From positions 103,190 through 167,189 of IMG/VR virus record IMGVR_UViG_3300009103_000004: a DNA stretch of 64,000 nt; one strand, 5' to 3'. A program made the position numbers and the translations under genes. The notes below the pieces were generated by a model. It was not told where the DNA came from and searched no databases. It saw only the letters and a program-made list of their open reading frames with translations. The stretch is from a virus. Numbering within the stretch: position 1 is the first letter of the stretch; every line of letters starts with the position of its first letter. Of this stretch, positions 1 to 64,000 are shown piece by piece.

Positions 1-36
1 TTGTCAGTACCCATATTGTGTTTTGTTTCATTGTAT

Positions 37-561
37 TTAGTGAATGTGAAAAGCCCCTAAACGTAGGAAGCTTATGAATTTACGTATGTAGTCTTTACTC
101 TCTTTCCCTGAAAACTCAATAGCCAACGCATGTTGAGCACCTGAAATTACTCCAGATCTATGTTTTTTATACTTCTCGTTATCTTTACCCAAACTAACAG
201 AACCATCTTTGTTGGCCCCGGGTATTGGGACCTCAAAATCCGGTATATCATCTAGGGCGTCTTCCAAAGCCTTTGCCATATTACTGGCATCTTTCTCAGT
301 TACAACCTGTCCGCTGTTACTGTCATAGTGACCATCCCAGTCTACAACCTCCTTACAATGTATGGCGTAATCCTCATCTGATATGTCATGCTCCTTAGCC
401 TCTTCTTCAGACATCGCCAATACCTCTGTTCCTAATGGTTTCCAACCATACTTTGCTGCCAGCACTAAAATAGGTGACCACCCCCATATGTTCCAACGGA
501 AGTAGTTATCATCCTCTTTATCTGACTTAGACTCATCTACTGTATATAGGTCATACCCCAT
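37..561 (-). CDS. hypothetical phage protein (probable start MGYDLY)
   Basis: ORF 37..633; the ATG at 561 follows an AAGGAG-like site; no recognisable family. Confidence 0.6.
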   Translation of the reverse strand: MGYDLYTVDESKSDKEDDNYFRWNIWGWSPILVLAAKYGWKPLGTEVLAMSEEEAKEHDISDEDYAIHCKEVVDWDGHYDSNSGQVVTEKDASNMAKALEDALDDIPDFEVPIPGANKDGSVSLGKDNEKYKKHRSGVISGAQHALAIEFSGKESKDYIRKFISFLRLGAFHIH

Positions 562-637
562 ATTATGCAATTTCTCCTTCTTATGTGTTATGTGTTTATG
601 AAGAACAATATATCTACTAACTAAAAACAACAAAACT

Positions 638-1126
638 ATGAAAACTATAAATATAATATTCTTCTCTTTGTTTCTTATAACAAACGCTTTGGTGGCAAAA
701 CCAACAACCTTTCTGACAGAGATAAACGATCACGCAAGTGAACCGGATCTCAGAAAGAAAATCGTTGGATACCGCGACTTAGGCGTGTCTGGTAATAATC
801 GTTGTTTCTTGATAGCAACAAGCATTTCCGGATGGACCGCCTCAAAGGCACACCTCGCCATGGGCGTAAATCACCTACTCTTCGAGAAGGTTGAATTACG
901 TCTCGTAAATGGTAAATGGACCGTGCACAAACGGTGGTTCCACCCGGTAGTAAAGGGCCGTAAGACGCCTTATCTAAACTCTTCAATTTGGTACGCCGAC
1001 CTCACCGAGCATAACACCCTGAAGTTCAGGGATGATGCGAGGAAGTTGGTAACCGATTGGATGGACTATTTAAGGTTAGTCTACAACCCGATGCTAATTG
1101 CAATTGAAACAAGCAACGTAATATAA
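638..1126 (+). CDS. putative secreted protein
   Basis: N-terminus MKTINIIFFSLFLITNALVA resembles a Sec signal peptide; A-rich leader. Confidence 0.6.
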   Translation: MKTINIIFFSLFLITNALVAKPTTFLTEINDHASEPDLRKKIVGYRDLGVSGNNRCFLIATSISGWTASKAHLAMGVNHLLFEKVELRLVNGKWTVHKRWFHPVVKGRKTPYLNSSIWYADLTEHNTLKFRDDARKLVTDWMDYLRLVYNPMLIAIETSNVI

Positions 1127-1128
1127 CC

Positions 1129-1275
1129 ATGGACATATTCGAAACAAAACCGTGGCATAGCTTCCAATGGCATGATCATTTGTGGCTGCTAATACCAGCC
1201 ATAATATTATTAATGCCGTGGTGGGCGCCAAAGCTAAGCGACTTAATCTACTGGCTTAAAAACCGGAAGAGCTAG
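1129..1275 (+). CDS. small Trp-rich membrane protein (48 aa, not in ORF track)
   Basis: Hand-translated MDIFETKPWHSFQWHDHLWLLIPAIILLMPWWAPKLSDLIYWLKNRKS*; starts 3 nt after previous stop; followed by a hairpin. Confidence 0.55.
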   Translation: MDIFETKPWHSFQWHDHLWLLIPAIILLMPWWAPKLSDLIYWLKNRKS

Positions 1276-1339
1276 TCGCCAAACAAAGAGAAGGTCCTGA
1301 AAGGGGGTAAACAAATACACCTTCTCTTTTACCTAACAA

Positions 1340-1684
1340 CTAAGATTTTGATATGTTCTTGTTAAACTTAAGTAGCCCCGAATCAGTGATTACCTTGTCC
1401 ACTACGAGAGTCATGGTACTAAGTATGTCACCTTGTGCCTCTTGCTGCTTATCATTAATGTCAGCTTGAGCGCTAACAAAATTACTCATTGCAAGAGTTC
1501 CGATACCCAGCTCCTTGACTACAGTAGTCAGGGATTTGTTTAGGGTATCCATTTTTTTATCTATCTGCTCACTCAGCTGAACTTGACGCTCCATCAACTG
1601 GATCATCTGTTCCATCATCTGAGTGGGTCCCACTGTCTGTGGGTAGTTTATTACGTTCCCCGATTCGTCTGTTATTATTTCCAT
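1340..1684 (-). CDS. hypothetical coiled-coil protein
   Basis: ORF track; coupled to upstream ORF. Confidence 0.55.
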   Translation of the reverse strand: MEIITDESGNVINYPQTVGPTQMMEQMIQLMERQVQLSEQIDKKMDTLNKSLTTVVKELGIGTLAMSNFVSAQADINDKQQEAQGDILSTMTLVVDKVITDSGLLKFNKNISKS

Positions 1685-1808
1685 CTTCTTCTAGTATTGT
1701 TATTAATTTATCTAACCTGTCACTAATAGAATCTAGTGACTGTACCAATCTAGGTAGCGTTCCCTCGTAGAACTGAACGCCCCTGCTTGTTTCGTGGAAT
1801 TGAATCAT
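1569..1808 (-). CDS. hypothetical phage protein
   Basis: ORF track; starts just after the CCA end of the mini-tmRNA; 3' part overlaps next gene. Confidence 0.5.
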   Translation of the reverse strand: MIQFHETSRGVQFYEGTLPRLVQSLDSISDRLDKLITILEEDGNNNRRIGERNKLPTDSGTHSDDGTDDPVDGASSSAE

Positions 1809-1814
1809 AAAAAA

Positions 1815-1885
1815 TGGTGGAGGTGGGCAGATTCGAACTGCCGTACCATTATCGCACGGACAATGGTCGAAACCGATTCACCCCC
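1815..1885 (-). ncRNA. tmRNA tRNA-like-domain-only RNA (mini-tmRNA, no tag ORF)
   Basis: GGGGGTG AATCGGTTTCGA CCATTGTC CGTGC GATAATGG TAC GGCAG TTCGAAT CTGCC CACCTCC ACCA: 7-bp acceptor stem with G3.U70, A discriminator plus CCA, stemless D-loop ending TTCGA, P2a-like helix closed by 5-nt loop, canonical T-arm. Confidence 0.8.
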
Positions 1886-2253
1886 ACAATGTTAATAAGT
1901 TTAGCTCTTGTACGCCTAGCGTCCTCAAGCGCCCTGTTATAAGTTAGGCGTTTCTTACCAAGTTTCCAAACCCAACCTGTTGGGTGTTGCAAGTATGTTG
2001 CGCCATTCTCCCGAAATGTCCCTGCCCAAAACGGGAGGACAAAACATTTGGATAAGGATACCACCTCTTTGTGGTCTTCATACTTTCTCTTAAACCTAAG
2101 CTCTGGTGCCTTACAGGTACCGTCAGCTAGAAACTCTATAATCTCAACACCTAAGTCTACTCTTGGGTAATCACGTAGCTGCACGTGCCTGTACCTGCTT
2201 CCCACCGCTAATGATCTAGTCCCATCTACAATATTAATTATTTTATCATGCAT
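1849..2253 (-). CDS. hypothetical protein; 3' end overlaps the mini-tmRNA
   Basis: ORF with AAGGA upstream and promoter motif at 2305-2315. Confidence 0.55.
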   Translation of the reverse strand: MHDKIINIVDGTRSLAVGSRYRHVQLRDYPRVDLGVEIIEFLADGTCKAPELRFKRKYEDHKEVVSLSKCFVLPFWAGTFRENGATYLQHPTGWVWKLGKKRLTYNRALEDARRTRAKLINIVGVNRFRPLSVR

Positions 2254-2304
2254 CTTGTCCTTGTCTGATAGTTATACATATATGTAGGATAATCCCTACA
2301 ATTA

Positions 2305-2315
2305 TATATAACACA
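2305..2315 (-). promoter_or_regulatory. recurrent phage promoter-like motif TGTGTTATATA
   Basis: Same or near-identical 11-mer recurs upstream of minus-strand genes at about 10 other sites. Confidence 0.65.
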
Positions 2316-2382
2316 AGATGCTAATTAGTTCTACTGATTAATAGGTAAAAAAAATTATTTAAATTGGGACTAGGGCCCCCTT

Positions 2383-2994
2383 CTATTCATATCCCTTAAA
2401 ATCTGCAGGAGATAGTTTTCTTACAAGTTCCTTACCAGTAACCTTGTCCAAGTAAGTAACATTTGGAAAGCTTCCGGGTCCGAATGCATTGGATGATGTG
2501 GGTGTATGGCCCTCATCAACTAGCTTCAAAAAAGTTTTTCTAGCAGGGCCTTCGACATAAGTATTCGCAAAATCCTTCTGCCATTCGCCAAAATGCTTTC
2601 TACTCATAACGCCGGTCGCAACATTACCATATGACTTACCAAGCATTGGACCGCGCATTGCTGCTTTGGGGTCTTTTAAGTAGTCATCATAGGTGCTAAA
2701 AAATTTTCTCATCCCACTAGGATTAAGTCTCTTAGCCTCGTTATACCAAGGGTTAACAGGCTGTTCTTTGCTAACATTCCCTAGAGAGAGCGGTTTCTTT
2801 GGCATTTGCCCAACCTTAGGAACAGATCTCCTAACATTAGGAACAGGTCTTACAATAGCAGAAGATTCTGGATGTTTAAATGATTTTGGTATTGGAGGAG
2901 GAGCTACAGCTCGTGGCTTTAACTTGGGGCGTACCTTGGGCTTTATTCTGGGAACAGCTTCCTTAACCAGCCAATACTTTTCCTTGTTGGTCAT
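2383..2994 (-). CDS. NKEKY-tag family protein (basic, Pro-rich; putative internal virion protein)
   Basis: Starts MTNKEKYWLVKEA-VPRIKPKVRPK. Confidence 0.75.
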   Translation of the reverse strand: MTNKEKYWLVKEAVPRIKPKVRPKLKPRAVAPPPIPKSFKHPESSAIVRPVPNVRRSVPKVGQMPKKPLSLGNVSKEQPVNPWYNEAKRLNPSGMRKFFSTYDDYLKDPKAAMRGPMLGKSYGNVATGVMSRKHFGEWQKDFANTYVEGPARKTFLKLVDEGHTPTSSNAFGPGSFPNVTYLDKVTGKELVRKLSPADFKGYE

Positions 2995-3419
2995 CAACCA
3001 CCTGTGTAATGCGGAAATTGATTTCCAAGAAGTTTCTTTAGTTTCTCACTCTGAGCAGATGAGTCTAAAGTTCCCCAAGACCCAGTACCATATCTTTTAT
3101 TGTAGCTATCTATTGCAGAACGACCAGCAGCGTTGGCTCTATCCTGCTGCCACTTAGCTCTCCCGGTAAGTGGAGGAGGAGCGGGAGCTGGGATCGACAC
3201 GTTTACTGGAGGAACTGGAGGAGGAGATCCAACTGGTGGTTTTTTAGAAACATTACCGGGATTGTGTGGTACAGTTGGCTTAACTACCTTTCCCTTGGCG
3301 GGTGGTGCTATTTGAGCTCCACTGGCAGAATCAAATGTCCCATACGAATCAGAGTATGATCCAGACGTTGAGTTAGACTCAGCTAACTTTACTAAAAAAT
3401 ATTTCTCTTTATTGTTCAT
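2994..3419 (-). CDS. NKEKY-tag family protein
   Basis: Starts MNNKEKYFLVKLA; Pro/Ser-rich body. Confidence 0.75.
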   Translation of the reverse strand: MNNKEKYFLVKLAESNSTSGSYSDSYGTFDSASGAQIAPPAKGKVVKPTVPHNPGNVSKKPPVGSPPPVPPVNVSIPAPAPPPLTGRAKWQQDRANAAGRSAIDSYNKRYGTGSWGTLDSSAQSEKLKKLLGNQFPHYTGG

Positions 3420-3429
3420 AGTTATTTGT

Positions 3430-3738
3430 TCATTTCAGACCGCCAGAAGCAGCTAATATCCCGGCCAAGGCAGCAGGTATCATAGCAGCTTGGTAGGGGT
3501 TCATTTGAAATGGGTTTACGTATTCCCACCAGTTATCTCGTTTTCGCGTAGTAAAGAATCCATCTTCTCCCCGTTGTCTGATGTCTCTAACTTCCTTCTT
3601 ATATTCTGACATTGGCTCGCAATACGTACCATCTTCCTTTTCAACACACCAACGTTCAGGAACTTCTCTCTTGGGATCTGGTTCCTGAATCCCAAAAAAA
3701 GCTTCCTTAACCAGCCAATATTTCTCTTTGTTGTTCAT
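3430..3738 (-). CDS. NKEKY-tag family protein with hydrophobic C-terminus
   Basis: Starts MNNKEKYWLVKEA. Confidence 0.75.
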   Translation of the reverse strand: MNNKEKYWLVKEAFFGIQEPDPKREVPERWCVEKEDGTYCEPMSEYKKEVRDIRQRGEDGFFTTRKRDNWWEYVNPFQMNPYQAAMIPAALAGILAASGGLK

Positions 3739-3740
3739 GG

Positions 3741-4082
3741 TTACTCCTTTCCTTCCTCAGAATTAAGATATTCTAAATTAGCTATATCCTGTTCTGTAAG
3801 TTCTTCGCCTCTCTTTTTCTTAGCCTCTAGGTCTTTCTTTTGTTTTTTTGCTCTTCCGCCTAAAGGTCCCGTAGTATGAAGGGGAGCATAAGCACCTATT
3901 GACGCGCCAGGCATAAAAAGAGACATTAAAGTAGCGTAAGCCCGAACCTTATCCTTATTAAAAGGCTTGGCATTAGGTCCACGCATTCTAGCTACCAAGC
4001 CGGGGTGTTTGATGCCACGCTCTTCCCAGGATTTATATTCCTTTGCAGTTTTGAATAGAAAATATTTCTCTTTGTTACTCAT
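3741..4082 (-). CDS. NKEKY-tag family protein
   Basis: Starts MSNKEKYFLFKTA. Confidence 0.75.
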   Translation of the reverse strand: MSNKEKYFLFKTAKEYKSWEERGIKHPGLVARMRGPNAKPFNKDKVRAYATLMSLFMPGASIGAYAPLHTTGPLGGRAKKQKKDLEAKKKRGEELTEQDIANLEYLNSEEGKE

Positions 4083-4085
4083 CAG

Positions 4086-4631
4086 TTACATTATAGACGC
4101 TCGAAAAGCTTTCAACTTCTCGTTCGCAGTTTGCTCTCGTATCCATTCAAGATTCTTTCTCCGATGCTCTATATACTCTCTTCTCTCTTCTTCAGTAGGT
4201 GGCTCGTGTCCACGTCGTGCCCTCCAGTCATCAAGATCCTTGGTTTCAGAAATATTCTTTTCGTAAACCTCCAACAATCTACCCAAATCCTTCCTATCAA
4301 AACTAGGTGCGCCTACCCTTCCTTCCAAGAAATCATCTGGCGAATTATGAGTACCCTCAATCATACGATCCTCTAAAAGACGATTGACCAATTCTTTGTC
4401 GGTCTCCCCCCAAAACTTATACCAAGGCCGATCTTCCCCATGCATCATCTCATGCACCAAAGGACCTTCAGTCCCCTTATCCCCCAGCCATCCTGTTACG
4501 TTATACTTGTCAGCAGCATCTCCACCCTCAGTTAATCGAATGTCATCAGGAGTGAGCTCTCTATCGTATCCGGCAATACCCAAGCCCATACCAGCTAACT
4601 TAACCAAATAATATTTCTCTTTGTTATTCAT
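4086..4631 (-). CDS. NKEKY-tag family protein
   Basis: Starts MNNKEKYYLVKLA. Confidence 0.75.
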   Translation of the reverse strand: MNNKEKYYLVKLAGMGLGIAGYDRELTPDDIRLTEGGDAADKYNVTGWLGDKGTEGPLVHEMMHGEDRPWYKFWGETDKELVNRLLEDRMIEGTHNSPDDFLEGRVGAPSFDRKDLGRLLEVYEKNISETKDLDDWRARRGHEPPTEEERREYIEHRRKNLEWIREQTANEKLKAFRASIM

Positions 4632-4818
4632 TTTCTATTTTAATTAAAAAACAACCTATGTTCTTACTTAGCTGTGTAACTCGTTCCAGAGCTTCTTCTT
4701 TTTTCTTACCCCGCATTTTTTTAGCTTCCTCATAAAGGTCCAGTATAAAGTCATTAGTTATCTTATGTTTAACCACGCCAACTACTTTATCTTCCTTACT
4801 CAAGGTGACTGATTCCAT
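4624..4818 (-). CDS. small hypothetical protein (lacks the tag)
   Basis: Fills the gap between tag-family genes with overlapping start/stop. Confidence 0.6.
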   Translation of the reverse strand: MESVTLSKEDKVVGVVKHKITNDFILDLYEEAKKMRGKKKEEALERVTQLSKNIGCFLIKIENE

Positions 4819-5546
4819 TAAGGGTTATACTTACTAGAGGTACTAGGAGAATATATATCCCTAAGCGCACCAGACATAGGACCCTCTTCAGCCCAGCCTC
4901 GTTGGAACTCAAGGTCGTCAAGGTCGTCATAAACAGAACCAGGTCTTTTATTGCTCCTAGCCCAGGGAGGTGCGTCGTCGGATATGCCAGTCGGACGTTT
5001 ACCACTTAGAGACCTCTGATAATCTGCCCATCCTGGAGACATAGCAGTCGGTATGGGGTCGCCGGGCTTCCAGAGAGGTGGAGGGTCTTTGGGGAATACG
5101 GGTTTTTTGGGAGTCCGCTTAGTCTTAGGAGCACCAGTTATAGGACTAGTTCCTTTACTTCCTCCTGAAGGAGGACTTTTCCAAGTCGCCTGTGGGGTTC
5201 CAAATCTTTTAAGTTCCGTTTCATTCGGAAACCATTTTCTCATAAATAGCTCTCTTTGTTGTTCGAGAGGCGAATTTCCGCGTAATTCTCTATCGAGAGA
5301 CTTCGGCTTAGCTGTCACCTCTTTTTGTTTACCAGTTATAGGACTAGTTCCTTTACTTCCTCCTGAAGGATTTGTAACGGCTGCTGTTTGCTTGCCTGAT
5401 GGTGGCTTGGACTTAATAGGAAATACGTCTGTGTCCCTTGGGACTTGTATCGGCTTAGCTAAAACCTTGCTAGGCTTGGGCCTAACCTTAGGTCTAATCT
5501 TAGGTATAGCGTACTTAACCAAATAATATTTCTCTTTGTTGTTCAT
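4818..5546 (-). CDS. NKEKY-tag family protein
   Basis: Starts MNNKEKYYLVKYA-IPKIRPKVRPK; internal duplicated peptide PSGGSKGTSPITG. Confidence 0.75.
   Translation of the reverse strand: MNNKEKYYLVKYAIPKIRPKVRPKPSKVLAKPIQVPRDTDVFPIKSKPPSGKQTAAVTNPSGGSKGTSPITGKQKEVTAKPKSLDRELRGNSPLEQQRELFMRKWFPNETELKRFGTPQATWKSPPSGGSKGTSPITGAPKTKRTPKKPVFPKDPPPLWKPGDPIPTAMSPGWADYQRSLSGKRPTGISDDAPPWARSNKRPGSVYDDLDDLEFQRGWAEEGPMSGALRDIYSPSTSSKYNP
5133..5370. repeat. 40-bp perfect direct repeat (5133-5172 and 5331-5370)
   Basis: accagttataggactagttcctttacttcctcctgaagga occurs twice, in frame. Confidence 0.9.
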
Positions 5547-6154
5547 TTCCTTGGGGTCATGTTATAGCCTGTTATTTCTTCTTTGTTAGTGGTAAGATTC
5601 GTGTTAATTGGAGTCCCAGTTGCGTAAGTTCTCGTAGGAGCATTTCCAGTCATGGCAAAAGAACCTAACGCTTGTTGCCAAGGACTCTGCGCAGTACCTG
5701 GTTGGTTTGTAGTAATCTGATCCTTAGTTATATTGCCGTTCTGCATCACTGTCTCAGCACTAACATGTTCCCCGAACTGCTTGGCTTGATTGTTCATGCC
5801 TGGTGTAGGATTAGCAGATATTCTATCTCCCATAGTGTTCATGTCTGAGCCATATAAAGAAGTGGTAGCTTTGTTTTGCGCCCAAGTCTTGGCTCCTTGT
5901 GGTGCAAAACTATTCCACATGGTGCCCGCCATACCTACCAGTGGCTGGGCAACCGTATTGAACATAGCGCCAGCTTGCTGTCCAGCTTGCCCAGCTTGCT
6001 GTAATACGTTAGTTGGTTTTTCACTCATTACTCCTGCGGGAGGTCCTGAGAAAGCTGCACCTATCGAGCCTGCAGGATGTTTGAAAAAGTCTCCTACAGA
6101 ATAGTTCTGTTGGTTGGCTAACTTAGTTAAATATAATTTTTCTTTGTTGTTCAT
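5543..6154 (-). CDS. NKEKY-tag family protein (Gln/Gly/Thr-rich)
   Basis: Starts MNNKEKLYLTKLA. Confidence 0.75.
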   Translation of the reverse strand: MNNKEKLYLTKLANQQNYSVGDFFKHPAGSIGAAFSGPPAGVMSEKPTNVLQQAGQAGQQAGAMFNTVAQPLVGMAGTMWNSFAPQGAKTWAQNKATTSLYGSDMNTMGDRISANPTPGMNNQAKQFGEHVSAETVMQNGNITKDQITTNQPGTAQSPWQQALGSFAMTGNAPTRTYATGTPINTNLTTNKEEITGYNMTPRK

Positions 6155-6156
6155 AT

Positions 6157-6702
6157 TCATCGAGTACTGTTTTGATCCAAAGCACGAGAGTTAGGAAATG
6201 ATCTAGAATCCAGTTGACTTCCTACTACACCGCCAGCACCCATAGCAGCAGGAACAGCAAGAACAGAAGCGGGGATGCCGCCCTTTTGAGCTGCCTGTCC
6301 TGACAAACCTCCGCCAGATGGGTTAAACTTTAGCTCATCAACTACAGAACGAGGTATTACAGGAGCAGTTGTATCCATTTTCTTAGGTGCCTGCAGTTTA
6401 GGTCTGGGGGTTGAAGGCGAAGCTGCTGGCGGAGCTGCTGCTGGAGCTGGCCTCTTAGGCATGGGCATAACGTTTGGTGTCTCTCCCTTTGAAGGATTTG
6501 TAGCAGCTCCTGGTCTCCTACCACTAGAACGAAGATGTTCAAACGAATCTTTGTTCTCACGTACGCGTTTAAGATAATGCTCTAAATGAAGATCTCTATG
6601 ACCAAAGCGTGGGTCAGCCTTAGGCCTTGGGCGAGGATTTGGCCTAACCTTTAACCTAGGAACAGCTTCCTTAACTAAAAAATATTTCTCCTTATTATTC
6701 AT
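6157..6702 (-). CDS. NKEKY-tag family protein
   Basis: Starts MNNKEKYFLVKEA-VPRLKVRP. Confidence 0.75.
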   Translation of the reverse strand: MNNKEKYFLVKEAVPRLKVRPNPRPRPKADPRFGHRDLHLEHYLKRVRENKDSFEHLRSSGRRPGAATNPSKGETPNVMPMPKRPAPAAAPPAASPSTPRPKLQAPKKMDTTAPVIPRSVVDELKFNPSGGGLSGQAAQKGGIPASVLAVPAAMGAGGVVGSQLDSRSFPNSRALDQNSTR

Positions 6703-8975
6703 TTTCTTGGTACCAATGGGTTGTTTTCTAATTGTTCGTCTGTTTTAAATTGATCTAAAAAGGAATGTCTAGGATCTTTACCGAAGCCTACGTCCCGTGT
6801 TCCCGACTTAGCATTAGGGAGTCCGTGACTATCCTCTCCTGTAAAATCTACAGCACTGGGGCTGCCCATATTTCCTGGAGGTGTTTGGGTACCAGGCTGG
6901 CCCATAGCTCCCGGATCGCCTGGAGGTTTTGATCCTATGGACGGAGATTCTTTATCGCCTACAGGTATTACTACTGGTGTCAGTGCGGGATTACTAAGTA
7001 CCGCTTCCCAAGGAGCATCAGTCGTAGTTTGACCCTGATGTATCCTATCAGCAGCCTCTAAGTACGGTATCGACTGCTGCCCTAAATCTCTTGCACCAGT
7101 TGCGATAGACGATGCACCAGTTGATAGGCCAGAGGCTGCAGCAGTTGCCGCCTGATCCACTATATGTTCAGCGTCCTCTTCTTTAACTCCAAGATCAATA
7201 AGAGGAGCCTTTGCGTATTCTGTTCCCTTTTCCTTAGCCTGCGATTGTAAATCACCAGCTACAACACCGCCTGCGTTCCTTACTAGTTTAGCAACGGGAG
7301 TATTTGCAGCAGCGCGGTACTCAGCTAAGTTAGGTACATCAGAATTTAAGAACTCCTCGCTATTCAGCGTAGACATATAGTTTATTAAGTCCTCTCTCGA
7401 CTCATCTCCAAACTCAACACCTGTACCATCTGCGGCCTGGTTAAATAGTGTATTCATTCCTTGCCCCGCGACCACGGATACAGGGCCTCGTAAACTTTGT
7501 GTAAGTAGACCGGAACCTTCTGGTATTCTAGCCTCACCCAACATGGCATTAGTAGCTAAATTAAGTATCAAATCGGACTGTCGATTTACAGAATCTTCGT
7601 AAGGGCTAGTCTCACCCCATATTTGGTATGGATTAAGTTTACTATTTATCACCTGGTTTACGGCAGGCCAAGCATCTTTACGTATGGAACGCAACATTCG
7701 TTCTTTAGCATCATCACTCAGCGTAACGCCGTATTCAGCTTCAATACTAGCAGCAAATTCATCAACAATTTGTGATGGTACAGCATCTACAGCATTATAA
7801 CCTTGGTATGACAAAATTGGAGCCGAAGATGCTATTGTGGCTCTACCCAAAGGCGACTTCCAATATCCCACTCCGCCATAATGAAGGGGACTGAGAGCTG
7901 TGTTTACTCCACGCCGGAATAAAGTATCTTTCCTACCCAAATCAAACGGCCTAGTAGCTTTTGCTAGAGGATTATATTTCCAAACAGGTTTATTTGGTCT
8001 AACTAGATTAACTGCTGACTGAGTACCTGGACGTCTAATAATATCCAAAAACTTACCAACATCTTGTGTAAGAGCATCTGGCCTTGGTGCACCACCCGGC
8101 CTCGTAGCTGGCTTGCCCGGAACATTAGTTAATAGCTTTTCCTCTAATTTTTTAACTAAAAATGGGTGTACTGGCTTAGGTCCTCGATATCTGGACGGAT
8201 TAGTAGCAGAACCTGGTCGGAAAACTTGTCTATTACCCGGGGTTTGTCTTGGGGTTGGGCGTACACCTTTATTATTAGGGAGTGACCGCAGGCCAGTTAG
8301 AGGCGTTGGCTTGGGCTTAACCCTAGGTCTAATTTTTGGTACAGCAGATTTTACAAGTGAGGCACTCTTTTCCTTTTTCTTCTTTTTATTCCTATCTTTA
8401 TAGTTGTTGTAAGCCATGTGGGCCACGCCTGTAACTAAACCCGTACCAGCTGCACCTGCAGTCCAAGCCCAAGGATTGTTGGCTCTCCAAAAAGGAAGTT
8501 GTAACGTCCTATCCTTACGGAGAGCACTATCTGGAGTAAAATCAATAGGAGCTGCAGCGTCAGTATCCTGTATTACAGGCTTGGGAGGAGTAGCCTTGTT
8601 CCAGGTTCTACTAATATCAACTGCTTCATTATTAGCGTGCCTTGCAATTCGTTTTTTAAGCTCATGATGTTCACGCGCTATAGGATTCGAATTATCCCCA
8701 CGTAACCAAGGTGGTATCGTTTTTGGAAGAGATTTACTTCCCGTTGAAGATATTTGATCCCTAAGTGCAATATGTTCCCTACGATCTTGTAACGGTAATT
8801 TTCTCCATTCAGGAGTTCCTATTTGCTGTATTTTATCTAAAAAGCTAGAACCACCAAACTCAGGTGCAGCAAACCCCCCAGAGGATATGCTCTGTCTGGC
8901 TTTTTCAACAGCGTCCGGACTCATGTCTATCCCGCATTTGACCAAGCCCAGTTGTAGTTCTCTATTCACAAACAA
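6699..8975 (-). CDS. large low-complexity protein with internal KSA motifs (putative virion polyprotein)
   Basis: 758-aa ORF; internal EKSASLVKSA-VPKIRPRVKPKP matches the post-tag segment of neighbouring genes. Confidence 0.7.
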   Translation of the reverse strand: MFVNRELQLGLVKCGIDMSPDAVEKARQSISSGGFAAPEFGGSSFLDKIQQIGTPEWRKLPLQDRREHIALRDQISSTGSKSLPKTIPPWLRGDNSNPIAREHHELKKRIARHANNEAVDISRTWNKATPPKPVIQDTDAAAPIDFTPDSALRKDRTLQLPFWRANNPWAWTAGAAGTGLVTGVAHMAYNNYKDRNKKKKKEKSASLVKSAVPKIRPRVKPKPTPLTGLRSLPNNKGVRPTPRQTPGNRQVFRPGSATNPSRYRGPKPVHPFLVKKLEEKLLTNVPGKPATRPGGAPRPDALTQDVGKFLDIIRRPGTQSAVNLVRPNKPVWKYNPLAKATRPFDLGRKDTLFRRGVNTALSPLHYGGVGYWKSPLGRATIASSAPILSYQGYNAVDAVPSQIVDEFAASIEAEYGVTLSDDAKERMLRSIRKDAWPAVNQVINSKLNPYQIWGETSPYEDSVNRQSDLILNLATNAMLGEARIPEGSGLLTQSLRGPVSVVAGQGMNTLFNQAADGTGVEFGDESREDLINYMSTLNSEEFLNSDVPNLAEYRAAANTPVAKLVRNAGGVVAGDLQSQAKEKGTEYAKAPLIDLGVKEEDAEHIVDQAATAAASGLSTGASSIATGARDLGQQSIPYLEAADRIHQGQTTTDAPWEAVLSNPALTPVVIPVGDKESPSIGSKPPGDPGAMGQPGTQTPPGNMGSPSAVDFTGEDSHGLPNAKSGTRDVGFGKDPRHSFLDQFKTDEQLENNPLVPRK

Positions 8976-9023
8976 GGATGTTAGATAACTTACATAAAAA
9001 GGTCAAAGCATAACTAATAGGTA

Positions 9024-9058
9024 AAAAAAGGTCGTACTCGTTAAAATACGACCTTTTT
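9024..9058. terminator. intrinsic terminator, bidirectional type
   Basis: aaaaaaggtcgta...tacgaccttttt stem flanked by A and T tracts, 3' of gene 9075..10253. Confidence 0.7.
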
Positions 9059-9074
9059 AGTTTCAAGTTGTGTG

Positions 9075-10253
9075 TTAGTCCTTTTCAAGGCCAAGACACG
9101 ACTTTCTGCTATTTAGATCCGCCTCAGAGATTAGCTGACTTTGGCGGTTCTCTATCTCAGTCTCCCGAAGTCGGGCCACTTGCTCGGGGCTGAGGCCAGG
9201 CTTCTCTGCCCCTTCGGGCATCTTTTCAAGGCAAGTCCTGAAATTCAACTCGTTGTTGATCTGACCTAACATATGTCTTAGGTCGCGACTCGAGTTGAAA
9301 GCCACAGAATGTGGCCGGATGTAAGCAGCCTCTTGGTCCACGTTTTTAATCATGGACTCGTGTCGGTTATTAGCGAACTTCATATCGTTATAACCGATAA
9401 CGGCAGAGATCTTGGGCATATCCAGCTCCTCAGCGAGAGGTTTCCACTTCTTCTCAGGGTCCGAGGGTCTTACCTGCCGAAGCTTGGTTGCCCAATGCTT
9501 GGTGTTCCTGACCAAGAAATGTGGAAACCACATCTCCAACGAGTCTTTCCCATTGTAGCAGCATGCCCCGCTACCCATGATATTGGTTGTGTACTTCTTT
9601 ATAAGATCCGTAATAAAGAACCGAAGTTCGGAATATTCCGGATACTTTTCGAGGTTGCCCTCAAGAAGCTTCCACACAGGACCCTTGGACTGCTTAAGAT
9701 ATGCAAGCCTCTTCCTGATGCTCATTTCAGGAAACTTCTTAAAGAAGTTCACGAGCCTGCTCGGATAATCCTGGAGACTTTCCTTCCTGAGCGACTTCCG
9801 TCTCCGGATGTGAGAGCGTCCCGCATAGTCCTTGTAATCCGGCTCGCTGGCTTGCAGTAGCTCAGACAGCCTATGAGCATCTCTTCCCTTTGCACGGAAG
9901 AACACCTCCAAAGGCGAATCAAGAACTGACTCGACAGTTGGCCACTCAAATGAGTCAGAGTGGGTGGCTTTCCCGTACTTGCAGAGCTTGCCATCCACGT
10001 CGACCGGCAAGGTCTTGAGATCATTGAGGTAGTTGTGGTAACCATCCTCAAAGCCGAAACGACCGAGATCGATGAATCCTTTGTCGTCTTGCTTCCCAAT
10101 GAGGGTGGGACGAGGTCCCACCTTCGCACGAAGTGATCCATCGAGAACAATCCAGTGCTGCGACGTGAACACGAACTCACACGCCGCTAGCTTGTAGTAA
10201 GCAAAGCGCATGTCAAAGCACGTTGCTGATGTTGATATTAATAATTTTTTCAT
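9075..10253 (-). CDS. hypothetical protein
   Basis: 392-aa ORF with its own promoter motif (10302-10312) and terminator. Confidence 0.7.
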   Translation of the reverse strand: MKKLLISTSATCFDMRFAYYKLAACEFVFTSQHWIVLDGSLRAKVGPRPTLIGKQDDKGFIDLGRFGFEDGYHNYLNDLKTLPVDVDGKLCKYGKATHSDSFEWPTVESVLDSPLEVFFRAKGRDAHRLSELLQASEPDYKDYAGRSHIRRRKSLRKESLQDYPSRLVNFFKKFPEMSIRKRLAYLKQSKGPVWKLLEGNLEKYPEYSELRFFITDLIKKYTTNIMGSGACCYNGKDSLEMWFPHFLVRNTKHWATKLRQVRPSDPEKKWKPLAEELDMPKISAVIGYNDMKFANNRHESMIKNVDQEAAYIRPHSVAFNSSRDLRHMLGQINNELNFRTCLEKMPEGAEKPGLSPEQVARLRETEIENRQSQLISEADLNSRKSCLGLEKD

Positions 10254-10320
10254 AGTTTTTTTATTCTTTGTTTATAGTTAAATAAATATCGTTACCATTA
10301 GTATATAACACATGACAGGT

Positions 10321-10349
10321 AAAAAAACCCCCTAACTAGAGGGGGTTTT
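10321..10349 (-). terminator. intrinsic terminator
   Basis: aaaaaaaccccct-aact-agagggggtttt directly after gene 10371..11309. Confidence 0.7.
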
Positions 10350-10370
10350 AGTGGCTCACCGTTATACGGT

Positions 10371-11309
10371 TTACCAGAAGGGCCTAATCGCCTTCAAGGC
10401 TATACAGGCGTCACGTTCCGTTTCGGAACTAACCGTAGATTGTAGTGCGGATAATGCCCGCACTGCATTTTTCAAGGCAGTGCTGTATTCGGCATTGTGC
10501 CCGGATCTGGCGGACACCTCGGTGATGTAACTCAGAAGCTTCTTCAACTCCCATCGCGGGTCCTTAGACCAAGGACTGGTGTCACCCCGAGCACGCCTTG
10601 CCTGCATATGGTGCCGCAAGCCGTTTAGTTTCTGGTATGGATTGTACTCAATGACTCGCCGTCCGTCAGGCAGAGTTACGACCTCATCCTCAGGGACAAT
10701 GGGGCCTAACTCTTTCTTGTCGAATATTCCGGCAATGCGGTCGGCCTCGGCCTTTGCTGCGGCCAGAATCTCTGGAGCTGGGGGTTCAGGTTGGGATTCA
10801 CCCAGGAACTCCCACATCGCGTACTTCTTTAGAACCTCGTACTTGCCTTCGACGGAATCATAACCCTCATCATCATAGGAGATGCGGAGGGCCCGGTCGA
10901 CCTCTTGGACCCCGTTGCCAGGGTACAATCCACCGAGATGTGCGGCTTGGTCCTCGATTCTACGATAGTACCCCACGGCCTCTTTCAAGGATGTGAAATA
11001 TCTCGTCCAATCGTATGCAGAGCCCTTATCGTAGTTAGAGCACTCCGAGATGAGGAAGTGACCCTCCCTATCTTCGACGTTCGCTCCGTCGTACAGATCG
11101 GAGATAGAAGTCTCGACCTTCTCATTGCACGGGCGGCACAGAGCACAGGTTTCAAAACCGTACGAATCGGTCTCACCCTGAACTATAACCTCAGCAGGTT
11201 TTCCGCAGTCCTCGCATGTATCAGGTCCGACTTTGAAGGATAAACCACCGCCGTAACGAATGGTCTGCCCGTCATCCTTCCCAATGATTGCTAATATTTT
11301 ATTTCTCAT
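10371..11309 (-). CDS. hypothetical protein with N-terminal CxxC...CxxC motif
   Basis: CEDC ... CRPC in 312-aa ORF. Confidence 0.7.
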   Translation of the reverse strand: MRNKILAIIGKDDGQTIRYGGGLSFKVGPDTCEDCGKPAEVIVQGETDSYGFETCALCRPCNEKVETSISDLYDGANVEDREGHFLISECSNYDKGSAYDWTRYFTSLKEAVGYYRRIEDQAAHLGGLYPGNGVQEVDRALRISYDDEGYDSVEGKYEVLKKYAMWEFLGESQPEPPAPEILAAAKAEADRIAGIFDKKELGPIVPEDEVVTLPDGRRVIEYNPYQKLNGLRHHMQARRARGDTSPWSKDPRWELKKLLSYITEVSARSGHNAEYSTALKNAVRALSALQSTVSSETERDACIALKAIRPFW

Positions 11310-11627
11310 AATTTATCTTTGTTGTTTGTTGTATTGTTGTGATTAAATAAAATGACTCCATTATTATATAACCCGTAACAGACAACTATTTCACTAACTA
11401 GACATAGGTATAAATATGAAAAACATATTAGTAAAAACTTTGACAATGTACTCACGAGCCAGGGAACGCATAATGTCCAAGACATATTGGAAGAACTCAC
11501 TAGCCTTCTTAAGGCTTCCCGAACTGAAGTTCCTCAAGACCTTCGGCTTTATAATGAGTATCATGTTTTAACAATATGTAAAAAAGACCGAGTGAACGGT
11601 CTTTTCGACCCGAAGGTCTTTTGGCTT

Positions 11628-11852
11628 TCACCGGAGAGGATGGGTACGTTCCAGCTCTCTGTTAGCATCCGCTTCAGCTTTGTCTATGACGTGCATCCAC
11701 ATGTCTTCAGTGATATACCATGGTTTTGTGCCGCCTTCAGTGTGAGCAACCTTCCAGGCTCTATCCCACAGCATGGGCCAGCCTAGTCCATCGTAAACGG
11801 TCTCAAAGCTTTCAGAGATCCAGAACCAAATAAGTGTAAGTAATTTTTTCAT
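11628..11852 (-). CDS. small Trp-rich hypothetical protein
   Basis: ORF with leader pseudoknot motif, promoter variant upstream and hairpin downstream. Confidence 0.6.
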   Translation of the reverse strand: MKKLLTLIWFWISESFETVYDGLGWPMLWDRAWKVAHTEGGTKPWYITEDMWMHVIDKAEADANRELERTHPLR

Positions 11853-11873
11853 AATTGTTGTTGTTTTAGGTTA

Positions 11874-11904
11874 AATTAAGCAGTTTTATGACATGCCGGT
11901 CATA
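11874..11904 (-). promoter_or_regulatory. 5' leader H-type pseudoknot motif, copy 1
   Basis: TATGAC C GGCA T GTCATA AAAC TGCT TAATT; near-identical copy at 13323-13353. Confidence 0.55.
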
Positions 11905-12066
11905 TATTAGTAACACAAAACAGGGGTAAATTGCATGTTTTAACAGGGCAAAATTGCAGGGCATATCATGCATAATGATCAATAGAAAGCCGGGCTATTG
12001 ATCAAAAGTCGTTAACTCTCTTCGATGCATGATATGACAGGCGCATGCAACAGCTAAAAAAACCCC

Positions 12067-12252
12067 CTATTTGGAGGGGGTTTTTACTTCCACTTTAGGG
12101 AAGATTTTTACCATACCGGTCCCCTTGCAGGGGTGGCACCAGCCCTGGTAATTTGTCCATCGGGCGAACTTATCTCCGCCACCTTTACCTTTACAGGTAG
12201 GACAAACTTTAAGACTGTACCCTCCAGATTTATCCAAGATCATTCTAGGCAT
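12067..12252 (-). CDS. small DnaJ-type zinc-finger protein
   Basis: CPTCKGKG and CHPCKGTG (CxxCxGxG) motifs. Confidence 0.65.
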   Translation of the reverse strand: MPRMILDKSGGYSLKVCPTCKGKGGGDKFARWTNYQGWCHPCKGTGMVKIFPKVEVKTPSK

Positions 12253-12427
12253 CGCTTACACCCTTTCCTTTATGTTCAGACATTCTTTTCTCCACGTATT
12301 GATTCACTGACATCGGATAAGGATGCCTTTTATCAAAACGAGGATTAAGACGGCAGAGCCGGGAATACTCTTGTATATAATACTTCCGAAGTTCTGCTTC
12401 TGAGAGTCCTATCAATACTGCACTCAT
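12245..12427 (-). CDS. hypothetical protein (probable start MSAVLIG)
   Basis: Part of ORF 12245..12472; internal ATG follows GGAGGG. Confidence 0.5.
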   Translation of the reverse strand: MSAVLIGLSEAELRKYYIQEYSRLCRLNPRFDKRHPYPMSVNQYVEKRMSEHKGKGVSDA

Positions 12428-12428
12428 C

Positions 12429-12845
12429 TTATTCCCTCCCCAAGAGTTTCCGATCCGCGACCTCAAGGTCATGAGCTACCTCCAGCAAACGATCCACAAT
12501 GTTCGTTTGAATGTACTGAGACTCTAACTCCTCATGGTACCTTACATCATCCTTAATGTTGTCAACGATCTTACGCAATGCAGCAGCTTTTTTGGCCAGA
12601 ACGCCATCTCTAATAAGAAGATCTTCTATTGAGATGACAACCTTACCGTCCGCTTCCTGCTGCTTCTTCCTGAAATGCGCACCTATGCCCAGTCCCAACT
12701 CAGTTAACTTGGGCTCAGGCTTGGGAGCTATCTTTTCCCGAATAGCACGGATGTCGGGAGCAATAGATGATAGGATCGCAAGATCCTTACTTATTGCAAT
12801 AAGTGTATCCCATATAGCGCTTAAGTAATTTAATATTCTTTTCAT
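12429..12845 (-). CDS. hypothetical protein
   Basis: ORF with AACAAAGGA leader and promoter motif 12897-12907. Confidence 0.65.
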   Translation of the reverse strand: MKRILNYLSAIWDTLIAISKDLAILSSIAPDIRAIREKIAPKPEPKLTELGLGIGAHFRKKQQEADGKVVISIEDLLIRDGVLAKKAAALRKIVDNIKDDVRYHEELESQYIQTNIVDRLLEVAHDLEVADRKLLGRE

Positions 12846-12930
12846 AGTTTTTTTATCCTTTGTTTAGTTTATTAAAAAATTGTTGTTCCTCAAAAGTATA
12901 TAACACGTAACACGTAAAAAAACCCCATTG

Positions 12931-13308
12931 TTAAGAGGGGGTTTTCTTGGCTTCAGTTACTACCCGAAGCCGGTCGGTCCTATCTGGATCGTTGAAGTCT
13001 CGGCCCTCTTTCCAGAGGAACCCACCATACTTCTCTTCCCATTCAGGAATGTCAATAAGCAGGTAGTTTATGCCGAGTATTCTTTCGGACCCATATACAG
13101 GACCAGTTAGTTCCTTCGCCCGGGACTTGTAGCAGCTCGGTTGAAGAATCCAGACTTGGCGATCAGTATGCCGGAGATCAGACAACCTATCTATTTTAGG
13201 AGTCTTGATCACCTTGTGGTAACCGCCGTCGTATACCTTTCGCCAACCTGCATCCACAAGGGAAGCAAGCATAACGAAGGCCAGTAGTGTTGTTATATAT
13301 TTTTTCAT
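12931..13308 (-). CDS. putative secreted protein
   Basis: MKKYITTLLAFVMLASLVDA signal-peptide-like N-terminus. Confidence 0.65.
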   Translation of the reverse strand: MKKYITTLLAFVMLASLVDAGWRKVYDGGYHKVIKTPKIDRLSDLRHTDRQVWILQPSCYKSRAKELTGPVYGSERILGINYLLIDIPEWEEKYGGFLWKEGRDFNDPDRTDRLRVVTEAKKTPS

Positions 13309-13322
13309 ATGTTGTTTGGGTT

Positions 13323-13353
13323 AATTAAGCAGTTTTATGACATGCTGGTCATA
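13323..13353 (-). promoter_or_regulatory. 5' leader H-type pseudoknot motif, copy 2
   Basis: TATGAC C AGCA T GTCATA AAAC TGCT TAATT, directly downstream of promoter variant 13356-13366. Confidence 0.55.
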
Positions 13354-13370
13354 AGTACATAACGCAAATA

Positions 13371-13540
13371 TATCATATATTGCATTGTTTATGATATAAT
13401 TGATATATCAAATGTATCATTATCTATATCATAATGTATCACAAACATATCACAACAATGGCCATTATATATCATACTATCACTTGTGTATCATTTATGT
13501 ATCAGAACTATGACATAGTGTGATATATCATTTTATATCA
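13371..13540. repeat. AT-rich array of 12 TATCA pentamers in near-helical phase
   Basis: TATCA at 13371, 13406, 13415, 13427, 13437, 13448, 13470, 13478, 13489, 13500, 13526, 13536; inverted TGATA at 13392, 13401, 13521. Confidence 0.8.
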
Positions 13541-13624
13541 TAACTGACATGTAAAAAAAGGAGGGTACAGGCCGAAGCCCATACCCTCCAATGGGTGTGG
13601 TTGTCTTCTCCATAGACAAATTAC

Positions 13625-14008
13625 TTACGTGACATGATATCCTGACCCCCCACAGGTGGAGCACGTAACTGGATATAAACTCCAGTTTCCAGCATTGTTG
13701 TATTTGTATGTTCTACTGGCTATAAAGCCACCATACGTGAATGCTCTGTTGTCTACCTCGAACTCCTCATCATGTCCATCTGGATCTAACAATCCAACAC
13801 CGTTACATATATAACATACGTCGAAGCCACGATTAGAGTTACAAAACTCTTTTTCGTGTGTAGTATCAAACGATCCATCTATGCTGGCTAACCAGCAATC
13901 ATGTAGATCGACATCATACATGTTATAAGCAGTGTCCAGGACTTCACGGTACTTTAACATGTCTACCCATCTCCGTACTTCACCGACAGTCGCTATATCT
14001 TTAGTCAT
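13625..14008 (-). CDS. DnaJ-type zinc-finger-containing protein
   Basis: CYICNGVG and CSTCGGSG motifs; AGGAG upstream. Confidence 0.65.
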   Translation of the reverse strand: MTKDIATVGEVRRWVDMLKYREVLDTAYNMYDVDLHDCWLASIDGSFDTTHEKEFCNSNRGFDVCYICNGVGLLDPDGHDEEFEVDNRAFTYGGFIASRTYKYNNAGNWSLYPVTCSTCGGSGYHVT

Positions 14009-14189
14009 GACTCTCCTAGCTCACTCAGTATAGAGAGGAGGTTGCGATAAGATCTCGGCAAGCTTCTTTTCTATGAATCATCTTCATGACGACACCTTCA
14101 CTTTCCTATGAGCTTTCCACTCATGCTTTGGGCAGTATGTCCATCCTCCTTGCTTCACCGACTCCGCTGCCTCGGAATCGGAAACACGT

Positions 14190-14402
14190 TTAATCTCTTT
14201 TTTCTTTTTTATACACTTCATTGGATTGTTCCTCCATGTTTTGGTTATTAGGTATTTCATATACCTTATTATATAATTCCTCTGGTACATCGCCAATAAG
14301 CAATGGTTCAATCTCATAGGTTAATACCAAGTGAGACTTACCACTTATTGCACGTATAGGCTCATTCAAACCCGTACCAGGATGATTTCTATTTTTGTTC
14401 AT
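14190..14402 (-). CDS. hypothetical protein
   Basis: ORF coupled by ATGA overlap. Confidence 0.5.
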   Translation of the reverse strand: MNKNRNHPGTGLNEPIRAISGKSHLVLTYEIEPLLIGDVPEELYNKVYEIPNNQNMEEQSNEVYKKEKRD

Positions 14403-14818
14403 ATTGCGTCACACTCGCCTAGCATCAGATTGAAGTGACGTTTTGCGGGCTGGTCTATAATGTCACCGTCTGGATGTTCGATCCGTACAGGCCAATCACC
14501 AGGCTGGCATTCAATTTCGGAATTTTTAATTGTTCCAAATTCTTTTACATAGCTGGGACCGGGATCAAAATCGGTGCGTACAAATAACTTCCAACCATCA
14601 AAACGGTTAGAAATCGATGTAGTAAATTTCAATATGTTTGAATATGGAGTATCTTTTGAATACGTTACCGAGCCCCCGCAGGGTGCATCGGGGTGGATAT
14701 GGAAACGTACGGTAAAGTTACTGTGCGGTGCCAGAAACGATGCCGTTATTGCCTTGCGCATCGCACTTTGCCTCTGCAGAGATGAGTGGAATTTATTAAT
14801 CTCTTTCTCATGATTCAT
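14399..14818 (-). CDS. hypothetical protein
   Basis: ORF with AACCAAGGA leader. Confidence 0.65.
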   Translation of the reverse strand: MNHEKEINKFHSSLQRQSAMRKAITASFLAPHSNFTVRFHIHPDAPCGGSVTYSKDTPYSNILKFTTSISNRFDGWKLFVRTDFDPGPSYVKEFGTIKNSEIECQPGDWPVRIEHPDGDIIDQPAKRHFNLMLGECDAI

Positions 14819-14999
14819 TTACTATTATCCTTGGTTTATTATTTATATAAAAGGCGGGGGACCCTGACCCCCTGACTGTAACTGACGTTAGTTCATTACG
14901 TGCCTCTGGTTTATGGTTTTGGCTTTCTGAATTAACTGTATGCTCTGGCACCATCGGTGTTTCAGAGACAGCCTACAGCCTAGCCGGGATTTAAATTGA

Positions 15000-15295
15000 C
15001 CCCCTATATTGACTAATTGCGTCCGGTTCATTTGTGTCACCTATACGTAGTTATGGGCTGTGTACTCACGTGGGTACACCACATAACTTTCCTTCGGACG
15101 GTCATTACTCGCTTGTCCTTGTAAAAACCTTCAAGACAATACCGTGGGTACTGCTTCTGCTTGTTGGTAGCTACGTTGTCCGTAGAGTAAAACTTATAAT
15201 GAGTCATGAACACATTAATAAGCGACGATCCATGGTGTATGACGCATAAGATCTCTAAGCGACCGACAGTCGCATAGTAGTGTCAATCTAGGGGG
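15000..15295 (-). ncRNA. putative multi-stem structured ncRNA (~300 nt)
   Basis: Closing stem CCCCCTATATTGAC (15000-15013) / GTCAATCTAGGGGG (15282-15295) encloses at least five internal helices; no credible ORF; strand inferred from context. Confidence 0.55.
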
Positions 15296-15631
15296 GCTGT
15301 ATACTGTGGGTATAGATGTTACGTAATGTCTCGCGAACTATAAGTTAACATCCGACCAAATAGAATCGAGTGGTAGCTGCTATCCACTCATGGATTCTTT
15401 ATCACATTAGCTTTACGTTTCTGTGATATCAGGAATTAGTTTTGTGTTAGGAGTGAAGCCCTAAAAAAGGCGTACTCTCCCCCAACCCCAGTTATGCGGA
15501 TTCTCTTGCCGCATTAATATCACTGTTCGGGTACATTGTTTTGTATGGCTAACCAGCCCTAATGTCCGCAATAGCTTCTTAGGCTTAGATGAAGTATACA
15601 GAGAAATATTCCTTTCGTTTGTTATTATTAA

Positions 15632-15725
15632 AACCCAGTAGAGGAGACTCGAACTCCTCATGGTACCTTGTGACCTTCCTCACGGTTTCTGTGTAAGAGG
15701 GTACCGACCATCCAGTTACTGAGTT
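15632..15725 (-). ncRNA. tRNA-like RNA with T-arm, no canonical anticodon arm or encoded CCA
   Basis: AACTCAGTA/TACTGGGTT terminal stem, GGTACC/GGTACC arm, GAGGAG-TTCGAGT-CTCCTC T-arm. Confidence 0.55.
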
Positions 15726-15746
15726 CTAAATTGATAAAAATAAAGA

Positions 15747-15864
15747 GAGCGGGTGTTGACTTTAACGAGCAAAGGATGACAACAAAGAAACAAACCAAGG
15801 CTCTGGGTACAACACCCGCTCAACTTCAAACCCATATAAGTGAAAGGGGGGGAACTTATATGGG
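15747..15864 (-). ncRNA. two stem-loops with pyrimidine-rich loops (sRNA-like)
   Basis: 12-bp perfect stem 15747-15758/15810-15821 with 51-nt loop; 11-bp stem 15831-15841/15854-15864 with C-rich loop on minus strand. Confidence 0.5.
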
Positions 15865-15877
15865 AGGTAAATGATTA

Positions 15878-16747
15878 CTATTTAAGAGGATTAGTCTTAT
15901 GAGACGTAATCGTCAACGGATTGGCTTTCACCAATTCTGCTTCAGTTGGTACGGAACCTACTGGATACTTTTTATCCATGTAAACTCTGTATTCCATACC
16001 ATCCGGTAGGTGGGCGTCCATGTAGTCAGCGTCCCTTCCGAGGCGCATGAGAGTATTGAAGCCGGAATTAAGGTATTCTTCCGAATCTTCTTCACCGGCG
16101 TTACCGTCACATATGCTTGTAAGCGTGTAGATTATGAGGGGCTCAGATCCACTTCCACTCTCCAATCCCGCCAAGGGAGTATCTATATTGTGTTCATCAG
16201 GATCGTCGAAATCTACTTTCCAAGTGCGAAGTAAATGATCAAGATGCTCCTTAGCATGGTGCAGAGATGGATACCCAAACCAAGTGTCATGGTCCTCGTC
16301 ATACTTATCCATGTCGAGGAGTTTATAATCAGAGAAGATCGCGGATAGCAGCTCATCGGTTTTCGAACTTTCATCCTTAACATTTAGCAAGACATACTCT
16401 TCTGGCCATTGATCCGCCCAGGGTAAACAACCTAAAGTTAGGCTAACGTTACTAAAAATCTCCTCAAACTTACCTTCGCCGTTATCACGATCATACAGAT
16501 CGAATCTAACTTCGTCGGTACCCAAGTCGACCTTCATTACTCTACCGTTGTGGTAGTCCAAGCGTACTTCGTTGTTGGGATGCTTGTGCTCCATCATATG
16601 GTATTCAAGATAAGCTTCAGCGAGCGTCATAGGACGCTGGCCACTTACGTCTGCAAGACCAAAGCCCTGCTGCTTGGAGTTATTATACAACTCCCAGAAT
16701 AGAATCCAGTGGGGAAACCCACTAGGTAGTTTTATTATATTATCCAT
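15878..16747 (-). CDS. hypothetical acidic protein between the ncRNA islands
   Basis: 289-aa ORF; no family recognised. Confidence 0.7.
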   Translation of the reverse strand: MDNIIKLPSGFPHWILFWELYNNSKQQGFGLADVSGQRPMTLAEAYLEYHMMEHKHPNNEVRLDYHNGRVMKVDLGTDEVRFDLYDRDNGEGKFEEIFSNVSLTLGCLPWADQWPEEYVLLNVKDESSKTDELLSAIFSDYKLLDMDKYDEDHDTWFGYPSLHHAKEHLDHLLRTWKVDFDDPDEHNIDTPLAGLESGSGSEPLIIYTLTSICDGNAGEEDSEEYLNSGFNTLMRLGRDADYMDAHLPDGMEYRVYMDKKYPVGSVPTEAELVKANPLTITSHKTNPLK

Positions 16748-16792
16748 GATATGTTACCTATTTGTATTTAGTTTATTTGTTGTGAGAAAACC

Positions 16793-17850
16793 TAATGAGG
16801 AAGGACTGCCTGTAGGCTGATCAGTTCCTTATACCCTAGTCCTATTACGCTAATCGGATACCGAAGTATATGCTGATATAACGTAGCGCCCTTGGTTGTG
16901 TCTCCAGTTAGGGTTGTCTCATTAATACTCTTTTCAGAATAAATTGATGTGGTCCGTCTTGCTCTCTGCCTTTTCGTAGGTTTACTTGGCCAATCAGAGA
17001 ATCGATGTTCATAGCCCCAGACGCCTACTGTATCGGCGGGGGTTGTTGGAAACCTCTTTCGAAGCGTACCACCTTACGCGCGATACCATCTTACAGACCG
17101 ACTAGTATAAGTACATATACGGAAGGACCGTGATCCCTCGCATCGGAGTACAGTCCCCAATGCCATGTAAAAATACATAGTAACTACTAAGTTCAACCAC
17201 AAAGCACTTTTACTTGAATAGTAAAAGATAAGGGAGACCACGCTAGCCCACTTGAACGTGCGCACGTTGTGAGCGACAACGAATGGTGGTTTGTGCTGTA
17301 ACTCCCAAAGATAAAAAGTAGTGAGCCGGTGAGGGGGGTGTCTATGTTTTAACCCGATCCCCACCGGCTCTAATATCCCACTTCCGCTGGAGACGGAGTG
17401 TGGGACAAAGGATGAGGTGGTGGTTACTGTCCGTAGATCAAATAACCACCAAGCGTATGTAGCGGTCGCGCCCGACCCGTGCTGATAAGAAAGACAGCTA
17501 GAACCTCAGCGCTATCCCCTAGAGGAGTCACGGCGGTTCGATTACGTTTGATCTAGCCTATGACCTATCAGTATGCCTTCATGGCGACTTGCATACTACC
17601 TTTTTACCTCAAAAAGTGGAGAAGCATCGACGTGTTAGAACTCCTTACCGACTGGCTTAACTAACCAGCAAGCCGCTACTACAAGCAGCTGGAATGGGAT
17701 CACGAGCATACAACCTTTCAATTTGCCAATGCTTCTTCGCTCGTGTCTTTTTAGGACCATTTCCCTGGTAGGAGTTTTGTTGAGCAGATCCCCTACGGTT
17801 TGTTCTTGTACCTAGGAACAAGAAAAGCAAACGCGAAGAGAATACGTACT
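16793..17850 (-). ncRNA. putative cluster of structured ncRNAs (~1.05 kb)
   Basis: No credible CDS; stems at 16793/16924, 16951/17129, 17232/17306, 17323/17370, 17376/17405, 17419/17450, 17639/17776; promoter motif at 17857-17867 points into it. Confidence 0.55.
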
Positions 17851-17856
17851 CAAGTA

Positions 17857-17867
17857 TATATACCACA
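17857..17867 (-). promoter_or_regulatory. promoter-like motif TGTGGTATATA upstream of the ncRNA island
   Basis: Matches recurrent motif; no start codon of a credible gene follows for about 1.1 kb. Confidence 0.6.
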
Positions 17868-17870
17868 AAA

Positions 17871-18248
17871 TCATATAATATTTCGCGGCATCTCGCCTTC
17901 CTTGGAAAGCTTGTCACTAACAGATGCTTTACGCACTGCTTCATTATAGCCATCAGTACCCACAAGCCCCAGTGTGTTATCAGCTAACTCATACTGATCA
18001 ACTTTATAGATACTCAAAAAGCTTTTGAAATGTATCTTTTCACTTTCATACGCTATCCACTTTCTTAGCCTGTCTACGTGACCAGAAGCTTGAATTATCA
18101 ATCTGACATCATGGAACAGATATGGATAGTATTCTACTTTATTTCGAACAAAGATACCCGGGTTTAATGCTTCAGCTATATTGTTTACAAATATTTGCGG
18201 AAGCGGTTCATCCAAGTCTTTGAGCATTTCATCTTTATGTTGGTTCAT
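17871..18248 (-). CDS. hypothetical protein
   Basis: ORF in tightly packed operon. Confidence 0.6.
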   Translation of the reverse strand: MNQHKDEMLKDLDEPLPQIFVNNIAEALNPGIFVRNKVEYYPYLFHDVRLIIQASGHVDRLRKWIAYESEKIHFKSFLSIYKVDQYELADNTLGLVGTDGYNEAVRKASVSDKLSKEGEMPRNII

Positions 18249-18591
18249 TGCGTTTGAATATATATTTATAATTTTCTTTTGACTCTTTAACTAATTCTTT
18301 TCCCTTACTAGGGGTGTTACTATCAGACATACTGGTTTCTTTAAAAACTGCAAAAAGTCTTCCTATCCACGCCTGTAATGGCATTTCCATCTCAACCTCT
18401 TTACTAACTTCGCCGTTTTTTATTTCCTGTACAGCTATGTCAGCGAGAGTCTCCATACCGAACAATCCCTCGCCCTGCTTTATTGTCATCGTTTCACGAA
18501 CAGTTATACCATTTTTTTCAAAATAGTATTCCGCAACCAAGTGCTTTAGCACAGGGCACATTACTTCATCATCTTCATCATCATCAAACAT
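18235..18591 (-). CDS. hypothetical protein
   Basis: ORF in tightly packed operon. Confidence 0.6.
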   Translation of the reverse strand: MFDDDEDDEVMCPVLKHLVAEYYFEKNGITVRETMTIKQGEGLFGMETLADIAVQEIKNGEVSKEVEMEMPLQAWIGRLFAVFKETSMSDSNTPSKGKELVKESKENYKYIFKRNEPT

Positions 18592-18623
18592 GGGACATTT
18601 TACCTAGGTTTAGTTGTGTAATT

Positions 18624-18887
18624 TTAAAACTCATAGTGTTCAGGATCTGCTTGTACTGCCTCTATTGCTTTCTTGCGAATAGTATCATAACACCAGCCAC
18701 TCATAGTCATGAGGCAGATGTCTACGATTTTGGGGTTTTCATTATAAGCGCAAAGAAGATGCATGGCACGCTTGTGATACGGCTCATCATCTTCGATTAT
18801 CTCCTTTATGAAATACTCCATGAAAGCAGTGCGGTACGGTATACCTTCCTCATCTACAAATGTAAGTTCAGTTTGAGTATCGCTCAC
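18624..18887 (-). CDS. hypothetical protein
   Basis: ORF in tightly packed operon. Confidence 0.6.
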   Translation of the reverse strand: MSDTQTELTFVDEEGIPYRTAFMEYFIKEIIEDDEPYHKRAMHLLCAYNENPKIVDICLMTMSGWCYDTIRKKAIEAVQADPEHYEF

Positions 18888-18888
18888 A

Positions 18889-19074
18889 TTAGTATCTTAT
18901 TTCAGTACCGTATATTGCAGAATCACCAACACTAGATATAATTTGCTCAACCCACTGATCCTTATTCTTAGGCGTTCCGTCTGGATTATAATGTGCTGAC
19001 CTATCTTTAGTCATCCTATACTTGGGAGACTTACGTACTTTTTTAACCGCCTTTTTAGTTTTTTTTGCTGCCAT
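18889..19074 (-). CDS. small basic protein with Lys/Ala-rich N-terminus
   Basis: MAAKKTKKAVKKVRKSPK. Confidence 0.6.
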   Translation of the reverse strand: MAAKKTKKAVKKVRKSPKYRMTKDRSAHYNPDGTPKNKDQWVEQIISSVGDSAIYGTEIRY

Positions 19075-19076
19075 CG

Positions 19077-19220
19077 TTATACCCTCTTTCTCATTGCTTT
19101 AGCTTTATTTCTAAGGCTACGCTCTTGAGCCTTTCCACCACCGGGTCGTCCCCGTTTTCTGTTCTTTTTATTCTTGGTAATTTTCCTACCATATTCTTGA
19201 TACAAGTTATCGTTACTCAT
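19077..19220 (-). CDS. 47-aa basic protein with AT-hook-like KRGRP (not in ORF track)
   Basis: Hand-translated MSNDNLYQEYGRKITKNKKNRKRGRPGGGKAQERSLRNKAKAMRKRV*; fills the gap between neighbours. Confidence 0.55.
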   Translation of the reverse strand: MSNDNLYQEYGRKITKNKKNRKRGRPGGGKAQERSLRNKAKAMRKRV

Positions 19221-19581
19221 TTTTCTTTATTTCCTTATTTTTAGACTCCCAATGATCAGCCTCATATACAAGATCGGCGGAATCATCAGAATCAGTTTTA
19301 TCATCAACCATTGCATCCAGTATAACCCATTGATAGTCGTATGCTAAATTCGCATAGTACTGGACCTGGTGCTGTGCTATATACAATTCATGCTCTAACA
19401 TATATTGCTCGTGTGTCTTCCCAGCAATAAGTTGCCACTTCTGAGGAAGTGTCCATGTTAGATTATCAAAAAGCCACACCGACGTGTGACCTATACCCAT
19501 TCGTGTAGTTACATCGTGGATCCAAAATATAATGTTATTCCACTTATGATTTACCCAGTTAGTTAATTTCAAAAAAATCAT
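19213..19581 (-). CDS. hypothetical protein
   Basis: ORF coupled to neighbours. Confidence 0.6.
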   Translation of the reverse strand: MIFLKLTNWVNHKWNNIIFWIHDVTTRMGIGHTSVWLFDNLTWTLPQKWQLIAGKTHEQYMLEHELYIAQHQVQYYANLAYDYQWVILDAMVDDKTDSDDSADLVYEADHWESKNKEIKKNE

Positions 19582-19790
19582 AAATTTTTCTTGGTTTTCT
19601 TTTTACGAGGTTTGTGCATGGACTTAGCTTTAGATAAAGCCTCTGTCCAATTCTTCTCAAAATATAGCCACGAAGTTCCATCTGGTACGAACTTGTACCA
19701 TATCGCTGTGCCATAGATCTGGGAGTCCCTCTTCTCTAGGACTAAACCTAACTTTTTTGCTATATCCTCAGCATCACTCTGTTTCCCCAT
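19578..19790 (-). CDS. hypothetical protein
   Basis: ORF coupled to neighbours. Confidence 0.55.
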   Translation of the reverse strand: MGKQSDAEDIAKKLGLVLEKRDSQIYGTAIWYKFVPDGTSWLYFEKNWTEALSKAKSMHKPRKKKTKKNL

Positions 19791-20067
19791 TTAATATATC
19801 TCCAAAATCTAACTGTATTCCTTTGTTTAGACGTAGAACTATTTGTTCCACTTCATAAAAGCACACATCTCTTTCTTCGTAGTTATCAAAGCTAAAAACC
19901 TCAAAACATTTACCCGAAGCGTAGAGTCTCACATAGTACTTGTCCCTGCCATGTGACTTGACAGGGCCATCAGCAGTGACTCCACAGATATGAGAAAAAT
20001 TTAATAGGGTATCGCGATACTTTACCCACATACTATATTCCGTGGTATTCCCAACCGCGCTTGTCAC
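19774..20067 (-). CDS. hypothetical protein (start uncertain)
   Basis: ORF track. Confidence 0.55.
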   Translation of the reverse strand: MTSAVGNTTEYSMWVKYRDTLLNFSHICGVTADGPVKSHGRDKYYVRLYASGKCFEVFSFDNYEERDVCFYEVEQIVLRLNKGIQLDFGDILNGETE

Positions 20068-20314
20068 ATACCATTCGAATTAACTGCTTAGCATCCCACT
20101 CATTAAACCATACTTTTTCAAGCAAATGATCCAACCACCCAATAAGCTGCAGGGGAGTTTCAACTCTGTCGTATTCTATTGGGTAGGAAGCTTTCATACC
20201 CTTTTCCCTTAAAAAAAGGATACCGCCGTCATCACCCCATTCGAAGTCCACGTTTCCCGGATCTTCATTGTTCATCTTTTTAAACTCGTTCCATTCTATA
20301 ATTTCAGGTTTCAT
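20033..20314 (-). CDS. hypothetical protein
   Basis: ORF with AACCAAGG leader just downstream of the tRNA. Confidence 0.65.
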   Translation of the reverse strand: MKPEIIEWNEFKKMNNEDPGNVDFEWGDDGGILFLREKGMKASYPIEYDRVETPLQLIGWLDHLLEKVWFNEWDAKQLIRMVCDKRGWEYHGI

Positions 20315-20345
20315 TTTTAGCCTTGGTTAATTTTAAGTGGTTAAA

Positions 20346-20422
20346 TGGTGGGCCCTGTCGGGTTCGAACCGACGACCTGCCGATTATGAGTCGGACGCTC
20401 TAACCAACTGAGCTAAGGGCCC
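20346..20422 (-). tRNA. tRNA with CAT anticodon, most like tRNA-Ile2 (lysidine type)
   Basis: GGGCCCTTAGCTCAGTTGGTTAGAGCGTCCGACTCATAATCGGCAGGTCGTCGGTTCGAACCCGACAGGGCCCACCA; full cloverleaf, encoded CCA, acceptor resembles ileX-type rather than initiator Met. Confidence 0.9.
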
Positions 20423-20428
20423 AAACGA

Positions 20429-20663
20429 CAACGAGGCGGAGCATCAAGGAAGCTTCCATTGTACGCACTCCAACTAGTTTGTACCTCGTTGCCAAATAGG
20501 GCCGATACAGCCGCAGGTAGGTACCTAAAACGGTTTTGTTTAGTTTGTTAACGGTTAGTTTTAGAACTACGACTGTACCGGCAATTTAAAGCCAGTACGG
20601 CGTTGGTCGGTTTGGAAAAGTCCAACTAGTTAATATTTAGTTAGTGACCGCTACCGTACTGGC
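20429..20663 (-). ncRNA. three tandem stem-bounded small RNA-like modules upstream of the tRNA
   Basis: Stems 20429-20436/20484-20491, 20501-20510/20573-20582, 20591-20600/20654-20663. Confidence 0.5.
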
Positions 20664-20669
20664 TAAGCG

Positions 20670-20900
20670 TTAATTGCCTGCGTCGACCTTGGCCTTTAAG
20701 CCGTCTATATCTGTGCGTAGATTAATTACCTCTTCTAACAATCTCTCAATTGTATGATGAGTTTCTATATTACCACGCTGCAGGATATTCATACCCTCAC
20801 GTAAATGCTCCATAACAGATGTAAGTTTTTCAACTTGATCTGTAGCATCTACGTTGGGAAGTACAAAGTTTTCAGGAAGTGCCTTATCCATCGTGCTCAA
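20670..20900 (-). CDS. small coiled-coil protein
   Basis: ORF track. Confidence 0.55.
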   Translation of the reverse strand: MSTMDKALPENFVLPNVDATDQVEKLTSVMEHLREGMNILQRGNIETHHTIERLLEEVINLRTDIDGLKAKVDAGN

Positions 20901-21192
20901 CTCCTATGTTCATAGTTTTAAGTAATTCCTCCCAGTTACCAGATGAATGATCGGGAACAGATATTTGATCCCCACCGAACTGAACGAGTGCTCGTGCAGC
21001 GGCAAATGAATCATTCTTGGCCTGCAGGTCGGAAAAAATATCCACCTGCGATTCATTTAAATCTACCTCAAAGTAACAAGCAGTAAACTCTGGTACTGTT
21101 TCAGCAGTTTTATATAGATCAGCGGAGCTACTCACAGTTTTAACACAAAGACTGTGAAGCCCGTAATCATCTAGTATTCCACAATATTTCAT
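20884..21192 (-). CDS. hypothetical protein
   Basis: ORF coupled by ATGA overlap. Confidence 0.6.
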   Translation of the reverse strand: MKYCGILDDYGLHSLCVKTVSSSADLYKTAETVPEFTACYFEVDLNESQVDIFSDLQAKNDSFAAARALVQFGGDQISVPDHSSGNWEELLKTMNIGVEHDG

Positions 21193-21605
21193 AATATATT
21201 TCTATGCAAGTTTTCTGCAGATGTTTTGGTGGTTGGCAATGCGCTTTTCACATTAGAAGAAACCAACAACTTGTTAGAGTTTTTATTTCTAGATATTATT
21301 TTTCGTTTATAACCCGGAACTTGGAAGTCTTTAAGTGTTGACTCTGGTATAAGTTCGTAACCTGCTCGACGTTTAGCTCGTTCAAGTTTACGAAACTCAT
21401 CCTGACATCTCCAATAAGCTACATCCTCAAACTTAACCTGTGAACTCAACCTGGGACTTGTTCTCCTACCCCACGATGTAATTAATGTAGCTAAGCGTTT
21501 CCCATCATTGTCGTGTTCGTGACCAATGACAAATAGTTCCAAGATATAAACTTTGTCTGATTTTTCATCTTCATAATGTAAGACTTGGCGTTTATATAAT
21601 TCCAT
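21189..21605 (-). CDS. WGR-domain protein
   Basis: SDKVYILEL...ITSWGRR...ERAKRRAGY pattern of WGR domains. Confidence 0.7.
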   Translation of the reverse strand: MELYKRQVLHYEDEKSDKVYILELFVIGHEHDNDGKRLATLITSWGRRTSPRLSSQVKFEDVAYWRCQDEFRKLERAKRRAGYELIPESTLKDFQVPGYKRKIISRNKNSNKLLVSSNVKSALPTTKTSAENLHRNIL

Positions 21606-21607
21606 AA

Positions 21608-22651
21608 CTAATCTTTTAGAGTTATATCATCGATCGAAAGAAATTTAAATTCTTCATTACCTATCCTATGCTCTGCCACGTAATTGTTAAGGCGTGTTAC
21701 AGCTTCATCCATGTGTTCAGGATCAGACGGTAAGTCGTCTAAATCAACACAATTCTGTAATTCCAAACCGGCATCCCATATGTCTCGAGTTATAGGCCTA
21801 AACCCTAAAAACTCAATTGCATTGCGACAGCAATCCAGGAAATCATCTACAGTTCCAGAAGTCTCAACTCCATCACGTATAGCCGAGCCTATTTGATTGA
21901 GCGGTAACCCTGTATACTTGTGAGACGAAGTGTCCCAAAATCTACTTGTAAACAAGCCCTTAAACGTGGCGTTAGCACTACGCTTCGAGCCCATAGCTTG
22001 AGCGGCCTGTTCGTGTAAGAGTTTGTACATAATCTCCTGCTCATCAGAGTAAGGCTTAGCCTTGTATTGACGCTTGGGCGTAGATCTGGAGACCGAGTCA
22101 TCAAGTGGATGACTGGAACTATGTATAACCGTAGCCAAATCCTGTAAGCGAGTATTAACTGCGTCCAATCTACTTTCTAGCAACTCACGCTGCATCACTG
22201 ACTCGGATCGCAAATCTCGTAATACATCAGTACTAGTTTCTCCCTCTACGTAAACACTATATTTACGAACAGTTGGAATAACTTCAGCATTAACCCACCT
22301 CAGGAAATCAACAGCTTCTTGCTTGTCAGAACAAAAAGCCAAAACGTACAGCCCAGGTTCCAGTATAAGATTATCCTCAGGAAATGCGAAAGGTACTATA
22401 TTCCTTATACGATCCATCATATCCCCACAGTTATCTACATCTATGCCCAAAGCACTGTATACGTCTTTAGCGTAAAATGCGGGCTCTCCAGACATTGTGC
22501 GAGATACACGAAGTGAATTATCAAGCCACTTTATAGTACAACTTGATTCTCCTGATAGACTTTCAAGATTTTCTATATTTTCATTAACCTCACCTTCTAT
22601 GACTGCAGCAGCGTCACTTACATTTATAAAATTGGGAGTTGGTGTTTCCAT
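21608..22651 (-). CDS. Bro-N domain DNA-binding protein (antirepressor-like)
   Basis: GEPAFYAKDVYSALG ... ILEPGLYVLAFCSDKQEAVDFLRWVNAEVIPTVRKY. Confidence 0.8.
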   Translation of the reverse strand: METPTPNFINVSDAAAVIEGEVNENIENLESLSGESSCTIKWLDNSLRVSRTMSGEPAFYAKDVYSALGIDVDNCGDMMDRIRNIVPFAFPEDNLILEPGLYVLAFCSDKQEAVDFLRWVNAEVIPTVRKYSVYVEGETSTDVLRDLRSESVMQRELLESRLDAVNTRLQDLATVIHSSSHPLDDSVSRSTPKRQYKAKPYSDEQEIMYKLLHEQAAQAMGSKRSANATFKGLFTSRFWDTSSHKYTGLPLNQIGSAIRDGVETSGTVDDFLDCCRNAIEFLGFRPITRDIWDAGLELQNCVDLDDLPSDPEHMDEAVTRLNNYVAEHRIGNEEFKFLSIDDITLKD

Positions 22652-22666
22652 TATATATTCCTTTAG

Positions 22667-23653
22667 TTATTCATTAGTTTGAACTTCTTCCACATGCTCT
22701 GTGGTTGAGCCCTCAGCAATTAATTCTGCCTCTTCTTGAACGCTATGTTGTTCTCCCCTTTGAATTTCAAATGGGAGCATATTGATGAGCTCTTCGCCTT
22801 CAGCCATTCTACCGTCAGAGTAGTTATACTCTAACATATCCTCTCTTGAGTAAAAAGCTTTGTGCTGCCTGTGTATACCCTCCAAGGTATATACAGGCTC
22901 AAGCTCATTGATGTGTTGAAACGAGCGCATGGGGTAGATGTTGCCGGGTAACATTACCGGCGAGTGTGTACCAAATAAAAACGTAAAGTTGAATTTATTA
23001 TCGTACCCAGCCCAGGGGTCTCCTATATACCAGTATGGTCTGTGATATTCTGATAAGTGCCCTATTACATTAGAATCGGCATTAAGCGTGAAGCTATCAT
23101 CATCAGGGTTTCTGGCCTGCCTGTATATAGCACGCTTGCCAGTAGAAAAATGTAGTAAAACATCTAGCCGATTGTCCCTGGTAAGTTGTTCTACTTCAGA
23201 CGCAGAACCTACGCCATCACAGTCATAGTAAATCAAACCGCCCAACTCTACATTGCCGTCATGTCTGGAAATGTAAGATGCATGCCCATAATGATTTGCA
23301 AGAAGATTTGGAGCGTTACAGTTATCCATGTTATAGCACTCAACAGGCCACATTGAAAAGCTAGTATGAGCTTCCAATCTTTCACAACGAGCTTCATTTT
23401 TTTCAAAAACAAAACCTCTGTAGCTAACTCCTTGTTGCTCTAAAGTTTTGTATATTACAACTGGAGAGCCTAAGCAACGCTTGCCAGCGTTATTACGCCA
23501 CATTCCTAAACCGCCATGTGCGTCTACAAATACAAACTCGTCAAATCTAAGACCCTCAGATACTAACTCTGTGTGTCTTGATGATATATGCTCTACTACC
23601 GAACGAACTATATTTTGTTTGTGAAAACTATATTCACTGTAAGATGTTGTCAT
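22667..23653 (-). CDS. TcmP-like (three-Cys-motif partner) SAM-dependent methyltransferase-fold protein
   Basis: FVFVDAHGGLG ... GSPV ... FVFEKN pattern. Confidence 0.55.
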   Translation of the reverse strand: MTTSYSEYSFHKQNIVRSVVEHISSRHTELVSEGLRFDEFVFVDAHGGLGMWRNNAGKRCLGSPVVIYKTLEQQGVSYRGFVFEKNEARCERLEAHTSFSMWPVECYNMDNCNAPNLLANHYGHASYISRHDGNVELGGLIYYDCDGVGSASEVEQLTRDNRLDVLLHFSTGKRAIYRQARNPDDDSFTLNADSNVIGHLSEYHRPYWYIGDPWAGYDNKFNFTFLFGTHSPVMLPGNIYPMRSFQHINELEPVYTLEGIHRQHKAFYSREDMLEYNYSDGRMAEGEELINMLPFEIQRGEQHSVQEEAELIAEGSTTEHVEEVQTNE

Positions 23654-23654
23654 T

Positions 23655-24434
23655 TTATTTGGTTGCGCCGAACCTGCTGCTTAGCATATCTGCGCAATGG
23701 AAGATAATTGTTAATGGATTTTCAGTACCAGCTAATTCAAACTTGCTGGTCTCATACGCTCCGCCATGAAATTCTATGGCTTCTTTCTCAATATCACTGA
23801 GGTGCTCTAATAGGTTAGGTGCTATTCCAGCAAGCAAGGCAAGGCTTTTAAGCCCACCGTTTTTGATAGAAAGTTTCTTATTCTCGAACAACCAGTTAAG
23901 AGCTCTTCCAGAGCCACCACCAGGCTTACCAGCAGTGGTGAGACGCTCCTTCAATTCAGTAAAAGCAAAACATTCTTTATTTATTTTATAAGGAATCTTC
24001 TCACTAACAGCGCCAGATTTTAATATATTCTCTTGGTACTGCTCATTAGTTGCAGCGTCCATTACTTTATGAATATCGTGAAGAATAGCCACAGTGAGGA
24101 TGTTACCGTCATTAATAACGCCGGGCCAGATGTGATGTTCACGATCTGCAACTGTGCACTTATCTACAAATGCGCACCCTTCGGTAAGCGCAAAGTGATA
24201 TTCTATCAAGCCATCAGCCAAAGCTTTTGCTATACTGAATACCTCCAGTATATGCTTAACAAGGCCTCCAGGATAGGCGTGATGGTATGCAATTTTAGAT
24301 GAAGCAGGTGCTGCTACTAAGAGTGCACTTATATCTTCAATAAAAGAACTTAGTTCAAGAGCCAGTGGCTCCTCTACATGTTTATCGATAAGAGACAAAA
24401 TAGTCTCTATACGTGGATCTAATAATTCTGCCAT
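23655..24434 (-). CDS. HD-domain hydrolase (YhaM-like)
   Basis: APAS..HHAYPGGLVKH, LHDIHK, HGG, HCADM motifs. Confidence 0.8.
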   Translation of the reverse strand: MAELLDPRIETILSLIDKHVEEPLALELSSFIEDISALLVAAPASSKIAYHHAYPGGLVKHILEVFSIAKALADGLIEYHFALTEGCAFVDKCTVADREHHIWPGVINDGNILTVAILHDIHKVMDAATNEQYQENILKSGAVSEKIPYKINKECFAFTELKERLTTAGKPGGGSGRALNWLFENKKLSIKNGGLKSLALLAGIAPNLLEHLSDIEKEAIEFHGGAYETSKFELAGTENPLTIIFHCADMLSSRFGATK

Positions 24435-24486
24435 AACATAAAAAAAGCGCCGGTAGGCGCTTAGGATTTAAAATATAATTTGTGTA

Positions 24487-24702
24487 TCAACTACCTCTTT
24501 TAGGAGGTCTACCTCGTTTTCCAACCTGCTTTACTTTACTTGAAAGTTTATCAACATCTGCGGAAGTACCATCCACATACAAACCGAAGTCGCTGGCCAT
24601 GTTGGGTAACAACTCTAGGTTTTTTCTAACTACATCAAAATCAGATTCCACTTCTGAAATGACGTCTACTGTTATAGTTAAGCTAAATTTTTTCTTAATC
24701 AT
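24487..24702 (-). CDS. small protein with C-terminal AT-hook
   Basis: Ends GKRGRPPKRGS. Confidence 0.6.
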   Translation of the reverse strand: MIKKKFSLTITVDVISEVESDFDVVRKNLELLPNMASDFGLYVDGTSADVDKLSSKVKQVGKRGRPPKRGS

Positions 24703-25084
24703 GCCTACCCTTAACCATAGCTATAAACTCAAACATTTTCTTTTTACTCTTAATTTTTATTATCTCTTGTTTGTGAATGTACTTGAACATCTTTTCCTTC
24801 ATTTTAAACACGGGAGTTTCAAATCCCTTCGTGTCTACAAGATATTCATGACCGTGCCAATTAACTAAAAAATCGCCAATGTAGTGTATAGCCCTGATTG
24901 CTTTACCACTAGCATCACGAAACTTAGGTTGAAGCTCATATTTAGGACTACGTGTAAAGTGAATAGTACCTATCTCATCCTTGAGAATTTTATAAGCATT
25001 CATCTCCCACTTGGAATCAAACACTATACCATCATGTGTCCTATCCTTCTTGGGCGACACATTGTACTTATTGAAACTACGCAT
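24695..25084 (-). CDS. DUF1064-like PD-(D/E)XK nuclease-fold protein
   Basis: NKY...DGIVFDSKWE...YELQPKF...YIGDF...VDTKG; start reassigned to MRSFNKY because the promoter motif lies at 25126-25136. Confidence 0.75.
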   Translation of the reverse strand: MRSFNKYNVSPKKDRTHDGIVFDSKWEMNAYKILKDEIGTIHFTRSPKYELQPKFRDASGKAIRAIHYIGDFLVNWHGHEYLVDTKGFETPVFKMKEKMFKYIHKQEIIKIKSKKKMFEFIAMVKGRHD

Positions 25085-25146
25085 TAATAGGTAGAAGTAA
25101 AGAACACTTATAGTGAACTCAATAATATATAACACACGAGGACATA

Positions 25147-26475
25147 TTATTTCTCGTCCTCTACATCTTCCATTTTACCATCAAAAAAACCATCAACCTC
25201 ATCAGTTTCGTCATATTCTTCGGGATCTTCTTCAGACTCAAATTCAGAAGAATCGGAATCATCTCCTGAAGCAAAAAAAGAAGTACCCTCGTCCAACGAA
25301 GACTTCAATGCTTTATTAACACCGAAAAAACTACGGGCTATTGCTGCTGCAGTTTTTTCACCCGACTCTTCGGGGAGGTTTTGCACAGCTTCTTTTATTT
25401 CCGGGCTCTCTATCAATCTTGCTGCACGAAACGCTTTGTTATATTCGCAAGCAACTTTACTTAAAAAATCCTTTTCTTGATCACTTAGCATACTAGCTGT
25501 GTGGAACATATACGGACTCATGTTTCTGTACTCAGCAGCAAACAATGGAGCAAACGCAGATTTAAGTAGTGGATCCCTAGCTATAACACCAATAGCTATA
25601 TTTTTTTTAACATCACTAACGTTAGTCTTTGCAGCACCCTTTATCATTTTGAAAGCATGATTTAAACCATAACTTAGATTATCTTTTATCTCGTCGGCCC
25701 TACCCGAGGCAACTGCCGTTATTAAATCATCAAAACCAGCTTTTTTACTAATCTCTGGGTCTGCAGTTGTAGTCCTTATTAAACTCTCTATTTCTTCCGC
25801 ATCGGTGGGTTTCTCATCAGTTCGTATCTTTCTAACAACTTTGTCATCTTCACCCATAACGTGTATGGCTTTAGGGTAGTCTACTGGTCGTTGAACTTTT
25901 ATAGACCTACCACCAACAGGCCTATACTTACCCCCAAGTTGATTTGGCATACTCCTTTTCGGGAAAGCCTCATCTAATGTTTTATAAGATATAACACCAC
26001 TCGCTAAAGCCAAAAGCAAAAGTGCACCATACGTACCGGCCTCTATATTTTCACCAAAGGCCTCTTTGTTGATAGATGCATACTTTTTACGTTCTTTATC
26101 ACGCTTATCCTGGAGTGCTTCCATGTACGCAATTTGAGCATCATCCATTTCCTTCTGCAAAGATTTATCACGTACCATATCGTATAACCAGCGAACACCT
26201 TGGTAACCAGCAATACTACCCCCTACCGCACCTGTAGCATTTAAAAACTTACCAAAGCCCGAATCGTCTCTTGTTGAGGCGGACTTCTCATCTTCCTTTT
26301 TTTTAGATTTAATGTACAGGACATCATCATCTTTGGACGTGTCAACAGTTGCCTCGCTTTTCATTCTGTTGAAATCACGTATGTAGTGATACAAAGCTGA
26401 TAAACCGCCACCAGCTAACGCTCCGCCGCCAACATAGCGGGCGAGAGACTCCCAATCTACTGCTTCTTTATTCAT
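25147..26475 (-). CDS. putative virion protein with Gly-rich hydrophobic segments and multiple KxA motifs
   Basis: MNKEA, EKSA, NKEA, KKAG, EKTA; acidic tail. Confidence 0.6.
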   Translation of the reverse strand: MNKEAVDWESLARYVGGGALAGGGLSALYHYIRDFNRMKSEATVDTSKDDDVLYIKSKKKEDEKSASTRDDSGFGKFLNATGAVGGSIAGYQGVRWLYDMVRDKSLQKEMDDAQIAYMEALQDKRDKERKKYASINKEAFGENIEAGTYGALLLLALASGVISYKTLDEAFPKRSMPNQLGGKYRPVGGRSIKVQRPVDYPKAIHVMGEDDKVVRKIRTDEKPTDAEEIESLIRTTTADPEISKKAGFDDLITAVASGRADEIKDNLSYGLNHAFKMIKGAAKTNVSDVKKNIAIGVIARDPLLKSAFAPLFAAEYRNMSPYMFHTASMLSDQEKDFLSKVACEYNKAFRAARLIESPEIKEAVQNLPEESGEKTAAAIARSFFGVNKALKSSLDEGTSFFASGDDSDSSEFESEEDPEEYDETDEVDGFFDGKMEDVEDEK

Positions 26476-26830
26476 TATCACTAGGGCCTCTGGGCGTACC
26501 AGTTAATTTTTTATAAGTAATAGCGCCACTTACTACAAAAACCTTCCAAGTAGAATTTGTTTCACAAAACCTTTTGTCTTGCTCGAGTATGACACTAGAT
26601 GGCTCTTCCTTAATATTGCTAGCGAGAAGTGTCTCATACTTCTTGCGATCAGGTGCCTTAGATAAATCAAATACATCAACCTTAATGTTAGACAGCTTCC
26701 AAGAATCATCCTTTTCAAACTGCCCCTGAACAGAGGCACTGCCCCATAATTCTTGACCATCCAAACTTACCTCATTCGGGTGCATATTAGATATTGCAGC
26801 ACGCAAATGTCCTTCTAAATCGTTATTCAT
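26468..26830 (-). CDS. hypothetical protein
   Basis: ORF coupled to neighbours. Confidence 0.6.
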   Translation of the reverse strand: MNNDLEGHLRAAISNMHPNEVSLDGQELWGSASVQGQFEKDDSWKLSNIKVDVFDLSKAPDRKKYETLLASNIKEEPSSVILEQDKRFCETNSTWKVFVVSGAITYKKLTGTPRGPSDNE

Positions 26831-27381
26831 GATACGCCATATTTAGTTTCCATAGACCGTTTGAGATCATTGGTCAAATTTCTGTAATATTCAATCTTTC
26901 TTTTCTTAGCATCATTTTCAGCTTTATCTTGCTCAACACTCCTGTCTGCATGCCACTTTAAAGCTCCAGCCCCAGCTCCTGTTAAAGCTGATGCACCACC
27001 TAGTAACCACATAATAGTTTCAGCACTAGCACCTGCAAATCCTGGAAGGGCGCTCAACAAACCACCAGCAGACTTGTTAATTGCTGCCTCTTTAACATGA
27101 TCAAATATGTGGTTACTCATCTGTTCTATGGCTTCATTATGGTCCATATCTACATTAGCCATAGCACCAAGAAGTTTAGCAACCTTTGTGTTTGCATGAC
27201 CGTCATCTACAAAAAGTTTATGTAGAAAAGACATGACCTTACGATGTGCCTTTTTTCTGAAATCCTGCTCGTGTGTGTCAATAGCACCAGAAGCAAAATT
27301 TACATCCGCTGGTGCTATGCCCAATGTCGTAGCACCTATAAATTTTCCTAAATCTCTTCCAGCAGTTTTCTCGATACTCAT
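26827..27381 (-). CDS. putative virion protein (KxA motifs, Gly-zipper segment)
   Basis: MSIEKTA; VKEAAINKSAGG; Gly/Ala-rich hydrophobic stretch. Confidence 0.6.
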   Translation of the reverse strand: MSIEKTAGRDLGKFIGATTLGIAPADVNFASGAIDTHEQDFRKKAHRKVMSFLHKLFVDDGHANTKVAKLLGAMANVDMDHNEAIEQMSNHIFDHVKEAAINKSAGGLLSALPGFAGASAETIMWLLGGASALTGAGAGALKWHADRSVEQDKAENDAKKRKIEYYRNLTNDLKRSMETKYGVS

Positions 27382-27389
27382 ATTATTTA

Positions 27390-27986
27390 TTAAGTTACAG
27401 CAGCACCAACAACATCTCCCAAAGGTAAACTTGCCTCTCTAGAGTTGGATGCCAAATATTTTTTGGCACGAGTTTTATCGTGTCTGGTTACCATACGATC
27501 TAATATTAGCTTATCTATGGCGGAAGTTGCAACAGGAATCGCAGCCCCAGCTAGGCCACCACCTATAGCACTATTTAATGCGATACGATTAGGATCTCCA
27601 TTACCTGTAAGTCGGGAGAGTAAATAACCTGCAAGTCCAGAACCTACAGCACCACCCAACGCCCAAGATGGGGATTTTTTTAAACCTGCCAACAATTGAT
27701 CCTTCCAGGTCCTGTTAGTTAAATCTTTGACAGTTTTACTCAAAATACGATCAGCCTCAACGGGGTTATTACCTTGAACAACAGAATTAGACACAAGTTC
27801 ATTAGCATAATAACCGGGAATGGCAAGTGGAGGGACTGCCATCATTGCTGCTGTAGGTATAGTAGCAACAGCAACATTTGGGTCGTCATTCCTGGATTGT
27901 TGCCTTATTGCCTTTTGTGCTAAGTAACGACCAAGCCAGGAGCTTCCACGTGGGTCTGTAAAGGGTAATACAGCCTGCTTTTTCAT
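27390..27986 (-). CDS. putative virion protein (Gly-zipper)
   Basis: MKKQA start; GGAVGSGLAG and GGGLAG segments. Confidence 0.6.
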   Translation of the reverse strand: MKKQAVLPFTDPRGSSWLGRYLAQKAIRQQSRNDDPNVAVATIPTAAMMAVPPLAIPGYYANELVSNSVVQGNNPVEADRILSKTVKDLTNRTWKDQLLAGLKKSPSWALGGAVGSGLAGYLLSRLTGNGDPNRIALNSAIGGGLAGAAIPVATSAIDKLILDRMVTRHDKTRAKKYLASNSREASLPLGDVVGAAVT

Positions 27987-28792
27987 TACATGTAGTACGG
28001 ACGTCCTAGGTTGTCATATGGGGACTTGGGGGGAGCTCCTCCAGCACCGCGAGCACTAGCAAGGCCGGACACTATCGTTGTTAATAACGTACCAAACTTT
28101 CCTAGCCCCAACAAATATTTAGCTACTAAGTAGCCAACGCCGCCACCCATTGCACCGCCAACTAGTTGGTTTAATCGTCTAGTTTGTTGAGCGTTTAAGT
28201 ATTGTACTTGATTAGCCAACTCTTGTTTCTGCCTAAGTGTTAACTCAGTATCTCTATATATTTTGGCTATAACATCGTTAGAGCTAGATAATCCGTATGC
28301 AATTTTCACATGATTTTCTTTTAGAAGATCCTCTTCTTGTTCTTCGGTAGTTCTTCTATCTAAAGGTGCGTTCTCATCAGCTTCCATAGCATTATCGAAA
28401 TCAAATTTATCTTTAAACAGCCCGCCAACAAAAGGTATCTTACTAGACCAGTCCTTGTTCCTAAGCATAAAGCCTAATCCGCCCAAGCCTAAAGATCCAA
28501 GTCCGCCGCCTATCAGTGCCCCCTTACCAGCATTACCAGAAAATGCCCCTATAAGTCCTCCCAAGCCAGCACCAACAAGACCGCCTGTGGCCATACTGTT
28601 AGCCCAACCAGGTATGGAAACATCGTTGACCTTTATATCTTTAGTGGACCTGTATAGAGGACCCATTAATGTAGGCATAACTTTGTGATGAGTCCAAGCA
28701 CCTAGCCTATTAGCCGGAGAGTCTGCAAGCTCAACGCCAGAGTTCAACCCCTTAGGAAGACGTTGACTAATAGCCAATTTACAAAGAGACAT
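27986..28792 (-). CDS. putative virion protein (Gly-zipper)
   Basis: MSLCKLA start; GGLVGAGLGGLIG segments; internal VKIA. Confidence 0.6.
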   Translation of the reverse strand: MSLCKLAISQRLPKGLNSGVELADSPANRLGAWTHHKVMPTLMGPLYRSTKDIKVNDVSIPGWANSMATGGLVGAGLGGLIGAFSGNAGKGALIGGGLGSLGLGGLGFMLRNKDWSSKIPFVGGLFKDKFDFDNAMEADENAPLDRRTTEEQEEDLLKENHVKIAYGLSSSNDVIAKIYRDTELTLRQKQELANQVQYLNAQQTRRLNQLVGGAMGGGVGYLVAKYLLGLGKFGTLLTTIVSGLASARGAGGAPPKSPYDNLGRPYYM

Positions 28793-28801
28793 TGTAATAC
28801 C

Positions 28802-29200
28802 CTACACCAGAGGACCGTCGCCACTGCCAGTGTACGAATCATCAGACTTTTCACCATTGATTTCCCAACCCTGGTCCAGATCTTTCTCTGTGTCGGAAAC
28901 TTCGTTGTCATCACTGTTGTCGTTTTCAACATCATTTGGGGGTAGAGCGGCTGCGTCTCTATCCTTTTTATTTTGATCCGAAACGCTTTTGGCAATAGCA
29001 GAAATATCAGAAGCAGATTTAGTTGAATTGCCGAAAAGGTCGACGTCGTCATAACTCTTGCTAGCCGGCTCGGATTCCACATCACCGAGAAACAGATCTT
29101 TTTCAGGTGATGAACCACAAGCCGGAATTTCCTTTGTAATCTCGGCTTCTTTGCTTAACAGTTTGTCAGTTATTTTTTTAGCCAATTCTTCTTTATTCAT
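28802..29200 (-). CDS. acidic disordered protein
   Basis: Probable start MNKEELAKK; SKEA and TKSA motifs. Confidence 0.55.
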   Translation of the reverse strand: MNKEELAKKITDKLLSKEAEITKEIPACGSSPEKDLFLGDVESEPASKSYDDVDLFGNSTKSASDISAIAKSVSDQNKKDRDAAALPPNDVENDNSDDNEVSDTEKDLDQGWEINGEKSDDSYTGSGDGPLV

Positions 29201-29240
29201 GCGGAACACTATAAAGAGCATACCGGCATCTAGCAATATA

Positions 29241-29729
29241 TTAATTCTTACCTATGTTATTAGATAGGAACCCCGATACGAATGTACTGAATTTACTCCT
29301 AACCTCAGCTGCAGAAACATCACTTTCGAAACCCCAGATTGTAAACTCCCACAAAAGCTCAGAGAGTAATTCAGGTTTAGAATATTTTTTGACACAAGTG
29401 TCCAGCTTTAGATCAAGATCAATAAGCTCTGACCACGGCAAAACCGCTATGTCCTCCTGTAGGTTCTTAATAGGATCCAAAAGAGAAATATCTACATATT
29501 CCTCATCATTAAATTCGTCTTTCGGTATAAGTGAAATGTTTATCAAAAAATCTTGCGGATTATAAGGAAATGCTAGTAACCGCATCATTGTATTCGTGTA
29601 AATAACATTTACCTCATCCTTGAGTGTACCATCAGGATCAGGGAACCCTTCCGATTCATACTTTACACATATAAGAGAAAGCGCATCTTTCCATATATTG
29701 CTGTCTTGTATTAGATCTCGCAAAGTCAT
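29241..29729 (-). CDS. hypothetical protein
   Basis: ORF track. Confidence 0.65.
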   Translation of the reverse strand: MTLRDLIQDSNIWKDALSLICVKYESEGFPDPDGTLKDEVNVIYTNTMMRLLAFPYNPQDFLINISLIPKDEFNDEEYVDISLLDPIKNLQEDIAVLPWSELIDLDLKLDTCVKKYSKPELLSELLWEFTIWGFESDVSAAEVRSKFSTFVSGFLSNNIGKN

Positions 29730-29776
29730 AGCTACGATTAAAACGTAGCCAACACTATTACTGGTAGCAATTAAAA

Positions 29777-30745
29777 TTAAGTGACCTGCCTGTATTGCAC
29801 TCTGTTAAAAGCAGCAAGATCCTCACCACCAGCGTAGCTTATGGCACTAGACAAATCTTCAGAAATCTCATTGAGTTTTTCGAAATAAGTCATGCCATTT
29901 CCCTCGACATCGACGGTGAACCCCTCGATATGGCTATTCTTACTTTTATTCGACAAGCTGGCCGAGCCAAAGTATCGCTTGGCGTAAGTGGAACAAGGAA
30001 TATTTATTGTCTCAGCTGGACTATCTTTACAGGCTACGAATAATCCACCACACATCACCATCGATGCGCCAGCAACCAAGGCCTTGGCTATATCGCCGTT
30101 ATGCCGTATTCCGCCATCTGCTATTATGGGGACGCCAGCCGCACAAGCGCACTCTGAAATACAAGTAAACATTGGATTCGTAAAGCCAGTCTTGTACTTA
30201 GTGCTACAAGGCGACCCGCCACCTATACCTACCTTGACAGCAGATGCGCCCCACTTTTCTAAATCAGCAACAGCCTTAGGAGTGGCAACGTTGCCGGCTA
30301 TGATGAAGGAGTCTGGAAACTTTTTACGTAAATAATACAAAGTGTCCTTCACGAGTTTTGAGTGACCGTGTGCGACATCTAGTGTTATATAATCCAATTT
30401 GTAGTTACGAATAGCTATGTTCTCAAGACTGGGTATGTCTGATTGCGAAACGCCAACACTTATAGAAACAACAGGCCACGACTCCTCGTTTGCCTTCTTT
30501 ACAAAAACCTCATTATCAACATCGAAACGATGCATTATGTACATGTAGGATTTCTTACTAAGTTTCTTGGCAAGATCAGGATCTATACAACAACGCATGT
30601 TAGCAGGTATGATCGGAAGTTCAAAAAAGTTACCACCGAAATTAACTGCAGGAACAGCTAAGGAACGAGTAGATAATTCCGAGTACCTGGGGATCAAACA
30701 GATGTCATCGTAAGATAATGCCAACTCACCTGATTTTCTTTTCAT
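29777..30745 (-). CDS. guaC: GMP reductase (auxiliary metabolic gene)
   Basis: YDDICLIP, IPANM, YIMHRF, DVAHGHS, AGNVAT, KVGIGGGSPCST, IIADGGIRHNGDIAKAL, YFGSAS; short form without CBS domain. Confidence 0.9.
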   Translation of the reverse strand: MKRKSGELALSYDDICLIPRYSELSTRSLAVPAVNFGGNFFELPIIPANMRCCIDPDLAKKLSKKSYMYIMHRFDVDNEVFVKKANEESWPVVSISVGVSQSDIPSLENIAIRNYKLDYITLDVAHGHSKLVKDTLYYLRKKFPDSFIIAGNVATPKAVADLEKWGASAVKVGIGGGSPCSTKYKTGFTNPMFTCISECACAAGVPIIADGGIRHNGDIAKALVAGASMVMCGGLFVACKDSPAETINIPCSTYAKRYFGSASLSNKSKNSHIEGFTVDVEGNGMTYFEKLNEISEDLSSAISYAGGEDLAAFNRVQYRQVT

Positions 30746-32141
30746 CCTGTCTGTTTAACAGAGCTATGTTGTATGACAACACCAAAGTTACAGCTAGTGG
30801 ATCAAACACAATAACAATGATAAACATAAAGTATGTAACTACTGTATCGAGGTCGGCATCAAAAGCCCTAGCTATGAATTTAAAGCTGCCAATGTCGGTC
30901 TCAGCAATCTTTTCTTTAACCCCCAATATCTCAACATTGTTGCTATCTATTTTGTTATAAAGCTCAGCTATATCTGTCTCAGAAGTGTCAGCCCTACTCT
31001 CCTCCTTATAGCTTTCAACTTTCGCTAAAAACACTTTATACTCAGCTTCTATTTGATTATCTATGTCAACAATAGATCGTTTTATTTCTTCACGTTCCTC
31101 TTTTTGTGATTCAATTAGTTCTGCAAGCTTCTTCTTTTTATTGCTAAACAAACCACCAGGTTCCGACTCTAACTTATCACGCTCGGCATCAAGAGCAGAT
31201 TGCCTGTCAATGAGTATACGTTTAGATGCATTTTTACGCTCAACAAACTGATCATAAATAGTTTTGTAATCTTCTATTGCTTTGTCAGAACGAACATCAA
31301 CAACGGAGTCAGTGTTCTTAATATCTTCAATTTTCTTTAACGATAATTTATTGGCATCCTCTAAATTAAGAACCTGAGTTTCATACATAGAAACTTTAGT
31401 CTTGGTATCCTCAAATGCATCACTTAAAAATCCGAAAATGCCGAGTGACGTTATACCTATCAAGAATATGATTGCAGAAAACAAATATGTCTTGAGCATG
31501 ATTGGAGTTTTCTTCCAATACCTGTACAGGTAACTAGCTGCAACTAACTTAGCCAGTTCTAGACCAGAAGCCATTACTACGACAGCAAACATCGATCCCG
31601 CAAAAAGCAAACCAATACCTCTGACACTAAAAAATGCGGCACACCCAGCTACTATCAGAGAGGACACTCCCAAGAGTTTAACGAAAAAAGAACTATACTG
31701 TTTGGGTTTTTTTAATTTCTCTTTCAACTCTGAAGTTTCTTTTTCTTTTCGTAATTTAGAACGACGAGCTGCTTCGACAAAAGCTGCAGCCAACTTTAAA
31801 TCTATTTCTTTTTCTTTTTCATCCTTTTCCGGAGTTTTAGAAGATTCGGGAATATTAACTTCAGAAGGCTTATCATCGTTAGGAGGATTCTCAATATTTT
31901 CATTTTTCATTTCTTTATCGGGTTTATTAAGTTCTGTATCAGTTTTTGTATTAGGTTCTTTATCAGGTTCTTTGTTAGGTTCTTTATTAGGTTCTTTATC
32001 TTTATTTCCCATACTAATAGTTTCGGTTATATCCTGACCAGCCGGATTACCGCCTTTGGACATGTACTGCGGAACGTAAACGGTAGATGCCGACCGGACA
32101 CTTGGGGCTTTAGGCTTCCCCTCTTCTGGGGGTGTGGGCAT
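30726..32141 (-). CDS. membrane-anchored coiled-coil protein
   Basis: Three N-terminal and one C-terminal hydrophobic segments flanking a long coiled coil; tandem KEPN repeats near the N-terminus. Confidence 0.7.
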   Translation of the reverse strand: MPTPPEEGKPKAPSVRSASTVYVPQYMSKGGNPAGQDITETISMGNKDKEPNKEPNKEPDKEPNTKTDTELNKPDKEMKNENIENPPNDDKPSEVNIPESSKTPEKDEKEKEIDLKLAAAFVEAARRSKLRKEKETSELKEKLKKPKQYSSFFVKLLGVSSLIVAGCAAFFSVRGIGLLFAGSMFAVVVMASGLELAKLVAASYLYRYWKKTPIMLKTYLFSAIIFLIGITSLGIFGFLSDAFEDTKTKVSMYETQVLNLEDANKLSLKKIEDIKNTDSVVDVRSDKAIEDYKTIYDQFVERKNASKRILIDRQSALDAERDKLESEPGGLFSNKKKKLAELIESQKEEREEIKRSIVDIDNQIEAEYKVFLAKVESYKEESRADTSETDIAELYNKIDSNNVEILGVKEKIAETDIGSFKFIARAFDADLDTVVTYFMFIIVIVFDPLAVTLVLSYNIALLNRQDEKKIR

Positions 32142-32144
32142 AGC

Positions 32145-33959
32145 TTACTGCCCTCCTGCCTGTTGGTACATATTCTGTACCCCTTCAGACTTTGCCTGAC
32201 CGCGCATATCTTCTAAGAATTGCTTAGCTAGAGAATACAAAGTTTGATCCGTAGCTTTAACCTGGGCCATCGCCTTCCTGCGCTCACCTTCTGGAAGTCC
32301 AGCCCATTGCTGGGCCATCTCTTGTGCCTGACCTTGGACATCCATAGGTGTAACTGCACTACCGCCACCACCTTGCTGAGCGTTGCCAACAGGGCCACCT
32401 GGAGGTGATCCACCACCGCCTTGCTGCTCAGCTTGTTGCTGTGCCTGTGCATCGAGATGCTTGTCTATAGATCCAGTTTCCATCTCACGCCTGAGGTCCT
32501 CCTCTTGCTTCATCTGAACTTTTTGAATCTCAGCATCCTCTTCCAGGCGTTCTTTCTTCTCGTCCACAGCGTCAGTAATACCCAACCAGGAGTAAGCTTT
32601 CTTCCTGGATATTTCACCAGAGCTAGAAAGCTGCATGATTACATTCTGACGATCCATATTATCAGCAAGACTTGGACGCTCGAGTTGTACATGCATATAC
32701 GGCTCGCCCATGAATTTAGATATCTTTTTGGATACCCACTGAGCAAAATCATTAAAGCCCAAGTGAATAAACATAAAACTATTTTCAAACAATCGAACTG
32801 CGGTGGGTACTTGTTGGACTTGAAGAGAACCCTTAAACAACTCTGCGGGATACCCCATAGCATCCAACATACTGTTAGTCTGGTACTCGATTAAATCCTT
32901 AGGTGCCAGGTTTTTGCCCTCGGCACCGAACTCTTGGTACTTTAGTGGGAACGGAAAAGCATGCATAGCAAACTTATCCTTGCGACGATTCTTAATAATA
33001 TTCTCAACTTGACCGCGCCATTGACTCAAAATTAAATTACGAACAACGCCAGTTTCATTAGTTCCAGGCTCCGGAGTGAATATACGAAATGGAACCATGT
33101 AATCCAACCCTATAGCCTCATCTATTTTTCTGTATACCTGTAGTATATGGAGGGACCTATAATTAGCTATGGTCTCAGGCAAGCCCCAACCTCTGTTACT
33201 TATCCCAGATATAGTAGGGGATTTAAAATGAAAAACTTCATCTTCATAAAACAGAAAATCTTTATCATCAGATACCGCACGCAACATATCCAGGGGCACC
33301 TCATTAACGATGTAAAGCTTGCCGTCTTTACAGTCCTTAACCAACTCCTTGGGAAATCTGTAAACATAAGAATTACTACCCGAAATGACGTTGTGCCGTA
33401 TTGTTACGTTTTTCGGATCTAGTTTTCTAGTTCTTATACGTCCTTTGTCTTTTACAGGAATATCTCTAAACGGTAACTTTATTTTTTTCTTAACATTTTT
33501 AGGATCAGGAACCTCATACTTCATAGCCTTAAGGTCAAAAGAAATATTACCTTCAGAAAACATATTCAACGAGTACTCAGCATCATGTCTCTCATCTACA
33601 AGAACTCTATCAAAAGGAAAATGAATACGATAAAAAGAATTACCGAAGCACGCCCATTCATCTCCCATCTCAGCCATTGCTTGGTGCAACCTTAGAGTAT
33701 ATGTAAAATATTCGTCAGCGTTATCCTTTTCCTCAGCAGATCCGTCTCCAGGAAACTCAAAATCAGTTATAAAGTGGCGTATAACCCGCATGGATGCACG
33801 CCTATATTGTGGGTTTAGGTAGTAGAGAAATAAACAAAAGTCTAAAGCGGATTCCAAGTTCTCAGGGACATACTCACTGGAAGGTAGTAAGAATGGATCA
33901 TCAAATTTTTTAGCGACATCGCTAGAGAAATGAAATTTTAAATCGTCTGAAGAACTCAT
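32145..33959 (-). CDS. putative portal protein
   Basis: 604 aa; FGNSF, EVFHFK and WGLP motifs and helical Q/G-rich tail typical of portals; structural-gene context. Confidence 0.55.
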   Translation of the reverse strand: MSSSDDLKFHFSSDVAKKFDDPFLLPSSEYVPENLESALDFCLFLYYLNPQYRRASMRVIRHFITDFEFPGDGSAEEKDNADEYFTYTLRLHQAMAEMGDEWACFGNSFYRIHFPFDRVLVDERHDAEYSLNMFSEGNISFDLKAMKYEVPDPKNVKKKIKLPFRDIPVKDKGRIRTRKLDPKNVTIRHNVISGSNSYVYRFPKELVKDCKDGKLYIVNEVPLDMLRAVSDDKDFLFYEDEVFHFKSPTISGISNRGWGLPETIANYRSLHILQVYRKIDEAIGLDYMVPFRIFTPEPGTNETGVVRNLILSQWRGQVENIIKNRRKDKFAMHAFPFPLKYQEFGAEGKNLAPKDLIEYQTNSMLDAMGYPAELFKGSLQVQQVPTAVRLFENSFMFIHLGFNDFAQWVSKKISKFMGEPYMHVQLERPSLADNMDRQNVIMQLSSSGEISRKKAYSWLGITDAVDEKKERLEEDAEIQKVQMKQEEDLRREMETGSIDKHLDAQAQQQAEQQGGGGSPPGGPVGNAQQGGGGSAVTPMDVQGQAQEMAQQWAGLPEGERRKAMAQVKATDQTLYSLAKQFLEDMRGQAKSEGVQNMYQQAGGQ

Positions 33960-34312
33960 TTGACTGAAATTATGTTTTGAGCCTTACCCTGCTCTGTTAA
34001 CCAATCTTTTATAGGTTCTTCTATCCATGGCTTGGTTGCACCAATAGAAGCCCCAACAAGTGCACTGCGTAAAGCCTGCCCTATTGGATCTCTCTTGAAC
34101 ACCTTAGTATACTTCTTACGTTTCCTGGGGGCGCCTGTAAGAGTAAAATCAGATTGGTGTATGTCAAACTTGTGCGGTACCAAAGCAGCGGATAAACCAC
34201 CCAGTAGGCCACCAGCTATACCGCCTGAGCCTGCACTTATCAAAGCCTCTAGGGCTTTAGGCGAGAGAGTTATCGCCATTTTCACCATCTGATACTTCTG
34301 AAGATTCTTCAT
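33956..34312 (-). CDS. Gly-zipper protein with variant N-terminal tag
   Basis: MKNLQKYQMVKMA aligns position-for-position with MNNKEKYxLVKxA. Confidence 0.6.
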   Translation of the reverse strand: MKNLQKYQMVKMAITLSPKALEALISAGSGGIAGGLLGGLSAALVPHKFDIHQSDFTLTGAPRKRKKYTKVFKRDPIGQALRSALVGASIGATKPWIEEPIKDWLTEQGKAQNIISVK

Positions 34313-34475
34313 CCTTTAACTTATCACTAACGTTATAAACTAATGATGATATTTTTTCAAAACAATTATCTGCAGACTTAATGACAGGATTCCCATCTTT
34401 AATGTGAGTACATTTTTTGCCGTCAGAATCATCTGCAGGAGTTTTACCAACCTCAATCCTCGAGTTCTTCTTCAT
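34257..34475 (-). CDS. small hypothetical protein
   Basis: ORF track; overlaps neighbours. Confidence 0.4.
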   Translation of the reverse strand: MKKNSRIEVGKTPADDSDGKKCTHIKDGNPVIKSADNCFEKISSLVYNVSDKLKDEESSEVSDGENGDNSLA

Positions 34476-34893
34476 TATCTTGTTCCTTTCGTTTGTCTCT
34501 TATAAACGCTATAACCCAAGAGGAATCTCCTGGGAATTCAAATATACCACCCAGATAAACTACCGAATATTGTTTGCCGAGATATTCTACCATAAAGTCT
34601 CCATTCATTTCACTAGGCTCAAACCATAACCCGCTATCTGGCAAACGTATGGCGACTTGATGCTCACCAACGGATACATCTAAAACTGGAAGGCGTAATT
34701 TATATAGCTCGTGGCGAATAATTACTCGTTGGAGTGGTTTATTAACCGGAGGAACTGTAACAACCTGGGACTCTTCTGATTCCTCATACTCGGGAGTTAG
34801 ATCCTCGCCAGACAATATGAGTTCCTTTACACGACGTTGCCGCTCTACGTTATCAGGCGGCGTTCCAGTGGGTACTGTTTGTTTCTTAGCCAT
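34453..34893 (-). CDS. hypothetical protein
   Basis: ORF track. Confidence 0.65.
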   Translation of the reverse strand: MAKKQTVPTGTPPDNVERQRRVKELILSGEDLTPEYEESEESQVVTVPPVNKPLQRVIIRHELYKLRLPVLDVSVGEHQVAIRLPDSGLWFEPSEMNGDFMVEYLGKQYSVVYLGGIFEFPGDSSWVIAFIRDKRKEQDNEEELED

Positions 34894-34895
34894 AA

Positions 34896-35501
34896 TTAGT
34901 TTTTATCCATTCTTAGATTAGATAGTTCCACTACTCGTGCAACCGCTGCTCCACTCAATATCTCAAACCCAACACCCAGAACAGCCTGCTCCTGGTCAAT
35001 TGGTGAAAATTTAAATATGATATTTTTCGAACCACCCAACAATATAAATGAACCGAAGTTGGCGCATGTGTATACCGCCTTTACATCAAATGGGCTCAAG
35101 TCCTCCAACTCGGAATCATTTGCGGCACACAATAAAAGAGTTGTATCGAATTTGTATGTCTTAACCAACTCCTTATACAATAAAGAAGAGGCCATGAGAA
35201 AAGCTTTATACATGGAATCATTCCCACCAGCACACGCATAAAGCTTACAAATAGAATCAACACTAAGAGCAGACAGACTGTTTGTTTTTGTGTTTATGAA
35301 CGAAAGATACTCCACATCGCATTTCTTACAACAATCTTGAAGCGTTTGACGCCTAGGGAGAGTTTTCTTAGTAACCCAACGATGAAGCTGAAGGTAAGAT
35401 ACGCCTAAAAACCGGGCCATATCTTGGTATGAAAAACCATTCTCTATACGTTTAAACTCAAGTAATTCCGCGAACTTATCCTGAATTTGAGCTTTAGTCA
35501 T
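34896..35501 (-). CDS. XRE-family HTH transcriptional regulator
   Basis: RIENGFSYQDMARFLGVSYLQLHRWVTKKTLP HTH pattern. Confidence 0.75.
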   Translation of the reverse strand: MTKAQIQDKFAELLEFKRIENGFSYQDMARFLGVSYLQLHRWVTKKTLPRRQTLQDCCKKCDVEYLSFINTKTNSLSALSVDSICKLYACAGGNDSMYKAFLMASSLLYKELVKTYKFDTTLLLCAANDSELEDLSPFDVKAVYTCANFGSFILLGGSKNIIFKFSPIDQEQAVLGVGFEILSGAAVARVVELSNLRMDKN

Positions 35502-35540
35502 GATATACAAATGATATACATTGAAAACCCTGTAAAGATA

Positions 35541-35568
35541 AAAAGGCCCACACTGATGTGGGCCTTTT
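35541..35568. terminator. intrinsic terminator
   Basis: aaaaggcccaca-ctga-tgtgggcctttt. Confidence 0.75.
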
Positions 35569-35612
35569 TAGAGAGGGCTAGCCTGGCGGGCTAGGTTATC
35601 GTGGTCGACGCA

Positions 35613-35894
35613 TCAAGTAGAAGCAGTTTGTCTCAAATTTTCCGGAAGGTTTTCGCTTCCCTCGGGTGTAGGAGCTTGCTGCCTACCATTTACTTCTGCG
35701 AGTATAGATTCGCGAATGGTAGCTGCCTTTTGGAGCAACCTAGTTGCCTTGGCATCGCTGTGTTGAAAAAGCCTGGCTGCTTGTTCTGCTGTAGCTCCCG
35801 AGCCACTAACCATTTGGTTAATGAACCCAGCTGCGTTTGCTTTCTTGAAGCGCATGACTGCTTCTTCTTTGGACATTTGTGGTTGGTCGGTCAT
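35613..35894 (-). CDS. small Ala/Gln-rich protein
   Basis: ORF with AACCAAGA leader and terminator. Confidence 0.6.
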   Translation of the reverse strand: MTDQPQMSKEEAVMRFKKANAAGFINQMVSGSGATAEQAARLFQHSDAKATRLLQKAATIRESILAEVNGRQQAPTPEGSENLPENLRQTAST

Positions 35895-35971
35895 AACATG
35901 TAATGGTTCTTGGTTATAAAAATAAAGTTAGAGAATTATTACTTACATACTACTAGGAGTCAAATAAAAAA

Positions 35972-36304
35972 TTAGTAAGACACAACGAAGGAATATACCA
36001 CGCCTTCGCGAGACTCAAAACTAGGAATGCTTTTAGCAGAACACCAACTCATATGTGTAAATGCAGCCAACAAAGAACCAAAGAATGTATGGTCGCGAGT
36101 GTAGAAGATCTCCTGCCCTACTAAGTCCATTTGATTATCTTGCACTTTCATAGGATTAGAATCTACAGACGCTAATTCTTTTACAAGACGAGCGAGATTC
36201 TCACCGCCTACCTGAACGAGATGTAATACACCCGAACTGTCCGTTATAGCAAGGCTTACAACCAAATTCTTTTCCAGAACTTCAATATTCTTTTTGTTTC
36301 GCAT
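35972..36304 (-). CDS. hypothetical protein
   Basis: ORF track. Confidence 0.55.
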   Translation of the reverse strand: MRNKKNIEVLEKNLVVSLAITDSSGVLHLVQVGGENLARLVKELASVDSNPMKVQDNQMDLVGQEIFYTRDHTFFGSLLAAFTHMSWCSAKSIPSFESREGVVYSFVVSY

Positions 36305-36372
36305 AAGTAACTAATAGTTAAAAAAAACGCCCGACTCAACAACAAGTGTCAGGCGTTTTTTTAAATGTCAAG

Positions 36373-37362
36373 CTACATTGTGTAGCTTTTGGACGGGTCC
36401 TTTATGTGACAAGCATTATGCAATGCCTCTCTATCTAGATCCCACGGATCCTCGGCTGGGATGAACTTGAAGTCTGCTGGTATGTGATCCAGCACACTTA
36501 AGTCTTTGTATAGCCTACCACTGGCCGTCAAGCGATCCCGCAACGATGCTTCGTCAGCATTAGTCATAGACGGCTTTGGGTGCCTGATATACGGGCACTT
36601 ACGGTCGAACTTAGACGAGATAGCTGCTTTTAGGCTACGGTAGGCCGGAGTTTCTATGTCCGACTCCAACTCGTAATCTCTGAAAGTGTAGTGGTTGAAG
36701 GTGGGGACACCAAAGACAGGTGTCTGATCCTTCTTATACCACTCAATTCCAGAGCTTGGCAAATTTGCCATGTCTGTGTTGAACTCCAGCGAATCGAGCA
36801 AGCCCGGCAACTTGATGGTTGTCGTATTGGTCGCACCCGAACCATCGGTCCACTTGAACTTGCGAGTGGTTTGATACCTCCTTGATTGCCCAAGGAAGGC
36901 ATTAATAATGCTTCCCACCTTCAAGGTGTTTACAACTGGGCTCTTACTATCGCCCCACCCTTTTATGGATTCAGCTTCTATGCCCGAGCCACCGTAGGGA
37001 GAAACTTGAGACCGCACTACAGCGGTGTGATCATGCAGATAAAAATTTTGCATCTTAGTCAGCCGCCGTTTTATTGTGGCCAACGCATCATCCACCATAC
37101 TTTGGTCTAGGTTTTTTACATCACTTAGATCAGGCAGCGGCAAGTCTATGAAGCCATTAGCGCCACGAGTTTTGATCGGAATGTGCATAAGGTCCCTAGC
37201 CCTGTTGACCTTAACATAGAGGAAGTAGTACTCTATGAACATACCTGGATCCATCTTGGTATGTTTGTTTGGTACTACTAGTTTCGAGTGGTACATTAGT
37301 TTCTCCGTCGAAACAAAGAAACCATCCATCGGAGATTTATCTTTTTTATTTTTTTTGCTCAT
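36373..37362 (-). CDS. hypothetical protein
   Basis: 329-aa ORF with promoter motif 37399-37409 and terminator 36320-36362. Confidence 0.7.
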   Translation of the reverse strand: MSKKNKKDKSPMDGFFVSTEKLMYHSKLVVPNKHTKMDPGMFIEYYFLYVKVNRARDLMHIPIKTRGANGFIDLPLPDLSDVKNLDQSMVDDALATIKRRLTKMQNFYLHDHTAVVRSQVSPYGGSGIEAESIKGWGDSKSPVVNTLKVGSIINAFLGQSRRYQTTRKFKWTDGSGATNTTTIKLPGLLDSLEFNTDMANLPSSGIEWYKKDQTPVFGVPTFNHYTFRDYELESDIETPAYRSLKAAISSKFDRKCPYIRHPKPSMTNADEASLRDRLTASGRLYKDLSVLDHIPADFKFIPAEDPWDLDREALHNACHIKDPSKSYTM

Positions 37363-37419
37363 GTTTATATTCTTGGTTAAAATTTAAGATACCAAGAATA
37401 TATAACACATTCCCAGTAG

Positions 37420-37800
37420 CTATTCCAAAGGCTCCTTATATAGCTTTTTATTAGGAAGCCCTATACTTTCTGCATACTCAACCTGGTATGCTTGATACTC
37501 TGTCTTGGGACGTGTACTTATGTATTCCACAAGACCAGTTTTTTTGTTTTTGTGCAGAGTGAAAACAACTCTGTAATTAGAGAATATTTTATCTTTCTCA
37601 ACTTCTATATATAATTCCTTAGAGCATGGGTGCAATGTTGCATCTCCTTGCTCTGATACTACGTCTAAGCTAAAAGACTTCCCATCATCATGTATGGTAG
37701 GCTGTCTTAATGTGTAAGCTTCGATTTTATCGAAGCCTTCCTTCGATTCCACTTTCTTCTTCTGTCTTGGCATTTTCTTCTTCTTTCTCCTTGTTTCCAA
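37420..37800 (-). CDS. hypothetical protein (start uncertain)
   Basis: ORF track. Confidence 0.55.
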   Translation of the reverse strand: METRRKKKKMPRQKKKVESKEGFDKIEAYTLRQPTIHDDGKSFSLDVVSEQGDATLHPCSKELYIEVEKDKIFSNYRVVFTLHKNKKTGLVEYISTRPKTEYQAYQVEYAESIGLPNKKLYKEPLE

Positions 37801-37933
37801 TTAATGCTGTCTTAACCCAGCTACATAGTTTTATAAATGGCCATATTATAGTTTCAAACTTTAATTTTAACCTACATGCGGAAAATACTCCCAAGTAAAA
37901 ACCGACCATTAAATAGAATAATGTTACTTCCAT
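37727..37933 (-). CDS. small membrane protein
   Basis: Hydrophobic N-terminus. Confidence 0.5.
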   Translation of the reverse strand: MEVTLFYLMVGFYLGVFSACRLKLKFETIIWPFIKLCSWVKTALIGNKEKEEENAKTEEESGIEGRLR

Positions 37934-37935
37934 CT

Positions 37936-38424
37936 CTAATCATCCTTAATCTTAATTTCTTCAACTTTGCCTTTGTTGAGCTTATTATGAACAGCTTGCT
38001 CAACAATTAACGATTCCATACCTTCGCGACCATCGCATTCACTACAAGAATCCAGATGATATGTACCACCTGGTTCGTATGTGAAATTACTAGAGTTGGT
38101 GTGTGGTGTAAGATAGCACGCAGGTCGCTGGCAACAAACACACACCATAGCACATAACTCTTTATCCACAGAAGCACCACAGCATGGAGTAAACCGAACA
38201 TTATCTAAATATTTGATGTATCCGGTGTTAATCCATTTGCAGTCTTTGCTTATGCTAACCTTCTTTGAACAATTTCCACAAGTTATCCAGTCCGACCCAT
38301 ACGGGTCTAACTCATCGTACTCTTCCGTTCTAATTAAGTATTTTGTTTTACCACGAACTCTAAGTATCATGTCTACCAAATGTTTGACATGTCGCTTATA
38401 TATAGGATCCTTCGGATGTATCAT
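37936..38424 (-). CDS. Cys-rich putative zinc-binding protein
   Basis: CGNC, PCCG, CVCC, CSEC. Confidence 0.65.
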   Translation of the reverse strand: MIHPKDPIYKRHVKHLVDMILRVRGKTKYLIRTEEYDELDPYGSDWITCGNCSKKVSISKDCKWINTGYIKYLDNVRFTPCCGASVDKELCAMVCVCCQRPACYLTPHTNSSNFTYEPGGTYHLDSCSECDGREGMESLIVEQAVHNKLNKGKVEEIKIKDD

Positions 38425-40061
38425 GAGAAGTAATCTGAAAGAAACTTATGTTTCTGATCACTATCCAAGTCAAGAAAATCCACTAACTCAGACATTTTGG
38501 TAACGGCATCCCTACGTCGTTTATCACAAGCTGCGAAATCAACCGTAGATATATCATTCTTAAATGTGGTAGGGTTGCCCCTAAATGGAGGTACGTATAT
38601 TATAGAGCCTTCCTTATCAAGTTTAGATAGTTTAGATTTTAACGTAATTGGAGTTATAGCCAACTGTTCGGAAATAAAAGAAACATCAAGCTCGTAAAAA
38701 TCATTAACTGGATGCCCGTATAACTCAATATACTTTACTAACTCCGAGTCTCCTTCCTCGTTTAACAATTTGATTTTACATGTTTTCTTGGATTCTGGTG
38801 AACGCTCTATCACATCATTAGATATTAATATCGACATGGCAGACGATACATAGGCTTGGTGTATGTTTAATTTACGAGCTAAGTCGAAGTTAGTTATTTT
38901 CGTAACTCCATTAGAATCCATTAAATTCCTAAGAGAACTATATACAGACCGGATAATACTTTCCTCAGGATAAGTAGTATCCAAAAACCATTGTTGCGTT
39001 GATATTGACTTCGCATCTTCGTAAAAGATGCACCTAGACTCTAGACCATCCCTACCCGCACGACCAGTTTCTTGTGCATACTGCTCTATGGATCCGGGTA
39101 TATCTACATGTATTACACTTCGTATGTCACTTTTGTCTACGCCCAAGCCGAAGGCATTGGTGGAAAACATAACACGAACATCGTTAGACATGAACAGATT
39201 CTGACTGGTGGTTCGCTCATCGGGCGTCATGCCGCCATTATATACGAGACACTCGCCGTCAATCTGTCCTTTGTATGTATTATACAATTCGTGTGTTTTC
39301 TTTTTAGTAGAACAATAAACTATAGTACTTCCAGATATACTGTTTATAGTAGTTAGCAAATGACTCGGGCTGTAAGGATATGTTTCAAACTGTAGATTTT
39401 TTCGTTCTGGATAAAAAACAATTTTACTGGCACCGCTTATAGTTAGAGCATCTCTAACATCTCCCTCCATGTCCTCAGTTAATGTAGCTGTAAGGGCTAA
39501 TATAACTTCAGGGCAGAGTTCTGATATAAACTCTCCTATCTTTATATAGTCTGGGCGAAAGCTATGTGCCCACTGACTTATGCAGTGTGCCTCGTCTATT
39601 ACTACCATGTCTGGCTTACGGGAAAACATAAGCTCTACAAACCTATCGTTTTGTAGCCGTTCAGGTGCAACTAACAAGAACTGCAAGTCACCACTGTCCC
39701 ACTCCAAAATAACATTATTATTTTCAGCGGCTGTTTGGCCACTAGAAATCTGACCCGCAGTGTAACCTTTGTCCCACAACGATTCAACTTGATCCTTCAT
39801 TAGTGAAACCAAAGGACTGAAGATGAGTGTTTTCCAGCCAACTGCACGAGTTGGAACTATATATATAGCAGACTTGCCGAAGCCGGTGGGCATAACACAT
39901 ATAGTATCTCGCTTGAGCATTAGGTTCATTACCGCCTGATCCTGTCCCTCTTTAAGCGAGTCGTAACCTAACTCTTCTAAGACTTTGGGCATATTGCCGA
40001 AGCCCTCTGTTAGACTTGCAGGACAAGATTCCGACCTTCTTAACTTTTCAGTAGATTCCAT
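38421..40061 (-). CDS. recQ: RecQ-family DNA helicase
   Basis: MPTGFGKS, SPLVSLMKDQ, VAPERL, DEAHCISQWAHSFRPDY, TAT, STNAFGLGVDK, QETGRAGRDG. Confidence 0.92.
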   Translation of the reverse strand: MESTEKLRRSESCPASLTEGFGNMPKVLEELGYDSLKEGQDQAVMNLMLKRDTICVMPTGFGKSAIYIVPTRAVGWKTLIFSPLVSLMKDQVESLWDKGYTAGQISSGQTAAENNNVILEWDSGDLQFLLVAPERLQNDRFVELMFSRKPDMVVIDEAHCISQWAHSFRPDYIKIGEFISELCPEVILALTATLTEDMEGDVRDALTISGASKIVFYPERKNLQFETYPYSPSHLLTTINSISGSTIVYCSTKKKTHELYNTYKGQIDGECLVYNGGMTPDERTTSQNLFMSNDVRVMFSTNAFGLGVDKSDIRSVIHVDIPGSIEQYAQETGRAGRDGLESRCIFYEDAKSISTQQWFLDTTYPEESIIRSVYSSLRNLMDSNGVTKITNFDLARKLNIHQAYVSSAMSILISNDVIERSPESKKTCKIKLLNEEGDSELVKYIELYGHPVNDFYELDVSFISEQLAITPITLKSKLSKLDKEGSIIYVPPFRGNPTTFKNDISTVDFAACDKRRRDAVTKMSELVDFLDLDSDQKHKFLSDYFS

Positions 40062-40603
40062 AGCTTGATGAAGTTTGTAAACTGAGCAGACTTAGTTGAA
40101 TGATCCTCGTCTGATTCAAAAGTATTATAACCTAAAGATATACAAGCCATATTCAGATCAAACGAAAAACGCTCTTCAGCTGTTATTATAGCTGGGCCAT
40201 TATACAAATTAACCATATCACGTTGCACATGATTAGCATTCCAATCTGGGTCTGGTAACAAATGTCTTCGTGACCACCACCAAGCAGCGCGTTGTATAAG
40301 CGCTAAGTTATGTATGCTAACGAGCAATGTGTTAGGACCAGTTACATCGTAATACAAATTTATAGTTTCTATTACAGCATCCCAGCAAGAAGCGGTTATA
40401 TTACTTTCATTTAGTGTAAACTCTAAGTCATCCAGTATCTCGTCACCCTTAACATGCCTTACAATTAAATTAATATTATATGTGTCAGGATGTCTGGGGT
40501 GACAAAGATTAGGATACTTTAACAATGCAGGGTATACGAAAACTATACTCCTGTTACTGAACGGGTCAGGGGGAGTTGGCATCCCGAATGTTTCATTAGC
40601 CAT
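40040..40603 (-). CDS. hypothetical protein
   Basis: ORF in operon. Confidence 0.6.
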   Translation of the reverse strand: MANETFGMPTPPDPFSNRSIVFVYPALLKYPNLCHPRHPDTYNINLIVRHVKGDEILDDLEFTLNESNITASCWDAVIETINLYYDVTGPNTLLVSIHNLALIQRAAWWWSRRHLLPDPDWNANHVQRDMVNLYNGPAIITAEERFSFDLNMACISLGYNTFESDEDHSTKSAQFTNFIKLWNLLKS

Positions 40604-40604
40604 T

Positions 40605-41030
40605 TTAAGTAGATAGCAGAATACTTTTATTTATATGATCGCTACCAACTACAACAACACCATAATCGGGGTTGTCGGGCCAGTCTACGATATCACACTC
40701 GAATATAGAACCTTCGAGACTACGTTTGGAGACAAAGAATCCGCCTGTTGCACTTCTTGTGTCAGATGCTGTTTTATACAAAATAAGATCACCAAGCCTG
40801 GGCCGACCGACTCTTCTATCTGCAGCCATGCGCTCGTCATTATTAAGTACAAACAATCCCACGTCTATGAAGACATCATTTTTGGTATCGCTAAACTCTT
40901 CAGTTGGAAACGGACCTATGATCGTTTCATAAGAGTTACTGCTAAGTTGCCAAAATTTAAATTCTTTAGAGTGGCGACATCTGAGGAAGTAATAAGCAAA
41001 TCCTTCTTGAGAGTCGGATTTTTGTATCAC
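40605..41030 (-). CDS. hypothetical protein
   Basis: ORF in operon (TAGTG overlap). Confidence 0.55.
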   Translation of the reverse strand: MIQKSDSQEGFAYYFLRCRHSKEFKFWQLSSNSYETIIGPFPTEEFSDTKNDVFIDVGLFVLNNDERMAADRRVGRPRLGDLILYKTASDTRSATGGFFVSKRSLEGSIFECDIVDWPDNPDYGVVVVGSDHINKSILLST

Positions 41031-41479
41031 TAGCGCTTCGTAATTAAAGATTTTATAGGTGTTAACGATATGTAGAACGAATCTATCTCACGTGTATGTG
41101 AATCAAATACCACTAATGAATCTAAGAAGTTTTTAACAAATTCCAGATTCTCGGTACACATAATGACAAACAACCCATCCAAGCCTTTTACTACGGAATC
41201 CGATACTACTGCAAAATAGTCAAGGTCATTCATGACAGCTTTTACTAAATCGGATTTTGCGCCTTTGTGAAACAAATCCCAAAAAACACGATACCTATCT
41301 CTATATATTATTAAGTCCTCTCTAATTATAATATTTTTAATGTCATCAAACTTATTATGAATTTCATCTAAAATATCTTCTTCTGTGTCTGTTAAGTTAT
41401 TCAGCTTCAGCATCTGACTCAGTTGATAATTGCTCAGTTTCATCGGAGTCCCCTTCTTTAAGCTTTTGTAATTCATCAC
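41030..41479 (-). CDS. hypothetical protein (start probably at MKLSNY)
   Basis: ORF in operon. Confidence 0.55.
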   Translation of the reverse strand: MMNYKSLKKGTPMKLSNYQLSQMLKLNNLTDTEEDILDEIHNKFDDIKNIIIREDLIIYRDRYRVFWDLFHKGAKSDLVKAVMNDLDYFAVVSDSVVKGLDGLFVIMCTENLEFVKNFLDSLVVFDSHTREIDSFYISLTPIKSLITKR

Positions 41480-42683
41480 AAGACGTATCTGGAACCTCGT
41501 AACCTACTATTCCCAGTTGTGATCGTAGCTCATCAACCAGATGGCTATCCATAAACGTGTTAAAGAAGTCATTAGCTTTAACGCCAACAACCTCTAGCTC
41601 CTCACAACTGTAACGCTTACGACTCTCTATAATACCGCAATGCCTGTTAGCTGCCAGCCAACTGCACGTAGTATTACCCATATACAACGAAGGTTGTTTC
41701 CAACTTTCTGTATCTAGGTATGGCTTTCCCACTATCTCAAACTCAAGAAAACCGCCCTCAGGGCCATAACTATTTTTTGCTACGGTACATTTTACTATAC
41801 TTCCTACTTTTTCGGTGCCATTCTTAGCAACACCCTTTCTAGTAAGTATAAGTTGTAATGCAGCGTTTTGGTTAAACGCGTTGCCACCTATCTTTGTACG
41901 ATTGAATGTAGCTGAAACCTCTGGACTTATAAAAGCACCACCACCGAAGCCTGTGGATACTTGTTGATTTTGGTGGCTGACTATTATTAAGAATACATTA
42001 TTCTGCTTAAGCCAGCTAGGGAGAATGCGGCACCATTGGTGAGCAAACTTTGAATGACCGAAGTTTACTTTGTCTGTGCCAAACTCATTCTTTTTTACGT
42101 CTCCTCCGTAAAAAGACCTACCAATAGATTCGGTAGGACTCATTAGCTTACTAAAAGAGTCAACTGCACAGACAAGTGGTGTTGTACTGGGAACACCTAT
42201 TTGATTACGACAGACGTCAACAAAATCCTCTAAAGCAGAAACCATGCTGGGAATATCATCGCAGGTTTGTATGGTTATTTTAGAAAACATTTTATCTGCC
42301 AACGTTGGATCTGGGCACAAGCAACGTGCAACACGTTCGTTATTCATAGGCTTGCCCTCGGTTTCAACGTAAAAGAAAGGACTACCCTTGGCCATTGCCT
42401 GGCCCGCTATTGTAAATACCAAAGAAGACTTACCGACACCATCTTGTCCTAAAATCTCTAAAAGTGTGCCAGCTGGAAACCCACACATACCTATAGTTGC
42501 TTGCAAATATATACTATCAACTTCTATATAATCACGACGTAAGTCTGACATCGAGGTTACAGTAGTGGATGCCTTACGCTTACTGGCCATGGCGAGCATG
42601 GTCTCTTTAACTTGTGAGGAGAAATCTACATCATCCAACAGGTTGAATGATTCGGGTGTTTTATCTTTTTTCTTTCTAGGCAT
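41397..42683 (-). CDS. RecA/UvsX-like recombinase
   Basis: GFPAGTLLEILGQDGVGKSS Walker A, VDSF Walker B, GGNAF, KCTVAKN. Confidence 0.85.
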   Translation of the reverse strand: MPRKKKDKTPESFNLLDDVDFSSQVKETMLAMASKRKASTTVTSMSDLRRDYIEVDSIYLQATIGMCGFPAGTLLEILGQDGVGKSSLVFTIAGQAMAKGSPFFYVETEGKPMNNERVARCLCPDPTLADKMFSKITIQTCDDIPSMVSALEDFVDVCRNQIGVPSTTPLVCAVDSFSKLMSPTESIGRSFYGGDVKKNEFGTDKVNFGHSKFAHQWCRILPSWLKQNNVFLIIVSHQNQQVSTGFGGGAFISPEVSATFNRTKIGGNAFNQNAALQLILTRKGVAKNGTEKVGSIVKCTVAKNSYGPEGGFLEFEIVGKPYLDTESWKQPSLYMGNTTCSWLAANRHCGIIESRKRYSCEELEVVGVKANDFFNTFMDSHLVDELRSQLGIVGYEVPDTSCDELQKLKEGDSDETEQLSTESDAEAE

Positions 42684-42754
42684 AGTATTAAAAAATTAAA
42701 TAAGGGGGGCAGGATTACCCACCCCCCTTATTGTGAGTTGTTACGGTCTAATTT

Positions 42755-44032
42755 TTAACTACTTGGAGATACGCCCAACTTAGCACACAGGTCGAAAAAT
42801 TCAGGTAATTCTTCGTGTTTCAAGTTGTTGGGGTTCTCCTTAAACTTTGTAGATAGTTCGTCATAACGAGCTCTATCACTATCACTAACCTCTGTAGAAG
42901 TAGATTCTTTATTAGAATCAGCTGTGTTAACAGGTACTTGTATTTTAGGAACAGGCGTTGTCTCAGCTACTTTTTCCGCAGTTGGAGTAGGAAACGCAGC
43001 TGTATCAGTACCTATGGTGTTACCAGCAGGAATCTCATCCTCTACAACCTCCTCTTTTTCTATTTGCGAAGGTATGGAATAATCCGCATTACGAGCCGGG
43101 GCCACTGGTGTAGGTATGCCATTAGCGGCATGTGGTGCACAGGCCTGCTCTATAATGTTGTACGGTATTATACCATCTTGAACAACATAGTCCAAAATTT
43201 CGTCATACGACCAAACTCTAGTAACGTTTTCATCATCAGAAATAACATACCTGTCACGCAAAGCATCCGTATCAGATATATCCCACTTTTGATTACCATC
43301 CAAACGACCGGCAGAGTCTGAAAAGTGAAGACCAGCAAAGCGAATCTTATCATTGGATTCAGCCTGGGTTTCACGAACAGTTGCAGCAAGACCTTCCTTA
43401 GGATGGGTTATATCTCCGTAGAGATAGTCTTCCCATTCTTTAGATATAACCTCGTCGTTTCTGCCAGCACGAAGTGCCAACTTACTCTTTAGATCAGTCC
43501 ACGCTGCGTTTGTGAATATACCAATTTGATTCTCCGTTTTCCTACTATTCACGTCAGTCATCAAATACACGTTAGTAAGGACAAAATAACGCGGAGTAGG
43601 AGCAGCGGCTCTTTCCTTGTAGCTTTTGTCTTCAGTTAGTGCACGTATTTGTACGTCGTCTGACTTAATTGCAAAATCACGAATATCGAATATTGGATCA
43701 ACACCACGCTTTGATTGTTGACCATGCACTCCACTAAGTGGAGAAACTAGCGAAACGTTACCCTTTCCGTAGAATGTGTAACCTTGTATTATAAAATACC
43801 AGGAAGTAAACCCCGGCGTTTTAGTTTTCCAATCCTCGGGTAACTCAGCACTCCTGTACGAAAGATAAGAAGTTTCGTAGTCAGGGGTTCCTTGTTTGTC
43901 TGGATCGAAAGCAGGCAATACTCTCAAAAAGTATTGGCCCGAAGCTTTGAACTGTGTACTTTTAACACCGTCATGGAAAAACCCATGTGTGAATGTACGA
44001 CTTACATCTGATTGACTGCCACCTAATAGCAT
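42755..44032 (-). CDS. probable single-stranded DNA-binding protein
   Basis: YFLRVLP resembles the gp32-like IRFLP motif; acidic C-terminal region; located between polymerase and recombinase with its own promoter motif (44135-44145) and terminator. Confidence 0.5.
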   Translation of the reverse strand: MLLGGSQSDVSRTFTHGFFHDGVKSTQFKASGQYFLRVLPAFDPDKQGTPDYETSYLSYRSAELPEDWKTKTPGFTSWYFIIQGYTFYGKGNVSLVSPLSGVHGQQSKRGVDPIFDIRDFAIKSDDVQIRALTEDKSYKERAAAPTPRYFVLTNVYLMTDVNSRKTENQIGIFTNAAWTDLKSKLALRAGRNDEVISKEWEDYLYGDITHPKEGLAATVRETQAESNDKIRFAGLHFSDSAGRLDGNQKWDISDTDALRDRYVISDDENVTRVWSYDEILDYVVQDGIIPYNIIEQACAPHAANGIPTPVAPARNADYSIPSQIEKEEVVEDEIPAGNTIGTDTAAFPTPTAEKVAETTPVPKIQVPVNTADSNKESTSTEVSDSDRARYDELSTKFKENPNNLKHEELPEFFDLCAKLGVSPSS

Positions 44033-44159
44033 AGTATTTCTTTATGTTCTTATTGTTTGATCTAATTAATTACCAGTATCAGTAGATACCTAACAAAACT
44101 AAAATTCACGATACCTTAGAAAAGGTATCATATATATATACCACAAATCACCTCATAAT

Positions 44160-47100
44160 TTACTTAGTATTAAGATACTCCGAATCCTCTTTATTTGGTT
44201 TCATACCCCAGCGATAAGAAAAGTCAACATCTATGGCAAACTGCAATGTCCTCCCGTTGACCTCCCATGTAGTACAATCGCTCATGCATTTCTGCAATAA
44301 CTCTTTAACTTTCCAGCGTTCTGACAATGGGCTCAGTATAGTTAACGCGTCATGTAATAATATCATAGGTCTCGCGCGCATACCGTTATCCCTGAACTCC
44401 TGTATTATCATGTTTACAGCCCTGGCCATTGTAGCAGCTACTATCTCTTGCATAGGATAGTTCCTAGCTTCTCTAGTGAGTGGCGCCATAAGAGATTTAC
44501 GAGCGTTTTCACTTAAACCTTCAACACCCAAACCATGAACATGAAAATGCCTAACTCTACCCGAAATGGACCTGTAGAATCCCGGAGTCTCTACGCATGC
44601 CTCTTGTGATCTGAGAAATGCAGCAGCTACTGGAAATTTTACTTCATAAGCATCGATTAATTTGTCCCCCGTTTCTGGGTCAGGTTTAATACCTGTTATA
44701 CTCTCTATGGTGCGTTCTAACAGTTTAGGAGATGCCCCATACGGTATGGAAAACATACCAACCTTGCCTGATAATCTATCTATATCCGCATCTAAAAATT
44801 CCCGAGACTTGTTTGTCATAGTCTCAGCCATCTCCCAATGCATATCCCGTAGCGGGTGTATAACGTTATGCGTTATGGGGTCAAGCACACGAACTTCTGG
44901 ATGGTCTACAACATTACTAACTCGTGCAACATCCATGCCCTTAAATCTAAGCCATGAAATATTGTGCTCGTCAGCAAGCTTAGGACAGACTTTAACAAAG
45001 TCCTCATCGCCAGACAAACAGACATTTATCATTTCTTCGTCGCCCGATATATAAGCTAGCCCCAAAACCTCGGCAGTTTCTAGGTCAGCATCAACTAAAC
45101 ACCATCCTTCTGGAGCTTCAACACACGAGCGCAGACTATATGGTTTATCTTGTCCCAATCTTTTAAACGCAGCCTCTATGGGCCTAGTAATAGCCTTGGG
45201 ATAGTTTAACACGTTTGGGTTCCACGTTCTAGGCCTACCAGTTTCAGTAGATGCAAAGTTGCAGTGCAATCTGCCATCAGTTTGTATCCACTTATGTAAG
45301 CCTTGTTCCGTACCATCCGCATTAGGACCCTTAAGGAACATTTTAACTATGTTACCAACTGAGTTTAATTCCAAAACGCGAGCTACCAAAGGACAGCGTT
45401 CCGAGAATATCTTTATTGTTTCTTTATCAGTAGATGGAGAGAAATCAAGTTGCCTAGACTTATCCAGCTTAAGGACAGCCTCCCATGGCATTTGAATCCC
45501 ATCTTTTTTTGTAGTTTTAACAGGTTCAAAATTACGAACGCTGAAAAGCCACCTACGTTTATGCGAATCACTTCTTATATTAAATGTATGTGCCTCCCAC
45601 CAGTGTTCGAACAAAGGAATATATTCGGAATAATCATCAGGGCTCAGTAACGACTTAATCTCTGTTAGGGATTGCTGCCTGATGTCAGCTAGTAGTTCAC
45701 CAATTTCAGATTTACGAGCCGAAGAGACGTTGTCATCTAAACCAATAGGATCTGCATAACGTTTAACAATATCACTAGAATCAAACAAATCCGTATCCCA
45801 TGGTACAAAATCCAAATCAAGTTTCGGAAACTTCCATTTTTCTGAATCAAGTGCAACCCTAGCCTCGTCCAACTCAACAAGCTTTCTAAACACGATGCTA
45901 CCAGACTCGCCAAACTTTTCATAAAGTTTTTGTGCTAAAATCAAAGTAGCCTCTTGCTTTATACTCAGTCTCAGTTCGAGTATGAGAAGTGCCTCATTAT
46001 TAGTGAAGACATCCCGCATTACGTCCAAGTAAGCTTTATTTATAGGTACTCCTGTATCCGACATAGTGCGGAAAGCATTGGTCACATACGGTAGATATAT
46101 ATCAAAATAGTATTCGTGTAAGTTATCAGCGTATATTTTTTGTAGTAAAATAGGATACGCACGCATTACTACGTCAGTATCCTTGCAAGCATATGGTACT
46201 ATTATGTCGTCTGGAATACGGGCGTAGCCCTCTTCCTTTTTGATACCAAGTTTTTTCTTAGCAAGAAACAACTCCGTATCATAACGACCCAAGTCTGTAT
46301 ATTTTAATGACAAACGCTCAAGTTTTATATCCGAGTACTCATCGATTAAAAACTCAGCAAACATAGTATCAAATGCACACTTGTTATGCGTATCTACACC
46401 TAAGTGAGATTCCATCCATAAAAAGTCAGCACAGGCATTATGTGCTATAAACTTGTAACCCTCACTTAGGAACGTACCTATAGCTTTGTATATAACAGCT
46501 TCCGGCTCATCCCAAACCCATAATCCATCTTGGTCCCTAAACATTATGTAAACTGCTTTTCCTGGGGCCCAGCAAAGTTGTATGGACCTAAGCTTACCAT
46601 CTACGTGAGTCATACCACTCCACTCACAGTCAACACTCAAGATGAATGGCGCAATAGCACGTATATTACTCATCAGTTGATCCAAACCATCCTTGTCACG
46701 AACAATAGTATAGTCAGTAGCAACTCTGCCAACACCTACACCGTTCATGTCATCAACATATTTCTTAACAGCCTTGAGGTCGGTAACCGAACGGGATATG
46801 TATTCGGGTTTGTAGAAAGGTGTCGTTATCTGATCCATTACGTAAACAAGGCAATCATAGTACGAGCTGTGGAAGAACCCCCCATGCACGTCTCTAAATG
46901 TCGCCCTGAAATCTACGAAGTAATCGAATACTTGCTTTCCTAAACAAACTATGACTTTCGGCGTAACTGCTTCCAGGTCATTTTCTATCAACTTATGACA
47001 CCATCTTAGATCCTCTAGTTTGGGTCGCATCTTACGACCACGAGCTAGCGTGTATTTACAAAGGGTGGTGTAATAAATCTGCTTGGGATCAAAACCACTA

Positions 47101-47348
47101 CGCTGTAAGTTTCTTAAAAATAGATTAGACGCGGGGCCTTTCAATAGCCTCGCTGGAGATGTCCTGTCATTAGCTTCTTCATCAAGCACACAAGGCCCGA
47201 CAAACAAAACGTCGGAAGATACATCTCCTACGCCGGAAAAATGAAGAACTCCATCTATTGTCCTATTTTTATTTAACGTCTTCGGGGGAGCGGATTTACA
47301 CCACTCTGGATAGTCCCCTTTCGCCAACGGGCGTTTTACTTCTGGCAC
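44160..47348 (-). CDS. polA: family A DNA polymerase with N-terminal uracil-DNA-glycosylase-like domain and 3'-5' exonuclease
   Basis: Exo VDCE, HNACAD, YACKD; pol TETGR, motif A DADLETAE, motif B K...FSIPYG, RNYPMQ, motif C LHDAL; N-terminal DVLFVG...YYTTLCK...PKVIVCLGK is UDG family-4-like. Confidence 0.9.
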   Translation of the reverse strand: MPEVKRPLAKGDYPEWCKSAPPKTLNKNRTIDGVLHFSGVGDVSSDVLFVGPCVLDEEANDRTSPARLLKGPASNLFLRNLQRSGFDPKQIYYTTLCKYTLARGRKMRPKLEDLRWCHKLIENDLEAVTPKVIVCLGKQVFDYFVDFRATFRDVHGGFFHSSYYDCLVYVMDQITTPFYKPEYISRSVTDLKAVKKYVDDMNGVGVGRVATDYTIVRDKDGLDQLMSNIRAIAPFILSVDCEWSGMTHVDGKLRSIQLCWAPGKAVYIMFRDQDGLWVWDEPEAVIYKAIGTFLSEGYKFIAHNACADFLWMESHLGVDTHNKCAFDTMFAEFLIDEYSDIKLERLSLKYTDLGRYDTELFLAKKKLGIKKEEGYARIPDDIIVPYACKDTDVVMRAYPILLQKIYADNLHEYYFDIYLPYVTNAFRTMSDTGVPINKAYLDVMRDVFTNNEALLILELRLSIKQEATLILAQKLYEKFGESGSIVFRKLVELDEARVALDSEKWKFPKLDLDFVPWDTDLFDSSDIVKRYADPIGLDDNVSSARKSEIGELLADIRQQSLTEIKSLLSPDDYSEYIPLFEHWWEAHTFNIRSDSHKRRWLFSVRNFEPVKTTKKDGIQMPWEAVLKLDKSRQLDFSPSTDKETIKIFSERCPLVARVLELNSVGNIVKMFLKGPNADGTEQGLHKWIQTDGRLHCNFASTETGRPRTWNPNVLNYPKAITRPIEAAFKRLGQDKPYSLRSCVEAPEGWCLVDADLETAEVLGLAYISGDEEMINVCLSGDEDFVKVCPKLADEHNISWLRFKGMDVARVSNVVDHPEVRVLDPITHNVIHPLRDMHWEMAETMTNKSREFLDADIDRLSGKVGMFSIPYGASPKLLERTIESITGIKPDPETGDKLIDAYEVKFPVAAAFLRSQEACVETPGFYRSISGRVRHFHVHGLGVEGLSENARKSLMAPLTREARNYPMQEIVAATMARAVNMIIQEFRDNGMRARPMILLHDALTILSPLSERWKVKELLQKCMSDCTTWEVNGRTLQFAIDVDFSYRWGMKPNKEDSEYLNTK

Positions 47349-47563
47349 TTAGCTTTCACTTCATTGTACAACTCCATAGCTTCGGAGAGTGTACGATTAT
47401 AATCATGGCGATGCTGGTAATGCATCATACTTCTTAATCTAACAGACAAACCTTCGTCCATACTAATCCTAACCTTGTTAGCCTTGATAAGCTTAACTAA
47501 GTTTTCCAGTACTGTAACCGAGCACTGCATAATCTGTATATTCTTATCTTCATCACTTTGCAT
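47336..47563 (-). CDS. small hypothetical protein
   Basis: ORF coupled to neighbours. Confidence 0.55.
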   Translation of the reverse strand: MQSDEDKNIQIMQCSVTVLENLVKLIKANKVRISMDEGLSVRLRSMMHYQHRHDYNRTLSEAMELYNEVKAKCQK

Positions 47564-48740
47564 TTATGAAACTCCTAATTTTATTTCTTACTGTATTGTC
47601 AACAACACTGCTAGGCATGTCTCCAAAGTCATTGTACTTAGTTGGTGGTTTAATAACCTCCAACGGGATACCGTATATAGAGAGAACAGACGTAACTTCA
47701 TCCAACAGTGTCTTACTAGCAGCGTCATTCTGTATAGCAAGCATAACCTTGTCAAACCTTCTAAGTAGTTTAGCTTTTTCCAAGTTAAAATGCTTACCCA
47801 TTACAGCACAAAATGGAAGCCCAAGGCGTGCTGAATCCAAAGGTCCTTCGGTTAAACCGAGAACGCTCGTACCATTTGATTCGTTAAACTTTACAGCTGC
47901 ATCAAAACCCATGAGTGCTTTGGTTGTATCTGTACCTGGGGCGTGAATGTACTTGGCTGGGTTCCAACCCTCACCAACCTCGCCCAAAGCTACCCACTTA
48001 CCATATTCATTTTGTTCTTCCATAGGTACCCATTTTTCATAGTTAGGATGATAGTAATGTTTCTTACCACCCTCGGCAAAATCTAGAATCCTACCTTGCC
48101 AACCACGCCTAACGCCGTCCACATAGATATAAAATATAAGTCTACACTGAGGCGTTATATAGAAACCACCAGGTAATCTCTTAACCGGGTAGTCGTCTCT
48201 TGCTCGTATACAGTATGATGCACGAAATTGTTCATACAGTAACTCGGGGTCGTAGTCTCTAGATTTCACATATTTTATAACAGGGTGGCTGGCATCAAGA
48301 TCTATTATTGGAACGCACTCGCCAGGAGCTTTGGGTATCTTATTACCATGCTTATCTTCCTCCAGATTGTTATCATCCTTTTTTATTATGATCCTATGCT
48401 GTGCTCCGTCATAACCTCTACTAGTTAGGTTCTTCATGCGAAGAAGATCCGAAACCGAGTACGGCTTGTTGGTCTTCATGCACATACCACAAACGTCTGT
48501 ACCTGCTTTCCACTTATCTACATTTACAGCCAAGTGCATTTTATACAACTCACTCTGACCATAATCTTTAAGGCAAATGGGGGAAGCTAGGTAAAAGTGT
48601 ATACCACTCGCTTCCTTAGTAATTCTCACATTGCCGTGCTTGACTGATAGTTGTTGTGCGAGACGCATAACGTCTTCACTTATATCGGTCCTGCTAGCTT
48701 CAGTCATAGCAGAACTATAAGTTATTGTTGCTTCTGACAT
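47553..48740 (-). CDS. DNA primase (Toprim)
   Basis: RLIFYI...GWQGR, LTEGPLD, AVMG, QNDAAS, NDFGD. Confidence 0.8.
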   Translation of the reverse strand: MSEATITYSSAMTEASRTDISEDVMRLAQQLSVKHGNVRITKEASGIHFYLASPICLKDYGQSELYKMHLAVNVDKWKAGTDVCGMCMKTNKPYSVSDLLRMKNLTSRGYDGAQHRIIIKKDDNNLEEDKHGNKIPKAPGECVPIIDLDASHPVIKYVKSRDYDPELLYEQFRASYCIRARDDYPVKRLPGGFYITPQCRLIFYIYVDGVRRGWQGRILDFAEGGKKHYYHPNYEKWVPMEEQNEYGKWVALGEVGEGWNPAKYIHAPGTDTTKALMGFDAAVKFNESNGTSVLGLTEGPLDSARLGLPFCAVMGKHFNLEKAKLLRRFDKVMLAIQNDAASKTLLDEVTSVLSIYGIPLEVIKPPTKYNDFGDMPSSVVDNTVRNKIRSFINAK

Positions 48741-49006
48741 TATACTATCTCGGCTAAAGTTGTTTCATCGTTTATATTCTTAACACGTACGTTATTAGCC
48801 CAACCACGTAAAACATAATGTGGCTGACGCTGATCTGTCTTTGTCTCCATAGGTACTAAACAAACAATCTCATCTACGAGCAAGCACTTACCCCGCCAGT
48901 GCACTGTCATGCACTTGTTGGGTTTATTGTAGTGATACCATACTCGATATTGTCCCGGCCTACCACGATTAGGTAATACATTTGCTGACATTAGTGTAAT
49001 AAACAT
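48740..49006 (-). CDS. hypothetical phage protein
   Basis: ORF coupled to primase. Confidence 0.6.
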   Translation of the reverse strand: MFITLMSANVLPNRGRPGQYRVWYHYNKPNKCMTVHWRGKCLLVDEIVCLVPMETKTDQRQPHYVLRGWANNVRVKNINDETTLAEIV

Positions 49007-49455
49007 TCAGGTTTCTTAGCCATCTCTTCGAGTTCGCACCTATCTATAAAGTGCCCCTGCATTGGGGCACTTTGGCTGTAAGGCATATTTTCTATATCCA
49101 ATGGCCCCCCGCATAACTCCCAACAATGCGAGTGCCATAGGCGCATAGGGAGGTCAATGATCTCGAAACCAAGAACACCCCCGTAACCATCGTAATCCCC
49201 GCGCAATACTCCAACACGAGGGTTTTTATCTTTGTTAGGCAACAGGTAATCACGAAAGTTATCCTCATCGTAAATGTCTAATTCATCCAAATCGACCAAA
49301 ACAGCAACCTGGTTAAGCCATGCGCCATCTTCGCCCAAACCAATTATAGCGTACGGCCCCACGATTTCTCGCTTACAACCAACGCAACACCAAGAGAACA
49401 TTCCCATATCAGAGCTCAAATACTTCGTTATTTTCTTCTTCGTCTTTAAACTCAC
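48991..49455 (-). CDS. hypothetical protein (probable start MGMFSW)
   Basis: MGMFSWCC and GDYDGYG motifs. Confidence 0.6.
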   Translation of the reverse strand: MSLKTKKKITKYLSSDMGMFSWCCVGCKREIVGPYAIIGLGEDGAWLNQVAVLVDLDELDIYDEDNFRDYLLPNKDKNPRVGVLRGDYDGYGGVLGFEIIDLPMRLWHSHCWELCGGPLDIENMPYSQSAPMQGHFIDRCELEEMAKKPECLLH

Positions 49456-49720
49456 CTTGTTGTATTACTACTTGCGCATACTTACAGGCGTTTACTTGTG
49501 CTTGTATTTCCTTTTTGAAAATAGCTTTCTCTTCTTCAGACCAGTCGTCCCCACAAACAATATTATTTTTGTAGAAATCTGCGAGTTGTCCTACTAGATC
49601 AAAAGCTTTCTCAAGTCCCCGCTTATACGCTAAATCTTCCATCAGCGCTAGTTTACGGTTCATATCCTCCCGGCCTTTCTTAAAACCAGCGTCATAGTCA
49701 TCCATTACTTCTTCACTCAT
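49409..49720 (-). CDS. hypothetical protein
   Basis: ORF track. Confidence 0.55.
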   Translation of the reverse strand: MSEEVMDDYDAGFKKGREDMNRKLALMEDLAYKRGLEKAFDLVGQLADFYKNNIVCGDDWSEEEKAIFKKEIQAQVNACKYAQVVIQQGEFKDEEENNEVFEL

Positions 49721-49973
49721 CTCTATCTAACTCCTCATAAATTTTAATCGCATTGGCTGCCATCGCATGAACACGATCTATCGCATCCATAGGATCAGTA
49801 GCTCTCAATCTCACCTCATGCGTCTTATCATCATCAACCGATTCAAACTTAACGACGTGTGTTACAAATTCTTTCAAGTCACTTTCCGGAGTATTCGGTT
49901 CTGCAACCCAAGATCTTACGTTTTTAATTTTCACTCGATATAGGAGGTACGGTAATATCTCTGTTAATGGCAA
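49713..49973 (-). CDS. hypothetical protein (start uncertain)
   Basis: ORF track. Confidence 0.45.
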   Translation of the reverse strand: MPLTEILPYLLYRVKIKNVRSWVAEPNTPESDLKEFVTHVVKFESVDDDKTHEVRLRATDPMDAIDRVHAMAANAIKIYEELDRDE

Positions 49974-50114
49974 TGTTGCCAGAAACAGTCATTCCCTTCT
50001 CTTCAGTTTGAAACGTTAGTATCCTTACTAAATGTTCCAAACTAACTACCTTCATGCCAATAAGACCGGCATATTCATCTTCTAGTGTAATCGTTATATC
50101 CATATGGTAACCCT

Positions 50115-51125
50115 CTAGGTCTGTAATTCACGAAGTTCTGCAACTACTTTATTTAGTCGAACTTCGTAATCAGCGATTTCTTTATTTAAATTAACTATGC
50201 ACTCGTTAACTTTAACTGCTAGCTCTTCTGAGTCTAACGATAGGTCAACGGCATTGAACTGTTCACATTTGCTATCAAGGTAACCCATTATGTCCGGGGT
50301 CCTTCTGCATTCGTTCGAAACGGCATCCAATAAATCTAACAACGAGACATGTTCATATATACCCAACACTGTGTACAAATAAAACAACTTGGAGAATGCG
50401 GGATACATGACATTGGTGTTGTCATCAAAGATATACAGCTCCAATAGCTCAGCCTCGTTCAACTCATACTTAAGTTTATTATTATAAGTACAGATGGTGT
50501 TCGAACATATTGAATCAAACATAGCTTCAGTCATAGAATACGTAGCTAATTCGTTTTGCTTATCATCTATTACGTTTTCTAAGTTTTCTATTTTGGTTCT
50601 TAGTAACTCTATTTGGTATTCTATATCTGTAGATTTTAGATATCCTTGGTTTCGGGAACGTTCTTTATGTTGTTCTTTATGTATATGGATGGGCCCATAT
50701 GGGCCCGCAAAGTCATTCTCATGGGCCCATATGGGCTCATGAAGAACTATTGCCCGGTGTATTGTTTCAATATTTAATGTTATATATGTTACCTTTCCCA
50801 AATTTTCTCTGCTTATGAATTTATATTTATTTTCCAATTTACCCAGTGCACGCTTAACTTGTTTATAAGAAAGCAAAGTTTGGCTGGCTAAATCTGACGC
50901 GCTTAATCTTAACCGCTTTCCATAATACTTTTTCTTACCATTTCTCCTTGGTAGCATCCAATATACTATTTTACTGAAAACTACACATGCTGGTAAGTCT
51001 ACCGAGGTGTCTTCGCTTAATATCTTTTTAAAGATATCCGGAACCCAATCACCACGTTTGAAGTATTTATATAAAGCTTGGCTAAAACTTGACTGATAAC
51101 TTGACTCATCCTTTACTTCACTCAT
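50115..51125 (-). CDS. winged-HTH protein, replisome-organiser/initiator-like
   Basis: FSKIVYW...LSASDLASQTLLSYKQVKRALGKLE; directly downstream of DnaB-like helicase. Confidence 0.55.
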   Translation of the reverse strand: MSEVKDESSYQSSFSQALYKYFKRGDWVPDIFKKILSEDTSVDLPACVVFSKIVYWMLPRRNGKKKYYGKRLRLSASDLASQTLLSYKQVKRALGKLENKYKFISRENLGKVTYITLNIETIHRAIVLHEPIWAHENDFAGPYGPIHIHKEQHKERSRNQGYLKSTDIEYQIELLRTKIENLENVIDDKQNELATYSMTEAMFDSICSNTICTYNNKLKYELNEAELLELYIFDDNTNVMYPAFSKLFYLYTVLGIYEHVSLLDLLDAVSNECRRTPDIMGYLDSKCEQFNAVDLSLDSEELAVKVNECIVNLNKEIADYEVRLNKVVAELRELQT

Positions 51126-52516
51126 AACGAGTTAGTTGCTGTTGGACTCACAAATCTTTGAAAACCGAAGTCTCTAAGTATAGGCACAGTGCCACCAGGC
51201 CCCTTTCTAGCTTTATCTACATTTAGTTTTTGTAATAAACTTATCCCGGATTTGTCCTCATTCAATACGCTACTAATATATATGGCATTAGATGCCTTGT
51301 CTGGTATCGAGGTACATTCAGCCAGCATTGAAGAGTCACACCTACTTTTATTACTTGCCTTAACTTTGTTAAGTTGTGCAAATAATATCACAGACATGCT
51401 CAAACGTTTGGCCATGTTGTGTAGGTGTTCTGCTCCATCTAAGAACATTATCCTAAGGTCTTTATTTGCATCTTTCTTAAGAGCACCACCAAGCCAGTCA
51501 AAGATTATCACCTCTGCAGGAAATGGGTCTTCTGGGTCAGCCATGATTGCTTCTATTGCAGCATCAAGATCCTTCTCTACTGATTTACCGCTGCCATCAG
51601 ACCAATCCAAAAACCTAATATGTTCATTCAAGCTACCTAACGTATTAAGTATTTTTAAATTATACTTTCTAACGTTAGACACTTCAGGCGGTACAACCGA
51701 ACTGCCTGTACTTACGTTCTTGGTAAACAAACTAAACGGTATATCGCATTGGTTGGATAAGAACCTAGGTGTTAGTGCATTGGGTCGCTCTTCAGTGGTC
51801 ACAAATATAACTTTCCTACCAGTGTTCGCAAACTGTCCGGCTAGCTGACAAGCTAGCACGGTTTTACCCCCACCAGTAGTAGCAGCTACAACAGTTGACT
51901 CACCACACCTAAACCCTCCTCCTAGATTAGCATCCAGCATAGGTATACCCGATGGTATCAGCGCCGCTTGCTCTCTTTCATTCACCATGCTTTCTACGAA
52001 AGTGAATGAATTCTTTTCCTTTCTAGCTTTGGCTATTTTTATTCTAGTTATTTTTTCTGATAGGTCGTCTAAACTTACCTCGTATTCAGACGACTGTGTT
52101 AGGCTTACTATGTCACTAACAAGACCGGAATCAAACCATGTTTCAAATACCTCCCCCTCTATAAAGTCAACAGTCGCAGTGGTTGCTCTGTTATACAGAT
52201 CATCTAGGTGAGTAGGAAACCCGGTTGCTTCATCAGGTAATAACTTTCCTTCCGACATACATGTTGTTATAAAATCATCAGCAAATGTACGCGGTAACGC
52301 ATTTTCGGTTGTGTTATCTCTAAACTCACAAATGCAGTCAAACAGTATTCTGTTTTTGTGATTTGTAAATTTGCTTTGTCTGGAACCTAATACTTTAGAC
52401 AGGTTCCTAATACTTTCAGAGTAATCATAGAAAAACTTTTTAGATGCTAAGAAGGCTGCTACTATTTGATTTTCTATTACTCCAGGATTATTTCTAATCG
52501 TATCTATCAAACTCAT
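51122..52516 (-). CDS. DnaB-like replicative helicase
   Basis: IPSGIPMLDANLGGGFR, AATTGGGKT, VIIFDWL, FAQLN, KARKG. Confidence 0.85.
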   Translation of the reverse strand: MSLIDTIRNNPGVIENQIVAAFLASKKFFYDYSESIRNLSKVLGSRQSKFTNHKNRILFDCICEFRDNTTENALPRTFADDFITTCMSEGKLLPDEATGFPTHLDDLYNRATTATVDFIEGEVFETWFDSGLVSDIVSLTQSSEYEVSLDDLSEKITRIKIAKARKEKNSFTFVESMVNEREQAALIPSGIPMLDANLGGGFRCGESTVVAATTGGGKTVLACQLAGQFANTGRKVIFVTTEERPNALTPRFLSNQCDIPFSLFTKNVSTGSSVVPPEVSNVRKYNLKILNTLGSLNEHIRFLDWSDGSGKSVEKDLDAAIEAIMADPEDPFPAEVIIFDWLGGALKKDANKDLRIMFLDGAEHLHNMAKRLSMSVILFAQLNKVKASNKSRCDSSMLAECTSIPDKASNAIYISSVLNEDKSGISLLQKLNVDKARKGPGGTVPILRDFGFQRFVSPTATNSL

Positions 52517-53078
52517 ATATCTTGTCGGTGTTAAATCCGAGTTCCTTAAGTGTTGTTGATATAGTCGAGTCAGACATTAGCTCTAACTTTGCAGCGTCAC
52601 AGTACTTTCTCCATATTCTAGCAGAAGTGGGTCTGAGGTATAACCTAACAAATGCCCGTACAGGCACTGTGTCCAGTAATAAATACTCATCCGCAGACAA
52701 ACCCCTGTAAGTCAAAGCAGAAAAGCATTGGGTAGATGCTGATGCTATTTCGTTTTTAATCTGTGTCTCGTCTTCTGTGCTTACACCATCAGACATATAC
52801 TTTTCGTAAGCGTCGGTTACGGCTTGTCCCCAAAGGTGGTTTATATATGGCCCGCCATGATGCTTCCCAACTTCAAACTTGAATATAGCTTTTATAAAGT
52901 TGTCAGGTGTAGCACCTAAGCTATCACATTTCATAGCGGCTTTACGCCAATTTTCAGATGTGTCTAACTTTTTGCTGGGCCTATAATTTCTGCCTATTTG
53001 TTTACTTTTTGAAGTAAAGAACAGTGACCGTAATTTTGTCGCTATGTTATCTATTGCTAGAGAATCATAATCGATCAT
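52494..53078 (-). CDS. hypothetical replication-module protein
   Basis: ORF between two helicases. Confidence 0.65.
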   Translation of the reverse strand: MIDYDSLAIDNIATKLRSLFFTSKSKQIGRNYRPSKKLDTSENWRKAAMKCDSLGATPDNFIKAIFKFEVGKHHGGPYINHLWGQAVTDAYEKYMSDGVSTEDETQIKNEIASASTQCFSALTYRGLSADEYLLLDTVPVRAFVRLYLRPTSARIWRKYCDAAKLELMSDSTISTTLKELGFNTDKIYEFDRYD

Positions 53079-53080
53079 GG

Positions 53081-54529
53081 TTAGTCCAAATGTAAATCAT
53101 TTATAGAATCAATTACTTCAACTGCGTACCCCATCTTTCCGTATGTTCTCATACGAGCGTAACAGTCGTTAATAACTTGTCTCCACATAGTACTACTATC
53201 TGAAACTGATTCACGTACATTATTTCTAGGATCATCGACACATTCAAACAACATGTCGATCAGATAACCACGTTCTTTCCCGGGCCTAACTTGTGCTAAT
53301 CTTCCGGGCTTCTGTACGCTACTTATAGAACCGCCCCCACCCGAAGTGTTTATCATAACTCGTAAGTCTGGGAATGTTACACCTTGTGCGTAAATGCTAG
53401 TGGCTATGCATCGTTTGACTTGTCCCTGTGACATCTTTTCAAACAATGCTTTCCTATCCTTGGCCTTCATCCTACTTGCAACTGCTACTTCACTGTCATC
53501 TACGAATAAAGACAGCAAGTCAGCCTGCTTTTTTTGATCTATAAAAAGTAATGTCTGCCAATCTTCTGGGATTTTGGAACGAGTTATTTCTCTTACCAAT
53601 TCAAACAAGTATTGGTTCTTCCACACAAGTTTCCTATAAGCTGCATCTCTAGTCCCACAAGACCAAGCCTCAAACGGTACCTTAATAAAGTAGACTTTAA
53701 TAGGGCAGATAGCACCCTCTTCCACTGCTTCGGTAAATGTCCGTTCTGCATGTATAGGACCTATTAGCCCTGTCATTAACTTATCAGCTCCATCGTACCT
53801 ACCCTCAAGGGTCGCTCCAAATCCGTAGATCCTTGCATTTTTAAACCTTGCTAGTAATGGTGCTCTAGATTCTGATACTGATGCGTGTGGCTCGTCTATT
53901 AACAGGAGATGTACATCATCAGGATTTAGTTTTTGCAAACTATCAAATGAGCAAACTGTTATGTCATCAGATGGTATTCTATTTCTAGAACCTGTAAATA
54001 TACCCTTAACCTCTCTGCCGGGAAGCCATTCTCGTAACTGCTCTACAAGTTGGCCCAACAAGTCTACACCCGGTGCTGCTACCACTGTTTTCACTCGTGG
54101 GAAGACCTTTGCGGTGTTGGTTATCATTATAGTTTTACCGTAACGAGTCGGAGCCTTTAACAATCCCGACTCCCCAGTGTTCAGTAATTTTTCAAATAAT
54201 TCTTGTTGGTTTAGTCTAAACCCAGTTGCCAGCGACATACGGGGCTGTGGCATTGCTCTTCTGTGATCATAAAACTCAAGTGCTTTGTTATTCTTTTGAC
54301 ATGTGCGTATAACCAAGTCCTTGAAGCCCTGCATCGTCATGATAGTCCGGTTTTCTGGACCATCATGTATTACAGTATACATTTTTTCTACACTTCTAGA
54401 GGTTTCCCTCCGGCCCTTTTGGGGATTCCAATCTAAAGATTTTTTTGTATAACTTAATACTTTTTCCAATTCTGGAAAAGAACCCATTACTGTTAAGCTT
54501 CCGCTGAACCAGTAAATTTTAACAGACAT
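53081..54529 (-). CDS. superfamily 2 helicase (UvsW-like)
   Basis: APTRYGKT, DEPH, GATL, QGVTFPDL, QKPGR. Confidence 0.85.
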   Translation of the reverse strand: MSVKIYWFSGSLTVMGSFPELEKVLSYTKKSLDWNPQKGRRETSRSVEKMYTVIHDGPENRTIMTMQGFKDLVIRTCQKNNKALEFYDHRRAMPQPRMSLATGFRLNQQELFEKLLNTGESGLLKAPTRYGKTIMITNTAKVFPRVKTVVAAPGVDLLGQLVEQLREWLPGREVKGIFTGSRNRIPSDDITVCSFDSLQKLNPDDVHLLLIDEPHASVSESRAPLLARFKNARIYGFGATLEGRYDGADKLMTGLIGPIHAERTFTEAVEEGAICPIKVYFIKVPFEAWSCGTRDAAYRKLVWKNQYLFELVREITRSKIPEDWQTLLFIDQKKQADLLSLFVDDSEVAVASRMKAKDRKALFEKMSQGQVKRCIATSIYAQGVTFPDLRVMINTSGGGGSISSVQKPGRLAQVRPGKERGYLIDMLFECVDDPRNNVRESVSDSSTMWRQVINDCYARMRTYGKMGYAVEVIDSINDLHLD

Positions 54530-54990
54530 TAAAAATCATCCTTTCCTAGTTTGGCAACCGTTAGTACTTTGAACCTACCACAGTGGAACTTCTTGCCGAA
54601 CTGTGATATGCCTATGAACTTCCCAACGATTTCAAACATTTTTGTTAATTCATCCAGCTTTGGATGTCGTTCTATACTTTCATCCAACATAGCATAAATA
54701 TTTAATTTATTTCCAGCAGACACACCCTCAAATAAATCTACATTAGTTTTATTATAAACGCGCCTTAAGACATTTATTTCTGGAAACTCAAAACCAGGCT
54801 CCAACGCTAGGCTTTCCATGTTTACATTCAGGTCGAGATCTTTGGCTGCCCTAGCCAAGTCTTCTCTCCACTCTTTCTCGTTTATTGCAATTCTATTGTC
54901 TGGAGATCTTTTCAGAGTGCGGACCCCGTTTACCCGGGGCCCGCTCCCTAAAAAGTTTGTTGTCAGCTCTATGTTGATTTCTAGGATCAC
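54529..54990 (-). CDS. putative stand-alone RAMP (Cas7/Csm3-like) protein
   Basis: N-terminal IELTTNFLGSG, central FEGVSAG and C-terminal Gly-rich loop IGISQFGKKFHCGRFKV follow the RAMP motif order. Confidence 0.5.
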   Translation of the reverse strand: MILEINIELTTNFLGSGPRVNGVRTLKRSPDNRIAINEKEWREDLARAAKDLDLNVNMESLALEPGFEFPEINVLRRVYNKTNVDLFEGVSAGNKLNIYAMLDESIERHPKLDELTKMFEIVGKFIGISQFGKKFHCGRFKVLTVAKLGKDDF

Positions 54991-54991
54991 T

Positions 54992-57226
54992 TTACTTAAG
55001 CATTAACGTATTGTTAAAAGATTCTTCTAATAATGGGTTATGGTCGCAAACCCATACCTGATGATCTACACAACGCAACACTTCTTGTAAACTCTTAAAC
55101 ATTGAACACAGTCTCTCAACGCCTTCTTCATCTAAGTGTGTAGATGGCTCATCAAATGTTTGAAATCCTATTTCCGGAACAAGCTCTTGCTGCACGGCTA
55201 GCAAAAATGCTATGCACAACCTAACCTTTTGCCCACCAGATAGTCTGTTCATGGGAAGTCTAACATGTTCTTCTCCATCAAACCTCTCAAACACAAACGA
55301 TAGTAAGTTTTCTGGATCTTTTTCAACAACGAAATCTGCGTTCAAGATTGCTAGGTTTTCTGAGGTTAACCGAACAAGCTTGTTAAACTTATGATCTATA
55401 TAAGCACTGGGCAGCCCTTTCTTGGACAATATATGCTTTATAGACTTAAGTTCTTCTACAACCTTCAGCCTATTCTCATTTTCGGACATCCTAGTTTGTA
55501 TATCCCTGTACCTTTCAGATATTTTATTAAATGCCTCTTGTGCTTGTTTAGCTCTACCCTCAGCTTCTATTCTTTCTTTTTGTCTACTCTCAAGCTCTAG
55601 CTTTAATTTATCTGTAGACGAATCAATAAACATTGCCATATCTAACTTATCTAATTCATCAGCAAGTAGTCTTTCATTGTCTACAAGCTTAGTATTTTTT
55701 GTAGCACACACTGCTCGTTTGCTAACAATTAATGATTCGTTAGATGCAATTGTGGCGTCAGCTGATATTACTTTACTTAAATCGCCGTCTGCTTGTTTTA
55801 TAGAACTTTGAAGCTTTTCAACATTATCGTTTATATCTTTTAGTTCGTCAGATATTTGCTCTCCTATTGTAGCTCCAACCATTACTTCTTTTATTTTTTC
55901 AGCCAAAGAACTAAATGTTTTTTTAAGAAGATCTAACGTCACATGTAGTTCATTTTCCTTATCAGTTAATACTAGTTTACTAGCTTCGTACGCCTTCACT
56001 GCTTCAAGTTCATCTTCTATTACTTTTTCAAGTTCTAGTTTTTGTAAGACCTGTAACTCCAGTGTATTTTGTATTTTATCTATATCTGTTTGTTTTATCC
56101 GTTCTTTTAACGTTAAACCACACTTCAAGCATACGTTGTCAGCTGCCTCACACTGACTGTGTTGCATACTAAGCCACTCACCGTTCTGTTTAATATCGTT
56201 ATTAAGCAATGTAAGTTTCTCGTTTAGTTCCTCCAGATGACAGTCGGGCAGCTCCAGTTCATTTTTAGATTTAGTTGTCTCACCCAAAGCTTTTGTAGTT
56301 TCTTCTATATCTTTCTTGGTTGTAGTTATATCTTCTAATGTAGATTTATACTTATTTCTAATATTTTTCTTATCAATAAGATCTGATTTACTCTCAAGAT
56401 AGTCAGTATGTTCCTGCCTGAGTTTACTTATATGTAATTCAAGATCCTCTCTAGACGTAACGTTATACCCCACAAATATAGACCCTAAAGTTGCTTTATC
56501 CGAAATTATTTTGTTCTCTAATTCTTTTATTTCCGAAGAAGCTGTATCAAGATTGTTCTGTATGACCTTTGACTCTGACAGTAATGTTATAGCAGGGTTG
56601 TAATCCACTACACGAGACAGCTGTTTCTCTAGAAGCTCTTTCTCCACTACCGAGTCCATGCGTTGTATATTTATCTCATCCGATAAGCTTTGAAGATCTT
56701 CTACACCCACTGATAATGTTTTTATCTTGGTATCTATTATATTTGCATACCTCTCACAAAACGAAAGGTTGACTAACTTTATGAAAAGTTGCTCCCTCGC
56801 AGATTCGGTACCAAACAACAAATCATTCAAGCTGCCTTGCTTCAGAAAACAAGCATTTGATAGTGCCCGCTTATCTACTGACAACAAACCTTGAAGCGCG
56901 GCATCTATATCTTTAACAGCAGTTAGTTTATTACCGTCTCTTTCAAACTCTCGCTTTGGACTCTTCCCAACTTCTCGCTTTATACGTATCTCGGTACCGT
57001 CTTTATCTATAATAAGCTCAACAAAACCCTTTTTCTTTCCTATTGTTACAGCGTCTTCTAGTTTGCCGTCTAACTCTCCCGTTAGTGCATACTTTACTGA
57101 TTCTAGTATGGTAGACTTTCCAGATCCATTTTTACCTAGCAATCCAATTATAGGCCGTCCGTTTGTTTCAAAAACTAAACTCCTATGAATACCAAAATTC
57201 TTAAGTACTAATTTTTTAACTTTCAT
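54992..57226 (-). CDS. sbcC: SbcC/Rad50-like ATPase
   Basis: GKNGSGKS, Q-loop LKQG, coiled coils with CLKC hook, LSGGQ signature, FDEP, H-loop DHN. Confidence 0.9.
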   Translation of the reverse strand: MKVKKLVLKNFGIHRSLVFETNGRPIIGLLGKNGSGKSTILESVKYALTGELDGKLEDAVTIGKKKGFVELIIDKDGTEIRIKREVGKSPKREFERDGNKLTAVKDIDAALQGLLSVDKRALSNACFLKQGSLNDLLFGTESAREQLFIKLVNLSFCERYANIIDTKIKTLSVGVEDLQSLSDEINIQRMDSVVEKELLEKQLSRVVDYNPAITLLSESKVIQNNLDTASSEIKELENKIISDKATLGSIFVGYNVTSREDLELHISKLRQEHTDYLESKSDLIDKKNIRNKYKSTLEDITTTKKDIEETTKALGETTKSKNELELPDCHLEELNEKLTLLNNDIKQNGEWLSMQHSQCEAADNVCLKCGLTLKERIKQTDIDKIQNTLELQVLQKLELEKVIEDELEAVKAYEASKLVLTDKENELHVTLDLLKKTFSSLAEKIKEVMVGATIGEQISDELKDINDNVEKLQSSIKQADGDLSKVISADATIASNESLIVSKRAVCATKNTKLVDNERLLADELDKLDMAMFIDSSTDKLKLELESRQKERIEAEGRAKQAQEAFNKISERYRDIQTRMSENENRLKVVEELKSIKHILSKKGLPSAYIDHKFNKLVRLTSENLAILNADFVVEKDPENLLSFVFERFDGEEHVRLPMNRLSGGQKVRLCIAFLLAVQQELVPEIGFQTFDEPSTHLDEEGVERLCSMFKSLQEVLRCVDHQVWVCDHNPLLEESFNNTLMLK

Positions 57227-57797
57227 TGTTTGATAGTGAGTCCGTTTTTAAAGCAAACGCTGGAGTGTTTTTGGAAACACTCTCTTTTACTATGCCGAGT
57301 AATATTATGTTGATAGAGCTTTCAACCGAATCTTTTAATAATTTGGTGAACTTATTATTCAGTTCATATATTCGTTCTCCATCATGATCCTGAGAATACT
57401 CGAATGCCACTGCTAAAATATTCTCACAAGCGCTAGTCGCAACTGTTGCTTTGATTAACGTCGTAGACCTAGTTTTTTTTATTAACTTATATAATACACA
57501 AACAGCGTTTCTGCTTATTAGCTCGTCGTACGGGATGTGACACCCATAAAACTCATAATTATCATCTACCTTAAAAGCTAGAATATACTCTGGCTGCGAT
57601 ACTTGTTGGTATTTACCGGCCTCAGCGTCGTAAAAATAATCAAAACATATTCTAGGTCTGCTGTTAAGGTGATGACACATGTTGCCTACTATCCCAAGAG
57701 CGGGGCCAGGTAGGAGTTCTGTCACTCCGTCTTGCCCACCCCATATAGCATTTCCTACACTTAGTGCGTGCTTCAATTTTACTGCCTCTTTACTCAT
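57216..57797 (-). CDS. hypothetical protein between sbcD and sbcC
   Basis: ORF coupled to both neighbours. Confidence 0.65.
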   Translation of the reverse strand: MSKEAVKLKHALSVGNAIWGGQDGVTELLPGPALGIVGNMCHHLNSRPRICFDYFYDAEAGKYQQVSQPEYILAFKVDDNYEFYGCHIPYDELISRNAVCVLYKLIKKTRSTTLIKATVATSACENILAVAFEYSQDHDGERIYELNNKFTKLLKDSVESSINIILLGIVKESVSKNTPAFALKTDSLSNNES

Positions 57798-58863
57798 CTT
57801 CTAAAACCCCCAACCTGTCAGCTACAAATTTGTCTATTATAGAATTCACATCTGCATCTGGGTTTAATAGTTGAGATACCGTCTCAAATTGCGCAGGGCT
57901 GTCTGGTATAAGCGTTTTCAATATATCAGAAAATGTTAAATCTTCTTCATCGGCGTATTCCCCGGAACTTGCATCTGTTTTATTCATAACAGGCCGGGGT
58001 CTTATTATCACTTTATTAGAATCTATTTGCTTTCTGAATCTAGAAAGTGCATCACCGAGTTCCGTATTAAATCTGATGAACACCATAGGTTCCTCGTCTA
58101 TTATATTCTGCAGATACTTTATCCCTTCTGATATATCTCCCTCTGAGTCTACTAACATTTTTACAATTTTTCTCGTCTTAATGCTATGAGATTCAGTTTC
58201 CCATGTTTCGCCAGTTAACGTATGCACGTAAACGCGCTTTATATCCTCTTCGGGTTCACTTATTAACTCTGTAGATCCTGGGGAGCATATAGTCATCCCA
58301 TCTAGGTCGAAGCTCTGGTGTATATGAGTATCCCCTATAATTACAATCTTTGCATCTACGTTTGTGAAATCATCGTACGTAAAGCTTTTTTCACTTGGAA
58401 ACGTTGTAAGCTCATTAAACGACTGGTGCATTAACAGTATGTCAGTTGTCTTTGGTACGCATGCACCTTGGTCAAACTCAGACCTGCTGCAAAAAGTTTT
58501 CCCGTATATGGAAACACCGTTGATAACAAAACTCTCATCGTTAAGTACGCGAAAGCCAACGCTTGCATCATCCGATATGTTACTTATCCAGTGTGGGTTA
58601 CTATTGTCGTGGTTACCTATACTCACAAGGCACAACATATTGTGTTCCTTGAGGTACTTCTGACACTGTTTTAAAAACTGTATTGTGTGCGCTGTAGGCC
58701 TCACACTGTGTAGTATATCACCGCTTACAGTTATAGCGGATACACCTAATTCAACTCCTAGTTCGAGAACAGACCTAAAACCTTGCTCTATGTCCCTTTC
58801 TCTCCGGAGTAAACCATATTGCCGAAACCCTATGTGGTTGTCGGCGGTAGATAAAATTTTCAT
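57790..58863 (-). CDS. sbcD: SbcD/Mre11-like nuclease
   Basis: ADNHIG, SGDILH, GNHD, MHQ, GDTH, PGS metallophosphoesterase motifs. Confidence 0.9.
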   Translation of the reverse strand: MKILSTADNHIGFRQYGLLRRERDIEQGFRSVLELGVELGVSAITVSGDILHSVRPTAHTIQFLKQCQKYLKEHNMLCLVSIGNHDNSNPHWISNISDDASVGFRVLNDESFVINGVSIYGKTFCSRSEFDQGACVPKTTDILLMHQSFNELTTFPSEKSFTYDDFTNVDAKIVIIGDTHIHQSFDLDGMTICSPGSTELISEPEEDIKRVYVHTLTGETWETESHSIKTRKIVKMLVDSEGDISEGIKYLQNIIDEEPMVFIRFNTELGDALSRFRKQIDSNKVIIRPRPVMNKTDASSGEYADEEDLTFSDILKTLIPDSPAQFETVSQLLNPDADVNSIIDKFVADRLGVLEDE

Positions 58864-58865
58864 TA

Positions 58866-59195
58866 TTACTCATCTGATTCGTCATCTATTTCTACCACTG
58901 TTTCTTCTTCTGCATCTTGTGGTAATACATCTTCTTGACCGTGAGAGTTTTTCTTCTCTTCTATCAGTCTGTTTAATTTAACTGCTGTTTTTAAAGTAAA
59001 TGGTTCTATTGCAGAGTCTACGGCCTTCTTGACACGCGGCTCGGCTATTAATAAATGATCATCATCTAACAAGAAGGGAATGGTGGTTGCATATTCAATT
59101 TCAGAAAATGCCTCACCGCCACTCACTGGCTTGAGTGATAACTTGATTTCTAGCGTGTAAGATCCATCATCACACAGCTCTTCATTATCTGACAT
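58866..59195 (-). CDS. acidic hypothetical protein
   Basis: ORF track. Confidence 0.6.
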   Translation of the reverse strand: MSDNEELCDDGSYTLEIKLSLKPVSGGEAFSEIEYATTIPFLLDDDHLLIAEPRVKKAVDSAIEPFTLKTAVKLNRLIEEKKNSHGQEDVLPQDAEEETVVEIDDESDE

Positions 59196-59216
59196 GTCAG
59201 TTAACTATATTCAGGG

Positions 59217-59585
59217 TTACTCACCGTCAATCCTTAACTCTAAACGCTTTATCCATTTTGGGAGTAAACGTTTGTAGTCTCTGAATTTTACCCACTCTAT
59301 ACTACCTATACGTCCAACTGTTCCATGATTAGGATATATATCACCAGCGTCAACAGGCGCTGGCTCACTATCAGGACCTTTATGACTCGTAAACCATTGA
59401 GAGCTCAACACTTCCGGCCCGCCCCATTCGCCACGCCTAAAGTCTGTATTTCTTCTTCGACGTAGGTACAATACTGGTGACTTATTGATTACAGGTTTTA
59501 CTTTACTTAATGTGAAATCTGGTATTAAAGTGTCTTCAACATCTAGGTTTGCTGACCCAGATAACTCTATGTTTGCATCACTCAT
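59217..59585 (-). CDS. hypothetical protein
   Basis: ORF track. Confidence 0.6.
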   Translation of the reverse strand: MSDANIELSGSANLDVEDTLIPDFTLSKVKPVINKSPVLYLRRRRNTDFRRGEWGGPEVLSSQWFTSHKGPDSEPAPVDAGDIYPNHGTVGRIGSIEWVKFRDYKRLLPKWIKRLELRIDGE

Positions 59586-59588
59586 AAT

Positions 59589-61427
59589 ATGTATTTTGAT
59601 TTAGAATATACCGTTCGTACGGATGGCTTGTTTAGGGACAAGCTTACTAGGTTAACAAATAAGTTTCAAGATTTAACAAAAAAAGCGGACACCAGTAGCA
59701 AATATGTTTCAGAAGCACAGGATGTGTTAATGGAAATAATGCGCCTTTGTAAGTATAACCCAGCATACCTGCTACCTTATTACTTTCCGCAGTACCCTAA
59801 GACTAAACCCATGAGTCTTAGGAACTTTCCATTTGCATATCACTTGCTGCCAATAAATGTAGGTGGGTTTATGGTAATACGTGGGAGTAGACAAATAGCC
59901 AAGTCTACAACGTTTGCTGCTAGGCAGCGGCTTAACTCACATATGATACCTAAGTTTAAAAGTTTGTATATAGCACCTAAAGCAGATCAGGTTAAAACAT
60001 ACGCAAACAGGTTGCGTGAACTAGAGCAAGCTTTTAGGTTTCCAAACACTAGTCATAAGTATAGACAAAACTTACAGTATAAAGAGTACCCGAACGGGTC
60101 TACTATACAACTAATCAACGTTGATACTCAGGTATCTAGCGCGCGGGGTATGTCCACCGATGAACTACTCTACGATGAGTATCAGAATTTTGACCCCAGC
60201 TTTGAACCTGAAATCGACGAAATTCAACGCGCTTCAGAAATGCCTGTCACTATATACGCAGGCACGTCCCTAACAACTGATACAGCACTTGAAGGTAAAT
60301 ATTCTGATTCTTCCCAAGGAGTATGGATAATAAAGTGTCAGGGGTGTTCACACGAGAATATACCCACGCCAGAGGAAGGTGTTATGGATATGATACAGCC
60401 CAAGGGCGTATGTTGCTCCAAGTGCGGTAAGTTACTAGATGTTACTAAGGGAAGGTTCGAACACCTAGTTCAGGAAAAATTTGAACTTGGATTTTATGGG
60501 TTCCATATCCCGCAAATTATAGTACCCGCTGTAGTTAACAATAAAATACGGTGGGATGAAATATACAGGAAAAAGTTACACCAGGATCCTAGAAAATTTC
60601 TGCAAGAAAACTTAGGTATACCAACGCAAGAAGGAGAGCGTGAAATAACCGAAGCTGATCTCCGAAGAATTTGTGTTCTAGGTGAAGAGTTCGAACCGTA
60701 TAGACAAAAAGCACTTAACGGCCAGTATTACGCGGTATTTTCGGGATGTGACTGGGGTGGCTCTGATTATGATACCTCTAACAAGACAAAACTATCTTAT
60801 ACCTGTCATGCAATGCTTGGCCTTAATAGAAATGGCACTTTTGAAATTATACATGCCAAGCGGTACGAGGGAATGTCTTATCCAGCAATAGCTGACGATA
60901 TAATGGAGCGCCATAACAGTTTGGGGGGTCTAGCCCTGGGAGCTGATCATGGTGTCGGTTATGCATACAACATGTTGATGCGGGAACGCATGGATGCTGA
61001 ACATAATTTTATATTTAAATATGCAGGGCCTAATAGTGAAGTACTGCAAGAAAGTAAAACTATGTTTAACATGTATAGCGTTAACAGGACAGAATCTATA
61101 ACGTCACTGTATTACGCTGTCAGGAATATGCGTATAACGTCTCTGAGTTGGAACCGTATGGGGGAGTACTTGTCTGAGTTGTTAAACCTTATAAGGATAC
61201 CTAACGAGGCTCCTGGAGGTGCTACAGGTTTCTTATACAGAAAGCATGGATCGAAGTCTGACGATTTCCTGCACGCACTAAATTTTGCTTACATAGTAGG
61301 AAGAGTATTCCTGCTAGAAAATATAGTGGAAGATCGCTCTTTACTTGAGAGGATGAAACAATCTATGACTAGGAGCGGGGCCGTTCAAATTTCTCACATC
61401 CAGGGTGGGGAGGCTTTCAGTATGTAG
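59589..61427 (+). CDS. terL: terminase large subunit
   Basis: SRQIAKST Walker A, LLYDE Walker B, CQGC/CSKC zinc motif, GFHIPQ, GCDWGG and DDFLHA nuclease motifs. Confidence 0.85.
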   Translation: MYFDLEYTVRTDGLFRDKLTRLTNKFQDLTKKADTSSKYVSEAQDVLMEIMRLCKYNPAYLLPYYFPQYPKTKPMSLRNFPFAYHLLPINVGGFMVIRGSRQIAKSTTFAARQRLNSHMIPKFKSLYIAPKADQVKTYANRLRELEQAFRFPNTSHKYRQNLQYKEYPNGSTIQLINVDTQVSSARGMSTDELLYDEYQNFDPSFEPEIDEIQRASEMPVTIYAGTSLTTDTALEGKYSDSSQGVWIIKCQGCSHENIPTPEEGVMDMIQPKGVCCSKCGKLLDVTKGRFEHLVQEKFELGFYGFHIPQIIVPAVVNNKIRWDEIYRKKLHQDPRKFLQENLGIPTQEGEREITEADLRRICVLGEEFEPYRQKALNGQYYAVFSGCDWGGSDYDTSNKTKLSYTCHAMLGLNRNGTFEIIHAKRYEGMSYPAIADDIMERHNSLGGLALGADHGVGYAYNMLMRERMDAEHNFIFKYAGPNSEVLQESKTMFNMYSVNRTESITSLYYAVRNMRITSLSWNRMGEYLSELLNLIRIPNEAPGGATGFLYRKHGSKSDDFLHALNFAYIVGRVFLLENIVEDRSLLERMKQSMTRSGAVQISHIQGGEAFSM

Positions 61428-62312
61428 TTGGTACCTACGTATTAAAAAAGGAAAGCTTTTCTTATCGCCCTTACTACTAGAACTTTTTTCAGAAGACGTA
61501 GCTTCTACTGGTAGCTTTTTAATCTCCTCTATGGAAGGTACAGGAAGTTTTTCGTCAAGAGCCCACATTATCTTATGTTCTGTAGCCCATCTTGACATAC
61601 GTCTTATCGGCACTATTAAATTAAATCCCTCACCGGCTCCACGAACAACCATCCCGACATATACTCCGTCTTCTGTGTAAACACCACCACCTGAAGATCC
61701 TGGGAATGCTGTAACAGTAGTTTGATCGTATTCTACCTTCCCTAGGGTTCTACCAACCTGTGACACTATTCCAGTGGTCATTGAGTTCGCACCCATTTGT
61801 CCAAGAAGAGATCCTACATGGTACAATTTGGTACTTATTGGGACTATATGGGAGACATCATCAGGCTTACTAAATGTAGCAGAAGCCTTACCATAATCTC
61901 GTGCTCTTACTAAAAGTAATGCTAAATCGTGTCCGTCATCTGCGTCCGAATACTTTATAACGGATGCATCCATCTTTAACTCACCCACACGCCTACCAGC
62001 ATCTACGAGCTCTTTAACTATCTGCGCATCTTTGAACTCTACGACCTTTCGTGTAAGCCCGCGACTGTCTACAACTTCCCTGGTTGACTTTAGGTTGTCT
62101 ACTACATGGGCAGCAGTCCATACAAAGGTCACATTCTCCTCACCAATTTTTCTTGTTATCAAAACACCCGATCCTTCGGACTTTTGATATTCGCTTTCAG
62201 CCTTGATGGTTACAGATATATCTTGTAGATATTTTGCTATATCCTTTGGCTTATCAGCTAAAACATGAGTTGTTAGTATTAAGGCAGCTAGTAGTACAAT
62301 TATAGTTTTCAT
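61341..62312 (-). CDS. secreted trypsin-like serine protease
   Basis: Signal-peptide-like N-terminus; TAAHV, DLALL, PGSSGG catalytic triad motifs. Confidence 0.88.
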   Translation of the reverse strand: MKTIIVLLAALILTTHVLADKPKDIAKYLQDISVTIKAESEYQKSEGSGVLITRKIGEENVTFVWTAAHVVDNLKSTREVVDSRGLTRKVVEFKDAQIVKELVDAGRRVGELKMDASVIKYSDADDGHDLALLLVRARDYGKASATFSKPDDVSHIVPISTKLYHVGSLLGQMGANSMTTGIVSQVGRTLGKVEYDQTTVTAFPGSSGGGVYTEDGVYVGMVVRGAGEGFNLIVPIRRMSRWATEHKIMWALDEKLPVPSIEEIKKLPVEATSSEKSSSSKGDKKSFPFLIRRYQLHTESLPTLDVRNLNGPAPSHRLFHPLK

Positions 62313-62441
62313 ATGCTTCTTTTATATTATACGCCCCACTAACGAACAAGGCAAATAACTGATAGCGAAAAAGAAATGGGAGCTTGAACTATCTTTCGAT
62401 AGTTCGATGGGTACCATTAATATATGACACAGTACGTGTAC

Positions 62442-63005
62442 TTATTGCAGGCGGTCTACAGACGGTAGTTCGTGGTTGGTAAACCCTACATTTACCAGTT
62501 GCTCTGCAAGTTCGTTCCTTAACTGACGTATAGCACGTTGGTAGTAAGGAACTTGTATAGCTTCTTCAATCTCATCCATGTCCTCAACTTCTTCTTCTAG
62601 TTCTTTGGATATGAGATCATTTATAGGTTGTGTAAATTCCGTACCGGGGTGATTGAGTTCTACTTCATATACAGACCATAATATTTCTGGCACTGTTAAA
62701 TTATCGAAACCATCAAATCCCGGGTCACCCTCTATAAGCGTGTTAGCTATGGCTCTAAACGCAACGGGGTCTTCGTAGAAAGCATCTGTGGTAGTGGCCA
62801 GGAGTAGAGCTTGTAACTTCTCTGCAACCTCGTCGGACATCTCCATTTTATAAAAATCCTCTAGAGCTGAAAACAGTTCTAGAGGATCCATATTGTAAAT
62901 TTCTTCTCCGAATGTAGCTAGTGCTATTACATGTGCAGTAGTACCAAAAGTTGCGTCATCAGATAATGCCTTAAAGGCTTCTTTTTTGTCTATCTGGTCT
63001 GACAT
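62442..63005 (-). CDS. acidic hypothetical protein
   Basis: ORF track. Confidence 0.65.
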   Translation of the reverse strand: MSDQIDKKEAFKALSDDATFGTTAHVIALATFGEEIYNMDPLELFSALEDFYKMEMSDEVAEKLQALLLATTTDAFYEDPVAFRAIANTLIEGDPGFDGFDNLTVPEILWSVYEVELNHPGTEFTQPINDLISKELEEEVEDMDEIEEAIQVPYYQRAIRQLRNELAEQLVNVGFTNHELPSVDRLQ

Positions 63006-63017
63006 CGATCATCGCAA

Positions 63018-63404
63018 TTAAGCGTACTTTTTAGAAAGAGACTTATATCGCTTAGCCTCTTCCTCTTCTCCAGGGCTACCTTCGCCCCAAGCTGAGTGAC
63101 CCAGTCGTTTGTACAGGTTATAGTCTCCTACTCCTGGTAGGAAATTCATACCCCCCTCGCCCTCGGCATCCATTTGTTCTTTTCTAGTCCTAGTTGGACT
63201 AGCCCCAGCAGCTATCATTGCTATGATTTTTGGTAAAATCATCCCCGTTTGCATGGCCATACCCGTCTCGGTATTACTGAGGCCACCCAGCTCACCAGCT
63301 ATACCGCCAGCGGTCATTCCTATCAAGGGACTTAATGTTGAACCCGCAAACTCAGATGGAAGCCCTGCTAGTTTAAGTAATTGGTATTTTTCCTTGTTAG
63401 TCAT
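63018..63404 (-). CDS. NKEKY-tag family protein
   Basis: Starts MTNKEKYQLLKLA; Gly-rich hydrophobic body. Confidence 0.75.
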   Translation of the reverse strand: MTNKEKYQLLKLAGLPSEFAGSTLSPLIGMTAGGIAGELGGLSNTETGMAMQTGMILPKIIAMIAAGASPTRTRKEQMDAEGEGGMNFLPGVGDYNLYKRLGHSAWGEGSPGEEEEAKRYKSLSKKYA

Positions 63405-63405
63405 A

Positions 63406-63954
63406 TTAATTATCCCCGTAAGATGTTACAAAACCAGATTTGGTTGCATTACCTTCAGAATTAACTACGGCAGGTTGTTGTGGCGCCATGGGCGCAGGAG
63501 TCGATCCTGGGCCAGGGGGAGGAGCGAAATTAGAAGGATCAAAATCAAATCCAGATCGGTCTCCCAAAGGTTTGCCAGTACGAGGGTTTAAAGCTTGTAA
63601 ACTTTCTCCTGGTTTTAACTGGGGCCCGTGCCCTGGTGTCAGCGGGCCTTTTATAGCTGGTGAATTAGGAAATGGAGCATTAAAGACCTCTGGCCCAACA
63701 GGAATAGAATCGTCATCTTCATCAAATACAAGTCCTTTATCCCAAGCTGGTGCATCATCTCCAGGTTTCTTTCCTGGCGCCAGCGCTGGAGAGCCGGGAG
63801 TAGATTGTCCTCCAGTTGTTTGGCTGGGCGTTATGCTAGACGCGCCAGAGGAAATCCACGAGGGCTGATTATTCCCTACTCTATTAACAGCCCCAATATT
63901 AGGGTAGCTATTTTGAGGGCCGAAGCGTGGGCGCTCAAACTTTGGCTGAATCAT
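63406..63954 (-). CDS. Pro/Gly-rich protein (reading frame may extend beyond the window)
   Basis: DDAPAW echoes DDAPPW in the tag-family protein at 4818..5546. Confidence 0.6.
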   Translation of the reverse strand: MIQPKFERPRFGPQNSYPNIGAVNRVGNNQPSWISSGASSITPSQTTGGQSTPGSPALAPGKKPGDDAPAWDKGLVFDEDDDSIPVGPEVFNAPFPNSPAIKGPLTPGHGPQLKPGESLQALNPRTGKPLGDRSGFDFDPSNFAPPPGPGSTPAPMAPQQPAVVNSEGNATKSGFVTSYGDN

Positions 63955-64000
63955 ATTCTTAGGATGGTCTTTTATGCCAGCCGATGCTGGTGGTGTAACG

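Follow-up and report, generated by a model that had tools for sequence, protein, structure and literature searches.

The minus strand of the analyzed stretch of DNA (the window, 64 kb) contains at positions 1815-1885 a 71-nt mini-tmRNA gene that consists of the tRNA-like domain (TLD) only. It is a real, well-formed RNA gene, far beyond a chance match, and it belongs to a large class of phage RNAs with covarying helices. The element holds no tag frame, and no SmpB gene was found in the phage record. Judging from its sequence determinants, the RNA would probably be charged with alanine, bind host SmpB and compete with host tmRNA, so that SsrA tagging would be suppressed. The element is a new example of an already published kind, represented by mycobacteriophage DS6A; the kind itself is not new. 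The interest of the new example lies in its small size, its location in a large phage with hardly any known relatives, the selection for alanine identity at the class level, and the overlap with an upstream ORF.

Structure of the mini-tmRNA gene

The Rfam tmRNA model RF00023 matches the element at exactly 1815-1885 with a score of 60.3 bits (E 4e-21 in the 64-kb window). The match spans model positions 1-374, with 5 nt in place of 308 model positions. As regards mitochondrial tmRNA (mt-tmRNA), Rfam retains just the top match per clan, here RF00023, and the genome is that of a phage. The preliminary description had suggested a search with Rfam tmRNA models, and the score above the gathering cut-off of 47 bears out its reading. 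The second model, R1, is a covariance model built from 54 other phage mini-tmRNAs, with the window sequence left out. It aligns with positions 1815-1885 end to end and yields 66.7 bits (E 5.6e-13), within the range of 56-78 bits observed for 60 further phage members.

All features initially read from the minus strand, that is, the acceptor stem with G3.U, the ACCA end, the stemless D-loop, the TAC linker, and the T-arm, are present. Both the Rfam and the R1 alignment match the 5' strand of the acceptor stem (1879-1885, RNA positions 1-7, with G3 at 1883) to 1819-1825 as its pairing partner. The resulting stem has 7 bp, and direct reading places G3 opposite U at 1821. The 3' strand of the stem, the discriminator A, and the encoded CCA (the last two at 1815-1818) together occupy 1815-1825. 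The acceptor stem is followed by a 12-nt stemless D-loop of the tmRNA type (1867-1878, RNA positions 8-19) that ends in TTCGA and agrees with the consensus of both RF00023 and R1. Next comes the P2a stub (1846-1866), supported by the Rfam alignment and by hairpin folding. It consists of an 8-bp helix (1859-1866 paired with 1846-1853, strands CCATTGTC and GATAATGG as read from the minus strand, with one G.U pair) and the 5-nt loop CGTGC (1854-1858). Alone, this hairpin folds at -7.6 kcal/mol. According to the Rfam and R1 alignments, a 3-nt linker, TAC where the consensus has GAC (1843-1845), connects the stub to the T-arm GGCAG/TTCGAAT/CTGCC with its 5-bp stem and 7-nt T-loop (1826-1842). As far as can be read from the sequence, the determinants of alanylation and of SmpB and EF-Tu binding are intact: G3.U, ACCA, and the consensus of the D-loop and T-loop.

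The P2a loop is the site where tmRNA carries the mRNA-like domain and the pseudoknots, and here just 5 nt separate the two P2a strands. The 71-nt element contains no resume codon, tag ORF, or stop, and neither pseudoknots PK1-PK4 nor replacements for them; the 308 positions missing from the RF00023 alignment agree with the earlier statement that the tag-coding domain, resume codon, and pseudoknots are absent and that a 5-nt loop caps P2a.

The TLD fold, at -27.4 kcal/mol, is not the minimum free energy (MFE) fold, which has -32.1 kcal/mol. A likely reason is that the D-loop and the T-loop each carry TTCGA and are able to pair with each other. The alternative fold retains the acceptor stem. This mismatch is a point against the proposed reading, but we do not count it against the status of the element as a gene.

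Several other identities of the element were considered and rejected. In a permuted (two-piece) tmRNA the order of the halves is exchanged, whereas here the 5' half precedes the 3' half in one 71-nt unit. ARAGORN with relaxed thresholds proposes a permuted tmRNA with a tag, but under these settings 20 mostly scattered matches are obtained in the genome, and the proposed tag is out of frame inside the upstream ORF. An ordinary tRNA (RF00005) is not compatible with an element that has no anticodon arm and no D-stem. Finally, an ssrA-derived attachment-site (attP) fragment would not explain the presence of the 5' TLD half, and no PF00589 integrase is found in the 167-kb record. Three Staphylococcus phage records contain stretches of 30-33 nt with 93-94% identity to the 3' half of the element (1815-1847, minus strand); these stretches are probably ssrA-derived attachment-site cores.

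The preliminary description had also proposed ARAGORN as a check. At default settings the program does not call the element, and its sole call in the window is tRNA-Met at 20346-20422. Thus, routine annotation misses TLD-only tmRNAs, as illustrated by ARAGORN here and by the GenBank record of DS6A.

The phage and its locus

The window is the right-hand part of a 167,189-bp IMG/VR virus record with an estimated completeness of 94%. Nearly all genes are on the minus strand, as is the mini-tmRNA. A few proteins could be assigned to phage families (DNA polymerase, an UvsX-like recombinase, portal, helicase, and an anti-repressor-like one), while the majority have no PHROG or Pfam match. The first 6 kb had no near-identical counterpart among 50,697 records of cultured phages. 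In a tblastn search of cultured phage records with the DNA polymerase, all matches were below 30% identity, and hence the phage has no cultured relative. For host inference, the 3' half of the element was searched for exactly in 185,579 prokaryote genomes, with 0 matches.

Two RNAs in the whole record exceed the Rfam thresholds, tRNA-Met and the mini-tmRNA. The tRNA (20346-20422, minus strand) has a CAT anticodon, is the sole tRNA of the 167-kb phage and, like the mini-tmRNA, has an encoded CCA end. The 167-kb record contains no second mini-tmRNA, full-length tmRNA, or other tmRNA-like piece. It also contains no gene for SmpB, a release factor with the RF-1 domain (ArfB-like), peptidyl-tRNA hydrolase (Pth), or tyrosine integrase. 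A gene array lies upstream of the mini-tmRNA, which is found at its downstream end: at 2383-6702, eight or nine consecutive minus-strand genes share a near-identical 13-residue N-terminus (MNNKEKYFLVKEA and variants) and then diverge fully. One distant gene, at genome position 10034 outside the window, begins in nearly the same way; the common N-terminus could be a leader for targeting or cleavage.

The mini-tmRNA gene overlaps by 37 nt with an upstream 134-aa ORF (1849-2253, minus strand) that is not part of the RNA. The final 12 codons and the TAA stop of this ORF are inside the RNA gene, the TAA being within the 3' strand of the P2a helix. Such an overlap of an RNA gene with an upstream ORF is unusual. 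The ATG of the ORF is preceded by an AAGGA ribosome-binding motif, while the codon-usage score calculated without the overlap is weak (0.23; long ORFs in the genome average 0.40). The protein has no Pfam or PHROG match, its ESM Atlas model (pLDDT 0.40) provides no structural lead, and its homologues among 5.8 billion proteins come from the same phage population only. Thus, the 134-aa ORF is plausible as a genuine gene, not proven. On the other side, the ACCA end is followed by a run of six T's, and the ATG of a 79-aa ORF (1569-1808, minus strand) is 6 nt past ACCA; gene callers report this ORF in other contigs of the same phage. A scan for sigma-70 promoters and terminators revealed nothing convincing adjoining the mini-tmRNA gene, and hence the RNA would be cut from a longer transcript.

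The same region was found in several metagenome assemblies (L086-L092) with 99-100% identity, and every contig that covers the RNA completely has the identical RNA sequence. A search of viral contigs with the 134-aa and 758-aa proteins revealed no diverged orthologue of the locus, and the element's own T-arm pattern retrieved from metagenome contigs only a 68-nt type represented by L058. As all related contigs are at least 99% identical, selection at this locus is not measurable, and the case rests on the class. The preliminary description had proposed to look for covarying homologs in related phage contigs: covariation is observed in a class of more than 100 distinct phage sequences, and the phage's own relatives are all at least 99% identical. 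Another concern raised initially was that this copy could be a decaying deletion of a full-length tmRNA. No relative with a full-length tmRNA at this site was found, and the architecture with a capped helix recurs with covariation.

A class of phage mini-tmRNAs

Mini-tmRNAs of 62-85 nt are carried by at least 144 IMG/VR viral contigs and represent at least 106 distinct sequences. They were collected with two patterns. The strict one, in which tmRNA-typical loop bases and GGGG/C.CC ACCA were fixed and the stems were left free, identified units of 62-84 nt in 84 viral contigs; the looser one matched at least 119 viral contigs. Among the matches listed, 60 of the 63 newly fetched looser-pattern contigs score 56-78 bits on R1. 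The listed sequences form two size groups, 62-74 nt with a plain hairpin, as in the window element, and 77-85 nt with a structured interior, as in DS6A. YAC linkers, such as TAC of the window element, are also present in the hairpin-type members L011, L058, L062, and L084.

Covariation was analyzed for three helices in the first 54 distinct phage sequences. The helix cells are paired in 95.8% of cases, and in 13 of the 19 pairs both bases vary. Covariation scores 0.718, compared with 0.155 for shuffled sequences and at most 0.143 with the partners slid. In P2a, changes on both sides are observed for all pairs (7/7). The cells of the T-stem are 100% paired, and double changes occur in four of its five pairs. 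The remaining 6 of the 19 pairs are invariant; with the exception of the G3.U pair, most of their bases were set by the search pattern, and the D-loop TTCGA in the class alignment was likewise imposed by the pattern. The patterns placed no constraint on the base opposite G3, and still G3.U is found in 105 of the 106 distinct members among the matches listed. This near-invariance argues for selection on alanine charging, beyond SmpB binding.

When the strict pattern was applied to one genome each of 185,579 prokaryote species, there was one match, in a 6.9-kb contig of a metagenome-assembled genome. Hence, the class is essentially viral and is no common prophage cargo. The lone prokaryote match, L093, is assigned to Gemmatimonadota and belongs to the tRNA-adjacent type; it may be a mis-binned phage contig. 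By reading of the flanks, the mini-tmRNA adjoins ordinary tRNA genes at L011, L056, L070, and L093. Among the papers searched by text, none presents such RNAs as a class widespread in phages. The class data thus present TLD-only tmRNAs as a widespread and almost exclusively viral RNA family with the alanine identity pair under selection.

At some loci the RNA gene is closely associated with the end of the upstream ORF. Among the matches listed, 10 of 107 distinct loci have an upstream ORF (at least 60 aa) with a TAG stop that spans G1 (TA|G), compared with 1 of 710 control positions (loci of this kind and the like include L033, L035, L043, L058, L062, L076, L078, L080, L120, and L147). At 16 more loci, that of the window among them, the ORF extends 3-45 nt into the RNA, and its stop is often the TGA of GGGGNNTGA. 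Once cut by RNase P, such messages would lack a stop codon. One might imagine that the mini-tmRNA gene is coupled in cis to the upstream gene, so that cleavage at G1 would produce a defined non-stop mRNA beside a tag-less rescuer. If so, the phage would set the fate of the upstream protein, or the timing of its synthesis, via its own rescue RNA; we consider such coupling quite improbable.

Possible functions and comparison with known systems

From the intact determinants we infer the following order of events. The mini-tmRNA would probably be transcribed together with its minus-strand neighbors; cleavage by host RNase P would generate the 5' end at G1, and the 3' end would be trimmed back to the encoded CCA. 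The RNA would then receive alanine from host AlaRS by virtue of G3.U and be bound by host SmpB together with EF-Tu. For SmpB as well as for stalled ribosomes, the charged RNA would be a competitor of host tmRNA. With no resume codon or tag frame, it could add one alanine at most and no degradation tag. On balance, SsrA tagging and the mRNA decay linked to it would be suppressed during infection. Pure titration of SmpB fits the published inhibition of tmRNA by a similar RNA, but would not explain the near-invariant G3.U; hence, the mini-tmRNA is expected to enter the ribosome.

An alternative with the same participants is productive rescue without a tag. The alanyl-mini-tmRNA and SmpB would take over the nascent chain, and host ArfA/RF2, ArfB or, after drop-off, Pth would release it, so that ribosomes are recycled and phage proteins stay untagged. 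The same retention of G3.U and the acceptor end in 105 of the 106 members listed implies that charging matters, and mitochondria and some plastids have retained CDS-less tmRNAs alongside SmpB, for which a role in dealing with incomplete mRNAs is still assumed (PMC11915505). Judging from TLD-SmpB structures, the P2a stub with its 8 bp is comparable to a long variable arm, which makes entry into the A site sterically plausible (PMC3022190). However, after the transfer the A site would be empty again, and a host release factor would be needed, as the phage has no release factor, ArfB-like protein, or Pth. Moreover, the sole experimental datum for such an RNA, as the source is cited by others, is inhibition of tmRNA (Mao 2009, cited in PMC4131195 and PMC11915505). 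We thus regard productive rescue as rather unlikely. Clearly less probable is a role outside trans-translation, either as a decoy or blocker of a host defence system or nuclease that reads tmRNA- or tRNA-like RNA (CoCoNuTs with SmpB-like domains, RNase R), or as a mere tRNA-like processing signal that punctuates a polycistronic transcript. There are defence systems that have SmpB-like OB folds and for which tmRNA binding is predicted (PMC11090510), and fragments of tRNA and tmRNA are anti-defence RNAs in another phage system (PMC11662646), but within the window no defence or counter-defence gene is linked to the RNA. Mini-tmRNA genes often directly abut the upstream CDS, as a processing signal might; an RNase P signal alone, however, needs neither the tmRNA-specific D-loop nor G3.U, and both are conserved.

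The element could also be a non-functional relic, either an internally deleted full-length tmRNA of a phage or host, or an ssrA fragment at an attachment site. Phages can pick up ssrA pieces by integration (PMC9004378), the 3' half is 94% identical to the stretches in the three Staphylococcus phage records, and no diverged orthologue was found that could show purifying selection at the locus. Against this explanation, all functional elements are intact, a small loop closes the helix cleanly, and the same architecture with compensatory changes is seen in more than 100 distinct phage sequences. An attachment-site fragment holds only the 3' part, whereas here both TLD halves are present; in addition, integrase is absent from the 167-kb record, and the class is almost absent from bacterial genomes. 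A relic is therefore highly improbable. Competition with host tmRNA is the function that we prefer, and if RNAs of this class block or replace host trans-translation, they would constitute a common, unrecognized means by which phages control ribosome rescue.

The closest published case is provided by mycobacteriophage DS6A, classed as "TLD only" by Hudson, Lau & Williams 2014 (PMC4131195; tmID 11587 in the tmRNA Website). As phage TLD-only tmRNAs had thus been published in 2009 and 2014, the novelty claimed in the preliminary description was overstated. According to the citing papers, a DS6A-like TLD-only RNA, chargeable or not, strongly inhibits E. coli tmRNA, perhaps via SmpB titration (Mao 2009, cited in PMC4131195 and PMC11915505). 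Both functions suggested in the preliminary description, tag-less rescue and SmpB titration, have already been discussed for DS6A (PMC4131195, PMC11915505). The DS6A case appears again in the 2025 tmRNA database paper, alongside mitochondrial forms and CDS-less plastid genes of about 65 bp (PMC11915505). The DS6A RNA is located at about 28478-28560 of JN698994 (979-1061 of L094), in the gap between gp33 and gp34, and is unannotated in the GenBank record. Both it and the window element are phage-borne and unpermuted, with the 5' and 3' TLD halves joined by a short P2a stub and without a tag frame; on R1 they score 59.7 and 66.7 bits, respectively. The DS6A RNA has about 83 nt, a structured interior with an AAAACC-type motif, and no encoded CCA, whereas the window element has 71 nt, a plain 8-bp hairpin with a 5-nt loop, the TAC linker, and encoded ACCA. 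The two phages are unrelated, the window phage coming from marine metagenomes.

The nearest sequences are the 68-nt hairpin-type RNAs of L058, L062, and L085, with 79-80% identity (the type is also found at metagenome loci L095-L098). They share with the window element the acceptor stem, the T-stem, a P2a starting with CCAT, the YAC linker, and the T-run and ATG after ACCA, and differ in the rest of P2a through compensatory changes. These RNA genes directly follow a gene for a DnaB-like helicase; the phage contigs that carry them are small and unrelated and have no neighboring proteins in common with the window.

RNase P processes tmRNA, which accepts alanine and is a ligand of EF-Tu (PMC3985003); crystal structures demonstrate that SmpB binds the isolated TLD (PMC3022190). 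The window element is essentially the minimal TLD construct that structural biologists have made by hand, and it is a very small and cleanly built natural case in a large marine phage with almost no known relatives. Its features in common with bacterial tmRNA (SsrA, RF00023) are the acceptor stem with G3.U, the D-loop, the T-arm, ACCA, and the start of P2a; unlike bacterial tmRNA, it has no resume codon, tag ORF, stop, or pseudoknot, which makes full trans-translation impossible.

CDS-less tmRNAs of jakobid and other mitochondria were reportedly described by Jacob et al. in 2004. Such organellar RNAs, including those encoded by the plastid genes of about 65 bp in Mallomonadaceae (PMC11915505), are likewise TLD-only and tag-less and have a similar size. 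The organellar forms are accompanied by an imported SmpB dedicated to them and are assumed to function for the organelle, whereas the window element belongs to a virus without its own SmpB and likely acts on the host system.

What the first reader, a model, noticed from the sequence alone, without database searches (positions are those of the whole stretch)
2383..6702. Family of dissimilar proteins sharing a 13-residue N-terminal tag M[NST]NKEK[YL]xLxKxA
Seen: eight nearly consecutive genes (starts 2994, 3419, 3738, 4082, 4631, 5546, 6154, 6702), a ninth at 63404 and a variant at 34312 (MKNLQKYQMVKMA, adjacent to the putative portal gene) share the tag, after which sequences diverge into largely unrelated low-complexity bodies. 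Synonymous codon differences among the tags suggest selection at protein level. Established: T4 internal proteins carry a ~10-aa N-terminal capsid-targeting sequence removed by the prohead protease. Inference: this is a modular head-targeting and cleavage signal (cut near K-x-A) that loads a variable set of cargo proteins into the virion for delivery at infection.
Basis: partly seen in the sequence, partly recalled or inferred. Interest (0 to 1): 0.85.

Follow-up and report, generated by a model that had tools for sequence, protein, structure and literature searches.

The report
Shared head-loading tag on phage proteins
About a dozen otherwise unrelated small proteins of this uncultured 167-kb marine phage, and more than 50 in its relatives, start with the same 13 amino acids ending in a motif that the phage's own T4-type head protease seems to cut. 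They are therefore probably cargo loaded into the capsid and trimmed there, as phage T4 does with its internal proteins, but no virion data exist.

Summary
Nine window genes and one elsewhere in the genome start with M-N-N-K-E-K-[Y/L]-x-L-V-K-x-A. There are also three degenerate copies and one internal copy. The bodies are unrelated.

Across 37 distinct gene starts the conservation is at protein level: Leu9 uses all six codons and Ala13 all four. It ends sharply at residue 13.

Close marine relatives carry arrays of up to ten tagged genes inside the head-assembly module. A search of 1.84 billion proteins found the tag only at N-termini of small proteins of this lineage.

The phage encodes a T4 gp21-fold prohead protease. 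K-x-A is enriched in this protease and the scaffold-like protein (18 seen, 5 expected). It sits at the end of the capsid-protein leader here and in the cultured relative Arash. It is strongly depleted in the bodies of tagged proteins (9 seen, 33 expected), while reversed and unrelated controls are flat.

Best reading, about 60%: a leader removed by the head protease after Ala13 from proteins packed in the capsid. Its N-terminal half probably acts as the loading signal. Packaging and delivery are untested.

This is a new variant of the T4 capsid-targeting-sequence principle. This scan has noted similar tags on other phage DNA.

The parts
2383..2994 (-). tagged gene, 203 aa (tag = codons 1-13, 2956-2994; M-T-N-K-E-K-Y-W-L-V-K-E-A). 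Basic Pro-rich body starting V-P-R-I-K-P.
2994..3419 (-). tagged gene, 141 aa, Pro/Ser-rich basic body
3430..3738 (-). tagged gene, 102 aa, acidic body with a hydrophobic C-terminal stretch
3741..4082 (-). tagged gene, 113 aa. Its C-terminal 37 aa are shared with a tagged gene of relative L046.
4086..4631 (-). tagged gene, 181 aa. Tagged orthologues are P0001 (90% identity) and L048:3983-4480.
4624..4818 (-). untagged 64-aa gene inside the cluster. Homologues accompany the tag arrays in relatives L046, L048, L049 and L052. Function unknown.
4818..5546 (-). tagged gene, 242 aa, basic Pro-rich body starting I-P-K-I-R-P
5543..6154 (-). tagged gene, 203 aa (an ATG two codons upstream at 6160 is an alternative start)
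6157..6702 (-). tagged gene, 181 aa, pI 11.4, Pro-rich body starting V-P-R-L-K
6699..8975 (-). 758-aa protein heading the operon. It has a degenerate tag at its start (ends L-V-K-C-G). An internal near-copy of the tag (K-K-E-K-S-A-S-L-V-K-S-A, about 8343-8378) is followed by V-P-K-I-R-P. This looks like a fusion to a tagged module.
63018..63404 (-). tagged gene, 128 aa, Gly-rich hydrophobic body. Tagged homologues are in L039, L046, L052 and L053. In G001 a tagged gene occupies the same position, but its body shows no detectable similarity.
33956..34312 (-). 118-aa gene overlapping the portal gene start. It has a variant leader ending Y-Q-M-V-K-M-A. The G001 orthologue keeps Y-x-M-V-K-x-A while the rest of the leader differs.
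32145..33959 (-). portal protein (context)

Best explanation
The 13-residue leader is an N-terminal propeptide of head-internal (cargo or ejection) proteins. Its last five residues, L-V-K-x-A, are a site for the phage's gp21-fold prohead protease (genome 3805-5280), which cuts after Ala13 inside the prohead. Its first half (N-N-K-E-K-Y/L) is not shared by the other K-x-A sites of the phage and most likely directs the protein into the assembling head core, as the T4 capsid targeting sequence does. The released bodies are mostly disordered basic Pro-rich or Gly-rich hydrophobic polypeptides. In relatives one is an HD-domain enzyme and one a 928-aa protein. They would stay with the DNA and enter the host at infection. 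Shown in silico: the tag, its protein-level conservation, the protease fold, and the distribution of K-x-A. Inferred: the actual cleavage, the packaging, the targeting role of residues 2-8, and the delivery.
For: 1. Tag conservation (37 distinct starts). N3, K4, E5, K6, L9 and K11 are invariant and A13 is present in 34 of 37. Third codon positions are as free as synonymy allows: six Leu codons and four Ala codons are used. Upstream DNA carries no information, and conservation collapses after codon 13.
2. Specificity. In 1.84 billion representative proteins, 28 of 29 hits carry the tag at the N-terminus of a small protein with a different body.
3. Location. In relatives L045, L046, L048, L049 and L052, arrays of 3-10 tagged genes lie in the head module. 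They sit between homologues of the RNAP beta' piece, the 792-aa protein (homologue of Arash virion protein gp218) and the 311-aa protein, a few kb upstream of the protease.
4. Protease. It matches PHROG 'head maturation protease' at E 1e-7 and is 35% identical to Arash gp222, which was detected in virions (PMC10585845). The top three Foldseek hits of its AF2 model are T4 gp21, 5JBL, at probability 1.00.
5. Distribution of K-x-A. Hydrophobic-x-K-x-A/S is 72 seen against 44 expected in the head/RNAP block but at expectation in non-structural blocks. It is 7 against 1.1 in the scaffold-like protein and 10 against 1.95 in the protease.
6. Conserved positions. The motif ends the capsid-protein leader in this phage (N-I-K-S-A) and in Arash (L-V-K-E-A). 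It also ends the leaders of Arash gp220-223 and lies at the start of gp206. It is retained in otherwise variable linkers of the 792-aa orthologues and bounds a duplicated module in L046. It is conserved in the protease family consensus.
7. Avoidance. K-x-A is 9 seen against 33 expected in 34 tagged bodies, with 0 of 1000 shuffles as low. The result holds for local shuffles and for 31 non-redundant bodies. Controls are flat: A-x-K 34 against 34, K-A 33 against 34.
8. Modularity. The tag is on an HD-domain protein and a 928-aa protein. It also occurs internally in the 758-aa protein.
Against: There is no proteomic, structural or genetic datum for this phage or any tag-bearing relative. The K-x-A rule is itself inferred, because the Arash paper gives only coverage, not N-termini. 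The cultured relatives Arash and phage G show no N-N-K-E-K tag family in the regions examined, so the tag cannot yet be tested in a cultured system. In this genome eight of the genes lie about 100 kb from the head module. The very short M-x-K-x-A starts in the portal block are not conserved in G001, so not every K-x-A is a site. Packaged RNAP pieces are not depleted in K-x-A; this is expected only if folding protects them. Gp21-type proteases studied so far cut after Glu, not Ala.
Confidence: 0.6

Rival explanations
1. Processing-only propeptide. The head protease removes the leader, but the leader has no targeting role. Incorporation into the head is determined by the bodies or by co-assembly. 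The conserved residues 2-8 only make a site so close to the N-terminus a good substrate, or keep the protein inert until maturation.
For: All the K-x-A evidence fits this equally well. A near-copy of the tag works in an internal position of the 758-aa protein, so a free N-terminus is not required.
Against: Other predicted sites (scaffold, protease, capsid protein, 792-aa protein) share only hydrophobic-x-K-x-A and nothing like N-N-K-E-K. The bodies are unrelated and mostly low-complexity, so a common body-borne packaging determinant is hard to see.
Confidence: 0.15
2. Uncleaved docking peptide. The leader stays on the mature protein and plugs interchangeable proteins into a virion or assembly component such as the portal, inner capsid surface, tail, or a chaperone like the co-travelling 64-aa protein.
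For: Shared N-terminal docking peptides on variable virion proteins are known for receptor-binding proteins, and earlier scan notes read some tags this way. A conserved untagged 64-aa gene accompanies the arrays.
Against: It does not explain why K-x-A is purged threefold from the bodies while A-x-K is not. It also does not explain why the tag ends exactly in the motif that is enriched in scaffold and protease and ends the capsid-protein leader.
Confidence: 0.12
3. Recognition sequence for a different enzyme or pathway unrelated to the capsid, such as a modifying enzyme, a host protease, or a secretion or turnover signal.
For: One earlier tag family in this scan turned out to be linked to a radical-SAM enzyme rather than to the capsid (e1-127136).
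Against: No candidate enzyme gene travels with the arrays. The only constant neighbours are head-module genes, a 64-aa protein and, in relatives, a small dATP/dGTP diphosphohydrolase-domain gene. The leader has no hydrophobic core or Cys for export or lipidation. The link to the head protease motif would be coincidence.
Confidence: 0.07
4. Nucleic-acid-level element (recombination hotspot, translation-initiation enhancer), or mere shared descent of a paralogue family without a specific function for the N-terminus.
For: The codons for N-N-K-E-K are A-rich, which favours initiation. The genes are tandem and some overlap by 1-4 nt.
Against: Third positions and even first positions of Leu9 vary freely while the residues are invariant. 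The upstream 24 nt carry 0.0-0.5 bit per position. The tag sits on bodies with unrelated folds and lengths from 54 to 928 aa.
Confidence: 0.03

Closest known systems
Capsid targeting sequence (CTS) of phage T4 internal proteins IPI, IPII, IPIII and Alt, removed by the prohead protease gp21 (Mullaney and Black 1996, as cited in PMC3012670 and PMC5694885)
   Same: A 10-20-residue N-terminal peptide is the only thing shared by a diverse, fast-evolving set of small proteins. It ends in the cleavage motif of a gp21-fold protease that also trims the capsid protein and degrades the scaffold. The genes are clustered and variable between relatives.
   Different: There is no sequence similarity to the T4 CTS. 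The predicted cut follows Ala in hydrophobic-x-K-x-A, not Glu in L/I-x-E. The family is far larger: 10-13 genes per genome and arrays of up to 10 in a row, against three or four in T4. The phage belongs to a different clade with a virion RNA polymerase. Nothing has been tested experimentally.
Propeptides of ejection and inner-body proteins of giant phages phiKZ, 201phi2-1 and SPN3US (gp175/gp245 proteases; PMC5694885, PMC10052503)
   Same: Many head-internal proteins, including virion RNAP-associated ones, are processed by a gp21-like protease. Paralogues gp53 and gp54 of SPN3US share an identical 15-residue N-terminus. The protease and scaffold-like proteins are cut many times.
   Different: Those propeptides are mostly over 100 residues and the motif is S/A/G-x-E. 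Here the leader is a uniform 13 residues and the motif is K-x-A.
Herpesvirus assemblin maturation and release sites (own knowledge: consensus V/L/I-x-A, cut before Ser)
   Same: The protease fold superfamily is the same as gp21, with Ala at P1 and a hydrophobic residue upstream.
   Different: The register differs (Lys at P3 here), the residue after the cut is variable, and the sites are not used as a tag on multiple cargo proteins.
Encapsulin cargo-loading peptides
   Same: A short peptide on unrelated cargo directs it into an HK97-fold shell.
   Different: These peptides are usually C-terminal, are not cleaved, and involve no protease, portal or DNA.
Other shared N-terminal leaders noted by this scan (e1-5340821, e1-5756284, e1-5757716, e1-370441; M-N-W-Y-K-x-A type in phage-G-like huge phages, e1-5956725 and e1-5379433)
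   Same: The phenomenon and the reading are the same. The M-N-W-Y-K-x-A leaders also end in K-x-A. The protease here is homologous to phage G gp19, which itself has 8 K-x-A in 300 aa.
   Different: The tag sequence and lineage differ. Those notes are unchecked AI notes, and any link between the two tag types is only a lead.

Membership tests
T4-type capsid targeting sequence / protease-removed leader of internal head proteins (functional class) | Short N-terminal peptide shared by otherwise unrelated proteins | tested here: met
T4-type capsid targeting sequence / protease-removed leader of internal head proteins (functional class) | The phage encodes a gp21-fold prohead protease | tested here: met
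   PHROG 18299 at E 1e-7. AF2 model with pLDDT 76, top Foldseek hits T4 gp21 5JBL, probability 1.00, TM 0.57 on the target.
T4-type capsid targeting sequence / protease-removed leader of internal head proteins (functional class) | The leader ends in the protease's cleavage motif, which also occurs in the capsid-protein leader and repeatedly in scaffold and protease | tested here: met
   In silico only. Avoidance in the bodies.
T4-type capsid targeting sequence / protease-removed leader of internal head proteins (functional class) | Proteins are present in mature heads with the leader removed | not testable with these tools
   No virion proteome exists for any tag-bearing phage. The Arash supplement holds no peptide-level data.
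T4-type capsid targeting sequence / protease-removed leader of internal head proteins (functional class) | The leader is sufficient to package a foreign protein | not testable with these tools
   This needs a cultured, tractable host-phage pair.
T4 CTS proper (homology) | Sequence similar to the T4 CTS and a cut after Glu in L/I-x-E | tested here: not met
   The tag consensus has no L/I-x-E at its end. The conserved end is K-x-A.
Giant-phage (phiKZ-like) inner-body and ejection protein propeptides | Long (over 100 aa) propeptides cut at S/A/G-x-E | tested here: not met
   The leader is 13 aa and the motif is K-x-A.
Encapsulin cargo-loading peptide | Uncleaved peptide binding a portal-less HK97-fold shell | tested here: not met
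   The phage has a portal, terminase, protease and tail genes.

The most novel reading that the evidence does not exclude
A large uncultivated clade of 160-225-kb phages, with cultured relatives in Arash, the Vibrio phages D69/D148/D181 and, more distantly, phage G, uses a gp21-fold head protease that has switched specificity from Glu to K-x-Ala. In the marine sub-lineage a 13-residue address ending in that site serves as a universal, portable 'load into the head, then trim' signal. It also works inside polyproteins. It supports a hypervariable arsenal of more than 50 injected proteins, enzymes included, so the injected proteome could be read directly from sequence.
Probability: 0.35. Interest if true: 0.7.

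Novelty: new variant of a known kind. Interest (0 to 1): 0.55.

Why it matters
If correct, the tag allows two things to be read from sequence alone, in a widespread but almost unstudied clade of marine and enteric phages. One is which proteins are packed into the capsid and injected with the DNA; these are typically the first counter-defence and host-takeover factors. The other is where the mature proteins begin. The reading also predicts a new cleavage rule (K-x-Ala) for T4-type head proteases, which cut after Glu in every case studied so far. It offers a compact 13-residue candidate tag for loading foreign proteins into large capsids. Motif avoidance in cargo together with motif enrichment in scaffold is a general in-silico test that can be applied to the many similar leader families this scan keeps finding.

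Tried and rejected
- **Complex prediction.** Protease residues 1-215 with the first 36 residues of tagged proteins gave no verdict. It is not used as evidence either way.
- **Family searches.** PHROGs, Pfam and NCBIfam on the ten tagged proteins and the 758-aa protein found no family. The one exception is a sub-threshold Ribosomal_S21 hit in 4086-4631: 24 bits against a cutoff of 27, and 13.5 bits in NCBIfam. The 90%-identical orthologue does not hit and the L048 orthologue lacks that segment, so the hit is treated as spurious.
- **PDB sequence searches.** The protease and 4086-4631 found nothing.
- **Strict tag pattern in IMG/VR.** It gave zero hits. A relaxed pattern found G001 plus an unrelated 40-kb phage group.
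- **Arash paper and supplement.** They hold coverage values and gene sequences only, with no N-terminal peptides.
- **De novo N-terminus clustering in 80 distant head-module loci.** It was too noisy in GC-rich loci to count tag families. Only a strand-controlled motif count was used.
- **Short M-x-K-x-A starts in the portal block.** They are not conserved in G001 and are not counted as sites.
- **Circular closure.** I considered that the contig closes on itself and that window 63406-63999 is the missing C-terminal part of the capsid protein. I rejected this because it has no similarity to the Arash capsid protein and its start duplicates a module of the 1132-aa protein.


Full report
**Setting.** The window is the last 64 kb of a 167,189-bp IMG/VR phage record, judged 94% complete. 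The nearest cultured relatives are Salmonella phage Arash and Vibrio phages D69, D148 and D181, with portal identity of 22-25%. Arash is a myovirus whose virion proteome holds 116 proteins, with the RNA polymerase subunits the most abundant (PMC10585845).

- A degenerate DNA pattern for it matches 8 times in the window against 0.00 expected.
- Unsupervised clustering of all possible N-termini of the genome gives one cluster of 12. No other cluster exceeds 4.
- Extra members are a GTG-started 255-aa gene at genome 9270-10037 and a variant heading the 1132-aa protein at genome 41040-44438.
- The 758-aa protein at 6699-8975 heads the operon. It begins with a degenerate copy and holds an internal near-copy, followed by the same basic V-P-K-I-R-P run that follows three of the tags.
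- After residue 13 the proteins share nothing detectable and match no family.

**Selection acts on the peptide, not the DNA.** I collected 37 distinct tagged gene starts from this genome and its relatives.
- N3, K4, E5, K6, L9 and K11 are invariant, and A13 is present in 34 of 37.
- Third codon positions carry about 1 bit, the floor for two-codon residues.
- Leu9 uses all six codons and Ala13 all four.
- The 24 nt upstream carry 0.0-0.5 bit per position.
- Information drops to background at codon 14.

This removes the recombination and initiation-element alternative.

**Relatives.**
- A scan of metagenome contigs with the degenerate pattern returned 17 loci. Most are fragments of close relatives, with 55-75% protein identity in shared genes.
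- In L045, L046, L048, L049 and L052 the tagged genes form arrays of 3 to 10 consecutive genes inside the head-assembly module. They lie between homologues of the RNAP beta' piece, the 792-aa protein (homologue of Arash virion protein gp218) and the 311-aa protein, a few kb upstream of the protease.
- This genome keeps one tagged gene at that position (genome 9270-10037). The rest sit 100 kb away, in the window.
- The bodies fall into more than 20 unrelated groups with only a few orthologous pairs.
- One body is an HD-domain phosphohydrolase (27.7 bits against a cutoff of 22).
- One is a 928-aa protein. It is the positional and weak sequence counterpart of the 1132-aa protein here.
- A profile of the leader was searched against 1.84 billion representative proteins. 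It gave 29 hits at E up to 0.001, and 28 carry the tag at residues 1-5 of a 54-235-aa protein.
- The tag is therefore specific, always N-terminal, and confined to this lineage.

**The protease and its motif.**
- Genome 3805-5280 encodes a 491-aa protein that matches a PHROG head maturation protease.
- It is the best-conserved head gene shared with Arash (gp222, a virion protein).
- It has more than 300 homologues on contigs of up to 225 kb.
- Its AF2 model (pLDDT 76) has T4 gp21 (5JBL) as its three best PDB matches.
- It lies just upstream of a 403-aa helical scaffold-like gene and, three small genes further on, the capsid protein gene. Only the first 102 codons of the capsid gene are on the contig.

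Hydrophobic-x-K-x-A/S counts, seen against expected:

| Region | Seen | Expected |
|---|---|---|
| Scaffold-like protein | 7 | 1.1 |
| Protease | 10 | 1.95 |
| Head/RNAP block | 72 | 44 |
| Glycosyltransferase block | 40 | 44 |
| Replication block | 21 | 24 |

- The capsid-protein leader ends in N-I-K-S-A here and in L-V-K-E-A in Arash. Arash gp220, gp221, gp222 and gp223 have leaders ending in K-x-A, and gp206 begins M-P-K-S-A.
- In the 792-aa orthologues K-x-A survives in linkers where everything else varies. In L046 it bounds a duplicated 50-residue module.
- Several K-x-A sites are conserved in the protease family consensus.
- In 80 head-module loci of distant relatives, leaders of the form M, 4-7 residues, two hydrophobic residues, K-x-A occur at 150 of 23,545 starts on the gene strand. 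On the opposite strand they occur at 9 of 10,508.

**The avoidance test.** Tagged proteins that sit in the prohead with an active K-x-A protease and must survive should avoid the motif, especially if disordered. They do.
- In 34 bodies (5,898 residues) K-x-A occurs 9 times against 33 expected, with 0 of 1000 shuffles as low. K-x-A/S occurs 23 times against 62 expected.
- Controls are flat: A-x-K 34 against 34, K-A 33 against 34, R-x-A 31 against 26.
- The result holds with local shuffles of 10, 20 or 40 residues, and with 31 non-redundant bodies (8 against 30).
- Scaffold plus the protease C-terminal half show the opposite, 18 against 5.

This pattern is the strongest single argument that the leader's K-x-A is a real cleavage site and that these proteins meet the protease.

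**What remains inferred.**
- The targeting role of residues 2-8 rests on one point: no other predicted site shares them.
- No virion data exist for any tag-bearing phage.
- The Arash paper gives no N-termini.
- Arash and phage G showed no comparable tag family in the regions I read.
- Short M-x-K-x-A starts near the portal are not conserved in G001.
- The complex prediction gave no verdict.

**Comparison with known systems.** The closest system is the T4 capsid targeting sequence. [quoted passage not shown] Giant phages use longer propeptides cut at S/A/G-x-E (PMC5694885). The present case works like these, but it is not homologous in tag sequence and predicts a different cleavage rule. This scan has noted the same kind of leader on other phage DNA. 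That includes M-N-W-Y-K-x-A leaders in phage-G-like phages. The phage G protease gp19 is a homologue of the one here and carries 8 K-x-A in 300 residues. One earlier tag family proved to be an enzyme recognition site instead, so I kept that reading as a rival.

**Verdict.** This is a new variant of a known kind. Confidence in the cleaved head-cargo leader reading is about 0.6.

Noticed in passing
window 4624-4818 (-); L046:7480-7671, L048:4815-5027, L049:6267 onward, L052:5992-6420: A conserved untagged 64-70-aa Lys-rich protein travels with the tag arrays in several relatives. It has no family. It might be a chaperone or adaptor for the tag.
   Followed up: partly
window 63406-63954 (-) and genome 41040-41255: The first 14 residues of the 182-aa protein just upstream of the tagged gene at 63404 are identical to the start of the last 71 residues of the 1132-aa protein. 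This points to module shuffling between these genes.
   Followed up: no
window 4086-4631 (-), residues 113-160: There is a sub-threshold Ribosomal_S21 match (24 bits, cutoff 27). It is not reproduced in the orthologues and is probably spurious.
   Followed up: yes
L018, L019, L021, L022; G004 24281-25516: An unrelated group of about 40-kb phages has a 411-415-aa Lys/Ala-rich protein starting M-T-N-K-E-K-E-A-L-V-K-A-A. It is encoded right after a 2020-aa protein and upstream of scaffold-like and capsid-size genes. This may be convergence or chance.
   Followed up: partly
L046:4049-6739 (792-aa orthologue): An inserted, tandemly duplicated module of about 50 residues has each copy ending in L-T-K-S-A, preceded by a poly-Lys run. 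It looks like a small polyprotein.
   Followed up: partly
L045:6357, L046:2513-2869, L048:4484, L049:5870, L052:11896: A 118-aa dATP/dGTP diphosphohydrolase N-terminal-domain gene (PF18909, E 5e-20) is embedded in the tag arrays of relatives. It is absent from this genome.
   Followed up: yes
P0135 (representative protein, 221 aa): It carries two copies of the tag in tandem at its N-terminus.
   Followed up: no
phages collection; L134 (Bacillus phage G 7960-26580): The protease family extends to Bacillus phage G gp19, Gordonia phage Pupper and about 200 cluster-C-like mycobacteriophages. Phage G gp19 has 8 K-x-A in 300 aa, and its portal leader contains M-A-K-Q-A.
   Followed up: partly
P0036, P0102 (protease homologues): Some protease homologues carry intein or homing-endonuclease domains (PF05203, PF14890).
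   Followed up: no
window 25147-28792 (-): Several genes start M-x-K-x-A or similar, but the motif is not kept in the G001 orthologues. These starts should not be read as processing sites without more evidence.
   Followed up: yes
genome 75139, 77787, 80118, 84272 (outside the window): Four genes of about 205-250 aa share an M-I-S-H-K-H-K N-terminus. They look like ordinary paralogues in the sugar-modification block.
   Followed up: no
window 20346-20422 (-): tRNA-Met (CAT).
   Followed up: no

Follow-up and report, generated by a model that had tools for sequence, protein, structure and literature searches.

Introduction

What does an ORF-free stretch of 1.1 kb do in a phage genome with a coding fraction of about 91-93% and an intergenic fraction of about 9%? 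The window analysed here is a stretch of 64,000 nucleotides, bases 103190-167189 of the 167,189-base IMG/VR virus record IMGVR_UViG_3300009103_000004 (estimated completeness 94%). Nearly all genes are carried on the minus strand. Cultured relatives are very distant, the portal protein being about 22-25% identical to those of Vibrio phages D69, D148 and D181 and of Salmonella phage Arash. The ORF-free stretch (island A) separates a 125-aa gene from a 289-aa gene, and a second one (island B) follows the latter; the coordinates of all features are listed in Table 1.

A first-pass annotation, made from the letters of the window, had read island A as a promoter-headed, polycistronic operon of tandem folded small RNAs that might continue through the 289-aa gene into island B, forming an RNA-plus-protein locus of about 3 kb. 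The segment from 14.8 to 17.9 kb is richer in GC than its flanks: island A has a GC content of 0.46-0.53 with balanced bases, compared with 0.32-0.40 for neighbouring genes and about 0.32 for true spacers. This composition lends some support to structure in island A.

Table 1. Features of the locus and of the units compared with it. Positions are those of the window unless a genome or contig is named.
Feature	Position	Strand	Description
tRNA-Met	20346-20422		2.5 kb upstream of island A
125-aa gene	17871..18248		Upstream of island A
Island A	16748-17870	minus	ORF-free, between the 125-aa gene and the 289-aa gene
Promoter motif	17848..17866	minus	Phage-specific, GTGGTATATATACTTGAGT, immediately past the 125-aa gene's stop codon
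A1	17320..17847	minus	Promoter-proximal non-coding segment of about 530-540 nt, candidate discrete structured RNA; GC 0.47-0.53 (flanks 0.32-0.40)
Three-way junction	17636..17780	minus	Closing stem and three hairpin arms (fold)
Four-hairpin cluster	17318..17480	minus	Includes hairpins 17419-17450 and 17376-17405 (fold)
Terminator-like hairpin	17323..17370	minus	12-bp GC-rich stem, then ACUACUUUUUAUCUUU (inverted repeat and fold)
A2	16748..17319	minus	Distal non-coding segment of about 570 nt, fold z -1.28
289-aa gene	15878..16747	minus	Normal codon use, 0.168 per codon
Stem-loop	15747..15821	minus	Perfect 12-bp stem, 51-nt loop, then the U-rich tail UCUUUAUUUUUAUC (inverted repeat)
tRNA-like element	15633-15723	minus	Good T arm, 7-bp acceptor stem, aberrant anticodon region (ARAGORN); weak; start of island B
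Island B	14819-15877, listed as 14856..15735	minus	Second ORF-free island, after the 289-aa gene
Terminator-like hairpin	14856-14872	minus	Finish of island B
ORF-less unit	genome 96288-96050	minus	About 6.9 kb before the window start, same promoter type
G001 non-coding unit	L174:7283-7850 = G001 72282-72849	plus	Promoter to terminator

Coding tests

Codon log-odds were calculated with a model trained on the phage's own long ORFs, for which the gene mean was 0.147 per codon (s.d. 0.07). The island ORFs scored in the manner of non-coding DNA, with -0.09 per codon for 17074..17364 and 0.054 for 17657..17965. Three-base periodicity was absent from both halves of the island (χ2 of 1.3 in A1 and 2.4 in A2), the reference being the 200-300-aa genes of the phage, with a median χ2 of 32 and a minimum of 12; island B gave 8.3. 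Reading TAG, TGA or TAA as a sense codon yielded neither a long periodic frame nor a convincing gene. No ORF of either island had an above-threshold match in Pfam or PHROGs, and tblastx of the islands against the relatives and 1.3 Mb of other phage DNA gave no match. By codon log-odds, periodicity, recoding, Pfam and PHROGs, island A is non-coding, in agreement with the earlier view that it holds no credible coding sequence.

Promoter motif

The window holds four copies of the full 19-nt motif at up to three mismatches, where 0.09 would be expected. Genome-wide, 15 intergenic sites carry the core of the motif, G[GT]TATATA; every one is on the gene strand, and a terminator precedes many of them. 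One of these 15 (window 25133) was scored 'in_gene' by the gene caller and was taken as intergenic by judgement. About one core site was expected from the composition and the intergenic fraction of about 9%, which corresponds to an approximately 15-fold enrichment. The motif reported at the head of island A is thus real. Eleven of the 14 other core sites lie 35-110 nt before a start codon; the copy in island A lies 1117 nt from the next gene.

Three motif copies head ORF-free stretches, including those of island A and of genome position 96288. In the unit at 96288-96050, hairpins fill about 200 nt, GTTTAGGGG recurs in their loops, and two canonical terminators come next. Since its promoter heads a unit without an ORF, the phage appears to use the motif to drive non-coding units. 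The unit shares its promoter type and the presence of hairpins with island A; it differs in being shorter, in its loop repeats and its two canonical terminators, and in having no sequence in common with the island. A separate ORF-free gap of 1.08 kb, with many short internal direct repeats, was noted at genome 97051-98132, some 5-6 kb ahead of the window.

Predicted secondary structure

Fold z-scores were computed against dinucleotide shuffles. Sixteen 540-nt coding segments from the same window served as controls (mean z -1.56, s.d. 1.44) and two of the 16 fell below -3.5. The strongest fold among them (z -5.59) belonged to segment 9300-9839 of ORF 9075..10253 on the minus strand. The 289-aa ORF itself gave -4.52. 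Because coding controls and this ORF reach values similar to those of the island, folding energy alone is weak evidence.

A1, folded as 17310-17850, gave a z-score of -4.71 in the sense orientation and -2.28 in the antisense orientation. This is about two standard deviations beyond the coding background, which is suggestive, not decisive. Counted from the promoter, the fold opens with a 68-nt hairpin and the three-way junction, becomes less defined in the middle and closes with four consecutive hairpins. The junction had an energy of -48.7 kcal/mol (z -3.60), and one of 200 shuffles was as good; the hairpin cluster had -72.2 kcal/mol (z -5.60), and none of 200 shuffles was as good. The junction previously placed at 17639-17776 and the hairpins at 17419-17450, 17376-17405 and 17323-17370 are therefore present in the minimum-energy fold and beat the shuffles. 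The last of these hairpins is non-canonical as a terminator, with a U run offset by 5 nt, and was not called by the terminator scan; a TAnnTTTG match follows it at 17313.

The branched domains that had been described further along, in A2, did no better than dinucleotide shuffles (17232-17306, z -1.63; 16951-17129, z -0.72; 16793-16924, z -0.59). The sole A2 element that stands out is 17130-17231 (z -3.70), which the earlier description did not include. The last 35 nt or so of A2 before the ATG are A/T-rich and unpaired. Excess folding is confined to the promoter-proximal half of the island. Island B gave a z-score of -2.36, inside the range of the coding controls.

Comparison with related contigs

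Protein-anchored scans of IMG/VR were performed using as queries the 289-aa protein, its family alignment, the polymerase and three flanking genes. Three related contigs were found, of which only one reaches the syntenic site. This contig (G001, IMGVR_UViG_3300028197_001229) has a polymerase identity of 72% and is collinear with the window from 63005 to 17871. Its orthologue of the 125-aa gene aligns with that gene over the full length and is directly followed by the same promoter motif and about 550 nt free of ORFs. The unit closes with a canonical terminator (GGGGTAGTAGG...CCTGCTACCCC plus eight T), after which unrelated genes begin. Its fold gave z-scores of -5.84 (sense) and -4.37 (antisense), and it is itself a candidate RNA gene.

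The G001 unit resembles A1 in its slot after the 125-aa gene, its promoter motif, its length, its lack of ORFs and its strong folding. It differs in its canonical terminator and in the genes that come next, and the two cannot be aligned: no alignable sequence was found beyond the promoter, and a collinear k-mer chain did not rise above shuffles. Nor did RNAalifold return a common fold for the pair: across 656 columns the folding term reached only -8.8 kcal/mol. The synteny comparison thus has two sides: a promoter-to-terminator non-coding unit is kept in the slot, whereas its sequence and consensus fold are not, and structural conservation was absent from the single syntenic relative. As A1 and the G001 unit have neither a fold nor, beyond the promoter, any sequence in common, there is no sign that structure is under selection. 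A slot, signals and length that are kept while the sequence is not would fit either a fast-evolving RNA or a non-orthologous replacement.

Further searches for homologues were negative. The 3.6-kb locus had no blastn match in 50,697 phage records. The islands gave nothing by blastn, nhmmer or tblastx against 1.3 Mb of phage loci, the three relatives and all other large gaps, and no homologue of island A was found in the IMG/VR scans. One metagenome scan yielded nothing but distant carriers of the N-terminal domain. Two of the related contigs have further stretches, 1-2.5 kb long and enriched in GC, that score as non-coding by a simple codon model (G003 57414-59912 and G001 78958-79983); they have no similarity to islands A or B.

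Two other readings of the island were weighed. In one, all 1.1 kb would be nothing more than a long 5' leader on the mRNA of the 289-aa gene, with hairpins that affect stability or translation and with no independent function. The single promoter of the phage type between 17866 and 14849, the unstructured distal half, the A/T-rich and unpaired nucleotides before the ATG and the non-canonical A1 hairpin are all in line with a leader. A leader of 1117 nt would lie far outside the norm set by the other promoter sites, however; the structure of A1 is concentrated far from the start codon, and the G001 unit closes with a canonical terminator ahead of the next gene. We consider a leader of this length rather unlikely.

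The other reading, which we judge unlikely, treats the island as non-functional filler, a decayed cassette of horizontal origin in a hypervariable slot whose structure is a by-product of higher GC. The GC-richness of the entire 14.8-17.9 kb segment would suit such a cassette, as would the wholly different content of the slot in the two relatives, the failure to find a homologue among the phage records and IMG/VR scans, and z-scores for A2 and island B inside the coding-control range. Yet 2.2 kb of junk should go quickly from a phage that is about 91-93% coding, and neither residual protein similarity nor codon periodicity was detected. Moreover, A1 stands out even against dinucleotide shuffles, in which GC is controlled for, and the slot in G001 holds a neat promoter-to-terminator unit.

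Known RNA families

A cmscan of Rfam, which had been proposed in the first-pass annotation, identified no family in island A: there was no match in or near it at the gathering threshold (whole window) or at E <= 10 with lax filters (14000-19000 and 16700-17900). Group I and group II introns, tmRNA and RNase P were among the families without an Rfam match there. Reverse transcriptase (RVT_1), Ro60/TROVE and RtcB were not found in the genome. An intron was rejected on the basis that no ribozyme core matched, RVT_1 was lacking and the upstream 125-aa gene is uninterrupted. Elsewhere, window 1815-1885 (minus strand) matched the Rfam tmRNA model with 60.3 bits, above the gathering score, over only about 70 nt, so that the match probably represents just a tRNA-like domain; ARAGORN reported no tmRNA.

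VIPR vrRNA arrays consist of tandem GGY/NN units with a 5-nt period (bioRxiv 10.64898/2026.04.26.720920). Such an array was rejected, as at most three of eight phased GGY were found per 40-nt window in islands A and B on both strands.

GOLLD and ROOL are large 'ornate' non-coding RNAs of 0.5-0.8 kb, encoded by phages and prophages, that are often found near tRNA genes (10.1101/2024.12.08.627333; PMC5737381). The covariance models of GOLLD (conserved 3' domain) and of ROOL (six multistem junctions, three pseudoknots) gave no match. A1 is like these RNAs in lying in a phage genome near tRNA features (tRNA-Met, 2.5 kb upstream; the tRNA-like element, 1.6 kb downstream), a loose contextual resemblance, and also in that GOLLD and ROOL have no known protein partner and no known function. 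Unlike them, A1 has no Rfam match even at E <= 10 and no architecture supported by covariation, and whereas GOLLD and ROOL are conserved across phyla, A1 has no detectable relative.

The 289-aa protein

The predicted structure of the 289-aa protein contains an N-terminal α/β domain of about 105 residues (pLDDT > 90 for residues 1-105). This domain is a member of a widespread, unnamed phage family, most of whose proteins stand alone and are 90-150 aa long; the family occurs at over 140 IMG/VR and over 430 metagenome loci and has the conserved motifs ...LYNNSKQQGxG...DYxxGRVMKVDL...LYDRDNGxG. Neither the protein nor its family had a match in Pfam, and no endonuclease or reverse transcriptase family or fold was found in the protein. 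The structure search suggested in the first-pass annotation, run against the PDB, gave nothing above Z 4.0 (best 4.0, uninformative). At 160 other loci the domain family was not enriched next to large ORF-free gaps, by an ORF-length metric that is not comparable with island A. Of the 31 tRNA genes in the fetched loci, 18 are no more than 1.5 kb from a family gene, a zone that holds 34% of the bases; this is a mild, unverified association of tRNA genes with the N-terminal family.

The wider segment

Between 17866 and 14849, gene-strand motifs of the TATATA type occur only at 17862 and 14849. With no further such motif between these positions, the 3 kb could be one unit with internal attenuation points. 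The stem-loop at 15747-15821 is probably the terminator of the 289-aa gene and gave a weak Rfam match to the L20-leader terminator. The tRNA-like element at 15633-15723 was called by ARAGORN (Phe, gaa, 91 nt) at relaxed settings only and did not match the Rfam tRNA model. Within 16748-17870 no tRNA unit was found with ARAGORN or Rfam at default settings; relaxed settings gave one doubtful call at 17115-17203. The islands contain no repeats or paralogous modules.

The suggested 3-kb locus is compatible with one promoter-to-terminator unit; the tandem small-RNA operon that was thought to fill it is unsupported. Such an operon would be a polycistronic precursor, processed to many small folded RNAs and running through the gene into island B. 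The several closed hairpins in tandem at 17318-17480, the weak tRNA-like element, the tRNA-Met 2.5 kb upstream and a locus compatible with single-unit transcription, with terminator-like hairpins at 15747-15821 and 14856-14872, can be cited in its favour. Half of the modules named for it fold at chance, however, none is repeated or paralogous, tRNA-like units are absent at normal thresholds, no Rfam family matched and processing signals were not identified. We regard such a precursor as very unlikely. Coding sequence that went unrecognized, whether through a recoded stop codon, as small proteins or as a broken gene, is barely credible: one minus-strand frame has only nine stops in 374 codons, with a single TAA in the 237-codon stretch 17505-16795, but as a gene it was rejected for lack of periodicity (χ2 of 4.2, against a gene minimum of 12, with no codon-position bias), its codon score is negative, it has no family or tblastx match and elsewhere in the genome the standard code gives clean reading frames.

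Interpretation

The reading that we tentatively prefer, while stopping short of calling it probable, is that A1 is a discrete structured phage RNA of about 540 nt and that A2 is the leader of the 289-aa gene. The absence of coding signal, the promoter enrichment, the excess folding of the sense strand, the GC content, the G001 unit and the unit at genome 96288 were counted for an A1 RNA. Counted against it were the lack of a shared fold in G001, the z-scores of the coding controls, the antisense z-score of -4.37 in G001, the non-canonical 3' hairpin, and the absence of an Rfam family and of a homologue in the 50,697 phage records and the IMG/VR scans. Judged by its sequence as an independent RNA gene, with a promoter present, a non-canonical 3' hairpin and a syntenic relative that cannot be aligned, A1 is a candidate. 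As a new phage RNA it is plausible but unproven, and its transcription, end positions and role are our inferences.

On the preferred reading, island A would be transcribed as a non-coding unit from a promoter of the phage's own type. A1 would be made as a discrete, stably folded RNA from about 17847 to 17320 on the minus strand, consisting of the 5' hairpin, the three-way junction and the run of four hairpins. The last hairpin and its U-rich tail may act as a partial terminator or as a structure that protects the 3' end. Readthrough, or a restart just past this hairpin, would lead to transcription of the poorly structured A2, which may work as the leader of the 289-aa gene.

As to function, our guess is that A1 could act in trans, binding a protein of the host or of the phage as a scaffold or decoy. 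That the sequence has turned over completely between relatives while the slot stayed fixed suits a fast-evolving role in conflict more than it does conserved catalysis. More speculatively, and decidedly unlikely in our estimation, A1 and the G001 unit may represent an undescribed class of fast-evolving, promoter-headed large RNAs that serve as decoys or scaffolds in conflicts of phage with host or of phage with phage, in phages with their own multisubunit RNA polymerase.

A1 is a candidate only; its practical value is that of a defined target, 17320-17847 on the minus strand, for metatranscriptome RNA-seq. Few large structured phage RNAs such as GOLLD and ROOL are known, and another of about 0.5 kb with its own promoter would widen the set. 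If A1 is an RNA of this kind, it would come from a lineage with almost no cultured relatives, in which the slot is kept and the sequence is not. If the class exists, its members would keep position, length and expression signals while their sequence turns over completely.
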